The notes beneath the pieces are model-generated. The model made no database searches and was not told where the DNA came from. It worked only from the letters and a program-made list of their open reading frames with translations. A stretch of DNA of 64,000 bases, taken from assembly GCA_027620445.1 (NCBI GenBank), contig JAQBYG010000001.1, positions 5,115 through 69,114 on the forward strand. Reading direction: 5' to 3'. Of this stretch, positions 1 through 64,000 are shown in pieces (the stretch's first letter is position 1; each line of letters starts with the position of its first letter). This stretch comes from a bacterium (GTDB lineage: Bacteria > Patescibacteriota > Microgenomatia > UBA1400 > PJMF01). The position numbers were made by a program, and so were the translations under genes.

Positions 1-1008
1 GAGCAAACGAATGATGTCATCTGCAAATGCTTGCAAGTTTCCATCAGGCGCGAGCAAGCCAGTCTCGTTGTGTAGAATAATTTCATTTCCTGGCCCATGA
101 TCAAAGGCGACTACAGCTTTGCCGAGAGCCATTCCCTCACAAGCAACTAATCCAAAACCCTCGAGCGGCCAAATTGATGGAACCGCGCACACCCTTGCCT
201 TCGCTAAGATTTCCAACGCATCGGGAACTCGGCCCATAAACGTGATAGAGTCCTGCACTCGAAGTTTCTTCGCAAGATGGCGTACCGTTGGTAGAAAGGA
301 CCCTTCCCCTACGAGAGTCAAGTGTGCACGAGGAACTTTTTTTAGAACCAATGCGAAAATGTGTACCAATACATCCTGTCCTTTACCTTTTTCCATGCGA
401 GAAATGCAAACGATCTCTGGTTTTTTTGATAACACTGTAATCGACTTACGTTGTATTCTCCTCCCACAAGGGATCATGGTGAGTTGCTCTTTTTTTAAAA
501 GATTTTCAGACAACAATCCACGCTGAGAATGGCGTGATGACGTAATCACTGTATCAGTAAATCTGGCTGCCAACTTGTACCAAAATCGAGGTACTCCCAA
601 AAACTTTTTAAATAAAGTAGATAACGGAGCAAACTCTATCCAAACAACTCGAACACCAAGCAGATACGCCCACCAGGAAACAAACAACTTTTCCGCAAAA
701 CCAGACACAAGAAAAACATCTCGCTCGCGCTCTCGCCAGACAATGATTCCGTAGATAACCCAAGCTGCAGGAAGCAGTGCCACTGCTTTGAGCAAACCTT
801 TCCAGTCGCCGATAATGTCTATTTCTACGGGGATGTGCCGGGAGACAATACCTTCTTTTTGCAGTAACTGCTGAAACGACCGATGATTTGTATATGACGA
901 AACAGTGTACTTATTTTGTTGTAGCTCACTAAGGAGTTCACTGACAAACGTCTCTGCGCCACCCATCCCAAATGTTTGCGAAATGTAGCAGATAGAAAGT
1001 GATCTCAT
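1..1008 (-). CDS. Glycosyltransferase family 1 (GT4-like), partial; N-terminus at 1008, C-terminus runs off the window start
   Basis: Minus-strand frame starting ATG 1008..1006 (MRSLSICYISQTFGMGGAETFV...) is open to position 1. Contains the GT1 signature ...PSIWPLEGFGLVACEGMALGKAVVAFDHGP (E-x7-E). Start overlaps the stop of the downstream GT1 gene by 4 nt. Not in the ORF track because it has no stop inside the window. Confidence 0.7.
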   Translation of the reverse strand, partial: MRSLSICYISQTFGMGGAETFVSELLSELQQNKYTVSSYTNHRSFQQLLQKEGIVSRHIPVEIDIIGDWKGLLKAVALLPAAWVIYGIIVWRERERDVFLVSGFAEKLFVSWWAYLLGVRVVWIEFAPLSTLFKKFLGVPRFWYKLAARFTDTVITSSRHSQRGLLSENLLKKEQLTMIPCGRRIQRKSITVLSKKPEIVCISRMEKGKGQDVLVHIFALVLKKVPRAHLTLVGEGSFLPTVRHLAKKLRVQDSITFMGRVPDALEILAKARVCAVPSIWPLEGFGLVACEGMALGKAVVAFDHGPGNEIILHNETGLLAPDGNLQAFADDIIRLL

Positions 1009-2021
1009 CGATCACTCCAGAGCTCATGATATTGCCTAGCAAGTTTTTCCCACGTTTGTTTTTGGGCCCATTGTTCTGCTGCGAATGGTGATCTCATATC
1101 AGCTGCAAGCGCGGCAACAACTTCATCAGGTGTCGTGGCAATGTGTATCCATTTGGCAAAGGGAGTCAGCTGCAAGTAATCCTTTTTGAACCCTGTTTGG
1201 GCATATGCAATCACTAGTACTCCCGCTGACATACTCTCTAATATTGCTAAATATTGACTCACGAACGCATGCGAGTATTTACCAATGAGCAACCCTGCAT
1301 TTGGCACAAAGCCAAAAAAACGAACAGGCAATTTTTGTTTTTTGCAAACCTTTTCTGCCCATGTTCTTTCGCTGCCATCTCCGTAGACATCAAGCGACAC
1401 ACTCTGGCCATTTTGCTTTGCGATCGCAATGGCTGCAACATACTCTCGAAAACCAGTATCAGGCTCAAGTCGCCCAACAAAGACGGCTTTTTTGGTCGTG
1501 AACCGCGAAGACTTTTTGTGTGTAGTTAGAACCGCGCCATAGGAGATCTCATCGCTCACAACTCCATACCATTTTGTGTGAAATCCCCCAATGCACAAAT
1601 TCCCACGCGTCAGCTTCGCCGCTAACTGGTGCCAAAATTTTTGTTTACTACTTGGGCCATCGATTAACTCATAGCCGTGGAAAGTAATATAGATACGCTT
1701 CCACCATAGTACGGGTAGAAATGGCAGCAGCCACCAAAACACGTCGTGCACATGAATAATGTCTGATCGCAAGAATGCGAAGAGACGGCGAGCAACTCTA
1801 AACCATATCGCCAGCTTGTGTGAAAAAATCACATTCTCTTGCCCCAACAGCATACGCTCATTGAAAATGGTAGAGTGGTAACCCAGTTTTTGCAGCTCGG
1901 GAATAAGGTGTGACAAATGTGCTTCTACGCCACCAACGTCGGGTGCAGAGCGACGAGCAAGGTGGAGTACACTTTTTTGCATCTTCACCAGGTATAATAC
2001 TCTCTTATGCAGCTTTGGCAA
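1005..2021 (-). CDS. Glycosyltransferase family 1 (GT4-like)
   Basis: 338 aa. Architecture and motifs of GT-B retaining glycosyltransferases (ARRSAPDVGGVEAHLSHLIPELQKLG N-terminal sugar-acceptor half). Tandem with the upstream partial GT1. Confidence 0.75.
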   Translation of the reverse strand: MPKLHKRVLYLVKMQKSVLHLARRSAPDVGGVEAHLSHLIPELQKLGYHSTIFNERMLLGQENVIFSHKLAIWFRVARRLFAFLRSDIIHVHDVFWWLLPFLPVLWWKRIYITFHGYELIDGPSSKQKFWHQLAAKLTRGNLCIGGFHTKWYGVVSDEISYGAVLTTHKKSSRFTTKKAVFVGRLEPDTGFREYVAAIAIAKQNGQSVSLDVYGDGSERTWAEKVCKKQKLPVRFFGFVPNAGLLIGKYSHAFVSQYLAILESMSAGVLVIAYAQTGFKKDYLQLTPFAKWIHIATTPDEVVAALAADMRSPFAAEQWAQKQTWEKLARQYHELWSDR

Positions 2022-3062
2022 AATAGCAATGCACCGATAATCGGTCTCTCACCCATGGACGGCGTGACCGATCTTCCGTATCGACATATCTACAAAAAGT
2101 ACGGTAACCCTGCAGTGATGTATACAGAGTTTGCGAGTGTTGAAGGCTTATGTCGTGGAGCAGCGCAATTGCTCAAAGACTTTTTGTATGACGAAACCCA
2201 ACGGCCGATCGTGGCGCAAATTTATGGCACAACTCCCAAGTTCTTTCGCCAAATGGCTACAGTCCTTTGTGAGCTTGGATTTGATGGTGTTGATATCAAC
2301 ATGGGTTGCCCTGCCAAAAATGTGGCACATAGTGGCGCGGGTGCTGCGCTCATCAAGACTCCAGACCTGGCACAAGAGATCGTGAGAGAAACAAAAGCGG
2401 GTGTCGAAGACTGGCTGCAAGGAATTGCAGTGAGTGATTTGCCTGATATAACGACAGAAATTGCCAAGATTGTCCAAACGCGTCACGACGCCCTGCCGCA
2501 AGCGTATCAAGAAAAAAGAGCCATTCCGGTGAGTGTCAAAACACGCGTCGGGTATGACAAGCCAGTGATAAGCGATTGGATCCCTCGCCTGCTTGAACTT
2601 GCACCCGCGTGTATCGCGCTGCACGGCCGCACCCTTCGCCAACAATATTCAGGACTGGCAGACTGGGAACGGATTGGTGAGGCGGTTGAGCTGGCGTCTG
2701 GAACCAACACCCTGATGCTTGGTAACGGCGATGTCGATTCTCTCGCTACTGCGCACGAGCGGATAACAACCTATAAACTCGATGGGGTGCTGATCGGACG
2801 AGCGAGTTTCGGCAATCCGTATATTTTCAAGGAAGCGGTCAGTGTGGATGACCCATCACTCTTTTCGATTGCCATCGAACACGCACAGTTGTTTGAAGAC
2901 ACCTATCAACAAAACGATCACTATGCTTTTTTGCCCATGCGCAAAAACTTGGGCTGGTATGTGCGCTCTATTCCCAATGCAAAAGAAGTGCGAGCAGAAC
3001 TCTTCCAGGCTAATTCTGGTGAGCAAGTCAGAACGATACTTACGCGCTACGGGCTGGTGTAA
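2007..3062 (+). CDS. dus: tRNA-dihydrouridine synthase (Dus family)
   Basis: 351 aa. MDGVTDLPYRHIYKKYG..., the FMN-binding TIM barrel, and the catalytic Cys in DINMGCPAKNV, characteristic of DusB/NifR3. Confidence 0.85.
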   Translation: MQLWQNSNAPIIGLSPMDGVTDLPYRHIYKKYGNPAVMYTEFASVEGLCRGAAQLLKDFLYDETQRPIVAQIYGTTPKFFRQMATVLCELGFDGVDINMGCPAKNVAHSGAGAALIKTPDLAQEIVRETKAGVEDWLQGIAVSDLPDITTEIAKIVQTRHDALPQAYQEKRAIPVSVKTRVGYDKPVISDWIPRLLELAPACIALHGRTLRQQYSGLADWERIGEAVELASGTNTLMLGNGDVDSLATAHERITTYKLDGVLIGRASFGNPYIFKEAVSVDDPSLFSIAIEHAQLFEDTYQQNDHYAFLPMRKNLGWYVRSIPNAKEVRAELFQANSGEQVRTILTRYGLV

Positions 3063-3066
3063 ATGC

Positions 3067-3072
3067 TATAAT
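3067..3072 (+). promoter_or_regulatory. Candidate -10 box (TATAAT) 15 nt upstream of tRNA-Val
   Basis: Exact TATAAT hexamer immediately after the dus stop and before the tRNA 5' end. No convincing -35 identified. Confidence 0.3.
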
Positions 3073-3086
3073 CGCTAGAGTTTCTT

Positions 3087-3163
3087 GGTCGCATAGCTCA
3101 GTTGGTTAGAGCGCTGCATTCACATTGCAGAGGTCAAAGGTTCGAATCCTTTTGCGACCACCA
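3087..3163 (+). tRNA. tRNA-Val (anticodon CAC), CCA encoded
   Basis: Cloverleaf read by hand: acceptor GGTCGCA/TGCGACC, D-arm GCTC-AGTTGGTTA-GAGC, anticodon stem CTGCA/TGCAG with loop TTCACAT (CAC), T-arm AGGTC/GGTTCGAATCC-like AAAGG-TTCGAAT-CCTTT, discriminator A, then CCA. Confidence 0.9.
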
Positions 3164-3351
3164 AGAAGTTGCGAGATATGTCATGATTCTATTTGATGTC
3201 CAAATTACAGCAGAAAAACAAGCGATTGTTCCCTAAGCCCTCTCTCACAGAAGAACCTTATCCATATAGAAATTTAATACGAATGAATCCGGTCTTTCAT
3301 ATTTTACTCGAACCAATGTCTAGTCCAGAATAACCTGTTACAATTATCTCC

Positions 3352-3930
3352 GTGATTCTCTCAAAGATAAATGTTAAAAAACTGTTAAAAAGAAGATTAC
3401 TACTAGCACTTGTAGTCATATCTCTCATTTTCTTTAGATACGATTTTGTGTTCTCTCTCTACTCTTATGCTGTTGCTCCTTATGACACTTTTTGGAGCAT
3501 CTTAAACACAAAAGTTTTTCACGACAACGCAGTGACTGGCTTGAGCCTGCAATATCTAGAAACTACCAATCCCAAATTTAATTTTGACAAAATCTTGAAA
3601 AACCAAAACGGTGAGGGCGGATACACAATTAGCATTTTTCTCAATAAGCTCAGAGTTGTCGCCCCAGATAAGAGCATTCTATTAGATAGCTCGCAACTCT
3701 TCCCATCATCATATTTAGTTTCTCACGCTTTGCAGGTGCTGGTGCACAATATTATCATTTTTTCTCTTGTATTTTTTCTCTACACAAGCATACGAGCAAA
3801 TAATTTCCGCCTAAATTTGGAGTATTTTAAAAGCACTTTTTCAATACCCATTATCATAGGACTCGGCATACCAATCACCCTCTTCCTGTTGTTTCTTATG
3901 CTTATACTAGTCACAAGGCCATTCATATAA
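3352..3930 (+). CDS. Hypothetical polytopic membrane protein
   Basis: 192 aa. Several hydrophobic helices and no recognisable domain. AT-rich relative to flanks. In the same frame as the next two ORFs (see findings). Confidence 0.4.
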   Translation: MILSKINVKKLLKRRLLLALVVISLIFFRYDFVFSLYSYAVAPYDTFWSILNTKVFHDNAVTGLSLQYLETTNPKFNFDKILKNQNGEGGYTISIFLNKLRVVAPDKSILLDSSQLFPSSYLVSHALQVLVHNIIIFSLVFFLYTSIRANNFRLNLEYFKSTFSIPIIIGLGIPITLFLLFLMLILVTRPFI

Positions 3931-4164
3931 ATGCCAAATATTCTTCCCCACTTAGTTCCTCGCAGGGTGACAGTTCCTCTATTTGAGCATCAGAATTCGG
4001 CAGTTGTCGGCTACATTCTCTTCTTGTTGTTACTGTCAAGCACGTACAAAGCATTAAAAACAAAGAACCGGGCTTGGAAACAAGCGTCTCTCTTTCTTTT
4101 CATAGCACTTGCCGGTTTAATTTTGACAAATTTGTGGATTGAAAACTTAATTCCTCTGAGATAG
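3931..4164 (+). CDS. Hypothetical small membrane protein
   Basis: 77 aa with two predicted TM helices. Its ATG directly abuts the TAA of the previous ORF (TAAATG). Confidence 0.3.
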   Translation: MPNILPHLVPRRVTVPLFEHQNSAVVGYILFLLLLSSTYKALKTKNRAWKQASLFLFIALAGLILTNLWIENLIPLR

Positions 4165-4176
4165 AAGCGTCGCTAT

Positions 4177-5709
4177 ATGCTTGCCAAACAGCTACAACTA
4201 ACCTTAGTAGCCCTCGCCCTCGTTTGCTACCTCCCCTTTTTGGGCAACAAACTGGTTTGGGATGACGAACAGTTTATCTATAGCAACGCGCATGTGCGCA
4301 ACTTTGCAGTTGGGAAAATCTTCACCACCAGCACAACTGATGGCGCTGGAATTATTAGTAACTACTACCGCCCATTTACGACCTTGAGCTTTGCAATTGA
4401 TCAGCAATTTTGGGGACTTAATCCAGTTGGTTACCACTTGCCAAATATGTTGCTCCATCTCGGATCAGGGCTATTGCTGTTCTACCTGCTGTACCTCATT
4501 GGACTTTCTCGGAACGTGAGTTTTTGGATCAGCGCCCTTTTTATCATTCATCCGATCCAAACAGAAGCAGTCGTGTATGCCAACTCGCGCGGAGATTCGC
4601 TCTACACATTTTTTGCCATCCTCGCGCTGACTAGTTTTTTGTATGCTTACAAACAGAAATCGTTGGCGCTGCGCTTTTATGAACAAAGGTTTGTGATCAA
4701 ACCACTCATCTTTGCAATCGCCACACCGCTGTTGTACCTCAGTAGTATTCTGAGCAAGGAAATCGGTATCGCCACACTTGGTTTATTTGGTCTTGTCTAC
4801 TTACAACAAATTTTAACAAATCAAAAGAAACATGCATTTCGAAAAATAGATATTGCAGTTCTGGTCGGAGTGGGAGTTATCGCGGGCGTGTATTTGTGGC
4901 TTCGTGGCAGTGTACTCAACTTTGATAATTCTTACAACTTCTACAGTAATGCCTCACTTTACGGTTCAAGTATTGTGGTGCGACTACTCACCTTTAGCAA
5001 GGTCATTTGGATTTATTTTCAGCTCCTCCTTGCACCATTCCCACTCCACATGGAACGGGATATCGAGCTCGTCACAACGCTGCGCTCAATCTTTCCTTGG
5101 GCAACACTTGCGCTCGTCACGGCTCTGAGCTGGCTTGGCTGGAGGGAGTATAAAAATTCGAGACAAGTATGGATTTGGCTTGGAGTTGGTTGGTTCTTTG
5201 GCATGCTTGCACCCGTTTCGGGTATTATTCCGATAAACGGCATACTGTATGAGCACTGGTTGTATGTACCAATGATCGGGTTTTTTATCTGTATTTTTGG
5301 GTTGTTAAAAAATAGTAAAAAGTACTTCAAAAGTAGTGAAAAATATGTACATATCATTTTATCTATCTTTGCAGCAATTTTGATTATTCTGACCCTGAGA
5401 CAAAACTATATTTGGGGCTCACCGATTCGGTTTTACTCTCACTTGCTTCAATACACGGAAAGCGCGCGGATTCATAATAATGTCGCCATGGCGTACGCCG
5501 ATGAACAGGAGCTTGAAAAAGCCTTAGAACACTACGAAAGGTCGCTTGAAATCGCACAGGTATATCCACAAACCTACTACAACATGGCAAATCTCTACAT
5601 CGCGATGGGGAAGTACGAAGAAGCAATTCCACTCTTGGAAAAGGCCCTAGAGCTTGCGCCAGAGTTTGGCTTGGCAGAACAAAAATTGAACGCGCTACAC
5701 TCTAGGTAA
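4177..5709 (+). CDS. Polytopic membrane protein with C-terminal TPR repeats (PMT_2/TMTC-like putative glycosyltransferase family)
   Basis: 510 aa. N-terminal TM helix followed by WDDEQFIYSNAHV motif typical of bacterial TMTC/PMT-like TPR proteins, about 10 TM helices, and a C-terminal TPR region (NVAMAYADEQELEKALEHYERSLEIAQVYPQTYYNMANLYIAMGKYEEAIPLLEKALEL). Confidence 0.6.
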   Translation: MLAKQLQLTLVALALVCYLPFLGNKLVWDDEQFIYSNAHVRNFAVGKIFTTSTTDGAGIISNYYRPFTTLSFAIDQQFWGLNPVGYHLPNMLLHLGSGLLLFYLLYLIGLSRNVSFWISALFIIHPIQTEAVVYANSRGDSLYTFFAILALTSFLYAYKQKSLALRFYEQRFVIKPLIFAIATPLLYLSSILSKEIGIATLGLFGLVYLQQILTNQKKHAFRKIDIAVLVGVGVIAGVYLWLRGSVLNFDNSYNFYSNASLYGSSIVVRLLTFSKVIWIYFQLLLAPFPLHMERDIELVTTLRSIFPWATLALVTALSWLGWREYKNSRQVWIWLGVGWFFGMLAPVSGIIPINGILYEHWLYVPMIGFFICIFGLLKNSKKYFKSSEKYVHIILSIFAAILIILTLRQNYIWGSPIRFYSHLLQYTESARIHNNVAMAYADEQELEKALEHYERSLEIAQVYPQTYYNMANLYIAMGKYEEAIPLLEKALELAPEFGLAEQKLNALHSR

Positions 5710-5732
5710 GGTTCTCGCTGTAAGCTCTCTGC

Positions 5733-6374
5733 ATGTTGCGACAATCACTCGTGCTCCTGAGAGAACTCCTCTGGCCACAAGCTTGCGCTGGCTGTGGTAC
5801 CTGGTTTTCTCCCCTCTGCCCCTATTGCTACAACAAACTGTCGTTTCATCTCTTACCCAAAACCTATGAGCTGAGTGACAAATCTACTTTGACTGTCTGG
5901 AGCATGCTGGAGTTCGACGAGCGCGTGCGAACGCTCATTCACCGCCTCAAGTATCAAGGTATGAGTGAGACAGCACCGCTACTGGCTGACCTGTTGTACT
6001 TTGCGAGCTACATCCCGCCCGCTGATATCATTGTTCCCATTCCCTTACACCGGAGCCGAAAGAAACTGCGCGGCTACAACCAATCAGAGCTCATCGCCAA
6101 ACGACTAGCACACCATCTGCAAATTCCTGTTCTTCCTGCAGTACTACGCCTTGTGGCATCTGCCCAACAGGTAAAAACTACTTCTCGCGAAGAACGACTT
6201 CACAACTTAGCAGGACACTTTGTTCTGGCTCCAGAGTATCAAGCAGCTTTGCTCGGCAAACGAATCTTGCTCATCGACGACGTCCTCACCACTGGCGCGA
6301 CCCTCACTGCCTGCGCAGAGGTGCTGCTGAGAGCAGAGCCAAAAGAGATTTTGGGGCTCACTGTTGCACATTGA
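5733..6374 (+). CDS. comFC: ComF-family phosphoribosyltransferase (ComFC-like)
   Basis: 213 aa. N-terminal double CxxC zinc ribbon (CAGCGTWFSPLCPYC) plus C-terminal PRTase PRPP-binding loop ILLIDDVLTTGATL. Confidence 0.75.
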   Translation: MLRQSLVLLRELLWPQACAGCGTWFSPLCPYCYNKLSFHLLPKTYELSDKSTLTVWSMLEFDERVRTLIHRLKYQGMSETAPLLADLLYFASYIPPADIIVPIPLHRSRKKLRGYNQSELIAKRLAHHLQIPVLPAVLRLVASAQQVKTTSREERLHNLAGHFVLAPEYQAALLGKRILLIDDVLTTGATLTACAEVLLRAEPKEILGLTVAH

Positions 6375-6385
6375 GCAAAATACCC

Positions 6386-6391
6386 TATAAT
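6386..6391 (+). promoter_or_regulatory. Candidate -10 box (TATAAT) 12 nt upstream of tmRNA 5' end
   Basis: Exact TATAAT between the comF stop and the GGGGATG 5' end of the tmRNA. Confidence 0.35.
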
Positions 6392-6403
6392 CTTTGGCAC
6401 GTC

Positions 6404-6817
6404 GGGGATGTATTGCTTTGACGTATGGCGCTCATTAACATCGGCAGGTCATCTTTGATAACAGATGTAAAACAGATCAAAACATAACTGCAAATTTCAT
6501 TCGCAGCACAGTTGCAAAGGTGAATCAAGTTGCTACGCAAGTAGCTTCCTACTTCTCCCCAGCTCCTTCAGCTTACGCTTTCGCGTAATCTGACATTTAG
6601 CATTTCACTCTCATGGGTGGTGAGTGCTAGGTGGGAACCCAGCCCGTGTGACTTGATGAATTGTTCGGTTTATTCATCACCAAGCTAATAACGACCGAGG
6701 TTGTCGCTGTATGGTTTGACCATTTCCCGCAGCGGCAATTAACCAAAGATGTTCTATACCTGTAGATGCTGTTAGTGTTCACGTACGGACGGGGGTTCAT
6801 TGCCCCCCATCTCCACA
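6404..6817 (+). ncRNA. ssrA: tmRNA (SsrA), standard one-piece form
   Basis: 5' GGGGATGTATTGCTTTGACG (compare E. coli GGGGCUGAUUCUGGAUUCGACG) and 3' GGACGGGGGTTCATTGCCCCCCATCTCCA-CA. T-arm GGGGG/TTCATTG/CCCCC. Acceptor stem 5' GGGGATG with 3' CATCTCC includes the G3:U70 wobble (alanine identity), then discriminator A. Internal tag reading frame ends ...SPAPSAYAFA-TAA (stop at 6586..6588). Lies in a 460-nt gap with no credible ORF. Confidence 0.85.
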
Positions 6818-6836
6818 TCTGGGATTTTGTCGAACA

Positions 6837-7622
6837 TCAAAACGACAACGAATCTAAAAACCCTGCAAATCCTGTTGCTTGTGTTTCTTCACTCACTTCT
6901 CCAGTTTCATCATTCAGTACCACTTCCGTTTCTACCTGTCGCTTGATAAATCCCAGCAGTCGCTTCGTCACACGTACTTTTTGGCGATACTCTATCTCTT
7001 GCGTGTCTGAGTTTACCGAAACTTCTGCCTCATCGAGTGCGTCTCCTTCAGAAAAAAGACCGACTGCTCTCATTCGCTCAATTGCTTGATCAGGTAAGTG
7101 TTTGAGAGTGCGCTGCTCTCCAGACGGGGTAATAAGGGAAACTTCATTGGTCTCTGAGTTGAGTTCAAACTGCAACCCCTCGGGGATGCTCGCTTTTACC
7201 TGGCGAGATTCCAGCTCAAGTCTGTGTTCATCTCTAGAATCTTTGGTCTTGAGACGCACGGGTTCTGCATCAGACTGAAACTGCATGTCTAGTCGATCAG
7301 CCTCGAGCTGCTCGATCCTTTCTGGCTTGTCTCTCATGACTCGCTCGTCACTCTGAGATCCGCTTGGGGTCGGACGAAGCTCTATTTCGGTGCGCTCACC
7401 AGTTTTCTCCACCCGCACCCGCTGCTTTTGCCTCGTCAAAATCTGTTCTCGCTGAGAATCTTTGGCTCGCCCAGTACGAACTTCAGGGTCTGACTCGCCC
7501 AACACAGTATTTTGAAACACCGAAACAACTCCATCTGATACAACCACCTCAAGCGCGCGAACATCTTGCGAAGCAACGGAAAATATAAAAAAAGCAGCCA
7601 GCACCGCTATCTTTTTCAGCAC
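6837..7622 (-). CDS. Hypothetical secreted protein, charged and low-complexity
   Basis: Track ORF 6837..7697. Start trimmed to GTG at 7622 (V)LKKIAVLAAFFIFSVASQDVRA, which gives a classical signal peptide and avoids overlap with the murI promoter and start. Rest is E/R/D-rich with no known domain. Confidence 0.45.
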   Translation of the reverse strand: MLKKIAVLAAFFIFSVASQDVRALEVVVSDGVVSVFQNTVLGESDPEVRTGRAKDSQREQILTRQKQRVRVEKTGERTEIELRPTPSGSQSDERVMRDKPERIEQLEADRLDMQFQSDAEPVRLKTKDSRDEHRLELESRQVKASIPEGLQFELNSETNEVSLITPSGEQRTLKHLPDQAIERMRAVGLFSEGDALDEAEVSVNSDTQEIEYRQKVRVTKRLLGFIKRQVETEVVLNDETGEVSEETQATGFAGFLDSLSF

Positions 7623-7658
7623 AGTTACACTATAGCTAATACTGTTAAAATACGCTAC

Positions 7659-8327
7659 ATGAAAATTGGTCTGATTGACTCCGGCATTGGTGGGCACACC
7701 ATACTACACGCAGCAAAAGAAAAGTTGCCTGAGCATGAGTACATCTACTTTGCCGATACAGAACACTTCCCCTACTCTCGGCGCTCCACAGAGAATTTAA
7801 TCGAACTGGCAAAAGAACACACACACGCTCTGATCGAAAAACAAGGCTGCGAAATCATTGTCTTGGCCTGCAATACCCTGAGTGTGGCAGCGCTGGCTGC
7901 GGTCCGAGAGGCGTTTCCTGACACCAAGTTTGTCGGTACCGTACCTCCAGTAGCACCTGCTACACACCTGTTAGGAGCGGGTCAATCTATTTTAGTCCTG
8001 GCAACAGAACGAACTGCCAAAAGCCAGTATCTCCAACACTTGCTACAGCCGTACCCTGATCAGGATTGGGTTGTGGTTGGCTCAACCGATCTGGTAGAAG
8101 CAATAGAAGCCGAAGATAGTGAGAAAATTGCAAGCATACTAGCGGACATTAAAGCGTCGCAAGCTAACAAACAGTTTTCTGGCATTGTCCTTGGGTGTAC
8201 ACACTTTCCATTGGCCGCAAAACAAATTCAAAATAACTGGCCAGAAGCAGTGTTGTTCTCACCCAGCGATGGGGTCGTAAAACAGCTTAGTAAACTACTT
8301 ACTCTTGATGGCGCCGAAAGCCAGTGA
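7659..8327 (+). CDS. murI: Glutamate racemase
   Basis: MKIGLIDSGIGGHTILHAAKEKLPEHEYIYFADTEHFPYS... with catalytic Cys regions (IVLACNTLS, VLGCTHFP). Start moved to the internal ATG 7659 that matches the MurI N-terminus. Confidence 0.85.
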   Translation: MKIGLIDSGIGGHTILHAAKEKLPEHEYIYFADTEHFPYSRRSTENLIELAKEHTHALIEKQGCEIIVLACNTLSVAALAAVREAFPDTKFVGTVPPVAPATHLLGAGQSILVLATERTAKSQYLQHLLQPYPDQDWVVVGSTDLVEAIEAEDSEKIASILADIKASQANKQFSGIVLGCTHFPLAAKQIQNNWPEAVLFSPSDGVVKQLSKLLTLDGAESQ

Positions 8328-9209
8328 CATTACAAGAGTGATCGGCAACCAGATTAACATATAGAGCGCAGTCAGCAGCAGCGTGTGCCAGACAAAGTAA
8401 CCAAGCGTTTGCAAAACTCCCCAACCCATCTCTAGTAACTCCCAGCCTGTAGGTCGCGCAGTTGGGTCGAAGTAGCGAGCTCCATCGGACACCGAAACAT
8501 CTACTCGCGCGTACTGTACATTTTCTTCGACAGAGTCTTTTGAGTTTTCAAGATTTTTGATCTGTGTTTGTAGGCGCTGCAGCTGCAGCTCCAATCTTTT
8601 TCTCTCCGAGAGGGTAAGATCATTTTCTGAATCAGCTAAATCTACTTGGATGATTGCGACTTCATCTTGGAGCGCTGCGATCTTTTCTGTTACCGAGACG
8701 TATTGGCCAGTTTCATCTTGAATTGAGGTACTCTCAGAAACAACCGTAACGACATCTTCCTTGATTGCAGACAGTACAAGAGACACACTCTCGCTTGGAA
8801 CGCGAGCAGAAATACTGCCTACCTTGTAGCGACCATACTTCTCGATACTTTGCGAAAGCACCCTACCATCCTGAGCTAAAATTGCTGCGCGCACTCGCTC
8901 GGTATAGTCACTTACGTCACGGACAACGAGCTGCGAATATGAGCTTGTACTGTATAACCGCTGATCTACATCGAGCGCCTCATCTTCTGGGTACCACGGC
9001 ATGGTCTCTGGAGCTGGCACCATCATTTTTTGTTCGTACATTGGCTCGCCCTCTGAAACGCGCATTGATATAGAGTCCGATACCATTATCGGGAAGCGCT
9101 CATCCATATGACGCCACGACATAAACTGTTGAGATAAATGCAACACCGCCGTTGCAAGCGAGAGTAGAAACGCAATCGCGATGAGCTTTCTTGAGAACAA
9201 CTTGGACAT
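8295..9209 (-). CDS. Membrane protein with central coiled coil (DUF4349-like architecture)
   Basis: 304 aa. N-terminal signal anchor, a long coiled-coil segment (LTLSERKRLELQLQRLQTQIKNLENSKDSVEENV) and C-terminal two TM helices. The family name is tentative. Confidence 0.45.
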   Translation of the reverse strand: MSKLFSRKLIAIAFLLSLATAVLHLSQQFMSWRHMDERFPIMVSDSISMRVSEGEPMYEQKMMVPAPETMPWYPEDEALDVDQRLYSTSSYSQLVVRDVSDYTERVRAAILAQDGRVLSQSIEKYGRYKVGSISARVPSESVSLVLSAIKEDVVTVVSESTSIQDETGQYVSVTEKIAALQDEVAIIQVDLADSENDLTLSERKRLELQLQRLQTQIKNLENSKDSVEENVQYARVDVSVSDGARYFDPTARPTGWELLEMGWGVLQTLGYFVWHTLLLTALYMLIWLPITLVMSLAFGAIKSK

Positions 9210-9212
9210 TGC

Positions 9213-11393
9213 TTACTCCTGTGTTTCTCCTGCCTCTACGCTGCGCAGGTGTTCCATTATAGCAGTTACATTGACTTCTCGTGGCTTACTTCCCTCTTGC
9301 GGACCAACCATACCAGCCGCATGGAGCTGATCAAGAATACGAGCTGCCCGGTTGTAACCAACAGAAAATCTGCGCTGAATCATCGAGGAAGAGCCCTTGC
9401 CTGCACTAGCAGCGTACTGCGCTGCTTCGGTAAAAAGCGGATCACGATCTTCCACTTCCGCCTCTGCACCACCAGTAATTGCGCCACCACCCTTGCCAGT
9501 CATGGTGTACTTGCTTGTTACGTCTTCTTCGTACTCTGGCTTCTGTCCCTGGGCCTTGATGAAATCAATCAGGGAGCGAATTTCGGCGTCGGAAACATAG
9601 GCACCCTGGACTCTCGACGGCTTCGCCTGATCCGGCGGAATGAATAACATGTCACCTCTGCCAAGCAATTTCTCGGCACCTGGTGTATCAAGTACAACAC
9701 GGGAATCTGTCATCGAGGAAACGTTAAAGGCGATGCGGGCAGGAATATTTGCCTTGATCAAACCTGTAATAACATCGACCGATGGTCGCTGCGTGGCGAG
9801 CACTAGGTGGATACCAACCGCACGAGCCATTTGGGCAATACGAGTGATACTCTCTTCTACTTCGGCTGGGGCAAACAACATAACGTCAGCCAACTCGTCG
9901 ATGATAATCACGATACTTGGCATAGCAGAGTGACCGGCCAACTCATTGTAGCCAGCAATATTTTTGACCCCAACTTCGGCGAGCTTCTTATATCTCTCTT
10001 CCATCTCATGCACTGCCCACTTGAGGGCAGACACCACCTTTTTGGGATCAACGATAACAGGCACAAGCAAATGGGGGATGTCGTTATAACCCGTCAACTC
10101 GACACGCTTTGGATCGACCAAAATAAAGCGAACTTCTGCTGGGCTTGCCCGAAACAGCATCGAACACATAAAAGCATTGATTGCGACTGATTTTCCTGAA
10201 CCCGTTGCGCCAGCGATCAAGACGTGTGGCATCTTGGCAATGTCCATGACGATCGGCTGCCCGGCGACGCTAATACCAAGCGAGGTAGCAAGCTTGGATG
10301 GATGTTTTTTCATCTGTGCAGATGCAAGCATTTTTCGCAGCGTCACGTACTGAGCAGAGTAGTTTGGCACTTCTACACCAACCAGTGAGCGACCAGCAAT
10401 TGGCGCCTCAATCCGAATCTGTCCAGTGGGGGCGGCCAGAGCCAGTGCTAAGTCGGTAGCCAGACCGGTAATTTTTGACAGCTTGGTACCACGAGTAATC
10501 TCCAACGCATACTGCGTGACTGAGGGACCGTAATTGACTTCGGAAACTTTTGCTTTGATACCAAATGATTCGAGCGTTGTCTCGATTGTTGCTGCATTTT
10601 TGCGTACATCGCCGCGATCTGCTTCGCCGCCCTCAGAATCATTGAGAAGCGAAAGTGGCGGATACTCCCAGATCATTTGTGCATTTGAGGGAGTAAAACC
10701 TACCGGTAGCTCGCCTTCCTTGCCTGGCACGGGTGGTTGTTTGGCAGCGTCAACAGCCGTATCACTCTTGCTCGTCGGGTCGTCTTCTAGTGATTTGCCT
10801 TGATTGATCTGAAATGGTGTTGCTCCAGATTTACCAAACGGCAAGTGCATTTTTGGCAATGACAGGCGACTCTTTGCTTCTGGCTCTTCGCTCAGAGCAG
10901 CAATATCTGCAGCTGCTTTCTTTTGGCGCAATGAGGCGATCCAATCCGCGAGCTCAGTAAAAGAGGTCTGGAAAAGCACGAGTAAACCTGCAATTAGAAT
11001 CGCCAAGAAAAGAAAGTAGCCGCCAACGGGAGTCAGGAGTGTTGCTATGTTGGTCGCTGTGGTAACCCCTACGCTACCGGTCTGAAAAAACCCGAGCACA
11101 CCAAAAAAACACAACGTAGCACCAAGAAATGAGTGTGGTCGCGCCCAAATCCAACGCCCGCGAAAGAACACCAATCCAGCTGAGAAGAACAAAAACGGCA
11201 GGATAAGCGCAGAGAGACCAAGCTTAGAGGAGACAAAAGCATTAATTGCCTGCAGCAACTTACCCTGTCCTGAGAAAGAAACTATAACCAAGATCCCACA
11301 GAGGAACAACGTAACTGCAGCTAATGAGTGCAGGGTCCCATCCTTCAAGTGAAGCGCGCCTTTTTTCTTACTTTTTCGCTTGTGCTTCTTCAT
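9213..11393 (-). CDS. ftsK: DNA translocase FtsK/SpoIIIE
   Basis: 726 aa. N-terminal TM helices, Walker A VLIAGATGSGKSVAINAFM, and a C-terminal gamma domain (SSMIQRRFSVGYNRAARILDQLHAAGMVGP). Confidence 0.9.
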   Translation of the reverse strand: MKKHKRKSKKKGALHLKDGTLHSLAAVTLFLCGILVIVSFSGQGKLLQAINAFVSSKLGLSALILPFLFFSAGLVFFRGRWIWARPHSFLGATLCFFGVLGFFQTGSVGVTTATNIATLLTPVGGYFLFLAILIAGLLVLFQTSFTELADWIASLRQKKAAADIAALSEEPEAKSRLSLPKMHLPFGKSGATPFQINQGKSLEDDPTSKSDTAVDAAKQPPVPGKEGELPVGFTPSNAQMIWEYPPLSLLNDSEGGEADRGDVRKNAATIETTLESFGIKAKVSEVNYGPSVTQYALEITRGTKLSKITGLATDLALALAAPTGQIRIEAPIAGRSLVGVEVPNYSAQYVTLRKMLASAQMKKHPSKLATSLGISVAGQPIVMDIAKMPHVLIAGATGSGKSVAINAFMCSMLFRASPAEVRFILVDPKRVELTGYNDIPHLLVPVIVDPKKVVSALKWAVHEMEERYKKLAEVGVKNIAGYNELAGHSAMPSIVIIIDELADVMLFAPAEVEESITRIAQMARAVGIHLVLATQRPSVDVITGLIKANIPARIAFNVSSMTDSRVVLDTPGAEKLLGRGDMLFIPPDQAKPSRVQGAYVSDAEIRSLIDFIKAQGQKPEYEEDVTSKYTMTGKGGGAITGGAEAEVEDRDPLFTEAAQYAASAGKGSSSMIQRRFSVGYNRAARILDQLHAAGMVGPQEGSKPREVNVTAIMEHLRSVEAGETQE

Positions 11394-11422
11394 AGGTATA
11401 TATTTACTATAGGACGTATATG

Positions 11423-13078
11423 CTAAATGTCAAGTATGACTGGTACAATCAACGGCTCTCGTTGAATGATTTTATACAATTTTCTGGCAAGTCGCTTCTC
11501 TATCATGTGCCTCAGTGCTTCATCCTTAGCTTTCTTTTCTTTTGAAACAATGGTAGCAACTTCTTGTTTGATAAACTCGATCACTTCCTGTGCGTCTCGG
11601 ACGAATATAAAGCCGCGTGAAATAATCATCGTTTGACCTAGATCAAATTGTCTGTTTTTGCGCACAAGCACCACAACCACAATGCCGGCTTTGGAGAGGG
11701 CAACTCGATCTGCCAAAACGACCGGACCAACGTCACCAATCCCCAGTCCATCTACAATCGGTGGCTTGAGCTCTATGCGATCAACAACTCGGGCGTCGTT
11801 TGGTGTCAGTTCCAGCACATCCCCAGAACTAGGGAGGAGAATTTGTTCTGACCGATAACCCAGTGGTCGAGCCACGGACTCAAAGAACTTGAAGCGATGA
11901 CGATCTGCGCCGCCAATCGGGAGCACATATTTTGGTCGAACCAGTTCGAGCAAGTCTCGCTGTTCCGACATGCTGGCATGACCAGATTGGTGTAACCCGG
12001 GAGCTACATCTGGATACAACACGTGCACTCTGTTGCGCGCGAGCTCATCGATGGCACCAAAGTAATTGAGTTCGTTACCTGGAATTGCATCAGCCGAAAA
12101 AATCACCGTATCGTCATCTGTTATCTTGATCATCCGATGCTCGCCATAAATAGCTCGCATCATCGAAGAGCCCTCTTGACCTTGACTGCCGGCGACAATA
12201 ACGCACAACATTTTGTCTGGATACTGATCCATATCATTCTTGTCGATAAGGACTCCTTCTGGAAAGTGGATCTTACCTAGCTGCTGCGCCTGAGCGATAT
12301 TGCGCTCGACCGACCGGCCGATAAAGGTAACTTTTCTACCGTGTTTGCTGGCCGCATTGACTACCTGCTGAATGCGATGAATGTGCGAGCTCATGAGGGT
12401 GATGACACTCTTCCCCCTGGTGCTTGCCATGATTCCTTCGATAACTGGACCAACCGTCCTCTCTGAGGAGGTGCGCTCGGTGCGCTCTACGCGCAAACAA
12501 TCAATCAGCATACACAACACGCCTTCGTCTCCAACTGCCTTGATCGAGGTTAGATCACTCGCTTCGCCATCAACGGGGGTCGGATCGAGTTTGAAGTCAC
12601 TGCCGTGATACACAATGCCAACCGGTGTGCGAATAACGATGTGTCTGGTATCCGGCACCGAATGCGTAACGGGAATGAGCGAAACGGTAAATGACCCCAA
12701 GGTAAACGGCCGCGTGTTATCGATAACAGTGACTTTGTGATCTGTGCCGCCCTCTTTCATGCGATCTTCGGCGAACCCAGCAGTGAGTGGCGAGCCATAA
12801 ATAGGGAAATTTGGTAAATGGGGCAAAATGTGTGCAGTCGCCGCAATATGGTCATCGTGACCGTGACTTAGTACCATCCCAACAATCTTTTTGCCCGCCT
12901 TGAGCTGCTCAAGAATATAGGTGATGTCAGGGATCAAAATATCGACTCCTGGCATCTGGACATCGGGAAACCCAATACCGCAATCAACGAGTAATAACTC
13001 ATTTGCGTACTCATACACATACATGTTTTGGGTTACAACACCGCTGCCACCAAGGGAAATTATTTTTAGACCACTCAC
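11423..13078 (-). CDS. rnj: Ribonuclease J
   Basis: 551 aa. Metallo-beta-lactamase motif VLSHGHDDH, beta-CASP and C-terminal domain. N-terminus MSGLKIISLGGSGVVTQNMYVYEY typical of RNase J. Confidence 0.9.
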   Translation of the reverse strand: MSGLKIISLGGSGVVTQNMYVYEYANELLLVDCGIGFPDVQMPGVDILIPDITYILEQLKAGKKIVGMVLSHGHDDHIAATAHILPHLPNFPIYGSPLTAGFAEDRMKEGGTDHKVTVIDNTRPFTLGSFTVSLIPVTHSVPDTRHIVIRTPVGIVYHGSDFKLDPTPVDGEASDLTSIKAVGDEGVLCMLIDCLRVERTERTSSERTVGPVIEGIMASTRGKSVITLMSSHIHRIQQVVNAASKHGRKVTFIGRSVERNIAQAQQLGKIHFPEGVLIDKNDMDQYPDKMLCVIVAGSQGQEGSSMMRAIYGEHRMIKITDDDTVIFSADAIPGNELNYFGAIDELARNRVHVLYPDVAPGLHQSGHASMSEQRDLLELVRPKYVLPIGGADRHRFKFFESVARPLGYRSEQILLPSSGDVLELTPNDARVVDRIELKPPIVDGLGIGDVGPVVLADRVALSKAGIVVVVLVRKNRQFDLGQTMIISRGFIFVRDAQEVIEFIKQEVATIVSKEKKAKDEALRHMIEKRLARKLYKIIQREPLIVPVILDI

Positions 13079-13878
13079 TTTTGCTCCTGTCTTTTTACTG
13101 TACTTTTTGTCTCATACTGAAAACTCCAGTTGGGTCGTTTGAATTTGTCAAAAAATGCACTCAATGCTTCGAACCTGACTGCAAATAAGGAGTACAGTAC
13201 AGCGGTGAACGAAGCACCAAACGAAACCCAGAACACACTCATTCTGCCTGCAAATGCAGGAGAATACAAGAAGTAAGCGCCAACATGCAGCATAAAGAAA
13301 AATGCAAAAGACAGTTTCATGATACGCATGAAGTTTTCTTTGCCCGGATTGGAGAGCCACACCATAATAAATTGCATGGTGCCCAATACAGCAGAAAACA
13401 AAAAGAGGCTATAGAACTGGAATTTGCTCAACTCTACTTCTAGCGGTAAGAAAATATTCCCGATCCCAAGAATAGTAAACAGCAGTAAAGAACCAATGTA
13501 CATCGTCAGGTGCGAGAGCCAGAGGTGAAAGTACTCGGTGTGCTCAAACAAATCATGCAAGGGATCCTTATACATTTTTCGGTTAAAAGAAGTAGTCAGA
13601 GAATGAATGACTACAAAGGCGTAAATAATCAGCGCCATAGTGCTCAGCACCGTGTCTATGACAAATAGGTTGGTCGGTGACAGAGGCGGATGAATTTCTT
13701 TTGATAAAACAAAGTAAAAAAAACTTTTGATCCAAATGAACATAACAGGCGCGATGACAAAACTGTACACAAATTGCACCACGTCAAACCGCAACAGTTC
13801 TCGCTTGCCATCATGGCGATACAAAAGTAAACCACTCACGACAGCAAAAAGCGGGATGAGCATAAAAAAGATCGTCAT
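13075..13878 (-). CDS. Hypothetical polytopic membrane protein
   Basis: 267 aa with 7 or more hydrophobic helices. 4-nt overlaps with both neighbours (truB stop/start and rnj start). Confidence 0.5.
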   Translation of the reverse strand: MTIFFMLIPLFAVVSGLLLYRHDGKRELLRFDVVQFVYSFVIAPVMFIWIKSFFYFVLSKEIHPPLSPTNLFVIDTVLSTMALIIYAFVVIHSLTTSFNRKMYKDPLHDLFEHTEYFHLWLSHLTMYIGSLLLFTILGIGNIFLPLEVELSKFQFYSLFLFSAVLGTMQFIMVWLSNPGKENFMRIMKLSFAFFFMLHVGAYFLYSPAFAGRMSVFWVSFGASFTAVLYSLFAVRFEALSAFFDKFKRPNWSFQYETKSTVKRQEQK

Positions 13879-14645
13879 ACTCGACCATCATAACATAGTT
13901 TACTCGAGAAGATGGTGTGCGAACCGTTCTTTGTCCGCGTGATTGAGAATGCTGTGGCCGGTATCTGCATTTTGGCAGAAATATCTCTGACAAGCCCTCG
14001 GATGTAGGTGCGCTTACTACAGCTGCAGCGGTGCTTGGTGATAACAAAGGTTTTGTCTTGGACACGCTCGAGTGCATCTTTCCAAGCTAAAAGACAGCGT
14101 TCCTGGCGAAAATCTCCGCTCACCAAGGCAATGTGATCCTGAATCGTTTTGGCAAGTGCTGCGCTCGTGATCTGAGAGAAACCTACAAGCGAAAGACTGG
14201 TGATTGTAATGTCGTTGCTCACAGGTTCTACTTGTTCTCCCCGTTTCGCTTTGTCAAACGATGACTCACCGTCAATCCGCTTAGCAGAAAAACTTGGTTG
14301 TAGTTGTGTTTGTGTGCCAAGAAAGCTGGACGAAACTACAGTGAGCTGGTCACAGAACTTGGTTAGGTTTTTAATCTCGTGAGCATCAGAAATTTCCTGA
14401 ACGAGCCCCAACAGATCATGGGAATCAGTACTCACTCCCCACAACATCTCAAACTCGTACTCCTTGGACCAATCAGAGTACTTTTCTTTGTCAAAGCGAT
14501 CATCGCCCGTGAGTACCACTACTACTCCAGAAGCTAACGGATCGAGGGTGCCGGTATGTGTTGCCTTTTCGCCTCGTGCTTCACCGATTTTCTTGGCTAG
14601 TTGATGGGTGGAGACGCCGAGGGGCTTGTAGGTTGCAATAAGCAT
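13875..14645 (-). CDS. truB: tRNA pseudouridine(55) synthase TruB
   Basis: GVSTHQLAKKIG...HTGTLDPLASGVVVV, with the catalytic Asp in the HxGTLDP motif. Confidence 0.85.
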   Translation of the reverse strand: MLIATYKPLGVSTHQLAKKIGEARGEKATHTGTLDPLASGVVVVLTGDDRFDKEKYSDWSKEYEFEMLWGVSTDSHDLLGLVQEISDAHEIKNLTKFCDQLTVVSSSFLGTQTQLQPSFSAKRIDGESSFDKAKRGEQVEPVSNDITITSLSLVGFSQITSAALAKTIQDHIALVSGDFRQERCLLAWKDALERVQDKTFVITKHRCSCSKRTYIRGLVRDISAKMQIPATAFSITRTKNGSHTIFSSKLCYDGRV

Positions 14646-14738
14646 TGTGCTGGATGTGAAATGTATTTATTGACTTTCGAGGCAAGCATCGTATAAAATA
14701 ACCTTGGTCGCGAGCAATCGCGCCCATCGAAAGAAGAC

Positions 14739-15525
14739 CTATGCAAAAAATCGCAGGTCTTTTTTCGTTTTAGGAGGAAAAAACTTTAATCCCCAACCAT
14801 CGATGACATGCTTTGAATTTTTTGCCAGTTTTTCATAACTCAGCTCATCAAAACGCCAGTAGCTTCCCACAGGCTTGTTGTACTCAAACATATGATATAT
14901 AGGATAACAATATAAGTCTGCAATCTGAATTCCAATTGTAGTATCAGATTGGGAGAAGAGTAATTTTTCGACAATATTGGGACATTTTTTCCATACAGCT
15001 CCATCCTGCCATCTCATTTTGTTATGTAAGCGACTCAGTTCGTTCCCCATAAAATGTTTCTCAACTTGACCTTCCCTAGGATCGATTATGCAAATACCAA
15101 GAGAACTTTTGGATTCTAAATATTTCTGAAATCTCTCAACCAAAAAATACATACGCAATGTCATATGGATTTTGTGATGGATACTGCTCCCAATATGTCT
15201 TTTTGTCGATAACAACACTATACAAAACGACAGGAATTTGTTTCAAAAAGACAGTGACTTCACTTTCCAGCTCATTATATTTATCTCTGGAATGTAGCTT
15301 TAGTGGCGATGATTGAGCTAGGTCGGGGTTTGCGTAGCGCAAGAAATTTGATTTTATTTCAACCTCTGGATCTTGATAATACTTTTGTTTGATCGCTCGC
15401 AGCTGTGTCTCAATTTTCTTATTATCACTCTCATGAATAATGCAACCAGACAATACGAAAAACTGTTTTCCTGCCTGGGATAATGGAATCGTATCCCCTG
15501 ATTCATCGATATACATCAAATGCAT
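14739..15525 (-). pseudogene. DUF3800-family gene interrupted by a +1 frameshift in an A6/T6 homopolymer
   Basis: Track ORFs 15136..15525 (MHLMYIDESGD..., the DUF3800 N-terminus) and 14739..15218 (C-terminal half with the IQIADL motif) overlap in different frames. Removing one T from the TTTTTT run (plus-strand A6 at 15142..15147) joins them as ...DIAYVFLVERFQKYL.... Confidence 0.6.
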
Positions 15526-15531
15526 GCAGCA

Positions 15532-16164
15532 TTATAACAAGGCTTGCGCCACTTTCTCTTGCAACGTTTCGGTCTCTCGCTGCTCCTGCAACCAGCACAA
15601 CACTTTTGGAATTTTTTCCATATCTGCCACAAACTGCTCTTTCGTTTTGGTCGAGCGCAACGCCGCGGCCGGGTGGTACATCGGAAGGACGTATTGGTGT
15701 TGTTCGTTCCAAACAACCTGATGCAACCTGCCGTGCACTTGCGAAATCCGCACGTCGGACAAAAATTTTGCCATCGAAAATCTCCCCAACGTCACGATCA
15801 AACTTGGTTGTAAAATGGCAATTTCGTTGTTTAAAACCGGGCGAAATGCCTCAATTTCCTCTGGAGTCGGGTCACGGTTGTCGGGTGGGCGAACTTTGAC
15901 AATATTGGAAATATAGTACTGCTCTGGCAAAAGCCGAATCTGGTCTATAACTTGTCGCAGCAACTTGCCTGACCTGCCGACGAATGGGCGGTGATCAACA
16001 CTTTCTTGATAACCCGGAGCCTCACCAATAAAGAGAATTTCCGCAGTAGGCGATCCCTCACCGGGAACAATATCTCCCTGCGACCTGGCCAGCGGCAACT
16101 TGCCAAGCGAGGCGTCGTTTTTTAGACTCAAATAGAGCTGTGCAAGCTCTGCTGCCTGATTCAT
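15532..16164 (-). CDS. Uracil-DNA glycosylase, family 4 (Fe-S type)
   Basis: 210 aa. GEGSPTAEILFIGEAPGYQESVDHRPFVGRSGKLL matches the family 4/5 UDG catalytic motif GE(A/G)PG...E and F-x-G-x-x-G. Confidence 0.8.
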   Translation of the reverse strand: MNQAAELAQLYLSLKNDASLGKLPLARSQGDIVPGEGSPTAEILFIGEAPGYQESVDHRPFVGRSGKLLRQVIDQIRLLPEQYYISNIVKVRPPDNRDPTPEEIEAFRPVLNNEIAILQPSLIVTLGRFSMAKFLSDVRISQVHGRLHQVVWNEQHQYVLPMYHPAAALRSTKTKEQFVADMEKIPKVLCWLQEQRETETLQEKVAQALL

Positions 16165-16188
16165 AGCGCTATAGTAACACGGAGCAAA

Positions 16189-17247
16189 CTAATACTGTGG
16201 CAAAAATATCTTCTGATTTTCTGGGGTGATGACTATTTTTGGGTAGTTTTTCTCGACGATAATGCGGGCCGCTTTACGCACTGCCCCCTCGAGTGTACGC
16301 TTGAGCGTACGAATGCCAGCGTCGTACCCAAGTGGCCTCGTAATGCTTGGCCAAACTGCCTCCGCCATAATAAACTGTTCGGGACGAAGTCCGGCTTTTT
16401 TCAGCAAGTCCGGCAAAATGTACTGCTGGGCAATGACAATTTTTTCGTGGTCGGTGTACGACGGCATGGTAATTTTCTCGAGACGATCCATCACGGCAGT
16501 TGCAATTGCGGTCGTGTTGTTGGCGGTTGCCAAAAAGATGGCATGCGATAAATCAATTGGGTAATCAATAAACGCATCTCGAAACGAGTGATTCTGGGCA
16601 GGATCCAAAAGCTCAACCAGGACGCCCATGATATCCTTGTTTGCTTCCTCTGCCACACGATCAATTTCGTCGAGCAAAATAACCGGATTACGCACACCAG
16701 CCTCGACCAAACCCTTTACAACCCGACCTGGCTCTGATTCCAAATTCAACCTGGTGCTTCCTCGTAGTTCTTTGGCAGAACCCATACCGCCAAACGGGAT
16801 CCGCACAAGCTTGCGACCGAGCGCTTCAGACAATGAGTACGCGAACGTTGTCTTGCCTGTTCCAACCAAACCAACCAGGAGCAAGATCGGCGCCCGAAAC
16901 CCTTCCTCGGCTGCTTGTGTCTGGCGGAGTTGTAGGACCGAAATGTACTCGAGAAAACGATTTTTGACATCCAGCATGCCAAAGTGGTGTTTGTCGAACA
17001 CTTGCTTGGCCGTCTCGATTGAGAGTCGATCTGCAGTCTCTGCCTCCCAAGGAATTCCCAAGGTCCACTCGATGTAGCGAGAGACTTTTTCGTACTTCTC
17101 GTCGTATGAACCAAGCGCTACCGATCGCTCGAGCGCGACAATGTCTTTATTGACCTTGCGACGCAATTCCTCTGGTAAAGTTGCAGCAGCCACCCGCGAG
17201 CGCAGCTCTTCAATTTCTTGTTCGAGGAGTTGTTTGTAGTCTTGCAT
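16189..17247 (-). CDS. Lon-like AAA+ ATPase core without LAN N-domain and without protease domain
   Basis: 352 aa. Aligns with E. coli Lon residues about 245-580: Walker A LVGLVGTGKTTFAYSLSEALGRKLVRIPFGGMGSAKELRG, Walker B ILLDEIDRV, and sensor region LVELLDPAQNHSFRDAFIDYPIDLSHAIFLATANN. Ends exactly at the AAA+/protease boundary. Confidence 0.75.
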   Translation of the reverse strand: MQDYKQLLEQEIEELRSRVAAATLPEELRRKVNKDIVALERSVALGSYDEKYEKVSRYIEWTLGIPWEAETADRLSIETAKQVFDKHHFGMLDVKNRFLEYISVLQLRQTQAAEEGFRAPILLLVGLVGTGKTTFAYSLSEALGRKLVRIPFGGMGSAKELRGSTRLNLESEPGRVVKGLVEAGVRNPVILLDEIDRVAEEANKDIMGVLVELLDPAQNHSFRDAFIDYPIDLSHAIFLATANNTTAIATAVMDRLEKITMPSYTDHEKIVIAQQYILPDLLKKAGLRPEQFIMAEAVWPSITRPLGYDAGIRTLKRTLEGAVRKAARIIVEKNYPKIVITPENQKIFLPQY

Positions 17248-18174
17248 CTAGAGAGGCTCTTTCAAAAAATCGTCGAGTCTGAGCAATCCCGCTTTACCAC
17301 CAAAGTGTCTCACGACAGCAGCAGCATTTTGTTTGCCCCAGAGACTGGCGGTTTCTATCGACTCGTTGCGCAGTCGCGCCGTTACGAAGCCTACCGCAAA
17401 CGCATCTCCCGCACCGGTCTCGTCGACAGCTTGCTCGACCACAGCGGTATACGGAATCCAACCACTGCTAGCGGTAAAAACTTGCCCACCATGCGGACCG
17501 TCGGTCACTACAATTGTAGGCACTTGTGCCTGCAGTTGTTGGGAAACAGAACTGAGTTGCTCCCACTCCTGTTTGTTGAGAATCAGTAACTCACAACCAA
17601 GGTCGGCTGGCATAATTTGTTGCGCTGTAATCAGGGCGAGCTCCTGCGCACCGGGGTTCCACGAAAGGTGACTCATTTGCCTCCTCGACCCTGCGATTGT
17701 TTGCAGCGTTGGCAATCTACCGGCAATGCTACTCAGGTGCACCCACCCCACACGAGCAACCGCCTCTTGGGGCACATCTTCCGGATCGAGCATCGAGGCC
17801 GCGCCACGATGGACCAACACTGAGCGTCCACCATCTTGGCCGACCAAAATAACCGAACCACCAGTCTGTTCTCTCTTTTCCTGAACCACATAGTTGGTAC
17901 TCACAGTCTCGGCATGAAAGTCCTGCAGAATCACTTGCGCCAGGGTATCCTTGCCTGTCTCGCACAACACGGCAGCATTGAAGCCTGCTCGCGCAAATCC
18001 GACCGCAGTATTGCCCCCACCCCCACCAGTCAAGACATGAAAGGAGTCGACCTCGAGTTTATTGCCGTAATCTTGGCAGAGTAAAACGTGGTCGTTCTCT
18101 GATTTAAGCTCAAATTGATCCGATTGGATAAAAATATCGATCAAAGCCGAACCAATGGACAGGACATCGTGCAT
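17248..18174 (-). CDS. PfkB-family carbohydrate/nucleoside kinase (ribokinase-like)
   Basis: N-terminal MHDVLSIGSALIDIF, GG motif (VLTGGGGGNTAVGFARAG) and C-terminal DTTGAGD-type anion hole (DETGAGDAFAVGF). Start set at the internal ATG. Confidence 0.8.
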   Translation of the reverse strand: MHDVLSIGSALIDIFIQSDQFELKSENDHVLLCQDYGNKLEVDSFHVLTGGGGGNTAVGFARAGFNAAVLCETGKDTLAQVILQDFHAETVSTNYVVQEKREQTGGSVILVGQDGGRSVLVHRGAASMLDPEDVPQEAVARVGWVHLSSIAGRLPTLQTIAGSRRQMSHLSWNPGAQELALITAQQIMPADLGCELLILNKQEWEQLSSVSQQLQAQVPTIVVTDGPHGGQVFTASSGWIPYTAVVEQAVDETGAGDAFAVGFVTARLRNESIETASLWGKQNAAAVVRHFGGKAGLLRLDDFLKEPL

Positions 18175-18225
18175 GTCTCTATGGTACGACAAATTGGGGA
18201 GGGACTCTAGTGGCTCTACGGCAAA

Positions 18226-18861
18226 CTATCCCCGCCTCGGCAGCCCACACCGATCTGCCAACTCTGTTTCAAACGCATTAAGCGCTTCTATTAATTCTTC
18301 TTGGTTGGTTGCAATTTTATACACCGCGTTCTCTTTTTCCCCGACAAAAAAGTGTTCGTTCATTGTTTTCATGACGTCTTTCCAAAACGCACCGTAGAGA
18401 ATTATCGGCTTGTGATTGCCGTAGTAGAGATGGGATAACAACCACACGGTCGCCCACTCACTCAGCGTACCAGTGCCACCCTGGAAACAAATAAAGGCAT
18501 CGGCTTCGTTGATCAGCCCAAACATGCGCTCGATATAATTGGCTGCTTTTATTTCTTTATCTGGAGTGTTTTCTACGTCCTTGCCTTCAAACTCTGGCAT
18601 ATCAACCGGGTTAAACGTAACAGTCACGGTCTTCCCGCCTGCTGCCTGCGCCCCACGGGTTGCTGCAAGCATCGTGCCAGGACCACCACCATCGATCACC
18701 ACCTTGTTGTGATACGCCAAGTACTGAGCGACGCTAAACACCTCTTCGTACAGAGGATGCTTCTCGTCTACATCGGCGCTACCGAAAATAGCAACACGGT
18801 CTATTGAGCAGCGCACCTTTTGCGAGGGGATTTTGATGGTTTTATGAATCTGTTTCGGCAT
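18226..18861 (-). CDS. LOG-family (TIGR00730) nucleotide phosphoribohydrolase
   Basis: VAIFGSA..., GGGPGTMLAATRG and QGGTGTLSEW motifs of the LOG / lysine-decarboxylase-like family. Confidence 0.8.
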   Translation of the reverse strand: MPKQIHKTIKIPSQKVRCSIDRVAIFGSADVDEKHPLYEEVFSVAQYLAYHNKVVIDGGGPGTMLAATRGAQAAGGKTVTVTFNPVDMPEFEGKDVENTPDKEIKAANYIERMFGLINEADAFICFQGGTGTLSEWATVWLLSHLYYGNHKPIILYGAFWKDVMKTMNEHFFVGEKENAVYKIATNQEELIEALNAFETELADRCGLPRRG

Positions 18862-18865
18862 CGCT

Positions 18866-19525
18866 TTATCCTTTCAAGAACGTTTCTGCTGTTTGTATAA
18901 CATCTGCACTAGTCCAGAGTGCGCTACCGACAGTAATGCTTTGCACTCCGGCTTTGCTCAATTTTGACAGCAACTCTGGCTTGATACCACCATCAATAAT
19001 CAGCTCTACCTCATGATCAAGCTTGGCGATGTGACTCTGCGCCTCTAGTATTTTCTCGAACACTTGCTCACGAAAGTGACTTCCCTGCACCCCAGCCTCT
19101 ATTGACATCAGCTGTAGCACATCGAGCTGCTCCCAACTTTCGTCATCAATAGCTGAAAGTGGGGTAAATAAATCGAGCGACAACCCAGCTTGCCACTGCT
19201 GTTGGCGCGCTTCTTCTAAGAACGGCGCCTGAAATGAGAGTTTTTCTACCTGGGCAATGCACGCGCGGACTTGCGATTTGTCGCACTCGGCAATGAGCTC
19301 GTAAAGAAAGTCGAGTGGCTCAACAGTCATAAAATGCGCGTCGTACTTGAGTTCCCCCAGGTTTAAAAGTGGAATGTCAGCAGGGGTAATGGTAATGTTG
19401 TCGGCAAAGATGCCATCGATAACATCGATCTGCACCGTGGTTATATCTGAGAGCTCAATAATTGAGTCTATCTGGCCTTGGAGCTCGGAAATTGAGTCGC
19501 TCAGAAGCGAGGGATACAGGTTCAT
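18866..19525 (-). CDS. rpe: Ribulose-phosphate 3-epimerase-like protein (divergent)
   Basis: PSLLSDS..., IDVIDGIFADNIT (compare HVDVMDGHFVPNIT), DAHFMT, LMSIEAGVQGSHF, IDGGI and AGV.SITVGSAL follow the Rpe TIM-barrel motif order. Confidence 0.6.
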   Translation of the reverse strand: MNLYPSLLSDSISELQGQIDSIIELSDITTVQIDVIDGIFADNITITPADIPLLNLGELKYDAHFMTVEPLDFLYELIAECDKSQVRACIAQVEKLSFQAPFLEEARQQQWQAGLSLDLFTPLSAIDDESWEQLDVLQLMSIEAGVQGSHFREQVFEKILEAQSHIAKLDHEVELIIDGGIKPELLSKLSKAGVQSITVGSALWTSADVIQTAETFLKG

Positions 19526-19528
19526 GGC

Positions 19529-19981
19529 TTACCTTCCTAATCTGCTCAGTTGTTCTATTCTTCGTACGTGTCGTTCTTCTGCGGTGAATGGAGTGGTTAA
19601 AAATGCTCGCACAATGGCTTCTTGTTCTACCTGGGATAACCAGTCGGCTGAGAGTGACAAGACATTGGCGTCTTCGTCGTTTCTGGCGTGTTGGGCTTGC
19701 TCTGGAGTGAGCGCGGTCACAGCCCGTAAATACGGAAAGCGATTGGCAGCCATAGTCATGCCAGCACCAGAGCGGCACAACAGAATTGCTCTAGTATCTG
19801 GAGCAGCATTGGCCATTTTGGCTGCAACTTCGGCAACAATTTCTGGATAGTCATCATTAGGATCAAGTGTGGGTGAACCACACTCCTCTACCGAGTAACC
19901 TTCCCTTTCCAAAAAAACTTTGAGCGTTTGTTTGTCGGCAAAACCACCGTGGTCGGCGACGAGGAGGAGGTGTAAAGGCAT
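19529..19981 (-). CDS. rpiB: Ribose-5-phosphate isomerase B
   Basis: 150 aa. LLLVADHGGFADKQ..., ILLCRSGAGMTMAANRFP, NDEDANVLSLSA match RpiB/LacAB. Confidence 0.85.
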   Translation of the reverse strand: MPLHLLLVADHGGFADKQTLKVFLEREGYSVEECGSPTLDPNDDYPEIVAEVAAKMANAAPDTRAILLCRSGAGMTMAANRFPYLRAVTALTPEQAQHARNDEDANVLSLSADWLSQVEQEAIVRAFLTTPFTAEERHVRRIEQLSRLGR

Positions 19982-20014
19982 ATGGCTGAGTGTACTATAT
20001 GTCTGCAGCTGAGG

Positions 20015-20347
20015 CTACTCAAACCCTAGCTCTGCCTTGGCTTCATCCGTCATCATATCCTGCACCCAAGGTGGATCGAACACAAGGTTAACGGCTAGAT
20101 CTCGGTAGGGATCAAAGCCTGGTATATCGAGCAATTGCTGTTTAACCAGATCTTCGAACACGTGTGCGAGCGGGCAACCGGGAGTAGTAAGCGTCATCGT
20201 TATCGTCGCTTCTGGTGGAGAAACTCCATCGGGCGCGACCACGTTGTAAACCAATCCCAAGCTGACAATATCAATGCCCAGCTCTGGGTCGATCACTTTT
20301 GCTAGACCATTCCAGATGTGTTGTTCGAGCTTTGAGCGATTTTGCAT
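20015..20347 (-). CDS. sufT: DUF59 (MIP18/SufT-like) Fe-S cluster assembly protein
   Basis: KVIDPELGIDIVSLGLVYNV...MTLTTPGCPLAHV is the DUF59 signature. Start set at internal ATG (MQNRSKLEQ...). Confidence 0.75.
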   Translation of the reverse strand: MQNRSKLEQHIWNGLAKVIDPELGIDIVSLGLVYNVVAPDGVSPPEATITMTLTTPGCPLAHVFEDLVKQQLLDIPGFDPYRDLAVNLVFDPPWVQDMMTDEAKAELGFE

Positions 20348-20413
20348 AGTGATATCGTACCAAACAAAAACACCCCCCATTGCTGGAGGGTGTTATCTTT
20401 CAAAAACGAATAA

Positions 20414-20617
20414 TTATGCACTCTTCTTGAGAACAGGCATGTTGGTGCGCTTGGTCTCCATGACCTCATAGCCAGCTGGAACTGCTGGAAGCGAGCCATC
20501 TCGCTCATCTCGAGCAAAGAAGTAGATGCGTTGTACACGACCATTCTTGAGTGTTACCTCTTTGGTGTGCAGGTAATAGGTTTGACCTTTGGCGTTTTTG
20601 TAGCTAAATGCTGCCAT
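20414..20617 (-). CDS. Small basic hypothetical protein
   Basis: 67 aa MAAFSYKNAKGQTYYLHTKEVTLKNGRVQRIYFFARDE.... Co-directional and tightly spaced with neighbours. Looks like a conserved small protein but is unidentified. Confidence 0.35.
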   Translation of the reverse strand: MAAFSYKNAKGQTYYLHTKEVTLKNGRVQRIYFFARDERDGSLPAVPAGYEVMETKRTNMPVLKKSA

Positions 20618-20769
20618 AGTATCTCCTCTTTCTTTCGCGCTTTGGCGAAAATTAATACTTATACGTTGCTACTTAACTCTAGTGTTACTCTCAATACTCA
20701 GCACTGTGATCGAGTAGCAGTTTTTGTTAGGATAGCATACTCGACGGGCACATCAAGAAGCAAATATTT

Positions 20770-21339
20770 TTACTCCTGTTTTTCCTCGAGAGCTGGACTC
20801 AGCATACCGCGCAGAACAACGTTTTCGAGAACGGTTGCTTTGTCGGCGCTGGTGCTAACTACTACCTCAACTGGCAAGAGATCGGTGCTGATAGCAGCGG
20901 TGCCAACTAAGCCACCCTTACCTGCTACCAAATCGAATGCATGAGAGAGCTCGTTGGTGTCGGTATCGTGCAACCAAGCGTGGTACTCTTCATTTCCCAT
21001 TGCGGTTACGATGACACTAAAGCGGAGTTTGTTGTCTACAACTTCGTAGCGGATGAGGCCGGTTGCTTCTGGTTTCTCCATAGCAGCACCATCGCCCTCA
21101 GCTGCATTTTCTTGTGCGAGCTCTACCGTGTCAAAGTCACCTGCGCCTTGCAACATAGAACGCTGCTCGTCTTCACTCAGGTTTTCGATTTGAATACCTT
21201 CAGAGAAGTTGAGCTCGTTGTTTGCTCGTTGATTACGGAGCTGAAACCAGCGGAACACGAGAAAGAAGACCAGCAAAAAGACGAGTAATGGAAACACGTA
21301 TGGTGTGTACTTTTTTACAGTCGCGCTGTTTAGATTCAT
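20770..21339 (-). CDS. Hypothetical membrane-anchored protein
   Basis: 189 aa with a single N-terminal TM (FPLLVFLLVFFLVFRWF) followed by an acidic extracytoplasmic domain. Confidence 0.45.
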   Translation of the reverse strand: MNLNSATVKKYTPYVFPLLVFLLVFFLVFRWFQLRNQRANNELNFSEGIQIENLSEDEQRSMLQGAGDFDTVELAQENAAEGDGAAMEKPEATGLIRYEVVDNKLRFSVIVTAMGNEEYHAWLHDTDTNELSHAFDLVAGKGGLVGTAAISTDLLPVEVVVSTSADKATVLENVVLRGMLSPALEEKQE

Positions 21340-21364
21340 AGTAACCCTTTTTTCTACCCGCTTG

Positions 21365-22033
21365 TTACTGGGCGGTAGAACGTTCTTGTACTGCTTTTGC
21401 CACCAGGTCTCGCATTTGTGTGGCAGTGGCTTTTTGGCCGTTCACAAAGAAAGTTGGCGTTGCGTTTATGCCGATTTTGGTACCTAGATCTGCATCTTTT
21501 TGTACCAAACTAGAATACACGCTACTATCCTGTATCTTAGCGCTAAATGCTGCCTCGTCAAGTCCAAGCTCTACAGCGTACTGGGTAAAGGTCGCTTTTG
21601 CCTCGTCTACCGAGCCGAGCTTTGACCACACGAGCTGGCGCTCAAAGAGCAAATCGTGCATTGGCCAAAAGGCATTTTCCTCTGCCGCAATCTCAGACGC
21701 GACGGCAGCAGTGCGTGCGAGTGGGTGGAGTTGATCGAGCGGAAAGTGACGGTAGACCAGCCGAACTTGATCACCAAATTCTGCTACAACTGCCTTGACC
21801 AGTGGTTGACTCGCTTTGCAGGCTGGACACTGCAAGTCGCTAAACTCGACTATGGTGACTGGTGCTGAGTCCGGACCGATTGTATGTTTGGCGCCGGCCA
21901 CGAGCTCTGCCTGATCAGCCACTTGTGCCGTCGGCGTCGTCTCTTTAGAAAAAAACACTGCGATGCCACCGATCAGAAGCAGTGTTCCAATGATAGTACC
22001 AAGGAGTAAGGAAATATTTTTCATACTGGCCAC
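21365..22033 (-). CDS. DsbA-like thiol:disulfide oxidoreductase (thioredoxin fold), membrane-anchored
   Basis: N-terminal TM, then VEFSDLQCPACKAS (CPxC active site) and the DsbA helical insert. Confidence 0.75.
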   Translation of the reverse strand: MASMKNISLLLGTIIGTLLLIGGIAVFFSKETTPTAQVADQAELVAGAKHTIGPDSAPVTIVEFSDLQCPACKASQPLVKAVVAEFGDQVRLVYRHFPLDQLHPLARTAAVASEIAAEENAFWPMHDLLFERQLVWSKLGSVDEAKATFTQYAVELGLDEAAFSAKIQDSSVYSSLVQKDADLGTKIGINATPTFFVNGQKATATQMRDLVAKAVQERSTAQ

Positions 22034-22269
22034 ACCTGTTTACCCGACGCTGTGTCGGTTACTATTATTGCCATTGTCGGACAGCTTTGGGCTGCCAACA
22101 ACTTGGTTTCATCGTCATTGCCATCTTGACTGATGACGCGCGCGAGCTGCTCTTCGTCGAGCTCAAAAACGCCTGGCGCGATCACGGCGCAACTAGCAGC
22201 GCTGATACACTTTTCGCGAATGACTTCGACTTTGTACTTTCCAATGTGTTTAACTTGTGGATCTGCCAT
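22021..22269 (-). CDS. Small ferredoxin-like protein (single-cluster, 3-Cys)
   Basis: 82 aa. CISAASC...SCP cysteine pattern with the C-terminal C-P typical of single-cluster Fer4_13-type ferredoxins. Immediately upstream of the FNR-like reductase. Confidence 0.55.
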   Translation of the reverse strand: MADPQVKHIGKYKVEVIREKCISAASCAVIAPGVFELDEEQLARVISQDGNDDETKLLAAQSCPTMAIIVTDTASGKQVWPV

Positions 22270-22281
22270 AACTCCTTTTTT

Positions 22282-22992
22282 TTAATAAAACTTTTCGTGA
22301 TGAATGTGCGCTTCTGTAATACCTTTGGCAAGTACTGTTTGAGTAACATCACCAATCATCGTCGCATTGCCACAGAGGTAGTAACCAACGCTTGCGGCCT
22401 GCTCATGCGCCGTCAAACAATCGGTCACCCGTCCGCGACAAAGGGGCCAGGCTTGTTCTGGCTGTGAGATAACCGGATGAAAAGAAAAATGAGGGAATGA
22501 CTCTGCCAATTCTTCGAACTCATCCTCCCAAAATAACTGATTGGCGTGACGCATGCCCCAGTAGAGTGTGATGGGTCGAGTGTCTTGTCGTACTTGCAGG
22601 TGTTCAAACAGCATCGAACGAAACGGTGCAATACCGGACCCAGTTGCGACTAAGGCGAGTGAAGTCTCATCCGTGTCAGGCACAATCGTAAAGATGCCTA
22701 ATGGTGCGAGGAGCTCAATTTCTTGACCAAAAGCAAGACTTTCTAAATACGTGCAACCGATACCAGCAGGCTGGTGATCTACCAATAACTCAAAACCGTG
22801 GGTGATAGCGGGAGAGGAACAAATCGAGTAGGATCTGCGCTCACCTTTGTCTGAAACTTTGATAGAAACATACTGACCAGCTGCGAAGGCAAGTTCGTTT
22901 GGCTCGACCAACTCAAAGTCATACTGCATAAAGCGCTCATTGAGCTGCTGTTTGTCTTCTAATTTTGCGCGGTACTGTTTTGGTGGCTGCAT
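22282..22992 (-). CDS. Ferredoxin-NADP reductase-like FAD/NAD(P)-binding oxidoreductase
   Basis: RRYSICSSP (RxYS FAD motif), GTGIAPF (NAD-binding GxGxxP), 236 aa. Confidence 0.75.
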   Translation of the reverse strand: MQPPKQYRAKLEDKQQLNERFMQYDFELVEPNELAFAAGQYVSIKVSDKGERRSYSICSSPAITHGFELLVDHQPAGIGCTYLESLAFGQEIELLAPLGIFTIVPDTDETSLALVATGSGIAPFRSMLFEHLQVRQDTRPITLYWGMRHANQLFWEDEFEELAESFPHFSFHPVISQPEQAWPLCRGRVTDCLTAHEQAASVGYYLCGNATMIGDVTQTVLAKGITEAHIHHEKFY

Positions 22993-22993
22993 A

Positions 22994-23536
22994 TTACTTT
23001 CCTATGATGTCTTGTTCCCAGTCACGACCGAACCAGAGACCGAGTGCTAACTTTGCAATACTAGCATATTCTGTAGTTCTATCAACAAAGCCACGCGTGA
23101 TCACCCCGATTGCCCCCTGCTTTTGCTTGATGTTATCTGTGGCAAATAACTGACTGACTGCGGGACCCATCTCTGCGCCAGCAGCTAATTTGTCTGCAAT
23201 TATTTTTGGCAGTTTGAAACGCGCACCGTTGCTTTCGTAGTACTCACCTGCCTGATCGATCAGCACCACCCACACGGTCGACCAGAGCTCTCCCTCATAG
23301 ATGTGAATGCCTCCCTCGAGACCAAGACCAAGGTCGGTCGTGTTGCCACCGGCTTCGAGCGCTGCGGCAGCTCTGTTTCTCGCACCTTGGCGAGTTTCTT
23401 CGTCGCTGCGCGGTTGCTCTGAGACGCCACTCGGGACCTCAAAGCCTGTCACTATTACATCTGGCCACTGGCCTTGGGCGGCTAGCCGCACAGCATTGAG
23501 CTTGACCGGATTGGTGCTGCCGACCGCAATTTTCAT
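22994..23536 (-). CDS. Inosine/xanthosine triphosphatase (YjjX/DUF84, Maf-Ham1 superfamily)
   Basis: MKIAVGSTNPVKLNAV...PSGVSEQPRSDEETRQGARNRA... aligns with E. coli YjjX (CATTNPAKI...[22 protein letters not shown]). Start set at internal ATG. 4-nt overlap with sufU stop. Confidence 0.75.
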   Translation of the reverse strand: MKIAVGSTNPVKLNAVRLAAQGQWPDVIVTGFEVPSGVSEQPRSDEETRQGARNRAAAALEAGGNTTDLGLGLEGGIHIYEGELWSTVWVVLIDQAGEYYESNGARFKLPKIIADKLAAGAEMGPAVSQLFATDNIKQKQGAIGVITRGFVDRTTEYASIAKLALGLWFGRDWEQDIIGK

Positions 23537-23913
23537 ACTTTCTCCAGTACTTTTTGTACGGTGTTGAGGCCAAGGAGTAAACACTTCTTGCGCGCGGTCG
23601 AAAAGGTCTTGAGCCCCAGCCAGCTCAAGAGGGTGTGCTCATCCCAGGTTACTACCTCGGCGACTTGTTCTCCCTGGAGATGATCGGACAGCAAGCTCAG
23701 GCTCGCGGTGCTGATGACGCAACCGGTGCCTTGCCACTTCATGGCTGTGATGTGTTTTTTATCTGCAGTGAGCCTGACAAAAACCCGGCAGCTATCGCCG
23801 CACGAGTTTACCTCTGGCGGAGAAGTTACATCAGCATCTAGCATCTCCCCTTTATGATGTGGGTCGCGTGCTGCTTCGAGCAACTCTTCGTGATATAAAT
23901 CGTCCATCTTCAC
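23533..23913 (-). CDS. sufU: SufU/IscU-like Fe-S cluster scaffold
   Basis: NSCGDSCRVFVRL...GTGCVISTASLS are the NifU-N/SufU cysteine motifs. Confidence 0.8.
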   Translation of the reverse strand: MKMDDLYHEELLEAARDPHHKGEMLDADVTSPPEVNSCGDSCRVFVRLTADKKHITAMKWQGTGCVISTASLSLLSDHLQGEQVAEVVTWDEHTLLSWLGLKTFSTARKKCLLLGLNTVQKVLEKV

Positions 23914-23916
23914 TTT

Positions 23917-25170
23917 CTATACGTTAAAAACTTGGCGAACTTTGGCCAGTCCTGCCACCAAAGCGTCAATATCAGCAGTTGTATTGTAGACGTTAAAACT
24001 CGCGCGCACGCTCGCCGTCCAGCCGAACTGCTCATGCAGCGGCATGGTGCAGTGATGGCCACTGCGAACAGCCACCCCAACGCTATCGAGTACCTGCGCT
24101 ACATCGTGGGCGTGCACTCCGTTGTAGGTAAAAGCGACCGAGCCAACTCGATCAACCTCGGTCTCACTAAAATCCTGTGGACCGATGATTGTAAGCTGTG
24201 GTACCGCCGAGAGTTTATCGAGCGCATACAGCACAAGATCTAGATCGTGCTGCCCAACGTCGCTCATGTGGAGCTTGGACAGGTACTCACAAGCAGCGGC
24301 CAAGCCAACGGCACTGGCCACATCCGGCGTCCCAGCGGTAAATCGCTCGCTTGCTTCGTCGGTGAAAGTGGTCCCTTTTGTCGTCACCGCCGCAATCATG
24401 CCACCACCAAATAACCACGGTCGTACTTCATTCGATTGCAAAAGAGCGCTGCGAACAAACACGCCCCCAATCCCCATCGGACCGAGCATTTTATGACCGC
24501 TGAACACAAGAAAGTCTGCGTCGAGCTTGGCAAATGAAACGGGGAGGTGTGGTGCAGACTGGGCAGCGTCAACGAGTACGCGAATGCCTGATTGAAGAGT
24601 GTGTGCCTCGGCAATAATCTCGGCAATCGGGTTGAGCGTCCCCAAGGTATTGGACACGTGTGAAAGTGCAAGAAGCTTCACTTTTGGCAAGGAAAGTTTG
24701 GCGCTCAAGGATGTACGATCGAGCCGACCGTCTTTGGTGAGCCCAATATACTCGACACTCGCACCAGTTCGTTTGGCTAACTCTTGCCAACACACAATGT
24801 TGGAGTGATGCTCCATGAGTGAAGTTAGAATGATATCGCCTGCTTGTAAATTGTGATCACCCCAGCCGTAGGCCACACCATTGATTGCCTCAGTCGTGTT
24901 GCGGGTGACGATCAGTTCGTCACTGTGCGCATCAAAAAACTTTGCGATGGTCGCACGACTTTCATCCCAAACTTGTGTACTCCTATCAGAGAGTTGATGC
25001 ACGCCGCGATGCACATTGGCATTGGTCGTTTGGTAGTACTGGGTAATGGCGTCAAGAACAACTTGGGGTTTTTGGCTTGTTGCTGCGCTGTCGAGGTAGA
25101 CGAGCTTGTCTCCCTGGGGGTTGTGGGTGAAAATGGGAAAGTCTTGGCGGATTGTGAGTGGGTTGAACAT
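23917..25170 (-). CDS. sufS: Cysteine desulfurase SufS
   Basis: 417 aa class-V aminotransferase: HHSNIVCWQ, PLP-lysine region FSGHKMLGPMGIGGVF, and active-site RSGHHC. Confidence 0.9.
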   Translation of the reverse strand: MFNPLTIRQDFPIFTHNPQGDKLVYLDSAATSQKPQVVLDAITQYYQTTNANVHRGVHQLSDRSTQVWDESRATIAKFFDAHSDELIVTRNTTEAINGVAYGWGDHNLQAGDIILTSLMEHHSNIVCWQELAKRTGASVEYIGLTKDGRLDRTSLSAKLSLPKVKLLALSHVSNTLGTLNPIAEIIAEAHTLQSGIRVLVDAAQSAPHLPVSFAKLDADFLVFSGHKMLGPMGIGGVFVRSALLQSNEVRPWLFGGGMIAAVTTKGTTFTDEASERFTAGTPDVASAVGLAAACEYLSKLHMSDVGQHDLDLVLYALDKLSAVPQLTIIGPQDFSETEVDRVGSVAFTYNGVHAHDVAQVLDSVGVAVRSGHHCTMPLHEQFGWTASVRASFNVYNTTADIDALVAGLAKVRQVFNV

Positions 25171-26453
25171 TAGATAGTTTTATCAAAATTTTCAACTATA
25201 GTGTTGAAATCAAAGAGATCAATCTTACAATCTCCCACTTGGTTATAGAAACAGTTTTCTGTATCGTACACGCCAGCAGCAATACTAACATCAAAAATGT
25301 CTACTTTATTATCTCTATTAAAGTCCCCCAACAATCTTGGGACTGGTGTGGGGGATGGTGTGGGAACAGGAGTTGGTACGGGGGTTGGTGTTGGCTGCGG
25401 ACACCGACTGATGGATGCTGTACGAAAAACGTCGTGCCACGGTCGTTTTCTGCCAGTAGAATCTATCAACCCCATTGCTGGATTACTAGAAAAATCACCC
25501 ATAGTGTGAAAAAAAGCAAGCGGCACGAACGAAAATTCAGGACTCGCAAGTCGCTCGATTGATTGAGATAAAAACTCCGCCCCTTGCGCCTCTGATATTG
25601 ATGTATCAGCACCCGGAATAACATTCCAACCATACTCTGTAATCCAGATAGGCTTTTGCGCCAGCTGATGCAGTCGCTTGACACTATCAAGATCAATGGC
25701 GCCGTGCCAATTGTAGGGATGTATAGAGAAAACATCGTAAGACCTGCCACCAGGACTGGAGTGCAGTCGCTCAACAAATGGTTCGTCCAAACGATCAAGC
25801 CCGCCAACGGAAACTATGATTGATTGGGAAACAGATTTCAGAGCCTTGTAGGTGATGTCTAGCCAATATGCATAGTCACGGACGGAATCATCTGAGTTGC
25901 CACAAAATCCCGTGCTCGAGCCGCAGCCGTTTTGCTCATTCCAGTACTCATATCGTGTCACCTGTGGGTACCTGCGAGCAGCAGTTTGCAAAAATCTCGT
26001 GTAATCTTGCTCAAACTCTCGTCTGGGCAATGCTTGGTGTGCTGGTAATGATCCCTCTTTTGCCCAATCGGGCGTGCCGACGACAAGTATCGTCACTGCC
26101 AAGCCATATTTTTCCGCCTCGGCAATGTCTGCATCTAGCTGTGCAAAATTGTATGCGCCTCTGCTTCTTTCAGAAATATCCCAATTTAGTGTCAATTTGG
26201 TTGCAGTGCCTCCAGCTTCATAAATAGCTTTGTACATGTTAGAAACATTTCCTCCTGGGTTGATGCCAAATAACAAAGGCCTAGTAAAGTTTGGACACGA
26301 AATACTTGCCGCAATAGCTTGGCTGCGAAAGGCTGTGTAACATACGATTAGAAAAGCTACTATCGCGACAACAGGGAAAAAGTGTTTACGTACAGCTTGA
26401 AAATGTAACATTAGTGATATTGTAGCAAGAAAGTTGCTATGCCTGGCCGCCAT
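25170..26453 (-). CDS. Secreted clan GH-A glycoside-hydrolase-like protein (GH5/GH39-like) with Pro-Thr linker and dockerin-like C-terminus
   Basis: Signal peptide. Candidate catalytic acid/base in YEYWNEQN and nucleophile in IWITEYGW, in the right order for a (beta/alpha)8 clan GH-A enzyme. Then CPQPTPTPVPTPVPTPSPTPVP linker and two Ca-binding-like segments GDFNRDNKVDIFD / GDCKIDLFDFN. 1-nt stop/start overlap with sufS. Confidence 0.55.
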   Translation of the reverse strand: MAARHSNFLATISLMLHFQAVRKHFFPVVAIVAFLIVCYTAFRSQAIAASISCPNFTRPLLFGINPGGNVSNMYKAIYEAGGTATKLTLNWDISERSRGAYNFAQLDADIAEAEKYGLAVTILVVGTPDWAKEGSLPAHQALPRREFEQDYTRFLQTAARRYPQVTRYEYWNEQNGCGSSTGFCGNSDDSVRDYAYWLDITYKALKSVSQSIIVSVGGLDRLDEPFVERLHSSPGGRSYDVFSIHPYNWHGAIDLDSVKRLHQLAQKPIWITEYGWNVIPGADTSISEAQGAEFLSQSIERLASPEFSFVPLAFFHTMGDFSSNPAMGLIDSTGRKRPWHDVFRTASISRCPQPTPTPVPTPVPTPSPTPVPRLLGDFNRDNKVDIFDVSIAAGVYDTENCFYNQVGDCKIDLFDFNTIVENFDKTI

Positions 26454-26507
26454 AAGTATTTACCACTTCTCTATCGGTATGGTTTAAGATTACTGCAAAT
26501 ATGTGTT

Positions 26508-27003
26508 TTAGATATCGATATAAAAAATTTGTGTGATACCGTAACCATCTACCCATAAATTGGGTATCTTGAAACCGACATACTTCACAGCTACTTCTGC
26601 TTTTAACTCTCTTAATTTTTGAGCAAAACTGCAACATGCAACACACTTGACTGTAAAGCCTCTAGCGCCAGCAGGAGTGCGGCAAGTGTTGTTCTCGAAT
26701 CTATCATATCCTCAATTACAAGCACATACTTTCCCGCTAATTCCTGTTCGTCGAAATGAAAATGAATAATTGGCTTACCTGTCGACTCCATTCCCTGATA
26801 ACTACTAATCTTGACTGATTCCCAGCGAATGCTGATTCCTAATTTTTTCAGCTCAACAACAAGTTGCTCAGCAAAAACTTGGGCGCTTTCGAGCACACAA
26901 AGTACGACTAGTTCAGCATCGCTTTCACCTACGGTTTACTCTCGAAAATCGGTCGCAATTTCAGTTGCGAAACTTCTAACACGAGCGAGAATTTAGTGCT
27001 CAT
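26508..27003 (-). pseudogene. hpt: Hypoxanthine-guanine phosphoribosyltransferase gene carrying two frameshifts
   Basis: Three frames together give a colinear HPRT: MSTKFSLVLEVSQLKLRPIFESKP | GESDAELVVLCVLESAQVFAEQLVVELKKLGISIRWESVKISSYQGMESTGKPIIHFHFDEQELAGKYVLVIEDMIDSRTTLAALLLALEALQSSVLHVAVLLKN | LRELKAEVAVKYVGFKIPNLWVDGYGITQIFYIDI. The second shift is at a T5/A5 run (26616..26620); the first is near 26925..26930. Confidence 0.6.
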
Positions 27004-27424
27004 ATAACAAAATTTCTTGAACCAAAGTAACCAACTCTATCGAGGAATATGGCGCATGAAAATACTCTTCGTTTACCAAAACTACCTGAACTGACTCAGA
27101 TCCGTCCCTAGTAAAAAGCACTGGTTGTCCTGCTACAGTACTAATAGGCACCCGCTCATGAGTTTGTCTTGGGGCAGCTAGACTCAACTTTGCCTGCTCA
27201 ACAGAGCAATTTTGCCAACTCACCCAAGTTTGAGGTGGCAACGTGATTGTTCCCGAAACGGATCGTGGTTCGAGCTCACCTGGGAGGATAATACTAAATG
27301 AGCCGAACTTTCCGACTGACTTGAGCAAGCAAAGAACTGCACAATCAGCATGTGAGAGTACTTCTGGAGCTGCTCCGCAGCCATAACCAATAGGCCTTTC
27401 ACTGTTTGGTATCATGGTAGGCAA
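26993..27424 (-). CDS. Hypothetical protein
   Basis: 143 aa, no recognised motif. Sits where tilS is found in many tilS-hpt-ftsH operons but lacks the PP-loop. Possibly a remnant. Confidence 0.3.
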   Translation of the reverse strand: MPTMIPNSERPIGYGCGAAPEVLSHADCAVLCLLKSVGKFGSFSIILPGELEPRSVSGTITLPPQTWVSWQNCSVEQAKLSLAAPRQTHERVPISTVAGQPVLFTRDGSESVQVVLVNEEYFHAPYSSIELVTLVQEILLYEH

Positions 27425-27463
27425 CTATAATAAACCCTGTCAACAGTGATACTATGAGTACGC

Positions 27464-27943
27464 ATGCAAAAAATCACCAAACTCCTCGCCTCAATCGTCG
27501 GTTGTGAACTTGTCGGGATTATCGGTGGCGTGAGCACAACCTTGTCGATCAGCACTTGGTATGTCACGCTCGAAAAACCGTTCTTTTCTCCGCCGAACTG
27601 GCTCTTTGGTCCCGTCTGGACAACTTTGTATCTTTTGATGGGAGTTTCATTTTTTCTGTTGTGGCAGCAAGGCTGGAAGAAAAAACAAGTTCGGACTGCT
27701 CGCAACTACTTCTTGGCACAACTCGGGCTCAACTTTATCTGGACTCCGGTATTCTTCGGCCTGAGATCCCCCGCGCTGGCACTGGTGATAATTCTTGGCT
27801 TACTTGTCCTTATCGTGCTGACGATCAAACACACATATAAAGTGTCGCGCTGGGCTGCATACTTGCTGGTACCCTACTTGCTCTGGGTGAGTTTTGCGAC
27901 GGCGCTCAATGCGGCGATAGTGGGGTTGAATTATGCGAAATAA
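27464..27943 (+). CDS. tspO: TspO/MBR family tryptophan-rich sensory protein
   Basis: WYVTLEKPFFSPPNWLFGPVWTTLYLLMG...LAQLGLNFIWTPVFFG...AAYLLVPYLLWVSFATALNAAIVGLN. Five TM helices with all TspO signature residues. Confidence 0.85.
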   Translation: MQKITKLLASIVGCELVGIIGGVSTTLSISTWYVTLEKPFFSPPNWLFGPVWTTLYLLMGVSFFLLWQQGWKKKQVRTARNYFLAQLGLNFIWTPVFFGLRSPALALVIILGLLVLIVLTIKHTYKVSRWAAYLLVPYLLWVSFATALNAAIVGLNYAK

Positions 27944-28463
27944 ATCCATCAAAAAAATTGCCATTTACCAAACTAAGAGCGGTGCGATTGTATTTCGTGA
28001 CGATTCGAAGCGAGAAACAATTTGGGGGGATTTGAATCAAATTGCAGATTTGTTTGGTCGTGATAAATCGGTTATTTCTCGTCACATCAATAATATTTAT
28101 AAATCAAGAGAACTTGAAGAGGCAGCAACTGTTGCAAAAATTGCAACAGTTCAAAAAGAAGGTGGTAGAGAGGTAACTCGTGAGATTGAACATTTTAACC
28201 TTGATATGATTTTATCTGTCGGATACAGGGTAGATTCTAAACAAGCAACGCAATTTCGCATCTGGGCAACCAAAACCCTCAAGCAGCACATTGTCCAGGG
28301 CTACACTATCAACAAAAAACGCGTTGGCGAGAATTACGAAAAATTCATGCAAGCGGTGGCGGATGTGAAAGCCTTGACTCTCCTTTTGGCAGAAAGTAAT
28401 CCGAAAGATAAAGATAAAATGATTGGGCTAACCTTGTTACTTCTGAATGGGGGAAGACAATAG
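27933..28463 (+). CDS. RhuM-family protein, N-terminal domain (ends at in-frame TAG)
   Basis: IAIYQTKSGAIVFRDDSKRETIWGDLNQIADLFGRDKSVISRHINNIYKSRELEEAATVAKIATVQKEGGREVTREIEHFNLDMILSVGYRVDSKQATQFRIWATKTLKQHIVQGYTINKKR matches the Virulence_RhuM N-domain. Overlaps the tspO stop by 11 nt. Confidence 0.75.
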   Translation: MRNKSIKKIAIYQTKSGAIVFRDDSKRETIWGDLNQIADLFGRDKSVISRHINNIYKSRELEEAATVAKIATVQKEGGREVTREIEHFNLDMILSVGYRVDSKQATQFRIWATKTLKQHIVQGYTINKKRVGENYEKFMQAVADVKALTLLLAESNPKDKDKMIGLTLLLLNGGRQ

Positions 28464-29069
28464 ATGCATGAAGTTAATTTGCGGCGGGAACATGATAGTG
28501 ATGACTTTGACTCAACCGCCAAAACTCTTTTTGCCCTCTCTGACATAAAATGGGAACTCCTCAATTTTGTAAAAAATAATCCGGGATGTGATATCGCGAC
28601 TATTGTAGAGCAGATCGGGGCGCCAACACCCGCAGTCATCCAAAAACACTTGAAAAGATTGGAGGTGTATGGGTTTATTGCATCACAAACAGGCCACGCC
28701 GTTAAACAAACTGGCGAGAAAAGACTGCTCTACTCACTTGCCCCAAGACATATTGCAGCTGCTATGGATAGTACACGGCAAATAGAAGAAGAACTAACAA
28801 TCAAACTTGATCCTCAGCTGGTGGTACGAATCCAGCAGCTCGGAAATGAACGAAAAATACGCAATCAAATCATTTGCATTTGTACTATGCTTCAAGATAA
28901 AGCACTTACACAAAGGGAGATTTTACTCGGACTGAGAGATTACTTTACACTAAAAAACTTACCCACCAATCATGCAGAGGTGTTACGACAACTTGTCGAA
29001 GCGGAGATTTTGAGGCGGACTATCAGTGAGAGGAAGCTAGGATACATCTATCAGCTGCCCAAATCCTGA
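28464..29069 (+). CDS. Winged-helix DNA-binding protein; likely the C-terminal continuation of the RhuM-family gene
   Basis: Starts with ATG immediately after the TAG, in the same frame. ArsR/MarR-like wHTH (CDIATIVEQIGAPTPAVIQKHLKRLEVYGFIA). Combined length 377 aa is similar to full-length RhuM-family proteins. Confidence 0.45.
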   Translation: MHEVNLRREHDSDDFDSTAKTLFALSDIKWELLNFVKNNPGCDIATIVEQIGAPTPAVIQKHLKRLEVYGFIASQTGHAVKQTGEKRLLYSLAPRHIAAAMDSTRQIEEELTIKLDPQLVVRIQQLGNERKIRNQIICICTMLQDKALTQREILLGLRDYFTLKNLPTNHAEVLRQLVEAEILRRTISERKLGYIYQLPKS

Positions 29070-29137
29070 TAAAGCATTATCATTGATCACGCTTTTCACC
29101 ATGAAAAAACTGTATTTGTTAAAATGATCATACAAAT

Positions 29138-30271
29138 ATGTCAAAGAGTAGTGAACAAATTCTGGCAGAAGCAAGACCCTCTAGAAAGAGACGAAAAGCA
29201 GAACGAATTCCAAGAAGAGCATTTTCAAAAGGACTCGCTTTGTTTTTACTAGGAACAGGTGCAGTTGTAGCATCGGGAGGCGTATTTCTTTGGAACAGAG
29301 AAAAAGACAAGGTGCCCAGTGTCGAAGCATCAATTTCCTTCATAAAAAATGAAGTTGAGAATCAAAAAAACTTGCCTTCACTGAGGGAGTACGGCGAGAG
29401 AAAAACAAAGATTTTTATTTTCCATGCCTATAATATTTTCTCTCAAGTGACTGGAAGTGCTCAATCGGCTAGAGCCATCATCGACAATACCTCACTAGTT
29501 GAGGCTGCGTATATTACTGCCCTGCATCAACAAGATATGTCGGGAGTTAACCTCAGTGAGCACCCAACTGCATCTGACCCCAGGGATACTAACGGAAAAG
29601 TTTATACAGCTGATAAAAAATCGGGCAAACTTGGTGTGGCTGTTAATCTAGATGCGCACTTGTTTCACTTAGATCAAATCCGAACGCGAACATATGATCA
29701 TTTTCAGGTGCAACAAACTGTACTGGGAAATTTGCTTGACACCGTTCTGCATGAGCCACATCACTACGAAATACCACGACAAACACTGACTACACCAATC
29801 GAGTATTCATTTCAAACTGCAGTTGGCACTACACACATTTCATACGAAGAAATCTGGGGTCTATCCATAAGTGGGACACTCGAAACACCGCCATATACTA
29901 CAATGTTGTCAGCAAACTTTGATGAAGCAAGCATTTATCTGATCCACAGAGACTTGCTACAACCAGCAGTCCAATCAAATTTTCCAACATATAGCTACTC
30001 GCCTCCAATGCGGGAGAATGCTTTGTTGTACATTCAACAAGTATTCCAGGCCATAGGAATCAACTCGCCACAAGCAATTCTAGAACTCAGAAGAGCACCC
30101 AGTGGAGGTCGTACCCTCATAGAAAAATTGGGAGCAAAACTGCCAGCAGGCACTTTTGGAGTCGAAAACGCTACAGAAAGAGGTATTGTTTTCTTGGGAA
30201 AATCAGAGGCTGCAGTAGATGGCAATGATCAAAAGAAAATGGATGAGTTGCTTGGGTTGTTGATAAATTAG
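29138..30271 (+). CDS. Hypothetical membrane-anchored protein with HExxH-like motif
   Basis: 377 aa. Basic N-terminus plus one TM helix (GLALFLLGTGAVVASGGVFLW), extracytoplasmic domain containing VLHEPHHYE (H-E-x-x-H). No other recognisable domain. Confidence 0.4.
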   Translation: MSKSSEQILAEARPSRKRRKAERIPRRAFSKGLALFLLGTGAVVASGGVFLWNREKDKVPSVEASISFIKNEVENQKNLPSLREYGERKTKIFIFHAYNIFSQVTGSAQSARAIIDNTSLVEAAYITALHQQDMSGVNLSEHPTASDPRDTNGKVYTADKKSGKLGVAVNLDAHLFHLDQIRTRTYDHFQVQQTVLGNLLDTVLHEPHHYEIPRQTLTTPIEYSFQTAVGTTHISYEEIWGLSISGTLETPPYTTMLSANFDEASIYLIHRDLLQPAVQSNFPTYSYSPPMRENALLYIQQVFQAIGINSPQAILELRRAPSGGRTLIEKLGAKLPAGTFGVENATERGIVFLGKSEAAVDGNDQKKMDELLGLLIN

Positions 30272-30365
30272 GAGCAAAGGTGAAAACTGCTCGGCTTACC
30301 CAAGTATTGAGGAAAAAGCCGCGCAACTTGAAATGTTAAGTAATTCTTAACAGCTGGAAAATAGC

Positions 30366-30393
30366 TTGACGACTTAAAAAATAAGCCTATAAT
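30366..30393 (+). promoter_or_regulatory. Near-consensus sigma70-type promoter (TTGACG-16 nt-TATAAT)
   Basis: TTGACG at 30366..30371 and TATAAT at 30388..30393 with a 16-nt spacer. No protein-coding gene follows on this strand. Confidence 0.5.
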
Positions 30394-30399
30394 AGCGAA

Positions 30400-30545
30400 T
30401 CAGCAAGTCCGGGTTTGGAGGAGAAGGTGGAATCCCTCCTTAAACAATCGTATCCAGACTCCAAGTTGGAAGAGGGTGGGTTTTCAGCCTCCTCTGAAAA
30501 AGTCCGATCAAAGCGGTACTCCAGCTGCTTGTTGTATTTTTTTTG
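30400..30545 (+). ncRNA. Candidate small RNA of about 145 nt, class unknown
   Basis: Begins about 7 nt after the -10 box. 5' CAGCAAG pairs with 3' CUUGUUG directly followed by a U8 run (intrinsic-terminator-like closing stem). Internal hairpins GGAGG...CCUCC and AGAGG...CCUCU. No ORF. Confidence 0.4.
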
Positions 30546-30546
30546 A

Positions 30547-30756
30547 TCAGAGAAGCGAGCTACTCGTTTTTCTTACTCTGTCTTTGACCTCAGAGTGAGT
30601 AAGCATTTTCAACATTTGATAATCGTGTCTACCGAGATAATAAACGAACTGTCCAATGCTTTCATTAAAAAATGCAGCTTCGATGGTAAATGTCATTCCT
30701 TCATAACGAACAAGATCGCCTTGCTTAAATAATGGCTCATCTTTTGGTTTTGACAT
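30547..30756 (-). CDS. Small hypothetical protein
   Basis: 69 aa, downstream of the short sufD in the same orientation. No motif. Confidence 0.3.
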   Translation of the reverse strand: MSKPKDEPLFKQGDLVRYEGMTFTIEAAFFNESIGQFVYYLGRHDYQMLKMLTHSEVKDRVRKTSSSLL

Positions 30757-30823
30757 AGTTAGATTATTCTAGTTTTTGAACTGTTTCCAAAATGAAAATA
30801 ACCACTTCGTGCCAAAGCTTCCC

Positions 30824-31312
30824 TCATTCTACCCCCAAAAAACCCTCCACAATCAGCCCCTCCGCCTTATTGCGACTCACCCCGCGACTCATGAGATAAA
30901 ACAGTTGTTCCTCGGGAATTGAGCTGATGCTCGCCGCGTGAGAGCACTTGACGTCGTCAGTCAAAATCTCGAGCTCTGGCACTGCCTCTGCCTTTGCTTC
31001 TGGTGAAAGTAACAGGATGCGCTCGGTCAGGAATGAGTTGGTGTCGGGACACTCGGGATCAATTTTTATCTTGCCCCAAAATGAGATAAACCCTGTATCA
31101 GCCACAGCCCCGTGCAGCTTGGTGGTCGCTCGGGTGTGCGGGGCTTGGTGGTGGATAGTGACGGCAATTTTGATGCGCTCGGTACCGGTGGCATGGAAGC
31201 TACCAGTGAGTGTCAACTCCACACTTGGCTTGGTCAAGAAATACTCGTACTCGCCCGGGGTTGAGATCGTAATATTTTGTGACTCGCTGATGGTGGTTTG
31301 GATTGCCGACAT
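30824..31312 (-). CDS. sufD: Minimal SufD-like Fe-S assembly protein (SufBD C-terminal beta-helix only)
   Basis: 162 aa. C-terminal ...[29 protein letters not shown] parallels the SufB C-terminus ([26 protein letters not shown]). 1-nt overlap with the sufB stop. Confidence 0.6.
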   Translation of the reverse strand: MSAIQTTISESQNITISTPGEYEYFLTKPSVELTLTGSFHATGTERIKIAVTIHHQAPHTRATTKLHGAVADTGFISFWGKIKIDPECPDTNSFLTERILLLSPEAKAEAVPELEILTDDVKCSHAASISSIPEEQLFYLMSRGVSRNKAEGLIVEGFLGVE

Positions 31313-32739
31313 TACCCGATGCTCCCTTCCATCTCGTGATCAATCAGACGATTCATCTCGACCGCGTATTCGAGTGGCAGTTTTTTGATGAGATCACCGA
31401 TAAAACCGTGCACGATCATTTTGCGGGCTGCTTCTTCGTTGACGCCGCGACTCATGAGATAAAACAGCTGCTCGTCGCCGATTTTAGAAACGGTTGCTTC
31501 GTGCTGAATTGCTACATCTGAGGCAAATACTTTATCGACGGGGTACGTGTCGGAGCGAGATTCTGGATCCAGGAGGAGTGCGTCACAGATGACAGAGTTT
31601 TGACTGTGGTGGGCGTGTGGCCCGACCGAGACAAGGCCCCGATAGCTCGTGCGGCCGCCATTTTTACTAATCGACTTTGAAACTATTGAAGAGCTCGTGT
31701 AGGGCGCCAAGTGAATCGCTTTGCTGCCGGTATCTTGATGCTGACCAGCGCCGGCCAGAGCCATGCTCAGCGTCTCGCCTCTGGCACCTTTGCCTGCGAG
31801 AATGAAACTGGGGTACTTCATCGTGACCTTGGAGCCCATGTTAAAGTCCGTCCAGATCATCTCGCCCTCAGCCTCGACGCGCGCGCGCTTGGTGACGAGG
31901 TTGTAGACGTTTTTGTACCAGTTTTGGATGGTGGTGTATTGGCAGCGTGCGCCAGCTTTGACGTAGATCTCGACAACCGCAGAATGGAGCGAGCCGCTCG
32001 AAAAACTTGGGGCGGTGCACCCTTCAACATAATGCACACTCGCACCTTCGTCGACGATAATGAGCGTACGCTCGAACTGGCCAGCGTTGGGTGAGTTAAT
32101 GCGAAAGTAGGTCTGGAGTGGGAGCTGCACTTTGACATTTTTTGGAATGTACACAAAAGAGCCACCCGACCAGACTGCTGAGTTGAGCGCCGCAAACGTG
32201 TTGTCACCACTCGGGATCAGTTTACCAAAGTATTCCTTGACCAATTCGGGGTACTGCGCCAATCCCTCGTCCATCGAGAGAAAAATGACACCGTCTTTGG
32301 CGTAGGCTGCCTTGAGCGAACCGTACACAACCTCGCTATCGTACTGGGCTTTGACACCCGCGAGCACACCGCGCTCTGCCTCGGGGATGCCGAGTTTGTC
32401 AAAGGTCGCTTTGACCTCTGGAGGGACGTCGTCCCAGGACTTGGACTGAGCATCGGTTGGCTTGAGGTAGTAGTGAATGTCGTCAAAAGCTATGCCAGAG
32501 AGATCGGCGCCCCACGGGGGCAACTGCATGTGCTGGTACTGCTCTAGTGCCTTGAGTCGGTACTGGAGCATCCAATCTGGTTCAGATTTGAATGCAGAAA
32601 TTTCTCCTACCACCCGCTTCGATAAACCAGGTTTGGCGATGTGTTTGTAGCCTGCCGTCGAGGAAGAGTAGCCATGCTCGTATGTCTCGTCTCGGCTTGG
32701 GGTGAAGGCGGTAGTGTGTTTTTGCGCAAAACGAGCCAT
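31312..32739 (-). CDS. sufB: Fe-S cluster assembly protein SufB
   Basis: 475 aa. Conserved SufB core and C-terminal signature. Confidence 0.9.
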
Positions 32740-33200
32740 CAGGTATTGCTCCGGACCAGTATCTGGCGAATAAATCCGTTGGGCTCTCCTGCAAAACCAA
32801 AGTCATACAAACCAAGCTCTGCAAACGAAACCCAAGCAAACTCGGTGTGCTCGCTACTGAGGCGTACTTTTTGTGTACCAGACAAGGCAACCCTCCAACC
32901 AACAATGAGTGAATACACTTGCCTTTCGGCGTCAAAGTAGGTATCAAAATAAATCGGCTGAGTGAACATGCTGTTTGCCAGGGAGATTCCTGTTTCTTCC
33001 ATAATTTCACGCGTAATATCGTCTTGGTGTAAGCCGTGTTGCGTTCGTTGCATCTCTGGCCACTCGCTATTGCCGCCAGGGAGATCCCATTTTCCTGCAC
33101 GTGTTTTACTGTCATCTGCTCGCTTGAGGATGAGAACTTGGCCATCAGCCACCAGGGCAGCTTTTTGCAGTACTTTTACCTGTTCTGTGAGTTGATGCAT
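32739..33200 (-). CDS. NUDIX hydrolase
   Basis: Nudix box GGNSEWPE-x7-REIMEETGI. Embedded between sufC and sufB with 1-4 nt overlaps. Confidence 0.8.
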
Positions 33201-33203
33201 AGT

Positions 33204-33962
33204 CTAGTCCTTGAGCGTTGTGTAGCCTGATTTCTCGAGCTTCTCGACCAATTCTGGACCGCCAGATTGTTTTATTTTACCCGCAACGAGCACGTGGACA
33301 ACATCTGGTTTGAGGTACTGCAAAATGCGCTGATAATGGGTAATAACCAAGACGCCCAGGGAAAATTTCTTTTGCAAAACAGCAACGGCCTTTGCAACTT
33401 TTTTGATGGCGTCGATATCGAGCCCCGAGTCTGTCTCATCGAGAATAACGTACTTGGGTTCGAGCACCGCTAGTTGCAAAATCTCGAGCTGCTTCTTCTC
33501 ACCACCGCTGAATCCTTCATTGAGCCCACGCCTAAGAAACGTCTCGTCAATTTTGAGCTCCTGAGCAATTGCCTTGAGGTGGTTGCGAAACGCCAAGACT
33601 GTTTTGAATTGGCGGTTGGGCTCACTGGCAAACCGCGCTTGGTAGGCTTGGCGCAGGAAGTTCTGGACCGAGACACCGGGCACTTCGACCGGATACTGGA
33701 AAGCTAGAAACAAGCCTTTTTGGGCGCGCTCGTCGGGGGAAAGCTCGATAATATCTTCGCCGTCGAGTGTCACTTTTGAACCCGAGAGGATGGTGTATGA
33801 CGGATGACCTGCCAGCGCATACGCGAGCGTACTTTTGCCCGAGCCATTGGGACCCATGATCGCGTGCAGCTCTCCCGGCTTGAGCGTCAGTGACACACCA
33901 TTGAGAATCTGCTTCTCATCGATTGAAACTTGTAAATTGGTGAGTTGTAATCCCTTTGTCAT
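33204..33962 (-). CDS. sufC: Fe-S cluster assembly ATPase SufC
   Basis: MTKGLQLTNLQVSIDEKQILNGVSLTLKPGELHAIMGPNGSGKST (Walker A), ABC signature LSGGEKK-like FSGGEKKQ, Walker B ILDETDSGLD. Start set at internal ATG. Confidence 0.9.
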   Translation of the reverse strand: MTKGLQLTNLQVSIDEKQILNGVSLTLKPGELHAIMGPNGSGKSTLAYALAGHPSYTILSGSKVTLDGEDIIELSPDERAQKGLFLAFQYPVEVPGVSVQNFLRQAYQARFASEPNRQFKTVLAFRNHLKAIAQELKIDETFLRRGLNEGFSGGEKKQLEILQLAVLEPKYVILDETDSGLDIDAIKKVAKAVAVLQKKFSLGVLVITHYQRILQYLKPDVVHVLVAGKIKQSGGPELVEKLEKSGYTTLKD

Positions 33963-34020
33963 GCAGGGGGGATTATAGCAGCACTTGACTATATACACCA
34001 CAAAATGATATATATACACC

Positions 34021-34269
34021 ATGCAAAGATATCAAGTATATTTTGAACCCAGCACAATGGACACGCTACAACAACTTGGGCAAATGTCTGGTGTTTCGAG
34101 ATCACACTTGTTGCAAGAATTGGCAGATATACTTGCCACACGCTATAAATCCTTTGTAAAACAGGAACAAAAAACCATGGGAAATATTCTAAACTTATCT
34201 GGAATCATCTCTGGAAAATCAACTACACACACAGCTACAAAATCTGATGCCGAGTACTTCGGCATATAA
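34021..34269 (+). CDS. Ribbon-helix-helix (CopG-like) antitoxin, VapB-like
   Basis: RYQVYFEPSTMDTLQQLGQMSGVSRSHLLQELADILA fits the RHH beta-alpha-alpha fold. Its stop is 1 nt before the PIN gene start. Confidence 0.55.
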   Translation: MQRYQVYFEPSTMDTLQQLGQMSGVSRSHLLQELADILATRYKSFVKQEQKTMGNILNLSGIISGKSTTHTATKSDAEYFGI

Positions 34270-34270
34270 A

Positions 34271-34690
34271 ATGAAAATCCTTCTTGATACCAGCGTACTT
34301 ATTTCGCTACAGGTTGATACAGAAGCGACACATGCAAAAGTACAAAAATACCTGGCAGAACAACAAAGACTTGGCAGTAGATTCCTGGTTACAGACTATG
34401 TGCTTGATGAACTATTTACCAGAATCTTGTATGACTTTGGTGCCAAGGCTGCAAAAGTATCCACAAAAGCTATCGCCAAAGAACTAGAAAACGGTTCTCT
34501 CCACTTATTTCCTATTTCTTCTGACCTCTTCAATCGAGCACAAGACATTTTTGTTGAAATGGCTACCAGAAAATTCTCATTTACAGATGCTTCTACCTTG
34601 GCCGTATATCGCCACTATAAAATTGATGAAATCTGTACGCTTGATGGAGGATTTCACAAAGCAGGGGCTGTTATCAGCTATCTTGACTAA
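34271..34690 (+). CDS. vapC: PIN-domain toxin (VapC-like)
   Basis: MKILLDTSVLIS (first Asp), DYVLDE and FTDASTLAV acidic motifs. About 140 aa. Confidence 0.8.
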   Translation: MKILLDTSVLISLQVDTEATHAKVQKYLAEQQRLGSRFLVTDYVLDELFTRILYDFGAKAAKVSTKAIAKELENGSLHLFPISSDLFNRAQDIFVEMATRKFSFTDASTLAVYRHYKIDEICTLDGGFHKAGAVISYLD

Positions 34691-36630
34691 TGTAACTGCT
34701 CTTGAAACTGCTTTCTTTGCTGCAGAAAGCGAAGCTTGTCGTCCAAGACCGATCGCACATACCAATATGCCTCTACCGGATGAAAGAGGCAGTAGCGAAT
34801 TGCTTTGGCACAGTTTGGGGCAAGGTAAACGTCGACATCTTGCGAAAAAGCCCCCGCTGTAATCAGCGCGTTCACATGCATCGGTTTTTGCGCAACAATG
34901 TCAATAAAGATCATTCCATTACTACCGTGCGGAGGCAAGCTGCTTGCGGTAGCTTCGGCCGCTGAGAGCGAGATGTCTGGCGGTTCAGAAAGAAGTATGG
35001 GAAAGCCTTCACTGTCGTTTGGAAACAATACGAGTCGAGCAGGATTTCTGCCTGCAACAGCGTAACGATTATTGATGAAGAGCGTGGTCTGTTCAACAAC
35101 TATCTCACCTAGTTGAATTTCGGGAAATAATTGGCCTTTCTTACTTTTGCGCTCTGAAGCAAGTAACTCGGGTGAGGAAAACGGGGTGTAGGTGTTATTG
35201 CTTACTGCAAATCCCCAAGCTGGAAGCCCTACAGTTGTTTGCCAATCCAAAGTAATTTGAGGTCCCCCTTGCAGTAACTCAAATGAATTTGGAGAAAAGC
35301 GAATAATCGATGTAGTTATTTCCTCAAATGAAAGTGGTGACAAGTCACTTGCTATCTCCCAAAGCTTCGCCTCTGGATACGAGCTCGGTCGATCTTTGAG
35401 AACATCATTGCGCGCTGCCTGCCCCACCTGTGTTGTGCTCCCTCTGGAGCCATCCAGAATGTAGGGCACAATCCACCACCCCATACTCCTTGCCGTATCG
35501 TCCAGGTATGGATCGGGAAATTGCTCGTCGTAGATTCTCAGATCGGTAATTGCCAATGTGCCATCACTCAATCGCAAACGAACTCGATACTTAGGTGTCG
35601 TAATCCACCAAGCTCGTTCTGCTGCATCTGTTTGACTGACACCTTCATAGACCGACATTTTTTGTACAGGCTGCGTCCGCATCCATGAGTAAAAATCGCC
35701 CGCTGTAACAACCCGACCGTGCGAGTTTGCTTGCCAGTTCTCAACTACATCAAGCTGCTGAAAAAACTCCTGTTGGTTCTCGGCCGCGAGCGAGTTTTCT
35801 ATTCCAAGCTGGGCAAAGGTATAGCCATTGCTTGCCGGCTGGTCGTGCGCCTGTAGAAATAAGTGGGAAAAATACTCTGTCGTGGCACCACGCAAGCGAT
35901 AATCATTTGGTTGGGAGGTAAACGCACTCGTCTGGTCACCATAGTTATAGACCGGATCAGTGATCGTTTGACGGAGAATCAAAGTCGAATCCACAGCACT
36001 CTCGCTCGGCATCACTGCCCAGTCCGCGCCGCTCCAATACGGGTAATGTGGCGGACCACCATACAGCGTGTACGAATCTGTACCAAACTGTTCACGCGTA
36101 ATCTCATGAGTGGTAACCCCATACTCATTTCGCAGGTACCTGAGTGAAAAAGGATCAATCATCCAGGCCGTCGTGGTCTTTGGGTACACTCCAAAAACTG
36201 TTTTAAACTGCTCCATGTACGCGTCAATCAATGCCGCTCGCTCCTCTTGTGAGTAGCCAACTAAAAAGACATGCTGTGCCTCAAACCAGTTTTCTGCAGA
36301 ACCGGTGTACTCCACACTCGCTGCCTCAGCTAACGAGGGAGTGACTTCGAGTAACCCCCCGTACTCAAACTCAGGATAATTCTTGATAGCGGCGACAAAA
36401 TCTGGGTTACTCAGAGCGTCGTAGCGAATAGTAAAAGTAGCAGCCAGATTTCTGTTTTGTAACTCTCGCTGTTGCTCACTAAAAGCAGCTACAGTTCCCG
36501 CATCACAACACTCAGTACCGCGTACTTGGTTGATAATGACGGCATAGTGAGGAATATCTTCTACGGCAAATGCCGGCGAATACGTGCTACACAAACCAAA
36601 TAAAAAAACAACAAAAATCAAGATTCGCAT
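34687..36630 (-). CDS. Large secreted hypothetical protein
   Basis: 647 aa with a cleavable signal peptide (MRILIFVVFLFGLCSTYSPAFA). No confidently recognised domain. Possibly carbohydrate-active, but this is only a guess from composition. Confidence 0.45.
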   Translation of the reverse strand: MRILIFVVFLFGLCSTYSPAFAVEDIPHYAVIINQVRGTECCDAGTVAAFSEQQRELQNRNLAATFTIRYDALSNPDFVAAIKNYPEFEYGGLLEVTPSLAEAASVEYTGSAENWFEAQHVFLVGYSQEERAALIDAYMEQFKTVFGVYPKTTTAWMIDPFSLRYLRNEYGVTTHEITREQFGTDSYTLYGGPPHYPYWSGADWAVMPSESAVDSTLILRQTITDPVYNYGDQTSAFTSQPNDYRLRGATTEYFSHLFLQAHDQPASNGYTFAQLGIENSLAAENQQEFFQQLDVVENWQANSHGRVVTAGDFYSWMRTQPVQKMSVYEGVSQTDAAERAWWITTPKYRVRLRLSDGTLAITDLRIYDEQFPDPYLDDTARSMGWWIVPYILDGSRGSTTQVGQAARNDVLKDRPSSYPEAKLWEIASDLSPLSFEEITTSIIRFSPNSFELLQGGPQITLDWQTTVGLPAWGFAVSNNTYTPFSSPELLASERKSKKGQLFPEIQLGEIVVEQTTLFINNRYAVAGRNPARLVLFPNDSEGFPILLSEPPDISLSAAEATASSLPPHGSNGMIFIDIVAQKPMHVNALITAGAFSQDVDVYLAPNCAKAIRYCLFHPVEAYWYVRSVLDDKLRFLQQRKQFQEQLH

Positions 36631-36631
36631 A

Positions 36632-37171
36632 TTATTTTTTCAGAGCAGCTACAATCTCAAACCCGTGCTGCAACTGTGCTTTCATATCGTCCCTCAAGTC
36701 AAAGTCTGCCACCTCGCCGCGAGTAACCCAACGAATCTGGGTTACTTCTTCGACTTGTCGCTGCAGTTTGATTGAGCCGGTCGGCCGCACCAAGTACAGA
36801 AAGCCGATATGTTGCTCACACCCCTTCAATCTAACAGGTGCTTCTGCATAGGCTTCTGGATCACTGGTGCGCTCCGCAAAATTCTGCTCGCTAATCCAGT
36901 GCAAATTTGTCTCGACAGGCGATGGCACATACTCGGTTGCTTGCGAGTCCCTTGTATAAAAAGGATCATAGGCCTCCACAGCCATGCCCGTTTCCTCCAA
37001 AAACTCTCGCTCTGCAGCTTGGTGTGGCAGCTCTCCTGCCTCCATGTGCCCACCAGGACAGAGCCACTTATTCAGTTTTTTGTGAAGAATAAGCAGTGTC
37101 TTATCATCGTGGATCAACATCCCAGCGGCGGTAAAACAAATTTTGGCGGGGTATTGTTGGAGGTTGGCCAT
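36632..37171 (-). CDS. NUDIX hydrolase
   Basis: Nudix box GGHMEAGELPHQAAEREFLEETGM. Confidence 0.8.
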   Translation of the reverse strand: MANLQQYPAKICFTAAGMLIHDDKTLLILHKKLNKWLCPGGHMEAGELPHQAAEREFLEETGMAVEAYDPFYTRDSQATEYVPSPVETNLHWISEQNFAERTSDPEAYAEAPVRLKGCEQHIGFLYLVRPTGSIKLQRQVEEVTQIRWVTRGEVADFDLRDDMKAQLQHGFEIVAALKK

Positions 37172-37173
37172 AG

Positions 37174-37758
37174 TTACAACAAACTCATCTGCATCCCCAC
37201 GTGCTTTTTGGGAGTAAAGCTAAAATCCACCGGACAATCTACCAAACGATTCCATTTATTGCGAAACTTCACTGTCCCTTTTGTCCTACCAAAATCATAC
37301 ACATCTCTAGTGACTGCTACGTCCTGCAAACAGTACTTTTCGAGCGCATCAAAATTTCCAGTCTGGTAAAACTTGACCGCATCGAGGCCGTCACCAGTTT
37401 TGCCAATCCCCAAGGTTGATTGTGCCACTGCATCTAGGCTAATTCTATGACCAGCACTTTTTTTGATACATGTGAGTAAATCGAGTGTCGGAATCTGAGT
37501 GATATCCCCTTTGTAATACGGTACCAATGTCTGCATATCAAATCCGTCAATATTAAAACCAATCACGACATCAGCTGACTCAAGCAAGGGAAATAATTTG
37601 GGCAAATCTTCTTCAAAAAAACTACGCATCTCCCCTTCACCAGAGGTTCCCTCGCGAAGACAGACGCCGACGAACGAAATCCCGAGGCGATCAGGGAAGT
37701 AACCGCCGACCTCATCAAAAATCTTTTTGGTTTCTACATCGAGAATGATCTGTCGCAT
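37174..37758 (-). CDS. DEDD-family 3'-5' exonuclease (DnaQ-like fold)
   Basis: Exo I ILDVETKK (D-x-E), Exo II FNIDGFDMQTL, Exo III YCLQDVAVTRDVY. Confidence 0.6.
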   Translation of the reverse strand: MRQIILDVETKKIFDEVGGYFPDRLGISFVGVCLREGTSGEGEMRSFFEEDLPKLFPLLESADVVIGFNIDGFDMQTLVPYYKGDITQIPTLDLLTCIKKSAGHRISLDAVAQSTLGIGKTGDGLDAVKFYQTGNFDALEKYCLQDVAVTRDVYDFGRTKGTVKFRNKWNRLVDCPVDFSFTPKKHVGMQMSLL

Positions 37759-37764
37759 GACAGA

Positions 37765-38376
37765 CTACTGTACCATTGCGGCATAGCGTGCTTCAACCTG
37801 AGACCAGTCCAGCACCTGCCAAATGGCTTGAATATAATCTGGGCGCTTGTTTTGGTACTTAAGGTAATAAGCATGTTCCCAAACATCGAGACCAATGATT
37901 GGCTGATCTGCCTGCAAGAGCGGCGAGTCCTGATTTGGCGTGCTGTAGATTGCAAGCGTTCCGTCTGCTTTTTGTACTAACCAGGCCCAACCTGAGCCAA
38001 ATTGACCGGCTGCTGCATCGGCGAACTTTTGCTTAAACACATCCATACTGCCAAATGTCTTCGTTATTGCGGCTACGAGGGTTGGCGCTTGTGCCTCAGT
38101 GGTACCAACGCCAAGAATTGACCAGAAAAATGAGTGATTGGCGTGGCCACCAGCGTGGTTGCGCACTGCCGTTTTGATTTCTTCGGGCAAACTGGAAAAC
38201 TTGCCGAGCAGCTCTACAACCGAAAGTGCTTGCAAATCTGCGTGTTTCTCGAGTGCGGCATTCAACTTATCGACGTAAGTCTGGTGATGCTTAGTGTGAT
38301 GGATCTCCATCGTCTTCGCATCGATGTGTGGTTCGAGGGCTGAATACTCAAATGGGAGTGGGGGAAGTGTATGCAT
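37765..38376 (-). CDS. sodA: Fe/Mn superoxide dismutase
   Basis: HHTKHHQTY, metal ligands in [18 protein letters not shown]. Start set at ATG 38376 ([11 protein letters not shown]...), which gives a canonical 203-aa SOD. The longer track ORF adds an unlikely N-terminal extension. Confidence 0.9.
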
Positions 38377-38438
38377 ATTAAGAGTACTATAGCATACAAG
38401 AGCCTCGAAGTTTTTGACTAGGTATGTAATAATATGTT

Positions 38439-38642
38439 GTGATGAAAAATATATTTCTGCAACAATTAGAAGAAAATGAAGAATCCAGACAAGTAAGAAT
38501 TCGCGTGTTTGGACCACCTCCTGCAAACGAAGACGAGGGCATTAGACCAGGAAAATCTGTGTCCGAAATCTTGAATGCAATGAAAAAAGCCTCGAAAGAA
38601 AATCTGCTGCGTGTCCCCCGAAGTAATGCAATCACCAACTAA
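38439..38642 (+). CDS. Small acidic protein, putative antitoxin partner of downstream PIN protein
   Basis: 67 aa. Overlaps the PIN gene start. No fold assignable. Confidence 0.3.
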
Positions 38643-39144
38643 GTACCCTTACTTACTGCTAGACACTTGTATAATCGAATACCTTCTTGATAAATATCAA
38701 CAACCTGCTGTTACACAACAAATTTCTGAGTGGGCTGGAGATTCTTTTGATTTAGCAATATCTGAAATTACCTATGCAGAATTAGTTGACGGTGCGTTTA
38801 AAGAAAAAATAGAGAAAGTAACCCGCTTACTTGATTCGTACACAAGATTTTGGGTTTTAAAAGAAATACTAAGAGCTGCGGGAATTATTTCGAATGTATA
38901 TAGAACGCAGGGCAATAGCACTGTTGGGTCAAGTTTATCGGATAAGGTGATAGCTGCCACAGCTTTTTCATATAATCTTCCTGTTATCACAGCTGATGTG
39001 AATGATTTTCCCTATCCATTTTTTACTAGCGATGCTAGTGAAAACATAAAATATAGAAAAAAGAACAAGGATCATTATATTGCAATCAGCATTCTCAAAC
39101 CAAATGTGACTATCCTCAACTATTGGTTTAGTAAAACTAAATAA
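38611..39144 (+). CDS. PIN-domain protein (VapC-like)
   Basis: YLLLDTCIIEYLL, ISEITYAEL, DKVIAATAFSYNLPVITADVNDF carry the conserved acidic residues of the PIN fold. AT-rich gene. Confidence 0.7.
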   Translation: MSPEVMQSPTKYPYLLLDTCIIEYLLDKYQQPAVTQQISEWAGDSFDLAISEITYAELVDGAFKEKIEKVTRLLDSYTRFWVLKEILRAAGIISNVYRTQGNSTVGSSLSDKVIAATAFSYNLPVITADVNDFPYPFFTSDASENIKYRKKNKDHYIAISILKPNVTILNYWFSKTK

Positions 39145-39150
39145 GTGAGG

Positions 39151-39996
39151 TTAGGCCGGGCTATTATTAGTTTCTTCTCTAATCCGCTCCAACTCAATCA
39201 CCCGATCCCGCGCCGTCGTCGCAAAAAACTCTGCCACCCGTTCGGGTGATCGCTGCTCGTGCGGCACCTCTGCTGGTAGTAGTTGTGAACCAATCACGTA
39301 ACCTCTCGCGCCACTTTCAAACGACGCGCGCACTTGCTCTTTGAACTCCTCATACGCCACCCCACGGCCCGAAACTACCCACGGCACATCAAGACTCGCA
39401 GTTAGCGTGACAGCAGAGAGTGGATCGATCGGATACTCGAGGAAAAAGAGATCGCAGTACTCTTGCAGCTCCGCAATGGCGTCGAGCTGCAGCTCTAAAA
39501 ACTGCGCCTTATACTTTTCTTTGGCTGTTTCTAGGTACAACACGAGGTCAATGATGAACGCGATACCTTCGTGCCGACAGTAATCTGCCAACTCTACCAC
39601 CATCTGTTTTTTTGACCGCGCATCTTCTTCTTGTGGATTGTAATAGAGCTCGAGCTTGGCAACACCATAGTTATTGCGCGTTTGCTCGACACCCCAAGTC
39701 TGGGCCAGCACCGGTACAGTCAAAGGATCTTTGGCCCGGACCATATCAGAAAGTTCAAAAATAACACCTGCGTTCTTGGGCAAATCAGCCACGGCCGAAA
39801 AACCAACATCGGGAGCAAGACAGACGCCACTGGCGTGGGGAGCTAATACCCTACTTGCCTCGGCAATAAGATCAACAACTTGGGCTGCCTCTTCTGGATT
39901 TTTCAACGATAAACCAGCATGATCTGCCACTGCTAAAGGATCAGCCAAAGTAATCAGCGAAAAACCTGCGTCCGCGCGGATGGCATCGAGTGTCAT
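39151..39996 (-). CDS. Class I aldolase of the LacD / tagatose-1,6-bisphosphate aldolase family
   Basis: [41 protein letters not shown] parallels LacD [53 protein letters not shown] parallels SILLDPEYGL. Confidence 0.55.
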   Translation of the reverse strand: [281 protein letters not shown]

Positions 39997-40010
39997 GCAC
40001 TCAGTATACC

Positions 40011-42254
40011 TTAGCGACGATCGTATCGATCGCGCGAGTTACCCCCGCCGCGTCGATCGCCCCCACCTGGTCTGCCACCACGGAATGGTGGTCTGCCCTG
40101 TGGACGATTGGATCTGGCAGCAGCTTGCTCTTCTGCGGAAAGCAGTGAGAGACCGATTTTGCCATCTTCCTTGATCTCAGAAACTCTGACATGCAGCGCA
40201 TCGCCAACCGAGACTTTTTCGTGCGCGTCTGGCACAAACTCCGTGCTCATGGCAGAGACGTGGACCAAACCTTCGCGCCCTGGCAAGAACTCGACAAAGC
40301 AACCATACTCCTCGACTCTGGTAACCGTTCCATCGAACTCATCATTTTCGTGAATCTCGCGGAACATGTTTTCTATGGCCGTCTTGGCTGCAGAAATTGC
40401 TGCTTGATCTGGCGAAGAGATCGAGACCAAACCAACTTGTCGCTCTTTGTCTTCGTCAACATTGATTTCACAACCTGTTTTTTCGATCAGTGCTTTAATA
40501 TTTTTGCCTCCAGGACCAATTAACTCACCAATTCTGTCACCAGGAATGGTGATTTGCTCGATCTTTGGCGCGTACTGTGAAAGCTCCGCACGTGGTGCAG
40601 CAATACACTTGTTCATCTCACCAAGGATATGGAGACGACCCAAGCGTGCTTGCTCGAGTGCCTGCTCTAGAACCTCGCGTGGTATACCGGTTAACTTGAT
40701 ATCCATTTGGATAGCGGTAATACCTTCTGAAGTACCAGCAACTTTAAAGTCCATATCGCCAACGTGATCCTCAAGTCCTTGGATGTCAGACAGGACGACG
40801 TACTCAGTGCCATCACTCATCAGACCCATGGCAATACCGGCCACTGGTCGTTTGATTGGTACGCCTGCTGCCATGAGTGAAAGCGTCGAACCACAGACCG
40901 AAGCCTGAGAGGTCGAACCATTCGAACTCACAATTTCAGAAACAACATGAATCGCGTATGGGAACTCTTCTTGAGACGGGATCATTGGCAAGAGTGCGCG
41001 CTCTGCGAGGGCGCCATGACCAATCTCTCGTCGTTTGGGCGAACCAAAGCGGCCGGCTTCACCAGAAGCGTATGGAGGCATGTTGTAGTGATGCATGTAG
41101 TGACGTGTTTCTTCGCCTTCGATACTCTCAATCACCTGTCCCAAACTTGGGGCGCCCAAAGTGGTGATAGTCACTGCTTGGGTAGCACCGCGTTTGAACA
41201 TGGCGCTGCCGTGGGTTCGTGGGAAAACGTCGACCTCACACCAGATCTGACGAATCTCATTTGTCTTACGACCATCAGGACGAATCTTTTCTTTGATGAT
41301 CATGTCACGAGCAAATTGCTTGGTGATAGATGACAATGCTCCGCTGACTTCTCCCTCACTATATGGCTCTTCGCTCTTTGGTTGTCCTTCGACAATCTGC
41401 GCTGCCAATTCTGCAAATCCTGATGGCTCGAGCTTGGCATCTTTGGCCACAACTACAGCTGCTTCTTTTGCGTACTTCTTTTCTATGTGTGCCACGAGCT
41501 CTTTTTTGCGCGCCTCAGCTGCTACGTCTACAGTAACAAGCTCGACTTTTTCTTTGCCAACCTCTTTGGCGATAGCATTAATCTTCGCGCAAACTTTGAC
41601 AAATTCTGCCTGTGCCTTGAGCATTCCCTCGAGCACAACTGCTTCAGAAACCTCACTTGCGCCGGCTTCTACCATAACAATTGCGTCGCCAGTACCAGAC
41701 ACGATCAAGTCAAGGTCACTTGTTTTCTGCTCTGTTTGGGTTGGGTTGAAGATATATTGTTGAGTCTCTTTGCTGTAGGCAATGCGGGCACCAGCCAATG
41801 GGCCGTTGAAAGGAATCTGCGAAACAGCAAGAGCTATAGTACTGCCGATAAGACCAAGCATATCTGGCTCATTTTCACCATCGTAGGAGAAGACAGTCGA
41901 AATAACTTGGACTTCATTGGTAATGCCATCTGGGAACAAAGGACGAAGTGAGCGGTCAATCACGCGCGCGCGAAGCACGGTGTCATCAAGTGGGCGGCCA
42001 TCGCGTTTGACCCAGCGAGAACCTTTGATAATGCCAGATGCGTAGAGTTTTTCGGCAAACTCGACAGAAAGAGGAAAGTAGCCAAGGTTAACTTTGCGAC
42101 CCAAGGCAACCGTGGTATGCACCACCGTCTCACCGCAACTGGTGATAACAGCACCTGCTGCTTGCTCTGAGAACTTGCCGATCTCGACCGAAATGGTCTT
42201 ATCGCCAAGCGCGATAGTTGTTTTATACGTTTTGGAATAGTCTGGATAAGCCAT
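40011..42254 (-). CDS. pnp: Polynucleotide phosphorylase with Arg/Gly-rich C-terminal tail
   Basis: 747 aa. Two RNase PH domains, KH and S1 domains, then ...RSNRPQGRPPFRGGRPGGGDRRGGGNSRDRYDRR. Confidence 0.95.
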   Translation of the reverse strand: MAYPDYSKTYKTTIALGDKTISVEIGKFSEQAAGAVITSCGETVVHTTVALGRKVNLGYFPLSVEFAEKLYASGIIKGSRWVKRDGRPLDDTVLRARVIDRSLRPLFPDGITNEVQVISTVFSYDGENEPDMLGLIGSTIALAVSQIPFNGPLAGARIAYSKETQQYIFNPTQTEQKTSDLDLIVSGTGDAIVMVEAGASEVSEAVVLEGMLKAQAEFVKVCAKINAIAKEVGKEKVELVTVDVAAEARKKELVAHIEKKYAKEAAVVVAKDAKLEPSGFAELAAQIVEGQPKSEEPYSEGEVSGALSSITKQFARDMIIKEKIRPDGRKTNEIRQIWCEVDVFPRTHGSAMFKRGATQAVTITTLGAPSLGQVIESIEGEETRHYMHHYNMPPYASGEAGRFGSPKRREIGHGALAERALLPMIPSQEEFPYAIHVVSEIVSSNGSTSQASVCGSTLSLMAAGVPIKRPVAGIAMGLMSDGTEYVVLSDIQGLEDHVGDMDFKVAGTSEGITAIQMDIKLTGIPREVLEQALEQARLGRLHILGEMNKCIAAPRAELSQYAPKIEQITIPGDRIGELIGPGGKNIKALIEKTGCEINVDEDKERQVGLVSISSPDQAAISAAKTAIENMFREIHENDEFDGTVTRVEEYGCFVEFLPGREGLVHVSAMSTEFVPDAHEKVSVGDALHVRVSEIKEDGKIGLSLLSAEEQAAARSNRPQGRPPFRGGRPGGGDRRGGGNSRDRYDRR

Positions 42255-42408
42255 GCTATTTCTCCTTTAACTAGTCGCGGGGAATGTGCTGTAAGTATTC
42301 TGGAGAAAAGACATCTGAGTCTCAGCCTGCCATCTCTCTTGAATCCTCAACAGTTCACAATCCTCGCAAATTACTTCGAGTAGTATAGCACAGGTTGTCG
42401 AATAACTT

Positions 42409-43032
42409 TTATTCTGCGGTATAAACCGGATAAGCCATATCTTGAATGTCATCGATTACAAGATCCTCATTTGCCACAACAGTTTCTATTTTCACTTCCC
42501 CGTCTACAAAGATCTCCACTCTTCTAACACTCCCTTTTGACTGATAATCCTCCATTACGTCAAGCTCATCCCGTCCCAGCAAAGGCTGTTTATCCAAAAA
42601 CTGATAAAGAAAGAAAAGAGGGTCTCCGTGAGAGCAGATGATGTATGATTTTCCTGACGATCGATCCAAGCTCTCATAAAAGTCAACGATTCTGTCTTGA
42701 ATATCTTGGTTTGTTTCCCCACCCAGCTCATCAGTATGGGCAAAGAAATGACTCCAATCCTCTTCCCAATAACCTTGATAAGCAGAGTGTGTTTCAAGTA
42801 GTCGCTTGTCAAAGATTATCTCTACTTTGTCTCCAGCTATAGCTTGGCTTGTCTGCTTACATCGAAGTACGGAGCTACTATAAATTGCATCTACTTTTTT
42901 GCTGGCAAAATAATCTCTGAGCCTTTCTGCCTGAGTAATTCCTTGCTCAGACAGTGGCACTGGTAATCTGCCGGGCAGAATTTTTCTGGGATTTGCATAC
43001 TCACAGTGGCGCACAAGATAAAGGGTGGTCAC
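42409..43032 (-). CDS. Histidine phosphatase superfamily protein (phosphoglycerate-mutase-like)
   Basis: LYLVRHCEYANP (RHG-type catalytic His motif with G to C) and a C-terminal His region. Confidence 0.7.
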   Translation of the reverse strand: MTTLYLVRHCEYANPRKILPGRLPVPLSEQGITQAERLRDYFASKKVDAIYSSSVLRCKQTSQAIAGDKVEIIFDKRLLETHSAYQGYWEEDWSHFFAHTDELGGETNQDIQDRIVDFYESLDRSSGKSYIICSHGDPLFFLYQFLDKQPLLGRDELDVMEDYQSKGSVRRVEIFVDGEVKIETVVANEDLVIDDIQDMAYPVYTAE

Positions 43033-43033
43033 G

Positions 43034-43672
43034 TTATTTTTTTGTCCTTATAACCGCCACCCCCTGTGACTGTTCTGTTGGATACGCCCATGCCTTTGTA
43101 AATTGCGCAAATGAAACTTTGCGCTCCTTTTGCGGTGGTAAACCAGGATCCTGCAAAAAAAGATGATCGCCGCTGTGATTATAAATCAAAACAAAGTGGC
43201 CAGAGTAACCCGGCTCATTATTGAGTGCTTTCAAATTGACATTACAGATAACAAGAGCACTCTCGTCCAAAGCCGCTGTGATGTCGACTATATGCGCCTG
43301 TCGCGTTTCTCTTGAACTTTTTTTGATGAATTTTTGTGCGATTGCCTGCTCTTGTGGAATATCCGAGTGTTCAATCTGACTCTGCCCAACTGGTTTGCCA
43401 TAAAAATCAAGCAGGTACTTCTCACCTTGTTCTGCAAACTCCTGGTAGTCGAACAAGCTAATACTCTGCACCGACAAACCCTTTTCTGCCAACCAAAGCA
43501 AACCAGCTGTCGGCCAAGTCCATAATCCCTCAACCTTAGCGGAAATTTTTTCTAACTCCTTCCACAAATAATTTTCATGCGGGAAGTACTGCTTCAACAG
43601 CATCTTTAAAACTGATTGGTAGCAATGGGTGTTATCTGGGGTATTGGGGAAAAATGGTGGGGGGTTTTGCAT
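43034..43672 (-). CDS. Papain-like cysteine peptidase fold protein (peptidase C39-like domain)
   Basis: Candidate catalytic Cys in NTHCYQSVLKML and His in YSGHFVLIYNHSGDHLFLQDPG, with spacing like C39-like/BtrH-type domains. No signal peptide. Confidence 0.45.
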   Translation of the reverse strand: MQNPPPFFPNTPDNTHCYQSVLKMLLKQYFPHENYLWKELEKISAKVEGLWTWPTAGLLWLAEKGLSVQSISLFDYQEFAEQGEKYLLDFYGKPVGQSQIEHSDIPQEQAIAQKFIKKSSRETRQAHIVDITAALDESALVICNVNLKALNNEPGYSGHFVLIYNHSGDHLFLQDPGLPPQKERKVSFAQFTKAWAYPTEQSQGVAVIRTKK

Positions 43673-43678
43673 ACTATT

Positions 43679-44167
43679 TTATGAAAGCTTCACATCCTCT
43701 ATACTCAACTCCTTAGGATTATCATCAGCGCGCTTACCCGTTCGCACTATCCAACCCAAACTCAGTAGTTCATTTGCTCCATCTTCTGGTACATAGTCCG
43801 AATATTTTACTTCACCCTCAATACTCTGATAGTTGCCTTTAATCAATTGAACTACATATTGATAATCATGCGCATTTTCGAGTTTGTAGCGCCTACCTCT
43901 AAAAAGCAATTCTTGCTTGTTACCAATGTCCTCATCTGCAATTTCATCAAAAGGCTCTGGTGCTTTGTCAGAATAGAGCAACAATTCTTCACCAGGAATA
44001 ATGAGTAGCAGAGAGTGGTCATCAAAAATGGCTTTGAAATACCCCTCATCACCCAGATTAATTGAACGAAACTCTGCAAAGCCGACTATTTCTTTTTGCT
44101 TTCCTCTGATTGCAATTTTTCGGTTGGGATTTTCTAACAATGCATTTAGCAGTTCTTTGATTTTCAT
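43679..44167 (-). CDS. Hypothetical protein
   Basis: 162 aa acidic protein. 6-nt gap to the downstream C39-like gene. No recognisable motif. Confidence 0.4.
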   Translation of the reverse strand: MKIKELLNALLENPNRKIAIRGKQKEIVGFAEFRSINLGDEGYFKAIFDDHSLLLIIPGEELLLYSDKAPEPFDEIADEDIGNKQELLFRGRRYKLENAHDYQYVVQLIKGNYQSIEGEVKYSDYVPEDGANELLSLGWIVRTGKRADDNPKELSIEDVKLS

Positions 44168-44180
44168 AGCTTTCTCCTCT

Positions 44181-44531
44181 TTATACTCCCCTCGAAAGAT
44201 TAGAGGTTATATACGTATTTAAGCTCACACCCTCCTGTTTTGCCTGATGTGCCAAAGATCTATGTAAAAACTTTGGCAACCGCAGATGCAGCTTTCCGCT
44301 ATAGTCATCTCTTGCTGGCTCAGAAATCGAAATCTTTCGCTCCAATGCTGCCGTAATCCAAGCCTTTTTTGCATCCTCGATCATTGAGATTGCGGCTTGC
44401 TCTGAGTCAGCCTCAGAAAAACAACCAGGTAGTTCCTCCACCTCGACAAAATATGAACCGTCGCCATTCTTTTTGAGTCGAATTGTGTAGTCTAGATCTA
44501 GATAGTAGTTTAGTTGTTTATTTTGCTTCAT
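44181..44531 (-). CDS. hicB: HicB-family antitoxin
   Basis: YYLDLDYTIRLKKNGDGSYFVEVEELPGCFSEADSEQAAISMIEDA (HicB RNase-H-like N-domain), then RHH-like LHLRLPKFLHRSLAHQAKQEGVSLNTYITSNL. Confidence 0.8.
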   Translation of the reverse strand: MKQNKQLNYYLDLDYTIRLKKNGDGSYFVEVEELPGCFSEADSEQAAISMIEDAKKAWITAALERKISISEPARDDYSGKLHLRLPKFLHRSLAHQAKQEGVSLNTYITSNLSRGV

Positions 44532-44757
44532 TTTCGATGAGCTCCCTAACTCGCTTAACGTATATTGCTTTGATAAATGGTCGCTTATACGGCACAGTTA
44601 TTTGTTTTTCCTTTTTGTAGTACACATAGTGGCTACTGCCACCGCTCGGTTGCCTACAAGCAAATCCATGTTCTAACAAAATAGCGTCAAGCACTTCGAA
44701 ACGGATGTTCTTAGGACTAGTAGTGAGTTTTTTGACTCGTTTCTGACGCTTTGTCAC
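44518..44757 (-). CDS. hicA: HicA-family mRNA interferase toxin
   Basis: 79 aa basic protein. LEHGFACRQPSGGSSHYVYYKKEKQITVPYKRP matches the HicA dsRBD-like core (G-S-H motif). 14-nt overlap with hicB. Confidence 0.7.
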   Translation of the reverse strand: MTKRQKRVKKLTTSPKNIRFEVLDAILLEHGFACRQPSGGSSHYVYYKKEKQITVPYKRPFIKAIYVKRVRELIENEAK

Positions 44758-44795
44758 TCTTTATATGATACCATATGTGGTATCATATACAAGAA

Positions 44796-45395
44796 TCAGT
44801 CAACAATAATTTGAGTATAAATAAAACAGTGTTTCTTGATATATTTTACAAACTCAGCTTGCTTGGTTTTCGGCAATTTTTTTATGGCCTCATACAACTT
44901 CTTTTTCGCCAATCTCAAACTTCCAAATACGGCCGTTATGTTCACCACCCAATTTCTTCTTTCTTTCCGATATAAAATTGGAGAACTTCCTGTTGAATTA
45001 ATCCCATCTTTTCTCAAATTGTAATGGTGGGATAAACCATTGCGAACTCTCCAGAGTGCATTCGATTGTCTTTTATTCATTCCAAACCAAGTCTCTGCCG
45101 ATTCTTTGAAAAATTTTTGAGTCTCACCTTGTTTTGGAGATCGCATGTGCCAGACCCTAGACAAGCAATCTATCGCCGCAAAATAAGTCAGTAGGTAGGA
45201 AAAAATTGGCAAATGTAAGGTCAGATGTTCAAACAATTTGTCATCAATTTTTTCCTTACTTCTCAAACTATTAAAAAAAATGCCGTTGCAGAACTGCATG
45301 TCTCTGAATGCTACAAGTAAGACACTTTTTCTATTTGTGCCAATTTTAGTGAGCACGCCATCACTAATAAAAAACTCTTCAATGTAATCATTCAT
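44796..45395 (-). CDS. Hypothetical protein with candidate HEPN Rx4H motif
   Basis: 199 aa, very AT-rich gene. ALWRVRNGLSHHY contains R118-N-x3-H123 (plus-strand 45027..45044) in a predicted helical context. No other similarity recognised. Confidence 0.4.
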   Translation of the reverse strand: MNDYIEEFFISDGVLTKIGTNRKSVLLVAFRDMQFCNGIFFNSLRSKEKIDDKLFEHLTLHLPIFSYLLTYFAAIDCLSRVWHMRSPKQGETQKFFKESAETWFGMNKRQSNALWRVRNGLSHHYNLRKDGINSTGSSPILYRKERRNWVVNITAVFGSLRLAKKKLYEAIKKLPKTKQAEFVKYIKKHCFIYTQIIVD

Positions 45396-45415
45396 GTTAT
45401 GTTAAAAAGTAAACC

Positions 45416-46330
45416 TTAATTAAAATACCCCAACCCCCACCACTCGATTGGGTCAACAAATCGATAATTTCTATTCAACTTGGTAAGTTTCTCCATCTCA
45501 GCATCACTCAACTCAAAATCAAACACATTGGCATTTTCCGCAATCCGGTCTGGGTTGGTTGATTTTGGAATCACAACCAAACCGCGCTGCAGTGACCAGC
45601 GGATCAGCACCTGCGCAGGAGTCTTATTGTGTGCTTTCGCAATAGAAAGCACTGCTGCATCACTAATCGGCTTATTCGAAGCATCTCCGTGGGAACCGAG
45701 CGGTGAGTATGCAGTGACCGCAACATCCTTTGCCAAACAAAAGTTGACCAACTCTGGTTGGGCGTTGTAGGGATGGATCTCAACCTGGTTCATGACTGGT
45801 TTGACTTTGGCGTACGTGAGTAAATCAATCAACATGGCTGTAGTGAAGTTAGCTACACCAATAGATTTGACCAAACCTTTTTCAACCAACGACTCCATCG
45901 CGCGCCAAGTGTCTTGGATAGAGACAGGCTCGGTCATAATTAGGCCAGTTTCGTCGAGCGGTTCTTTTTCTTTACTTGGCTTGAATGCAATGCCCCAGTG
46001 GATGAGATAGAGATCTAGGTATTCAAGTTGTAAATCTGTCAAAGTTTGTCTACATGCTTCCTCAACTACATCGGGGTGGTGCTTATTATTCCAGAGTTTG
46101 CTCGTCACAAAAATATCTTCTCTGGCAACATCTCCTTGCGCAAAAACACGAGAAAAAGCTTCGCCCACTTCGGGCTCATTCATATAAATCGCTGCACAAT
46201 CGATGTGTCGATACCCTATCTTAAGCGCAGTTTCTACCGCTGCACCAACTTTGCCTGGTTCGGAGCGCCAGGTGCCGAGACCAAGCTGGGGCATAGTCTT
46301 GCCATTGTTGAGAGTGATAGAGTTGGTCAT
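45416..46330 (-). CDS. Aldo/keto reductase
   Basis: ITLNNGKTMPQLGLGTW, IGYRHIDCAAIY, and a C-terminal IPKS-type motif (VVIPKSTNPDRI). Confidence 0.85.
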   Translation of the reverse strand: MTNSITLNNGKTMPQLGLGTWRSEPGKVGAAVETALKIGYRHIDCAAIYMNEPEVGEAFSRVFAQGDVAREDIFVTSKLWNNKHHPDVVEEACRQTLTDLQLEYLDLYLIHWGIAFKPSKEKEPLDETGLIMTEPVSIQDTWRAMESLVEKGLVKSIGVANFTTAMLIDLLTYAKVKPVMNQVEIHPYNAQPELVNFCLAKDVAVTAYSPLGSHGDASNKPISDAAVLSIAKAHNKTPAQVLIRWSLQRGLVVIPKSTNPDRIAENANVFDFELSDAEMEKLTKLNRNYRFVDPIEWWGLGYFN

Positions 46331-46373
46331 ATGGGTTGATTCTATCATCATCGTCGAGTACCATACCCCTACC

Positions 46374-46913
46374 GTGCTGTCAGAACTCATCTCGCTCCTC
46401 AGTTATCTCGGGATTACCGCACAAAGTGTGGTTCCCATCGGGATTGTGGGATTTTTCCTCTGGTGGTCACTGTCCAAAAAATTAGCGCAGGTAGAAGATA
46501 GAACGGCCGATATCGAAAAAAGCGTCGTCGAAATCCAAGGAATTTTGACCAATAAGTATCGCCTAAAGTTTCAACAAAGTATTGCTAGTAAATACGGCAA
46601 GTCCAATAGTCCCATCGTACTGAAGTCGACATTTAAACCATTTATAACCAAGCCAAAGCTGGATAAACAGATAGAAACGAAAAAACCACAGCTGCTAGAG
46701 TGGCTCGAGGACCAAGAGCCGCAGACTGGCCTCGATGCCCAAGATGCTATATCTGCGCTTGTGCTTTCAGACGAAATTGACCATTTTCTAGATTTGAAAT
46801 CCTACAAGCAGTACCTGTATGAACAGGGTAAAACCTCGGAGGATGCACAAGGCATCCTCATCCTCTATTTATTTGAGGTCTTGATTCCGGAACTGAAAAT
46901 TTCGAAGGCGTAA
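46374..46913 (+). CDS. Hypothetical membrane-anchored protein
   Basis: Track ORF 46203..46913 trimmed to the first in-frame GTG after the oppositely oriented AKR start. N-terminal TM (VVPIGIVGFFLWWSL), then a charged domain. Confidence 0.35.
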   Translation: MLSELISLLSYLGITAQSVVPIGIVGFFLWWSLSKKLAQVEDRTADIEKSVVEIQGILTNKYRLKFQQSIASKYGKSNSPIVLKSTFKPFITKPKLDKQIETKKPQLLEWLEDQEPQTGLDAQDAISALVLSDEIDHFLDLKSYKQYLYEQGKTSEDAQGILILYLFEVLIPELKISKA

Positions 46914-46917
46914 GCTC

Positions 46918-47187
46918 TTACTTACTCAACCCAAGTCGCTCGATGAGCTTCTTGTAGCGCTCTTCTGATCTCTCGAGCAAGAAAGTGAGCAAGCGTCGGC
47001 GTTTGGCCACTTGTTTGAGCAGGCCTCTGCGTGAGTGATTGTCTTTTTTATGACCTGTAAGGTGGTCAGTTAGCTCTTGAATAGAAGCGGTAAGCAGCGC
47101 AATCTGCACCTCTGGCGAACCGGTATCACCCTCGAAGAGTTGAAAATCTTTGATAATTTGGGTCTTTTGGACCTTACTTAATGCCAT
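46918..47187 (-). CDS. rpsO: 30S ribosomal protein S15
   Basis: 89 aa [33 protein letters not shown]...[13 protein letters not shown]. Confidence 0.95.
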
Positions 47188-47273
47188 GGTATTCCTTTCT
47201 TTATATATTCCCTTGTCTTGTTCGCCTTGCGGCCAACGAGCAAAGTAACCATTTTAGCCTGTGTAGTATATCA

Positions 47274-48752
47274 CTACTCTGCAATGTGGTACGCAACCAC
47301 TCTATCCCCAACCTCAAACTTGAGTTTTGACTGTTTGAAAACTAAGCCTGCTTCACCTTTAGTCTTGACAGAATCTACCTCTTCTTTGCCATGCCGCATG
47401 CTCTTGATGGTTGGTGCGCCAATGCGGTCTTCACCTCTGGCAAGATAAAAGGTATCGGCTTTTTTGATCTCACCAGTTTTTACCTTGATGCCAGCAATAC
47501 GCTCGCCCCGCACCTCAAAAATTTGCAGGATCTCAGCTTCACCAGTCACCACCTCATCGAGTGTTGGATCGATCAACTTGAGCATCTGCTTTTGCAAGTT
47601 TTCGATCAATTCGTAAATAACGTCGTATGACTTAACCCGTACTTTTGCTTGTTTTGCTAAGTTGAGTATCTGCTTGGAAACTTTGGAGTGGAAACTGACA
47701 ACTAATGCACCCGTAGCAGCAGCCAGCTCTATATCTGCCTCACTAACTTCGCCCACTGCAGAGAAAAGTAACTCCGTGCTTTCCGGATCGAGCGTGTCTA
47801 CAATTGCTTCGAGCGTCCCTTGGACGTCGGCACGAATAATCAGCTTCAGGCGTGGTTTGTCATCGAGTAAAAAGTTAAAGTCGAGATCGGTCAGTTCTTG
47901 GCTCATGGCTGCAGTCATCTCTGGTTGAGCTTCTGGTTTTGCCGATTCTGCGACTGCAGTATACTCTGCAGCCTGGTCATGAACAACGGCACCAACAGCA
48001 GGAACCGATTTAAATCCGACTATCTCCGCTGGACTACCTGGTGTGACCGCGTCAACCATCTTGCCAAGTGGATCCAACAGCTGTTTGACTCTACCGTCTG
48101 CTTCTGCGGCAACGATATCCTGGCGCAAACGAAGAGTGCCAGCACGGACAATAACAGAAGCGATTGAGCCGCGACGCGAATCCTTGGAAGACTCGATCAC
48201 GACAGCTTCAAGTGGTGCATCGGGATCTGCCTTGAGTTCATTTAGTTCCGCGAGGAGCAAAATAGTATCGAGCAACGCATCGACTCCCTTGCCAGTTTTG
48301 GCAGAGAGCGGAATGGCTTCGACGTCACCGCCAAAACCTTGTACTAGAATACCGTGCTCAACAAGCTGTGATTTCGCCAGATCTGGTTGTGCATCTGGTA
48401 AATCCATTTTATTTATCGCGACGATGACTGGTAGTTTGGCCTCAGTGATGTGTCGGATCGACTCTATCGTCTGTGGCTTCACCCCATCATTGGCGGCTAC
48501 CACCAACACTACAATGTCGGTTACCTGCGCCCCACGGGCACGCATTTTGTTAAAAGCCGCGTGTCCAGGTGTGTCGATGAAGGTAATCAGCTGCTTTTTG
48601 TGCTCTATTTGATACGCGCCAATGTGCTGCGTGATGCCACCAGCCTCTTTAGCAGTGGTGCGCGATTTTCGAATAAAATCGAGCAAAGTTGTCTTGCCGT
48701 GGTCGACATGACCCATGATCGTCACTACTGGTGGTCGCGTTTGTACTGCCAT
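47274..48752 (-). CDS. infB: Translation initiation factor IF-2 (short form: G domain to C-terminus)
   Basis: PVVTIMGHVDHGKTTLLD, DTPGHAAF, NKMD, then domains II to C2. Confidence 0.9.
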   Translation of the reverse strand: MAVQTRPPVVTIMGHVDHGKTTLLDFIRKSRTTAKEAGGITQHIGAYQIEHKKQLITFIDTPGHAAFNKMRARGAQVTDIVVLVVAANDGVKPQTIESIRHITEAKLPVIVAINKMDLPDAQPDLAKSQLVEHGILVQGFGGDVEAIPLSAKTGKGVDALLDTILLLAELNELKADPDAPLEAVVIESSKDSRRGSIASVIVRAGTLRLRQDIVAAEADGRVKQLLDPLGKMVDAVTPGSPAEIVGFKSVPAVGAVVHDQAAEYTAVAESAKPEAQPEMTAAMSQELTDLDFNFLLDDKPRLKLIIRADVQGTLEAIVDTLDPESTELLFSAVGEVSEADIELAAATGALVVSFHSKVSKQILNLAKQAKVRVKSYDVIYELIENLQKQMLKLIDPTLDEVVTGEAEILQIFEVRGERIAGIKVKTGEIKKADTFYLARGEDRIGAPTIKSMRHGKEEVDSVKTKGEAGLVFKQSKLKFEVGDRVVAYHIAE

Positions 48753-48754
48753 GC

Positions 48755-50026
48755 TTAAAGCGTATCCCGTCCGATGCGCGCGGCATCAAGTTTTGCTTGT
48801 TCTGTTTCGAAAACTGCAATTCTCTTGTCGAGCATCTCGACTTGATCGGCTGCAAACTCAAAATCATGCCACTTGTCTTTGAAGCGACTCAGATCGCCCA
48901 GTGTTGTCAATTTGTGCTCTACCAATTGGGTTCTGGTCTCTTCACTCAAGCCTGGGAACGTATCGATTTCGTACTCTTCCTCGCCAGTAGCGGAGGATTT
49001 TTCTTCGCCTTCGGCTGATACAATCCTAATCTTCCACTGAGAGAGCTTGGCTGCGATACGCGCGTTCTGACCACCTCTGCCGATAGCAAGTGAGAGTTGA
49101 TCATCGGGTGCCGTTACAGTTGCAACTTTGAGCTTTTCGTCTAGTTTGATTGTCAAGTTATCAGCAGGAGCGAGCGCAGCTTGCAGAAGTAACTTAGGAT
49201 TTTCCGAGTATGGGATGATGTCCAGCTTTTCATTATTTAATTCACGGATGACTTCTTGGACGCGAACACCGCGCTGACCCACACATGAGCCGACCGGATC
49301 GACACCTTCTTGGGTAGAACGGACAGCGAGCTTCGTTCTCACGCCTGCTTCACGAGCAATGAGTGCAATCTCAACCGCACCAGAAGCAACTTCTGGTACT
49401 TCACGCTCGAACAACTTGCTCACAAGAGCTGCATCTGAGCGAGAGACGATAACTGCTTGACCGCGATTGGTATCACGAATTTCTTTGATCAACACAGACA
49501 CGCGGTTGTTGATGCGATAGAACTCGCCACGCATCTGCTCTTCTGGAGGCATGATGCCCTGGCCTCGACCGATATCGAGCACAACAGTTCTGCCATCCAT
49601 GCGCAATATTTGGGCCGAAACGACCTCACCCAACTTAGTAGCGTACTCAGAAATAATCTGGGCTCGCTCTGATTCGCGAATTTTTTGCAGCACCACTTGT
49701 TTAGCAGTTTGGGCAGCAATACGGCCAAAACCTGCGGGTGTAACATCTTTTGCTTTTGTCTCATCCCACTTGAGGACCTCGAGTGTTTCCTCGTCTCGCT
49801 CGATTACTGGCGCTTCAAAAATTTTAGATTCGCCTGTACCTGGATCAAGCTCGACAAAGTAGTGAGACTCATCGGCTTCATCTGCATATTGCTTGCGGTA
49901 CGCGGAAACGAGTGCCTGACGGATCGCATCTAAAATCGATTCTGGTTCAATCTTGCGTTCGTTTGCAATCTGATTGATTGCTGCAGCGAACTCAGTTCGG
50001 GCCATGTTATTTGGTGTTTGTTGCAT
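48755..50026 (-). CDS. nusA: Transcription termination/antitermination factor NusA
   Basis: N-terminal NusA domain, S1 and two KH domains. A 2-nt gap to infB. The true start may be an internal ATG (MARTEF...). Confidence 0.9.
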   Translation of the reverse strand: MQQTPNNMARTEFAAAINQIANERKIEPESILDAIRQALVSAYRKQYADEADESHYFVELDPGTGESKIFEAPVIERDEETLEVLKWDETKAKDVTPAGFGRIAAQTAKQVVLQKIRESERAQIISEYATKLGEVVSAQILRMDGRTVVLDIGRGQGIMPPEEQMRGEFYRINNRVSVLIKEIRDTNRGQAVIVSRSDAALVSKLFEREVPEVASGAVEIALIAREAGVRTKLAVRSTQEGVDPVGSCVGQRGVRVQEVIRELNNEKLDIIPYSENPKLLLQAALAPADNLTIKLDEKLKVATVTAPDDQLSLAIGRGGQNARIAAKLSQWKIRIVSAEGEEKSSATGEEEYEIDTFPGLSEETRTQLVEHKLTTLGDLSRFKDKWHDFEFAADQVEMLDKRIAVFETEQAKLDAARIGRDTL

Positions 50027-50051
50027 ATGCGTTCTTTCTCAACTTTGTAAT

Positions 50052-50075
50052 AAAAAGGACCCGTTTTTCGAGTCC
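50052..50075 (-). terminator. Intrinsic terminator downstream of dnaJ (minus strand)
   Basis: Minus-strand hairpin GGACTCG-AAAAA-CGGGTCC followed by TTTTT, in the dnaJ-nusA intergenic gap. Confidence 0.5.
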
Positions 50076-50143
50076 CTCTCCTGTAATTTCGAACCTGCCA
50101 GGCTATTATAGCGCTAACTCGAGAAAAGACAAGAGAAGTGTCG

Positions 50144-50998
50144 CTAAATACCAACTTCTCTCAGCATCTCCGCAGCCCTTTTCTGTTCACCAGAAAGTTT
50201 CGACGGGACCGCAACAATCAGTCTGACGTACAGATCACCCTTGCCAGAGTGTTGCAAATGCGGGACGCCTTCGCCTCTCAGGCGCACCAGTGTGTGTGAA
50301 GCTGTACCTGCGCGCACTTTCAGTTTTAACTTGCCATCAACTGTCTCTACCTCTGTCGTACCACCAAGCGTCGCCAAACTAAACGGAATGGGATGATCGA
50401 CAAACAAATCCGCGCCGTCGCGCTTGTAGCGAGGGTGGGTGCCAACATTGATCGTCACATCAAAGTCGTCAAACCGAATGCGGGTACCGTCGTTGGCACC
50501 GGCAGGAACCTTAATCTTCTGTTTTTTGCCATCAATTGCCACTTCTTTTGTCACCCCACGGACAGCTTCGAGAAACTCAATGCGCATCGAGTAGCGCGGC
50601 CGCTGAGCAGCACGCGAAAATCCCCCGCCAAAAAATTGTTCAAAAATCTCAAAGGGGTCGCCAAAATCGGTATCACCAAAGGGGGATGCTCCGCTGGAAT
50701 ATGTGTAGGTAAATGGTCCCTGACGAGAACCACCTGCAAACGGGTTGCCTCCCATGCCGCTCGCTGGATCAAAGGCAGCATGACCGAATTGGTCGTATTG
50801 TTGTTTCTTTTGTGCGTCAGAAAGTACCTGGTACGCTTCATTAATTTCTTTGAATTTTTCTTCTGCCTCTGGCTTGTTGGATTGATTTTTATCTGGATGC
50901 CACTTGAGAGCCATCTTGCGGTAAGAGGCTTTGATCTCGCTCGCCGATGCTGATTTGGTTAGGCCTAGAATTTCGTAGTAATCTCGTTTGGTACTCAT
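50144..50998 (-). CDS. dnaJ: DnaJ-like chaperone (J domain + G/F region + C-terminal domains, no zinc finger)
   Basis: [35 protein letters not shown] with the HPD motif. No CxxCxGxG repeats, so class B/CbpA-like. Confidence 0.8.
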
Positions 50999-51061
50999 AA
51001 GAATAAGACCGCATTGTAACAAAGATTGGGATGGCTGTTAAGCAGACAAAAGTGTTGAGTG

Positions 51062-53335
51062 CTAAATCTTAGATTTGCGGGGCAGAAAAATCACCAGACA
51101 AGCAAGCAGGGTGGTCGCCGTTACAACAAGACCAACATAGAAAGCACGAGGCTCATACCACAACTGCACGTCGTTTCTGCCCTGCTCGAGCAAGATCCGG
51201 CGCATGCCATTGTGGTTGTCAATTTCTACTTCTTTACCATTGACCGTAGCTCGCCAATCTTTGTCATAGCGGTCAGCAACGATCAGCTCACGGCGGTTGG
51301 TTGCGTCTAACAGAAGTGAGATGCTGTTGGGCGTTTCTGTTCTCTCTAACAGCTGGGCAGCAGAGTCGTCTTCGTGGCGAAAGCGTGGCTTTGCAGGCAG
51401 CTGGTAAAGTGCTAAATTGTCAGTTTCTGCGATCAACTCCTCTGGCATTGTCGCACCATAGAGCGGGAACCATGTGTCTCGAACATAGTAAGCTACAGAC
51501 CACTCGGCAAGTGCTTGGTGTGATGTAGGAATTTCGGGCAGATTGTTGATGCTTGCCTCAATAACAGTGCTGCCAACAAATCGCTCCTGCACATCTTGTG
51601 GCAAAAGAGTGGTATACCCATTGATAACCGGAATGCCAAACGCCATATTCCAATCTGGAGTTGCACCTGATCGCATACGCTGTAAATGCTCATAGTTTTT
51701 TAATTCTTTTGCATCGATATAGGAGTCTGAGAATGGCTGGCGAACTGCGAGCGCATCCCAGTAAGCTCCAAAATCGGTGTACGGCGTGTTGTAGTTGCGG
51801 GTTAAAACGCGATACTGTGTTAGGTCTTCTTCCTCCATGAGAGTTATGACCTCATTCTTTGCCAATTCTGTCGAGTATATTTCTTTTGGAGCAAAGAAGA
51901 AAAGATGCGAGGTATTAAAAATAAGATCCAAGGCAACACAAACCAACAGCTGCTTGTACTTTTTTTGCAGCCAGAAAAATAAGGAAAATACGAGCAATGT
52001 AGATGTAAAAGTGGCTGCCTGCAGTATATTTTTGAGTATCAGGGCATCTCTCTCGAGTGTATGAAATACACTTTGAGATAATCGACCAGAAAGCAATAGG
52101 TCGGCTTTTTCCCAGAGTGGTGAAAATGCTCGCGACACCACAAGCCAAGCAACCCCAGCAAGTATGACAGCAAGTGCTGCTAGCCAGAGCACACGTCCCC
52201 AACGAAGCTCATTCTTTGACCTGCAGAAATCAAAACTCCAGCCGATCACCAATGCGCCAGAAAGCGCAGTCAGTTGCAAAATACCGCTGGCACCTCGAGC
52301 GTCACCGAACAGCGGCACATGCTGTAACAAAGAGAACCACGGCATTGCCTCACCAAATGAAAGCAGCAGTGAGACTGCAAAAATCAGCCACAATGTCTTT
52401 ATAAAGCGTGGCGCTTGTTTGAAATATGCCAAACCGACTCCAAGTAACAACAGCCCAAACCAACCAAAGTACATTACTACATTTGGCTGCGCACTCCACA
52501 AAAATCCCCATTTAATACCGAGGGCTGGGTTATAAAAAAAAGTTGGTAAAATTGCATGCATCAGCTCGCCAAGTAGCAGAGATCCTGATCCTGCCTGATC
52601 AAGTGACTGAACTACTCTGGTAGAGTTTGTCAATGTTGGTAAAAAAGGTAACCATGCAACTGCGCTCGCACCAATTGCAACCACCCCCGCCAATAACCAA
52701 GCCTGAACAAACTTTGTCTCCCGCTGCCATGACAAACTGAGCAAAAAACTAAACGCTACAGCATACAGCACATACTGTGGATATCCCCCCAGAAGTTGCA
52801 GTGCTACGAGTAAACCCACTGCGATAGCCGAATGGAGAGAGCGCTGTGCCTCTAGACCAGCCCAAACAATCCACGGCAAGAGACTCAAAGATTGTAAAGT
52901 TGCAATATTATTGATCGAGCCAGCAATTTGTGGCGAACAGGACCATACAATAGCCACAAAATATGCGGCCGTGTATGAGAACTTGAGCCGCCGAGCCAAA
53001 AAGTATGCACCTGCAAATGTCAGTACAAGGTGTGAAAGGATCGTTATATTGAGCGCATTTGCCGGAGAGAGTATGAGGAAAAAAAACGTAGAAGGATACA
53101 AGATTGATTGATTGATATCACCAATCCATGTGATCCCGGCAAGCAGTAAAGGGTTCCAAAGAGGCAGCACTCCCTGTCGCAACCATTCAATCGTGAACAA
53201 CTTTCCGGGAACCATAAGGGAAAAGTTATCGCCATAAAGAAATGTTTTGCCAACAAAAAAATGCCAGAAGCGCCCTACGGCAAGTAGTAGTCCGAGGATC
53301 CAAACACTCAAATAGCTGTTGGCGCGTATTCGCAT
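51062..53335 (-). CDS. yfhO: YfhO-family polytopic membrane protein (putative lipid-linked glycosyl transferase)
   Basis: 757 aa with more than 12 TM helices. N-terminal YGDNFSLMVPGKLFTIEWLRQGVLPLWNP matches the YfhO N-terminal motif. Confidence 0.7.
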   Translation of the reverse strand: MRIRANSYLSVWILGLLLAVGRFWHFFVGKTFLYGDNFSLMVPGKLFTIEWLRQGVLPLWNPLLLAGITWIGDINQSILYPSTFFFLILSPANALNITILSHLVLTFAGAYFLARRLKFSYTAAYFVAIVWSCSPQIAGSINNIATLQSLSLLPWIVWAGLEAQRSLHSAIAVGLLVALQLLGGYPQYVLYAVAFSFLLSLSWQRETKFVQAWLLAGVVAIGASAVAWLPFLPTLTNSTRVVQSLDQAGSGSLLLGELMHAILPTFFYNPALGIKWGFLWSAQPNVVMYFGWFGLLLLGVGLAYFKQAPRFIKTLWLIFAVSLLLSFGEAMPWFSLLQHVPLFGDARGASGILQLTALSGALVIGWSFDFCRSKNELRWGRVLWLAALAVILAGVAWLVVSRAFSPLWEKADLLLSGRLSQSVFHTLERDALILKNILQAATFTSTLLVFSLFFWLQKKYKQLLVCVALDLIFNTSHLFFFAPKEIYSTELAKNEVITLMEEEDLTQYRVLTRNYNTPYTDFGAYWDALAVRQPFSDSYIDAKELKNYEHLQRMRSGATPDWNMAFGIPVINGYTTLLPQDVQERFVGSTVIEASINNLPEIPTSHQALAEWSVAYYVRDTWFPLYGATMPEELIAETDNLALYQLPAKPRFRHEDDSAAQLLERTETPNSISLLLDATNRRELIVADRYDKDWRATVNGKEVEIDNHNGMRRILLEQGRNDVQLWYEPRAFYVGLVVTATTLLACLVIFLPRKSKI

Positions 53336-53338
53336 CGA

Positions 53339-54043
53339 CTATTGGTTGGTTAAGCGCAACTGAACAATGGTGCGAACTGCCGACACCCCATCTCGCCATG
53401 TAATTTTCTTGCCTTCAGAAAAATCTCTTCCTATATAACTAATCGGCACCTCAAAAATTTTGTGGCCGCGTTTGAGCAATTTGCACGTAATCTCTGGCTC
53501 AATATCAAATGCGTTGCTCGTTAATTTGAGTTCGCGCAGCAACTTGGTAGGCACAACTTTGTAGCACGTCTCCATGTCCGACAGTGTTGTGTTGTACAAA
53601 ATGTTTACCAAAAAGTTGAGCACCGAGTTTCCTACCCGATGCCAAAAGAGTAAGTTGAGGTGGGGACCCAAGAAACGTGAGCCGTAGACAATGTCGACTC
53701 TGCCTCGCTTGATTGGTTCTAACAACCCTGGGATATCCTCAGGGTCGTACTCGAGATCTGCATCTTGAATCAACACATACTCACCCGTCGCATGTTCGAG
53801 AGCAAAACGCAGCGCGCTTCCTTTGCCACCATTTTCTTTGCGAAATGTCTTGAGTTTTTTGTGTTTGAGCTTTGCAAGAATTTCTGGTGTGCTGTCGGTC
53901 GAGCCGTCATCAACAACAATCACCTCGGATACGTCCGAGACGCTCAAGAGCTTTTGCAGCACTTCCTTGAGCGTCTTTTCTTCGTTATAAATCGGGACAA
54001 GAACAGAGAGTTTGATAGCGCGTTTCATACGCCTATCATACAT
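53339..54043 (-). CDS. GT2 polyprenyl-phosphate glycosyltransferase (CsbB/GtrB-like)
   Basis: LSVLVPIYNEE...VIVVDDGSTDST...LIQDADLEY (DxD). 1-nt overlap with the dnaK stop. Confidence 0.8.
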   Translation of the reverse strand: MYDRRMKRAIKLSVLVPIYNEEKTLKEVLQKLLSVSDVSEVIVVDDGSTDSTPEILAKLKHKKLKTFRKENGGKGSALRFALEHATGEYVLIQDADLEYDPEDIPGLLEPIKRGRVDIVYGSRFLGPHLNLLFWHRVGNSVLNFLVNILYNTTLSDMETCYKVVPTKLLRELKLTSNAFDIEPEITCKLLKRGHKIFEVPISYIGRDFSEGKKITWRDGVSAVRTIVQLRLTNQ

Positions 54044-55974
54044 TACTCTTTGACAACTTCACCCTCTTCGGCGTCTTCACCTTTCTGTTCTTTTTTGTCG
54101 GCTTTTTCACCATCTTTCGCTTCCTCAGCAGCTCCAGGAGCTTTTTCGGCTTGGGCATTTTGCATTGCCTCACCAATTTTTTGCGCCGAAGCAAACGTGG
54201 CCTCTACCGCTTTGTCCAGCTCTTCTTTGGTCGCGTCTTCTTTGGCAGCCAACTCTTTGAGCTGTTTGACGTTGGTTTCGATAGACTCTTTGTCTTTGGC
54301 ATCAAGCTTGTCGCCATACTCTTTGAGCTGTTTCTCTATTTCAAAAGACACACTCGTAGCCTGATTGCGGGCTTCGACCAACTCCTTTTTCTTTTTGTCC
54401 TCTTCGGCGTGCTGTTCTGCATCTGCCTTCATTTTCTCGACCTCTTCCTCTGACAAATTGGTGGAGTTTTGGATTGAAATCTTTTGTTCCTTACTGGTAT
54501 TTTTGTCTTTGGCGGTCACATGCAAAATGCCGTTTGAGTCAATGTCAAAGGTCACCTCAATCTGCGGGGTACCACGCATAGCTGGTGGGATACCATCGAG
54601 AACAAAGCGTCCAAGTGATTTGTTGTCACTCGCCATCTCACGCTCCCCTTGCAGAACATTGATCTCTACCTGCGTCTGATTGTCAGCCGCCGTCGAGAAT
54701 ACCTGAGACTTGCTGGTTGGCACAGTGGTGTTGCGCTCAATCAGTGGTGTTCTAACTCCCCCGAGTGTCTCGAGACCGAGTGTTAATGGCGTAACATCAA
54801 GGAGGACAACATCTGAGACATCGCCGCCAATGACTCCTGCTTGAATAGCAGCGCCAATCGCGACAACCTCATCCGGGTTGACACCCTTGTGTGGCTCTTT
54901 GCCAAAAAACTTTTTGACTGCTTCAACGACTTTTGGCATACGAGTCATACCACCGACTAGAACAACATCGTTGATATCACTTGGCTGTAACTTGGCGTCC
55001 TTGAGTGCTTTCTCGACTGGTTTGAACGAGCGCTGAATGAGATCGTCTACCAACTCCTCAAGCTTCGAGCGAGAGAGAGATAACGTGAGGTGGAGTGGCT
55101 GTCCTTCATCTCCTTGGGTTATGAATGGTTGATTAATCTCGGTTGATTGTGCGCTCGAGAGCTCTATCTTTGCTTTTTCTGCGACGTCTTTGACACGCTG
55201 TAAAGCTTGTGGGTCTTTGGTCAGATCCTTGCCAAATTCTTTTTTAAACTCTGCGACGATCCAGTCAATAATGACGTGATCAAAGTCATCTCCGCCCAAG
55301 AATGTATCTCCATTGGTAGCTTTTACCTCGAATACGCCGTCGCCAATTTCCAGGATGGAAATGTCAAAGGTACCGCCACCCAGATCGTACACAGCAATAG
55401 TGCTCGAGCCTTTTTTATCGAGACCGTAGGCAAGGGCAGCTGCGGTTGGCTCGTTGACGATACGCTCAACAGTCAGGCCGGCAATTTCACCTGCCTGCTT
55501 GGTTGCTTGGCGCTGAGAATCATCAAAGTAAGCAGGAACCGTTATGACCGCTCTGGAAACTGTGCTTCCAAGGTAGCTCTCTGCATCTGCCTTAGCCTTC
55601 GCCAGAATCTTGGCAGAAATTTCTTGCGGGGTGTAGGACTTGTTCTCAATTTTGACAACTGCCATGCCTTCTTTGCCCTCTGTTATAGGGTAAGAAACGT
55701 GCTTAATAGCTTCTTTGACCGCAGCGTCTTTGAGCTTGCGACCCATGAAACGCTTCACAGAATTCACCGTCTTGGTTGGATTCAGAACCATCTGGCGCTT
55801 TGCGATGTCACCAACAGTGACTTCATCGCCTTTGAAAGAAACGATTGATGGAAAGGTATTGCGACCTTCGGCGGTTGGAATAATTTTGGCGGTACCGCCT
55901 TCCATCACTGCCACAGCGGAGTTGGTGGTTCCAAGATCGATTCCAATGATTTTTCCTGTTTTTGTATCTGACAT
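54043..55974 (-). CDS. dnaK: Chaperone DnaK (Hsp70)
   Basis: [21 protein letters not shown], and full Hsp70 architecture. 643 aa. Confidence 0.95.
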
Positions 55975-56062
55975 ACTTCCTTTCGTGTTATTTGTTTCTC
56001 TTAATTTTTACGAAGTGAGAACAGAATAGCATAAACTAGCAGTCGTGTAAAGAGACTGCCAA

Positions 56063-56521
56063 TTATCCTAGAACTACCTTGGTGTGCTGAATAATTTCGC
56101 CATGCAAGGTAAAGCCAGGACGGACAACCGAGCTCACAACCGCAGCGACATTTTCTGGCGAAACCACTTCTACTGCTTCCATTATCGTAGCGTCAAACGG
56201 TTTTCCCAATACCTCAATTTCTGCCAAACCGTGTGTACTGAGCGTCTTCCACAACTGCTCTATCACCATGCGAAGACCCGGATCATTCAGTTGCTGACTG
56301 GCTAGAGAAAGATGTGCCAAGGGGTCGAGTAGATCGGTTACTAGATGCTTGGTGGCAAGTTTGCTGTGAGTAAGTTTATCTTCTCTAGTTCTGCGGACAA
56401 GATTTTGATAATCTGCCTGCAAACGTCGTTCTCGCTCCGTCATCTCGGCAAGTTGTGCGCGCAACAACTCAAGTTCTGGTGAGAATGGAGCGCTCGCTGG
56501 TGCAGAAGTTTTTTTTGACAT
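56063..56521 (-). CDS. grpE: Nucleotide exchange factor GrpE
   Basis: Coiled-coil N-terminus and RLQADYQNLVRRTRED signature. Confidence 0.85.
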   Translation of the reverse strand: MSKKTSAPASAPFSPELELLRAQLAEMTERERRLQADYQNLVRRTREDKLTHSKLATKHLVTDLLDPLAHLSLASQQLNDPGLRMVIEQLWKTLSTHGLAEIEVLGKPFDATIMEAVEVVSPENVAAVVSSVVRPGFTLHGEIIQHTKVVLG

Positions 56522-56526
56522 ACAGA

Positions 56527-57249
56527 TTACTCAACAATATCTTGGATAAGCGTGCGCATATACTTCATCATCGGAATTATATAGGGGTAGTCGAACCTGC
56601 TCGAACCGATGACAGCTAATTCACACTGTACTTCTCCTACCAGAAAAGAGGTGTGAATTACGCCGAGTGACACCAAATTTCGATTGCCCAGTTCGGGTCC
56701 ATATACAACTTGAATAATGTTATCGCTCGTGTTGGTAGAGAAGATTTCATTTAGAAGAGAGACTTCTTCAATTAACTGCAAAACAGTTCGCATGACTTTG
56801 ATGTCGTAAAACTCCGGCATTTGTAACAGGTTGGCGTACCCAGAATGGTAGAGTCGCTCTTTGTCGAGCATAGCAAGACCGAGGGCATGCGATTTATCTG
56901 CGAGCACTCTGGTAATCTGGGTAAATACCTCATCAATCTTCTTGCGAGATCCCCATACTTTTTCCTTTGCCGCAACTTCATCGGCCACGGTTAACTCTTT
57001 TTCTCGCATTAACTCATTGACATAGAGCTTGAGCGCAACCGGTGTCGGTATGCGACCGGAACTCGAGTGACCTTTTTGTAAGTAGCCTTGCTTGGTCAGC
57101 TGCACCATTTCGTTACGAATAGTAGCTGGTGAAACACCAATTGCGTACTTGCGATCAATCGTATCTGATCCGACTGGTTCGGCTGTCTCGATAAAATCCT
57201 GGATAACAGCGCGCAAAATTTGGATTTGTCTGGCTGTGAGATCAATCAT
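56527..57249 (-). CDS. hrcA: Heat-inducible transcription repressor HrcA
   Basis: MIDLTARQIQILRAVIQDFIETAEPVGSDTI... (wHTH). Start set at ATG 57249. Confidence 0.85.
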   Translation of the reverse strand: MIDLTARQIQILRAVIQDFIETAEPVGSDTIDRKYAIGVSPATIRNEMVQLTKQGYLQKGHSSSGRIPTPVALKLYVNELMREKELTVADEVAAKEKVWGSRKKIDEVFTQITRVLADKSHALGLAMLDKERLYHSGYANLLQMPEFYDIKVMRTVLQLIEEVSLLNEIFSTNTSDNIIQVVYGPELGNRNLVSLGVIHTSFLVGEVQCELAVIGSSRFDYPYIIPMMKYMRTLIQDIVE

Positions 57250-57265
57250 AGGTATCACTTTCTGC

Positions 57266-57292
57266 TTAGCAGAAGGCAGTTGTTACTGCTAA
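57266..57292. promoter_or_regulatory. CIRCE-like inverted repeat (HrcA operator) upstream of hrcA-grpE-dnaK
   Basis: TTAGCAGAA-GGCAGTTGT-TACTGCTAA, versus consensus TTAGCACTC-N9-GAGTGCTAA. Outer TTAGCA/TGCTAA arms are perfect with a 9-nt spacer. Confidence 0.6.
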
Positions 57293-57345
57293 TGATAACC
57301 AGCAAGCGATAGAATGTCAATCGATATCCTGCTACGATATGAGAA

Positions 57346-58758
57346 ATGCAACGAAGAAAAAAAGTTAGAACTAAGATGGTTGTAACCGGCCTCGTGTCGC
57401 TCCTACTTCTTGCAGCTACCGTGCTTGGGGCAACACAGATCGGTGTTGTGAGAGAGTTTTTCTCGTTTGCAAGTAATCCAGAACCAGCCAATATTACGGT
57501 TGATGCACAGGCAATCCTCGGCCCACTGCCTCGACCCTGGAGAAATCTGGCTCAAGGTGGCGAAGAGTCTGCCTGGGAGATCGAGCCCATAGCAGCGCAA
57601 GTCAAGCAATTGCGACCAGAGTACATTCGCATTGATCACATTTATGATTTTTATGAAATTGCTCAAGGTTCACCAGGTAACATAACATTTAACTTTGCCA
57701 AGTTTGACAAAATCCTCGACGGAATTACCGCCACAGGTGCCAAGCCATACATCGCCCTCTCATACATGCCGCCAGCACTCGGTGGCAGTGACATCGTCTC
57801 GAGTCCTGCTCGCTATGCGGATTGGCAACTTGTTGTCCAAAAAACTATTGAACATGTGTCCGGCACAAAGGGCATTCGCGATGTCTACTACGAAGTTTGG
57901 AACGAGCCAGATCTGTTTGGTGGCTGGAAGTACTACGGCGACAAAAGTTACCTCACGCTCTACGACGCATCGGCCCGGGGAGCGCGACAGGCCCGAGGCG
58001 TGCAGCCATTTAAAATCGGAGGTCCTGCTACGACCGGATTCTATAAAAACTGGTTTGACGCCCTGGCCGAGCACGCAATGAAGAATAACTTGCAGCTCGA
58101 TTTCATTTCTTGGCATCGCTACGACACTGATGTCGAACAGTTCAAACAAGATATCCTGGATATTCGAACCTGGGCAGAAAAGTATCCGCAATTAACACCA
58201 ACACTGGAGTTTCATATTACCGAGTGGGGACATGATAGCGAAAATGATCCCGGCTATGACAATAACTACGGCGCAGCCCACACGGTAGCAGCTGCCATCG
58301 AGATGGTTGGGGTGGTTGAGCGTGCCTTTGTGTTTGAAATCCAGGACGGCAAAGATCCCAAAGGCGCTGAAAACTGGGGCAGGTGGGGACTCCTCACACA
58401 CCAATCGTTTGGATCAAAACCAAAACCACGGTATCACGCTCTGCGAATGCTTGACTCTCTCGGTGAGCAGCGTCTGCAACTGCTAGGCAAAGGCACTTTT
58501 GTCAAAGCGCTCGCGAGTAAATCGATCGACGGCGTCTACAACGTAGTGTTGAGCAACTTCGACCCACGTGGCAGAAATGCAGAAAGCGTGCCGGTTGCCT
58601 TTTTTAACCTTGCACCTGGAACCTACACCCTCAAACGAGAGTACATTAGCAAAGCTGCTGCAAGCGAAACAGTGGTAGTTGGCGCAGAGCCGCTACAAAC
58701 AGTCGTGTCGCTTGCTCCATTTGACGTGGCAAAAATAACACTCACTCAAGTTAATTGA
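57346..58758 (+). CDS. Secreted clan GH-A glycoside-hydrolase-like protein (GH39/GH5-like), paralog of 25170..26453
   Basis: Basic N-terminus plus signal anchor. YEVWNEPDLFGGWKY (candidate acid/base NEP) and FHITEWGHD (candidate nucleophile TE.G). Same motif order as the other paralog. Confidence 0.55.
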   Translation: MQRRKKVRTKMVVTGLVSLLLLAATVLGATQIGVVREFFSFASNPEPANITVDAQAILGPLPRPWRNLAQGGEESAWEIEPIAAQVKQLRPEYIRIDHIYDFYEIAQGSPGNITFNFAKFDKILDGITATGAKPYIALSYMPPALGGSDIVSSPARYADWQLVVQKTIEHVSGTKGIRDVYYEVWNEPDLFGGWKYYGDKSYLTLYDASARGARQARGVQPFKIGGPATTGFYKNWFDALAEHAMKNNLQLDFISWHRYDTDVEQFKQDILDIRTWAEKYPQLTPTLEFHITEWGHDSENDPGYDNNYGAAHTVAAAIEMVGVVERAFVFEIQDGKDPKGAENWGRWGLLTHQSFGSKPKPRYHALRMLDSLGEQRLQLLGKGTFVKALASKSIDGVYNVVLSNFDPRGRNAESVPVAFFNLAPGTYTLKREYISKAAASETVVVGAEPLQTVVSLAPFDVAKITLTQVN

Positions 58759-59849
58759 GCTACCAATTTGAGAATATTTTTCTTGAAAGCGGTCAGCGAA
58801 AACTGCTGACTGTGTGTGTACAACTCCTCAGGTGAAAAGCGAATTTTTTCTGCACGTTGCATCGCCTGCCAAAGACCAGTGGTCGATAATTCTGCAAACA
58901 GCACGCCAGATTTGTCAGGAATAATTGTTTCTCTCGGTCCGCCAGAGTTATGGGCAATCACCGGCACTCCATGCGCCATCGCCTCAACCGGAACTATGCC
59001 AAAATCTTCATCTTCTACTGGGTACAGTAATGCCTTTGCCCCCGCATACAGCCGATTCAGCTCCTCATCACTCACTGCCCCGCAAAACGCAACCGTAGAC
59101 CCTGCCATCTCACGCAAGTCGTCCAACATCTTCCCCGAACCCACCACTTTAAGCGGCACGTTTTGCTCGGTGCACACTTGGACTGCAATCTCTGGGTGCT
59201 TAGCGAGTGCCAACCGATTGACGTACAAGTAGTATGAGCGAGACTTACTCTCGGGCGGGTTGGGTGGGATGTTGACAGGCGGATACACAATGGTCGATTC
59301 CCGACGATAGAACTTGGTAATTCTGCGCTGGGTCTCTTGCGAATTTGCGATGAAAAAATCTACTTCCTGCGCCACATAGTAATCGACAACGCGCAGGTAG
59401 TGATTGATGAGCATGCCAAAAAACTTGGTAACTGGATTAGCTCGCCAATTGCTTGTGGTTGTATAGCCGTAGAGCGAACGAGCCGGCGTGTGACAGTAAC
59501 AAATATGCTTGCCATTGGGCACGCGAACGGCCTTGGCAAAGTAGGCGTTTGACGAGGAGATCACCACATCAAATGCTGACAGGTCGAGCGACTTGAAGTA
59601 ATTGGGTGCCCAAATGCGCAGTGGCGAAAACAACAATTTATATCCGGGGATTTTGGTCAACCAAGTCGTACGAATATCCCAATCAGCAAAGCGCTGCCAA
59701 TGTAGACCTAATTGTTCTCGATCAACAAAAGCAGTGAAAACGGGCGCCTCGGGATAGAGCTCATGTAGTGCTTCCAACACGCGTTCTGCCCCACCATACT
59801 CGCGGAGGTAATCATGGACAAGTGCGACTGTCTGTTTCTTTTTTGGCAT
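58746..59849 (-). CDS. Glycosyltransferase family 4
   Basis: MPKKKQTVALVHDYLREYGGAERV... and C-terminal EDFGIVPVEAMAHGVPVIAHNSGGPRETI. Start set at ATG 59849, 2 nt after the FEN stop. The track ORF extends upstream from a TTG. Confidence 0.8.
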   Translation of the reverse strand: MPKKKQTVALVHDYLREYGGAERVLEALHELYPEAPVFTAFVDREQLGLHWQRFADWDIRTTWLTKIPGYKLLFSPLRIWAPNYFKSLDLSAFDVVISSSNAYFAKAVRVPNGKHICYCHTPARSLYGYTTTSNWRANPVTKFFGMLINHYLRVVDYYVAQEVDFFIANSQETQRRITKFYRRESTIVYPPVNIPPNPPESKSRSYYLYVNRLALAKHPEIAVQVCTEQNVPLKVVGSGKMLDDLREMAGSTVAFCGAVSDEELNRLYAGAKALLYPVEDEDFGIVPVEAMAHGVPVIAHNSGGPRETIIPDKSGVLFAELSTTGLWQAMQRAEKIRFSPEELYTHSQQFSLTAFKKNILKLVAQLT

Positions 59850-59850
59850 T

Positions 59851-60792
59851 TTAAAAGAGCGCTTTCTGAATCGAAAGTTCAAACGTGTCTTTTGGCAACA
59901 AGCCGTGCAGTGATTTGAAATTAAATTTTTCGAACAATGTACTCGCTGCTTCTTTGTTGTACTCAGAAACCGCGCATGGCTCCAAGGCAAAATCGATCGG
60001 AACTGCTCGATCGATCGTGGCCAGTTTTTGACTTAAGAACGCCATTTCTCGATCTTGCGCAATTTTTTTGAAAACTGAACCAACCAAGACTTCATCGGCG
60101 CTCGGCGCATCGCCGGCTAGCAACTCATCGACTCGTTTGTAAATCCCTGCAAGTGAGTGGTATCTCTCGAGTAATTGGCGAGCAGTCTTGGGACCGACCC
60201 CTTTCACCCCAGGAATATTATCCGACGAATCTCCCATGAGCGCCTTGAGATCAATTATTTGCGAAACCGGCACGCCCATTTTTTTGAGCACCTCGTCTTC
60301 GTCGTACTCAGTATCGAGAGAGCCGCGACCTCTTCCTGGCAACCAAGCGTGGGTCTTCTCACTCACCAGCTGAAATATATCTTTATCACCTGTAACAATG
60401 ATTGAGCGAACGTCGGGGTGCTGCTGCTCTACTTGTTGTGTGATTGTGCCAAGCAAGTCGTCGGCCTCAATACCATCCTGAGAAAACTGCGGGATGTTGA
60501 GCGCACTGACCACATCTTTGACTAAAGCTATTTGTGGAATAAGGTCATCGGGCATAGCCATTCTGTGCGCCTTGTACTCGGTGTAGGCTTCTGCGCGCTT
60601 GGTCTTTCCTTTGCTGTCAAAAGTGGCTGCAATATAGGTCGGTTTGAGATCTCGGATTGCAACCAACACGCTGCGGCTAAAACCATACACCGCATTCACC
60701 AGTGTCCCGTCTGGAGCAGTCAAGTTGGGAAACGCGTGGTAGGCACGATAAATGAGCGCGTGACTATCAATGAGAACAAAGGTTTTCGACAC
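59851..60792 (-). CDS. Stand-alone 5'-3' exonuclease (FEN / Pol I 5'-nuclease-domain-like)
   Basis: MSKTFVLIDSHALIYRAYHAF..., acidic metal-binding clusters, and helix-hairpin-helix (GIPGVKGVGPKTARQLL). 313 aa. Confidence 0.85.
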   Translation of the reverse strand: MSKTFVLIDSHALIYRAYHAFPNLTAPDGTLVNAVYGFSRSVLVAIRDLKPTYIAATFDSKGKTKRAEAYTEYKAHRMAMPDDLIPQIALVKDVVSALNIPQFSQDGIEADDLLGTITQQVEQQHPDVRSIIVTGDKDIFQLVSEKTHAWLPGRGRGSLDTEYDEDEVLKKMGVPVSQIIDLKALMGDSSDNIPGVKGVGPKTARQLLERYHSLAGIYKRVDELLAGDAPSADEVLVGSVFKKIAQDREMAFLSQKLATIDRAVPIDFALEPCAVSEYNKEAASTLFEKFNFKSLHGLLPKDTFELSIQKALF

Positions 60793-60799
60793 AGGTTGA

Positions 60800-62728
60800 T
60801 TATACCTGAGATGCCTTGGCTTGGCCCATCAGAGCAGCGAATTCGTCGCCATCGAGGGATTCTTTTTCGAGCAGATTGAGCGAAACTGCGTCGAGTTGCT
60901 TGCGATATTTTGTAATTAGTTGCATCGCGCGTTTTTGGCCTGCAGAGATAAATTCCTGAATAGCTGAGTCGACTTTTTCTTGGAGTGCGTCAGAAATTTT
61001 CATTGGCTCGCCAAAGGCACGATTGTAGTTAGTAGTTTCAAATTGTGGACCAAAGTTCATGGCACCAAGATCACTCATACCGTACTCAACCACCATGGCT
61101 CGGGCGATTCTGGTAGCTCGATCAATATCGCTGCTTGCTCCCGCGGTCAGCTCCTGAAACACAAGTTGCTCTGCAGCACGACCACCCAGCAGGACTGCAA
61201 TCTCATCTATCAGCTCTGACTTAGTTGTTTGCAGCTTATCGCGTTCTGGTGGTGTTAGGGTAAAACCAAGTGCGCGTCCGCGCGAAACAATGGAGATACG
61301 ATGCACTGGATCAGCAAAGGTAGAAACGTGAGCCACTACTGCGTGACCAGCTTCGTGGTACGCGGTCATCTTGCGCTCTAGCTCATCTTGCATGCGTCGC
61401 TTACTCGGACCCAACTTTACCTTGAGTGAGGCTTCTTCTATATCGTTCATGTTGATTTCTGTCTTGCCGGCACGTGCTACAGCAATCGCAGCTTCATTAA
61501 GCATGTTCTCGATATCAGCGCCAGAAAAACCAACGGTTCGTTTGGCGACACGATCCCAGTTCACGTCGGTTGCAAACGGCTTGGACTTGGCATGAATCGA
61601 GAGAATGTACTTGCGCTCTTCTAGATCTGGCAAGTTAACAGTCACTCTGCGATCAAATCGACCTGGGCGCACCAGTGCTGGATCGAGCATATCGCCACGA
61701 TTCGTGGCTGCCATCACAATGACATTATCATTCTGGGTGAAACCATCCATCTCGACCAGGATTTGATTCAAGGTCTGCTCTCGCTCATCGTGGCCACCCA
61801 TGTTCCCAGCTCCTCGCATGCGACCAATGGCATCAATTTCATCGATGAAGATGATAGAAGGAGCAATCTTTTTTGCAGTCGCAAAGAGATCTCGGGCTCG
61901 TGAGGCACCTACACCAACCAGCATCTCCATGAATTCACTGCCAGCAATAGAAAGAAACTGCACGCTGGCTTCGCCGGCAACTGCTCGCGCGAGTAAAGTT
62001 TTTCCAGTTCCGGATGGACCAACAAGCAACACACCACGTGGGGTGCGAGCGCCAACTTTTTGATACTTCTTTGGGTTCTTGAGGAAATCAACAATTTCTT
62101 CGAGCTCTTGCTTGGCTTCGTCCATTCCGCCAACATCTTTAAACTTAGTATTTTGCTTACCTTTGACAAATAGTTTTGCCTTGCTGCGACCGATTCCCAT
62201 CATGCCGTCCTGGGCGCCACGCGCTTGACGGAAAATGAAAAAGAAGAACACAAACATAAGTAACACAGGCAAAATATTGAGCGCCATCTCCCAAGCCATT
62301 TCACCAAACGAAAGGTTAGTGACTTCGACATCTGCTTCTGCAAGGTCAATGCCTGCAGCAACTAGGATGCTCAAGACTTCTTGATTGTTTTCTTTGCGGG
62401 CGATCTTATTTGCTCCGTCTTTGTAGGAAATTCTCAGTTCATCGCCGGCAACTTTGACTTCACTCACAGTTTGCTCACGCACGTCTTTGACGAATTTGCT
62501 CAAGCTGATGCTGTTGTCTTCGCTACTCGAGAAAAGTGAGGCAAAAAAGGGCAAAAAAAGCAAGGCCATCAATACATAGAGTATGCCGCGGCTAAAAAAT
62601 TTCGAGAGATTAATCTCCATATGAAACTGCTTGCCAACGATTTTTTTGTCTGCTGGTTTTATTGGATTTGTATCTGATTTTTTCTTTGGGGTAGCCATAT
62701 ATCTCCAGATCGAGCTGTATTGTAACAC
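60800..62728 (-). CDS. ftsH: ATP-dependent zinc metalloprotease FtsH
   Basis: Two N-terminal TM helices, AAA+ module ([17 protein letters not shown]), SRH, and [10 protein letters not shown] zinc site. Confidence 0.95.
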
Positions 62729-62737
62729 GCAAAAATG

Positions 62738-63079
62738 CTAACGCAGAATTGATCCTGCCGAGAGTGATTGATCTGGATGCAGTAAAACTGCACGTGTCCC
62801 ATCATCAGCGGCAACCAGCATGCCCTGACTCTCGATCCCTCGTAACAGACGCGGTTCCAAGTTTGCCAAGTAACTCACCTGCTTGCCAATCAAGTCTTCG
62901 GGGGCGTACCAAGCTTTGATGCCAGCGGCGATGGTGCGCTCGCCAAGTTCGCCAACGTCGAGCGTGAGCTTGAGGAGCTTGTCAGCGCCCTCAATAGGCT
63001 CGGCGGCAACGATGGTTGCAATGCGCAAATCCAAACGGGCAAAATCATCGTAGCTAATACTTGGTTTTATATCTGGCAT
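62738..63079 (-). CDS. tRNA-binding protein (CsaA/Trbp111-like OB fold)
   Basis: 113 aa. [28 protein letters not shown]...GMLVAADDG matches the EMAP/MetRS-C-like tRNA-binding domain. Confidence 0.75.
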
Positions 63080-63081
63080 AC

Positions 63082-64000
63082 TTAACCTAGTCCCATCTTT
63101 TCTTTTACTTCATCAAGTGTCCTGCTCGCAACAGCTTGTGCCTTGGTTGCGCCAGTTGCTATAACGTCATCGATATACTTCGGATTGACCATGAGTTCTG
63201 CGCGTTTTGCTTGCAGTGGCTTGAGCTCTGCGGCAATACTCGCTGCCAACTCTTTTTTGAGATCGCCGTAGCGGATCCCAGCACCCTCGTATTGCGCTTC
63301 ATACTCTGCGCGCTTCTCCGCTCCAGAAAATAACTCTACAAATTGCAAAATATTCTTGACTCCCTGCGGCATAGTTTGCAAATTTCCTTTCCCATCATCG
63401 GTTGGCGCGGCTTTGAGACGCTCAAGAATCTCAGCTTCGCTATCTGTCAGTGAAATGAAACTTCCCGCAACACTCTTACTCATTTTGCCACTGCCCTGCA
63501 GCGATGGGACGTACTCACCTTTGGTGGCAAAGCGCGTTGGTTCTGGGAAATCGGTGCCATATGCCTCATTCATCTTTCGTGCAACTTGGCGAGCAATCTC
63601 GATATGTGGCTCTTGATCGATACCAACTGGCACCAAATTTGCTTTGTAGAGCAAAATGTCAGAAGCCATGAGCAGCGGATAATTGAGCAGCGCCATCGTG
63701 GCGTGATCAGGATACTGCTTGACCTTGTCTTTAAATGTTGGTAAATGTTGCATGCGCGCGATGCTCATGACAGAGGAAAACAGAAATGAGAGCTCAAGGT
63801 GCTCGCCAACCATAGATTGCAGAAACAAGGTGGAGCGCTCTGGATCAAGGCCAGCAGCCAGGTAATCAATAATAACCTCGCGGCGATTGAGCTTGAGTTC
63901 GTCTATATCGTAAGGAGTAGTAATAGTATGGACATCCGCCACCATAAAAAAGGTGTCGATCGTACTATCTTCTTGCAGTGCAAGCATGCCTTTGACGGCA
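63082..64000 (-). CDS. trpS: Tryptophanyl-tRNA synthetase, partial (N-terminus beyond window end)
   Basis: [12 protein letters not shown] and KMSKS motifs. The HIGH region is not in the window because the frame is open to position 64000. Confidence 0.85.

Follow-up and report, generated by a model that had tools for sequence, protein, structure and literature searches.

The accessory genes lying between an aldo/keto reductase (AKR) gene and pnp in this genome probably do not constitute one system, but comprise a hicAB toxin–antitoxin (TA) pair, a separate gene (g199) and two unlinked genes (g162 and g212). The interval itself is likely a plastic slot that has collected unrelated accessory genes. 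A first-pass annotation of the window (the whole 64,000-nucleotide stretch of DNA that was analysed) had taken these five genes for a single undescribed TA or defence module, a reading that is largely refuted because the genes do not occur together in divergent genomes; g199, moreover, is a separate cassette. The chief value of the analysis is corrective, in that tight packing, co-directionality and low GC content do not alone define a system in a streamlined Patescibacteria-type genome, and a three-way synteny comparison cleanly sets the HicAB pair, a standard one, apart from the genes around it. There are two leads, namely the unannotated g199 family, which carries a complete HEPN active-site signature and has no partner gene, and the g162 family, whose fold is predicted confidently and has no close solved relative. 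Neither of them bears on a long-standing open question, and the g199 family, if it is HEPN, would be one more solitary RNase type in an already very diverse superfamily.

Layout, packing and base composition

The five open reading frames (199, 79, 116, 162 and 212 aa) all lie on the minus strand, at the coordinates given in the first-pass annotation, tightly spaced and with a GC content below that of the flanks. The features referred to below are as follows.

44794..45420, strand not given, g199 cassette as bounded by blastn breakpoints, with no homology to the closest syntenic relative (L009)
44796-45395, minus strand, g199, ORF of 199 aa
44762..44789, strand not given, perfect palindrome TATATGATACCA-N4-TGGTATCATATA within the 38-nt spacer that precedes hicA
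44518-44757, minus strand, hicA, ORF of 79 aa with a GTG start
44181-44531, minus strand, hicB, ORF of 116 aa, 14-nt overlap with hicA
43679-44167, minus strand, g162, ORF of 162 aa, 13-nt gap to hicB
43034-43672, minus strand, g212, ORF of 212 aa, 6-nt gap to g162
42409-43032, minus strand, His_Phos_1 phosphatase gene (Pfam, 92.7 bits)

The description of the stretch as low-GC accessory DNA is supported, with a strength that varies from gene to gene. Against a mean of 0.469 over all window genes (sd 0.046), the depression is strong for g199 (0.353) and g162 (0.387), moderate for hicA (0.404) and hicB (0.422) and only marginal for g212 (0.437). A search for tRNA genes, Rfam RNAs and flanking direct repeats as marks of a mobile element found none. 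The cluster was said to sit between the AKR gene and pnp, but it does not adjoin pnp: a His_Phos_1 histidine phosphatase gene, the sixth co-directional packed gene, intervenes 1 nt past g212. This gene was omitted from the earlier description. Tight packing and co-directionality, which had been taken as the mark of a cluster, are not distinctive, short same-strand gaps being found throughout the window (median 13 nt; 29 of 53 at 20 nt or less). Given that the gaps along hicA–hicB–g162–g212 are all 13 nt or less, these four genes could be co-transcribed.

Synteny of the interval in relatives

The nearest relatives of this small, tightly packed genome are Paceibacterota/Patescibacteria MAGs, and synteny was compared with two that hold the same AKR–pnp interval, L009 (the closest) and L031. 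The blastn alignment with L009 has clean breakpoints: the AKR gene is homologous, homology then breaks exactly over g199 (45420-44794), restarts at the hicA operator and runs to the end of g212 (44793-43050, 77.7% identity), is lost again over the phosphatase gene (indel boundaries 43049-42413) and returns at pnp. The place of g199 is occupied in L009 by a 1683-nt segment with Gp49, HTH and hydrolase genes. The interval of L031 holds an HTH gene, a hydrolase gene, a cupin gene, a hicB remnant without hicA and a RibD_C gene at the position of g162, and retains g212 (75% identical) adjoining pnp. Both g199 and the phosphatase gene are missing at this position from both syntenic relatives, and the hicAB–g162–g212 block is common only to the closest relative (L009/L010/L015). 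The retention of this block in one relative makes some lineage-specific coupling within it conceivable.

The hicAB pair and its candidate operator

The identification of HicAB as a genuine type II TA pair holds up well. HicB exceeds the Pfam cutoffs for PF05534 (47.5 bits, cutoff 21, residues 71-110) and PF15919 (33.7 bits, cutoff 27, residues 15-73) and matches phrog_497 (1.3e-13); like known HicB proteins it combines an N-terminal domain of HicB-like type with a C-terminal DNA-binding domain of RHH type. Against solved structures it gave no detectable sequence match. HicA is divergent but correctly placed. Its score against Pfam HicA_toxin (PF07927) is 17.1 bits, under the cutoff of 27, and it matches PHROG toxin families (E=7e-4 and 3e-3) and, over residues 24-70, the solved HicA structures 4c26 and 6g26 weakly (E ~1). 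It resembles known HicA in being small (79 aa) and basic (pI 10.15) and in carrying a G-x-S-H motif (GGSSH43), and differs from it, apart from the low score, in a basic N-terminal extension of ~20 residues. The toxin-first order, in which hicA directly precedes hicB and the overlap couples the two in translation, is that of known HicAB systems such as that of Burkholderia pseudomallei (PDB 4c26; HicA 6g26), and the same layout recurs in L009, where hicA is 91% and hicB 93% identical. Nothing else about the locus is unusual for HicAB, and the sequences make a convincing case for a self-contained, if divergent, type II toxin–antitoxin pair.

The palindrome at 44762-44789 consists of 12-nt arms that are 100% complementary around a 4-nt spacer, and its core, GrTACCA-N4-TGGTATC, is kept at the same place in L009. 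Known HicAB systems likewise have a palindromic operator upstream, and the palindrome is a probable operator for the RHH domain of HicB, overlapping the hicAB promoter. As in other members of the family, HicA would cleave mRNA and HicB would neutralise it by direct binding, while the C-terminal RHH domain of HicB would repress the operon at this 12-4-12 palindrome just upstream of hicA.

The g212 and g162 proteins

The first-pass view of g212 as a C39-like protein with Cys and His residues is borne out. The protein scores 24.4 bits against Pfam Peptidase_C39 (PF03412), over the cutoff of 22, and across 37 sequences it has a conserved triad of Cys17 (at least 90%), His159 (invariant) and Asp175 (at least 90%), in the Cys...His...Asp order of the C39/C39_2 papain-like group (PF03412 and PF13529, with the related DUF3335 PF11814, GUCD1-type PF09778 and BtrH_N). 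It is single-domain, as C39_2 proteins have been described to be (PMC10318531), and its nearest solved relative is 3erv, a 'putative C39-like peptidase' (E=8.5e-4). No hydrophobic segment was found in it, so it is probably cytoplasmic. The family is large (>275 clusters, many with PF13529, PF11814 or PF09778), widespread and found in housekeeping contexts, and the homologues in loci L012 and L013 are solitary or downstream of an ABC exporter. In contrast to bacteriocin-leader C39 peptidases, g212 has no signal peptide and is neither fused to nor beside an ABC exporter in the window; no exporter adjoins it in the window, L009, L031 or L012, and only L013 has one, upstream. By its context, g212 is not a bacteriocin-leader peptidase. 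We regard it as a putative lineage-conserved cytoplasmic C39_2-like cysteine hydrolase, which would be the neighbour of g162 through local synteny, without functional coupling.

The g162 protein is acidic (pI 4.83) and its gene lies 6 nt from g212, both as first reported. It has a mostly beta fold, confidently predicted and with no close solved relative, and belongs to a family of about 30 clusters. Sub-threshold matches to DUF4178 (PF13785) occur in 4 of 27 family members (best E=0.016), the window protein giving none. The size is similar to that of DUF4178, whereas no member is significant and the family has strongly conserved motifs of its own (NxxDYQYV and EGEVxFSDY). On these sequence features g162 is possibly a distant DUF4178 relative. 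Its homologues in about 15 other loci are never beside the C39-like gene or hicAB. When the cluster proteins were compared with 32 loci by tblastn, g212 and hicAB were found beside g162 only in L009/L010/L015 and were absent from L004-L008 and L016-L027.

One module or several

The first-pass annotation had named profile searches and gene-neighbourhood comparison as its checks. The former gave a mixed outcome, with g212 over the C39 cutoff and g199 and g162 yielding sub-threshold matches only. The latter went against the proposal: across the neighbourhoods compared, of which only about 20 are independent, homologues of g199, g162 and g212 occur elsewhere without the proposed partners, and a lack of co-occurrence in other genomes is one of the outcomes that the annotation itself had listed as refuting it. 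A single undescribed five-gene TA or defence module, in which two RNase toxins would be joined by a peptidase effector, could draw on the co-directional, tightly packed, low-GC arrangement, on the adjacency of two toxin-like genes and on the hicAB–g162–g212 block kept in one relative. However, tight packing is genome-wide, hicAB has its own candidate operator, neither syntenic relative has g199 in the slot, g199 never stands beside hicAB elsewhere, and a linkage of g162 with g212 is seen in no more than one close relative. PADLOC-DB v2 models, searched with the five proteins, returned no matches at E of 1 or less. We therefore consider such a module highly improbable.

Smaller associations within the interval fare little better. 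That g162 and g212, possibly together with the phosphatase, form a lineage-restricted pair, with g162 for instance inhibiting the C39-like hydrolase, serving as its substrate or acting as an adaptor for it, is suggested by their 6-nt spacing and by the retention of the pair at 77% identity in L009/L015; as to the phosphatase, L018 has a homologue (51% identity) ~600 nt away from g162, and L004 has a His_Phos_1 gene close to g162. We nevertheless hold this pair to be unlikely, since L031 has the RibD_C gene in the g162 position beside its 75%-identical g212, about 15 g162 loci have no g212 within 5 kb, and the g212 family (>275 clusters) is far larger than that of g162 (about 30). A three-gene TA variant, hicA–hicB–g162, with g162 as an accessory comparable to the chaperone of TAC systems, would fit the 13-nt gap after hicB and the adjacency of the three genes in L009/L015, but hardly deserves credence: hicAB occurs at no other g162 locus, L031 keeps its hicB remnant without g162, and HicB is full-length with both domains and by homology needs no extra factor. 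The reading of the interval as a hicAB pair with a separate g199 and unlinked g162 and g212 is accordingly the one that we retain.

The g199 cassette and its HEPN-like candidate

The gene g199 is an independently inserted single-gene cassette of very low GC, and its homologues in L001, L002, L028 and L029 are solitary, with no shared neighbour. Its product is basic (199 aa, pI 9.87) and belongs to an unannotated family with 35 representatives among 1.84 billion proteins. The tblastn search of phage and plasmid collections with g199 gave no match and so offers no evidence of phage or plasmid origin, and a search for metagenome relatives with a 3-sequence alignment found none.

The HEPN fold has a four-helix core, in which helix 3 ends with the motif. 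The RNxxxH motif of HEPN type that had been noted in the 199-aa protein is indeed present, and R118 and H123 are invariant, together with F96, across the family alignment (34 sequences, mean 29% identity), while D76, R80, L114, W115 and Y125 are kept in at least 90% of these sequences and N119 follows R118 in most of them. HEPN proteins are characterized by an Rx4-6H motif, the R of which is followed by a polar residue (N/D/H), and by a second conserved acidic residue upstream, typically within Ex3[KR] in helix 2 (PMC3710099). Both features are found in the g199 family, as R118-N-x3-H123 where a predicted helix ends and as D76-x3-R80 upstream, with D in place of E. The protein is predicted to be all-alpha, the AF2 model (pLDDT 50.5) being too poor to judge the fold.

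The likeness to solitary or minimal HEPN RNases (Abi-type, Swt1-like, RiboL-PSP, Cthe_2314-like and HepT) thus extends to the R-N-x3-H at a helix end, the upstream [DE]x3[KR], the all-alpha prediction, the basic charge, the length of ~200 aa and the location in variable accessory DNA. In profile searches no recognised HEPN family gave a significant match to g199, every match being below threshold. These sub-threshold matches include five HEPN-type Pfam families and NCBIfam HepT_toxin, namely HEPN_Swt1 (three times), HEPN_Cthe2314 (0.0031), HEPN_RiboL-PSP (0.015), NTase_sub_bind, HepT-like and HepT_toxin (twice), and centre on the motif helix where positions were printed. A profile of the 34 family members found no HEPN or other meaningful match among PDB sequences, the family consensus found nothing useful in Pfam, and PADLOC models gave no consistent matches to the 34 members. 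The family further differs from known HEPN families in that no PADLOC Abi model matches it, from HepT/MNT in that it has no MNT or other partner gene, and in a conserved N-terminal region (EEFF...RxSVLL...RD) that matches no known domain. A weak PHROG match labelled 'HNH endonuclease' was rejected, as the prediction is all-alpha, the protein lacks a pattern of metal ligands and conservation is confined to R and H.

Motifs and sub-threshold matches together make g199 a candidate HEPN-like protein, which would most likely act as a solitary metal-independent RNase of toxin or abortive-infection type. It is possible, if doubtful, that g199 is instead a helical protein with another role, such as a regulator, in which the conserved R...H would be structural or ligand-binding. 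Against this stand the invariance of exactly the R and H, together with the polar N that follows the R in most members and the upstream D-x3-R, which amounts to the full HEPN signature (PMC3710099), the recurrence of HEPN families among the weak matches, the basic charge, the lack of HNH-type Cys or His ligands in a protein predicted to be all-alpha, and the fact that in a relative the same slot is taken by a toxin pair of HigB-like type. If g199 is HEPN-like, a broader proposal can be put forward tentatively: the family (~35 clusters at 50% identity, ~200 aa, always solitary) may found an unmodelled HEPN family acting as a single-gene, antitoxin-less, abortive-infection-type RNase in Patescibacteria-like genomes, and the junction between the AKR gene and hicA may be a place where toxin cassettes insert repeatedly (HEPN-like here, a HigB-like Gp49/HTH pair in the relative).

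As a side observation, further low-GC genes of the window are also of solitary toxin type or mobile, namely two PIN genes, a DUF3800 gene and a RhuM gene.

Gene content of the interval

The interval between the aldo/keto reductase (AKR) gene and pnp had been read in the first-pass annotation as a five-gene cluster (candidate HEPN protein, HicA, HicB, a 162-aa protein and a C39-like protein) and as a candidate for an undescribed toxin–antitoxin (TA) or defence module. Comparative evidence says that the five genes are not one module; they resolve into an ordinary HicAB pair, a candidate new HEPN-like family and two unlinked proteins that are uncharacterised. The five minus-strand ORFs are present at exactly the positions claimed for them and do lie between AKR and pnp, but a sixth gene, encoding a histidine phosphatase, separates the cluster from pnp:

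44796–45395, minus strand, g199 (199-aa protein), ORF, GC 0.353
44518–44757, minus strand, hicA, ORF with GTG start, GC 0.404
44181–44531, minus strand, hicB, ORF overlapping hicA by 14 nt, GC 0.422
43679–44167, minus strand, g162 (162-aa protein), ORF, 13-nt gap from hicB, GC 0.387
43034–43672, minus strand, g212 (212-aa protein), ORF, 6-nt gap from g162, GC 0.437
42409–43032, minus strand, His_Phos_1 histidine phosphatase (92.7 bits), 1-nt gap from g212, before pnp

Gene GC across the window averages 0.469 (sd 0.046, n = 66 genes), and the flanking AKR, rpsO, infB and pnp genes lie at 0.46–0.50. Because the minus strand carries nearly all window genes and same-strand gaps have a median of 13 nt (≤20 nt in 29/53), close packing and co-directionality are uninformative on functional linkage in this genome.

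Synteny and co-occurrence

The backbone infB-rpsO-AKR...pnp-deoC-SOD is common to three syntenic genomes, whose AKR–pnp intervals differ in content.

Genes from AKR to pnp in the three syntenic genomes
Window: g199, hicA, hicB, g162, g212, histidine phosphatase
Closest relative (L009/L010/L015, Paceibacterota; pnp 90% identical): Gp49 (HigB-like), HTH, alpha/beta hydrolase, hicA, hicB, g162, g212
Second relative (L031; g212 75% identical): HTH, hydrolase, cupin, hicB remnant without hicA, RibD_C-like 170-aa gene replacing g162, g212, two small ORFs

A blastn comparison of the window with L009 located the breakpoints. Homology stops directly past the AKR gene, is absent over 45420–44794, which is exactly g199, restarts 3 nt beyond the g199 stop at the putative hicA operator and continues through the end of g212 (44793–43050, 77.7% identity), is lost again over the phosphatase gene and is back at pnp. 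The sharpness of these breakpoints marks g199 as a precise single-gene cassette, and its slot in the L009 relative holds a different TA pair. The histidine phosphatase (42409–43032) is missing from both syntenic relatives. Between rpsO and AKR, the window also carries a ~436-nt extra segment (46482–46917) that L009, with a 78-nt spacer, is without; a plus-strand ORF (46203–46913, listed at 236 aa) spans this segment, has no family match, encodes a hydrophobic segment at the N terminus and, as listed, overlaps AKR in its 5' part.

The single-module proposal, which absence of co-occurrence in other genomes had been named as refuting, fails on that count. The gene g199 is absent from its slot in both syntenic relatives. 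Beyond these relatives, in ~15 further loci (Saccharibacteria, Dojkabacteria, Gracilibacteria and MAGs bearing other taxon labels), g212, hicA and hicB are never within 5 kb of the g162 homologues, whose neighbours include NUDIX, RidA and ATP synthase genes, among others. The g212 homologue is solitary in locus L012 and downstream of an ABC exporter in L013. In four contexts g199 homologues have no shared neighbour and no small partner ORF. PADLOC returned no match to the five cluster proteins and no consistent match to the g199 family, and a search for tRNA, Rfam RNA and flanking repeats as mobile-element marks found none. A 51%-identical phosphatase homologue lies ~600 nt downstream of the g162 homologue in L018 (6096–6683), with a membrane protein between, and L004 has a His_Phos_1 gene (2984–3661) and a DUF4256 gene near g162; these may reflect weak residual synteny or a g162–phosphatase association.

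The HicAB pair

The reading of hicAB as a type II pair holds. HicB exceeds the Pfam cutoffs for PF05534 (47.5 bits) and PF15919 (33.7 bits) and matches phrog_497 (E=1.3e-13). HicA is a divergent family member (PF07927, 17.1 bits, cutoff 27) that matches two PHROG 'toxin' families (E=7e-4 and 3e-3) and aligns at equivalent residues with the solved HicA structures 4c26 and 6g26 at E ~1, yet its assignment is safe, supported by size and basic charge (pI 10.15), by the GGSSH43 motif, and by where the gene lies and how it overlaps hicB. Upstream of hicA, the 38-nt spacer is taken up by a perfect 12-4-12 palindrome, TATATGATACCA-N4-TGGTATCATATA (44762–44789), whose core a relative has in the same place; this palindrome is the expected, putative operator for the HicB RHH domain. 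By analogy with the family, HicA would cleave mRNA, and HicB would sequester HicA and repress the operon at the palindrome.

Between the window (44181–44757) and L009 (3892–4465), identity is 91% for HicA and 93% for HicB, against ~77% for the flanking g162, g212 and AKR proteins and 90% for pnp. The TA pair is either more strongly constrained than its neighbours or more recently exchanged. In L031, hicA is absent and hicB survives as a remnant (5181–5486) that is called as 80 aa and aligns at 66% identity over 104 aa, a case of TA decay at this locus.

A candidate HEPN-like family

The product of g199 had been described as HEPN RNase-type from its RNxxxH motif. The R and H of this motif are indeed invariant, but every profile match is below significance, so g199 is a candidate HEPN protein only. 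Searches of Pfam, NCBIfam, PHROGs and PADLOC with g199 gave no significant match, and a profile run exhaustively against 1.84 billion representatives returned just 35 relatives. In a 34-sequence alignment (mean identity 29%), only F96, R118 and H123 are invariant, at least 90% of the sequences share D76, R80, L114, W115 and Y125, and N directly follows R118 in nearly all sequences. The HEPN superfamily is described by an Rx4-6H motif closing helix 3, by a polar residue (N, D or H) directly following the motif R, and by an acidic residue further upstream, within an Ex3[KR] motif of helix 2 (PMC3710099). The g199 protein is alike in that R118-N-x3-H123 closes a predicted helix (108–124) at its C terminus and an acidic motif, D76-x3-R80, lies in an earlier predicted helix (62–81), separated from the motif helix by an insert; its acidic residue is D76.

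Sub-threshold matches of single family members fall disproportionately on HEPN-type families, namely HEPN_Swt1 (three members), HEPN_Cthe2314 (E=0.0031), HEPN_RiboL-PSP (E=0.015), NTase_sub_bind and HepT-like, together with NCBIfam HepT_toxin (two members); in P0156, the one member with positions, the NTase_sub_bind and HEPN_Swt1 matches span the motif helix. HEPN families make up, as a rough estimate of our own, ~0.2% of Pfam, so that 5/29 families matched would be far above chance. Against this stand the non-significance of each match, a family profile that matched no HEPN protein in a search of PDB sequences, and an AF2 model built from 3 sequences that is too poor to test the fold (pLDDT 50.5). 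Weighing the motifs and enriched weak matches against these results, we consider g199 a candidate member that rather probably works like a HEPN RNase. It would then be a dimeric, metal-independent RNase using R118 and H123 and, having no adjacent antitoxin, held inactive by some other means. Two family genes, in L028 (196–792) and L029 (219–815), lie close to a contig end (within ~200 nt), which would fit assemblies breaking where DNA is variable or repeated.

The C39-like protein

The C39-like identity proposed for g212 was upheld, with Peptidase_C39 above its Pfam cutoff (24.4 bits, cutoff 22) and, in a 37-sequence family alignment, His159 invariant and Cys17 and Asp175 conserved in at least 90%. 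Its homologues form >275 clusters, many with PF13529, PF11814 or PF09778, and the nearest solved structure is 3erv, a 'putative C39-like peptidase' (E=8.5e-4). C39-related families are grouped in one papain-like cluster, in which C39_2 comprises single-domain peptidases of unknown substrate (PMC10318531). No hydrophobic segment was found in g212, which by family resemblance is probably a cytoplasmic cysteine hydrolase. In the distant genome of L013 (3189–5645), a g212 homologue starts 6 nt past a 601-aa ABC exporter gene (ABC_membrane and ABC_tran), a pair that resembles a split version of fused C39-ABC bacteriocin exporters.

Other low-GC genes

The remaining lowest-GC genes of the window are isolated toxin-type or mobile genes amid housekeeping genes:

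38611–39144, plus strand, PIN-domain gene (36.9 bits), solitary, between deoC and SOD on the opposite strand
34247–34690, plus strand, PIN-domain gene (43.2 bits), solitary
14739–15218, minus strand, DUF3800 gene
27933–28463, plus strand, RhuM-family gene (virulence or prophage-associated)

As deoC and SOD are adjacent in L009 (9-nt gap), the PIN gene at 38611–39144 is another single-gene toxin-type insertion. The pattern in the window is one of accessory genes inserted singly at scattered sites rather than of an island.

Follow-up and report, generated by a model that had tools for sequence, protein, structure and literature searches.

The ORF199 locus

As listed in Table 1, an ORF encoding a protein of 199 amino acid residues (ORF199) is located between an aldo-keto reductase (AKR) gene and a hicAB pair in the stretch of DNA analyzed in this study (64,000 nucleotides, called the window below). 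The ORF starts with an ATG codon, ends with a stop codon at 44796-44798, and is full length when judged against its homologues of about 200 residues. An identical entry exists in the NCBI database (MDA1079127.1), which is a 'hypothetical protein' from an unclassified MAG. The initial annotation had noticed the string WRVRNGLSHHY with R118 and H123 in this protein, a spacing of 38 nucleotides to hicA, and a very high AT content. These observations were reproduced. The string is encoded by the minus-strand ORF, and the gap is exactly 38 nucleotides between the stop codon and the GTG start codon (at 44757) of hicA on the same strand. The GC content of ORF199 is 35.3% as against 47.2% for the window, which corresponds to the 0.2 percentile among 600-nucleotide windows, and its GC3 value is 37% as against 47-49% for the neighbouring housekeeping genes encoding PNPase, IF2, and AKR. 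On the other side, the AKR stop codon is separated from the ORF199 start codon by 20 nucleotides. Neither a terminator nor a sigma-70-like promoter was predicted in this gap by a scan that does not cover CPR promoters, and ORF199 may be transcribed by read-through from AKR.

Table 1. Features of the ORF199 locus, with positions in the window
Feature	Position	Strand	Location or basis
ORF199 CDS, HEPN-family protein, 199 aa	44796..45395	-	ORF list, identical database entry, family alignments, AF2 model
D32, nearly invariant acidic residue	45300..45302	-	first long helix (25-36)
D76-x3-R80 (AIDCLSRV), counterpart of the second HEPN motif Ex3[KR]	45156..45170	-	helix 64-83, core helix 2
Rx4H motif, R118-N-G-L-S-H123-H-Y125 (form Rx4HxY)	45021..45044	-	C-terminal end of helix 108-124, core helix 3; R118 codon 45042-45044, H123 codon 45027-45029
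Three-stranded beta meander, residues ~131-152	44942..45005	-	between core helix 3 and helix 4 (153-172), DSSP of AF2 model
Perfect 12-nt inverted repeat TATATGATACCA-N4-TGGTATCATATA	44762..44789		between ORF199 stop and hicA start
hicA-like gene, 79 aa, GTG start	44518..44757	-	overlaps hicB
hicB	44181..44531	-	Pfam HicB, 1.7e-12
Variable low-GC islet (~3 kb): ORF199, hicA, hicB, orf162, C39-like peptidase, histidine phosphatase	42400..45415	-	AKR-PNPase interval

The PNPase encoded in the window shares 88-91% identity with its counterparts in two MAGs of Candidatus Paceibacterota (Patescibacteria/CPR), designated L010 and L011. It was found that the AKR-PNPase interval is empty in L011, where the gene order is IF2-S15-AKR-PNPase. 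In L010, the order is AKR-[Gp49/HigB-like toxin, HTH_3 antitoxin, alpha/beta hydrolase]-hicA-hicB-orf162-C39-PNPase, while the window has AKR-[ORF199]-hicA-hicB-orf162-C39-His-phosphatase-PNPase. Thus, the islet is variable, being absent in one relative and otherwise filled in the other, and the sub-slot between AKR and hicA harbors ORF199 in the window but higBA and the hydrolase gene in the nearest relative, L010. In this Paceibacterota lineage, the AKR-PNPase interval is a hotspot for integration. ORF199 itself was acquired horizontally as a cassette of one gene and occupies a variable toxin/defence slot in a Paceibacterota (CPR) genome. In a further locus (L012), an orphan hicB gene adjoins the PNPase gene.

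The palindrome shown in Table 1 is kept upstream of hicA in L010, which lacks ORF199, and the DNA homology between the window and L010 begins at this palindrome. It is likely to be the hicAB operator (a HicB operator or the hicAB promoter region). It is also the boundary between two independent cassettes, ORF199 and hicAB. Since hicAB thus appears as a separate cassette with its own likely operator, the adjacency of ORF199 and hicAB, to which the initial annotation had drawn attention, is coincidental. A link between the two is not supported, because L010 has hicAB without ORF199 and hicAB was found in none of the 12 other loci of the ORF199 family.

The orf162 gene (43679-44167, minus strand; GC content 38.7%) starts 13 nucleotides after hicB and has no match in Pfam, NCBIfam, PADLOC, or PHROGs. 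Its counterpart in L010 is 77% identical and syntenic. Thus, orf162 travels with hicAB and not with ORF199, perhaps as a third gene linked to hicAB.

Several other features of the window were recorded. A PIN-domain (VapC-like) gene encoding 177 residues (38611-39144, plus strand; Pfam PIN, 6.4e-09) stands alone in a strongly AT-rich patch, on the strand opposite to its neighbours. About 500 nucleotides between the AKR and S15 genes (46391-46913) are absent in L010, where the gap is about 60 nucleotides. This segment encodes the C-terminal 170 residues or so of a plus-strand ORF (46203-46913), which has one hydrophobic segment and no family match and whose 5′ part is antisense to the start of AKR; the segment may be another small insertion. 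The AT content of the window peaks in a patch that encodes, at 3352-3930 (plus strand), a predicted membrane protein of 192 residues with no Pfam match. The IF2 gene (47274-48752, minus strand) encodes only 492 residues without the long N-terminal region. This fits the reduced CPR/Patescibacteria genome to which the PNPase relatives point.

Homologues and conserved residues

A word-indexed search found two homologues with 47% identity to ORF199 and reached only three to five proteins even with a profile, so that an exhaustive HMMER search was needed. When a three-sequence profile was compared with 1.84 billion cluster representatives, 35 clusters were found, 29 of them with E-values below 1e-10, and nearly all of these proteins are 180-220 residues in length and aligned end to end. 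In total, the homologues number about 40, are about 200 residues long, and derive from metagenomes. No family member was detected among 185,579 species genomes in GTDB using N-terminal patterns. A degenerate DNA pattern of the motif, which covers 57% of the known members, gave 10 matches in IMG/VR with no family member among them, while the same pattern gave 120 matches in metagenomes, of which four are clear members and three are distant. The initial annotation had called the protein an orphan. This is true of its annotation, as there is no significant sequence match in Pfam, NCBIfam, PADLOC, or PDB, but the protein is not a singleton, given the roughly 35 clusters at 50% identity in metagenomes.

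I also noted distant proteins with the pattern xIDxLxxxR ... LWxIRNxxxHxY in the loci L118 (1-465, minus), L109 (22-702, minus), L186 (5863-6552, minus), and L214 (451-1032, plus). Their E-values with the family HMM range from 1e-11 to 1e-2, which points to a broader clade of unannotated proteins surrounding the ORF199 family.

Two alignments were used for assessing conservation, one of 37 sequences with 23-47% identity to ORF199 (A2) and one of 41 full-length members (A7), four of which came from scanning metagenomes with the pattern. All 41 full-length members have R118 and H123, so that the motif is conserved in homologues, which was one of the two points on which the initial annotation could have failed. 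In A2, each of the two is present in 36 of 37 sequences, and the two sequences without R118 or H123 are truncated fragments. F96 is present in all 37 sequences and W115 in 34. The polar residue after the arginine, which had also been pointed out at the outset, is N119 in 32/37. Y125 is conserved in 34 sequences and replaced by Phe in two more. In the upstream motif, position 80 is Arg in 35 sequences and Lys in the other two (R/K, 37/37), and position 76 is Asp in 34 and Glu in two (D/E, 36/36). D32 is also nearly invariant (34 Asp and two Glu among 36 sequences) and may have a structural or an active-site role. Across the roughly 40 homologues, N119, Y125, W115, D32, and the D76-x3-R80 pair are retained in 90% or more. 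The family signature can be written as AID-L-x-R-V ... L-W-x-L-R-N-x-x-S-H-x-Y. An R[NDH]xxxH string arises in 4.5% of shuffled ORF199 sequences. Thus, the motif by itself is weak evidence, and the weight lies on its conservation and on the fold.

Profile comparisons and predicted fold

When ORF199 was compared with Pfam, NCBIfam, PADLOC, and PHROGs, only noise was obtained (BET, ATCase, and a weak phrog 'HNH'). The consensus of the family HMM gave nothing in Pfam, and PDB sequence searches with ORF199 alone and with the A2 and A7 profiles gave chance matches only, with no HEPN match among them. None of the 37 members reaches a Pfam or PADLOC threshold. Among them, three unrelated single matches to PADLOC-DB v2 were seen (E > 0.003), none of them with ORF199 itself, and no member matches the Pfam HepT-like model (PF01934, DUF86) at E ≤ 0.1. 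On the other hand, two members have sub-threshold Pfam matches, all of which belong to the HEPN clan and lie over the motif helix. These are HEPN_Cthe2314 (residues 103-153 of P0013; E 0.0031, 18 bits with a gathering threshold of 27.1), RiboL-PSP-HEPN (residues 104-134 of P0013; E 0.015, 15.6 bits with a gathering threshold of 28.4), and NTase_sub_bind (residues 96-136 of P0006; E 0.054). Comparisons of the family using hhalign with a neighbouring AbiU2 and with two neighbours carrying RNxxxH motifs were not significant. A match with an L147 protein (82% probability over the 19-column motif only) was set aside as circular because L147 had been chosen by the same motif.

A model of ORF199 made by AF2 from three sequences had a pLDDT of 50 and was discarded. 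With the 37-sequence alignment, five models with pLDDT values of 94.9-95.6 and a pTM of 0.91 were obtained. According to DSSP, the model has helices at residues 25-36, 39-46, 52-60, 64-83, 92-104, 108-124, 153-172, and 176-189, and strands at residues 20-24 and 191-195 in addition to the meander at 131-152. The meander and the two terminal strands form an accessory sheet in the model, which minimal HEPN domains lack, and the meander might serve as an accessory or sensor element. A Foldseek search of the PDB gave no significant match (best E 0.6), the top matches being HepT-MntA complexes, while the best match in BFVD is an unnamed viral protein (E 3e-3). The structural neighbours of the model are HEPN proteins and not HNH proteins.

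The HEPN domain has been defined as a four-helix up-down bundle of two alpha-hairpins, with an insert that is frequent between helices 2 and 3, an Rx4-6H motif that lies at the C-terminal end of helix 3 and whose Arg is followed by a polar N, D, or H, and one more conserved acidic residue in helix 2, in most cases as part of Ex3[KR] (Anantharaman et al. 2013, PMC3710099). ORF199 has all of these elements when the core helices are assigned from helix order and motifs rather than from structural alignment. The core is a four-helix up-down bundle, the D76-x3-R80 motif lies in helix 64-83, and an insert consisting of a loop (84-91) and a helix (92-104) separates the Dx3R helix from the one with the motif. 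Residues 118-123 end helix 108-124 and are followed by the beta insert and then by helix 153-172 as helix 4. Thus, the proposal that R118 and H123 mark a HEPN protein is supported by their conservation together with a matching helical topology, and the motif was located at the predicted helix-3 position in a model with a pLDDT of 95.6. The motif residues are presumed to be in register with those of HepT, and the two motifs to lie close to each other in three dimensions. In summary, ORF199 very probably has a HEPN fold with intact catalytic motifs. The ORF199 proteins escape every sequence model of Pfam, NCBIfam, PADLOC, and PDB, and they therefore make up a previously unclassified family within the known HEPN superfamily.

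Gene neighbourhoods of the family

Is there a partner gene of the ORF199 family? I compared 13 family contexts including the window and found no conserved partner gene; the neighbour differs in every locus. In L005, a HEPN_AbiU2 gene (970-1689, plus strand) overlaps and lies upstream of the family member. In L115, genes for an N6/N4 DNA methylase and an MvaI/BcnI endonuclease are directly upstream. A convergent Fic/DOC gene is found in L001, the only one of the 13 contexts with Fic, and GIY-YIG and NERD/UPF0102 genes are found near the member in L002. In L004, a divergent gene (128-595, minus strand) encodes a protein of 155 residues with its own RNxxxH motif (RRYRNGVFHF), and in L006, a convergent gene (2194-3399, minus strand) encodes a protein of more than 401 residues that also has an RNxxxH motif and ends in TRNEVIHHG. 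The contexts of L004 and L006 also include a transmembrane protein with a weak PycTM match. Thus, three family members (in L004, L005, and L006) are directly beside a second HEPN-type gene, which may reflect clustering of different HEPN genes. Other contexts consist of plain housekeeping genes (IMPDH, RecQ, RRF, and L19). The overall picture is a rare, mobile, and stand-alone gene that is often, though not always, found among toxin, restriction, and Abi genes.

The partners known from toxin-antitoxin systems were also sought. An MNT partner was rejected, as no ORF of at least 70 codons in the 64-kb window has the MNT signature GSx(9-11)DxD and no nucleotidyltransferase was found among the neighbours in the 13 family loci. 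A type III RNA antitoxin was likewise rejected, with no tandem repeats and no Rfam match near ORF199. The initial annotation had reasoned that such an RNase would need a neutralising partner or tight regulation; a neighbouring neutralizer is not what the family shows, since no partner (MNT, hicAB, or other) is conserved. Given that there is no linked antitoxin, control is probably exerted via the expression level or via accessory elements of the protein.

Proposed function and alternatives

The best explanation, with a probability of roughly 65%, is that ORF199 represents a new HEPN family of active, metal-independent RNases, carried as a mobile single-gene cassette and acting as a stand-alone Abi or stress toxin with no dedicated antitoxin. 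Taken separately, RNase activity is probable in light of the motifs and the model, while for a role in defence/abortive infection or an addiction-type role the chances seem about even. By analogy with other HEPN proteins, two copies of ORF199 would dimerize, and the two R118-N-x3-H123 motifs would form one composite RNA-cleaving site, in which D76 and R80 of helix 2 may assist. H123 would activate the 2′-OH and R118 and N119 would stabilize the transition state, so that metal-independent cleavage of RNA would leave 2′,3′-cyclic phosphate ends and lead to growth arrest. The protein might be held inactive until triggered, either because it is weakly expressed or through its own accessory beta-sheet and N-terminal elements, as in single-gene Abi HEPNs.

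A more speculative and rather doubtful extension is that ORF199 works as a HEPN RNase on its own, with no antitoxin, and that infection or stress is sensed by its extra beta-sheet/N-terminal module. This would make it a new single-gene Abi system in the swappable toxin slots of CPR/Patescibacteria. In a variant of this idea, an unlinked AMPylase, for example the Fic found beside one homologue, would act in trans on the Tyr of Rx4HxY and switch it off, which would carry the neutralization chemistry of HepT-MntA over to another class of enzyme. ORF199 could also be the toxin of a two-component system, with an unlinked or non-homologous antitoxin or with an MNT/Fic-type enzyme that modifies Y125 as MntA does Y104 of HepT. 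This is unlikely, because the window contains no GSx10DxD sequence, the 13 contexts contain no nucleotidyltransferase and only one Fic, the neighbours vary in every locus, the Pfam HepT-like model is unmatched, and neither tandem repeats nor an Rfam RNA antitoxin was found. A catalytically inactive or ligand-binding HEPN protein, serving for example as an adaptor or a regulator that binds a nucleotide or a substrate, is quite improbable in view of the Arg, Asn, and His residues and the acidic/basic pair of helix 2, which are essentially invariant at 23-47% identity, whereas the HEPNs that have lost Rx4-6H are the non-catalytic ones (PMC3710099).

The genomic setting raises two more possibilities. 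Because ORF199 sits among the PNPase, S15, and IF2 genes, all pointing in one direction, and is probably cotranscribed with AKR, it might be taken for a housekeeping RNA-processing enzyme of CPR bacteria. However, the two closest genomes, with 88-91% PNPase identity, lack it in the syntenic slot, it is extremely rare (about 35 clusters in 1.84 billion representatives, and none in 185,579 species genomes searched with N-terminal patterns), and its composition is foreign to the genome, all of which makes a housekeeping role very unlikely. The location 38 nucleotides upstream of hicA, on the same strand and in the same low-GC islet, would suit a third hicAB component or an alternative toxin under HicB control. 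Yet hicAB is a complete pair, and its own likely palindromic operator lies between hicA and ORF199. In addition, L010 keeps the hicA-hicB-orf162-C39 genes and the palindrome without ORF199, and 0/12 other family loci have hicAB, so that this relationship is highly improbable. Finally, a weak PHROG match (phrog_4578, 'HNH endonuclease'; E 0.0041, residues 116-183) and the beta hairpin followed by a helix at residues 141-172 of the model might hint at a DNA endonuclease of the HNH type (beta-beta-alpha-metal). This is scarcely credible, as the hairpin and the next helix (131-172) have no conserved His, Asn, Asp, or Cys, the conserved polar residues are all in the helical bundle, there is no Pfam HNH match, and the structural neighbours are HEPN proteins.

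Few defence systems are recognized in CPR/Patescibacteria. If the reading of ORF199 as a stand-alone HEPN RNase is confirmed, a new HEPN RNase family will be added that standard annotation and defence-finder pipelines miss, since no Pfam, NCBIfam, PADLOC, or PDB model detects it. In the AKR-PNPase hotspot of Paceibacterota, toxin-type cassettes (HEPN, hicAB, and higBA) are swapped between close relatives, which is of use in understanding how ultra-small CPR bacteria carry toxin/defence genes. As HEPN toxins are already well known, the finding is incremental. Of interest is the means by which a conserved and apparently active HEPN RNase is kept harmless with no linked antitoxin.

Comparison with known HEPN systems

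The single-gene Abi HEPNs (AbiU2, AbiV, AbiD/AbiF, and AbiJ) have Pfam or PADLOC models, none of which is matched by the ORF199 family. The computationally defined Cthe_2314-like and RiboL-PSP-HEPN families (Pfam PF18730 and PF18735) provided the only sub-threshold matches of P0013, on its RNxxxH helix. Only this one of the 37 members matches them, below gathering, and the ORF199 proteins are not members of these families by the Pfam criterion. The HI0074/NTase_sub_bind and HEPN-T proteins (PDB 1jog, 4nqf, 2hsb, and 1ylm) pair with minimal nucleotidyltransferases, and several of them lack the full catalytic motif, while the ORF199 family keeps it strictly.

The Rx4HxY form of the motif is common to ORF199 and the HepT/DUF86 proteins (Shewanella SO_3166 and the Aphanizomenon HEPN; PDB 5yep, 7ae2, 8xdj, and 7bxo). 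It is known that Rx4HxY is the signature of HepT and that its Tyr is poly-AMPylated by the MntA antitoxin (PMC7641770). In contrast to HepT, the ORF199 loci examined have no adjacent MNT and the Pfam HepT-like model does not match. ORF199 also exceeds HepT in length by about 70 residues and has an extension at the N-terminus, an insert helix, and a beta-sheet insertion that separates helices 3 and 4. Since it has no MNT and is larger than HepT, the ORF199 family should be filed not as a HepT but as a new HEPN family that is structurally nearest to the HepT/HI0074 group.
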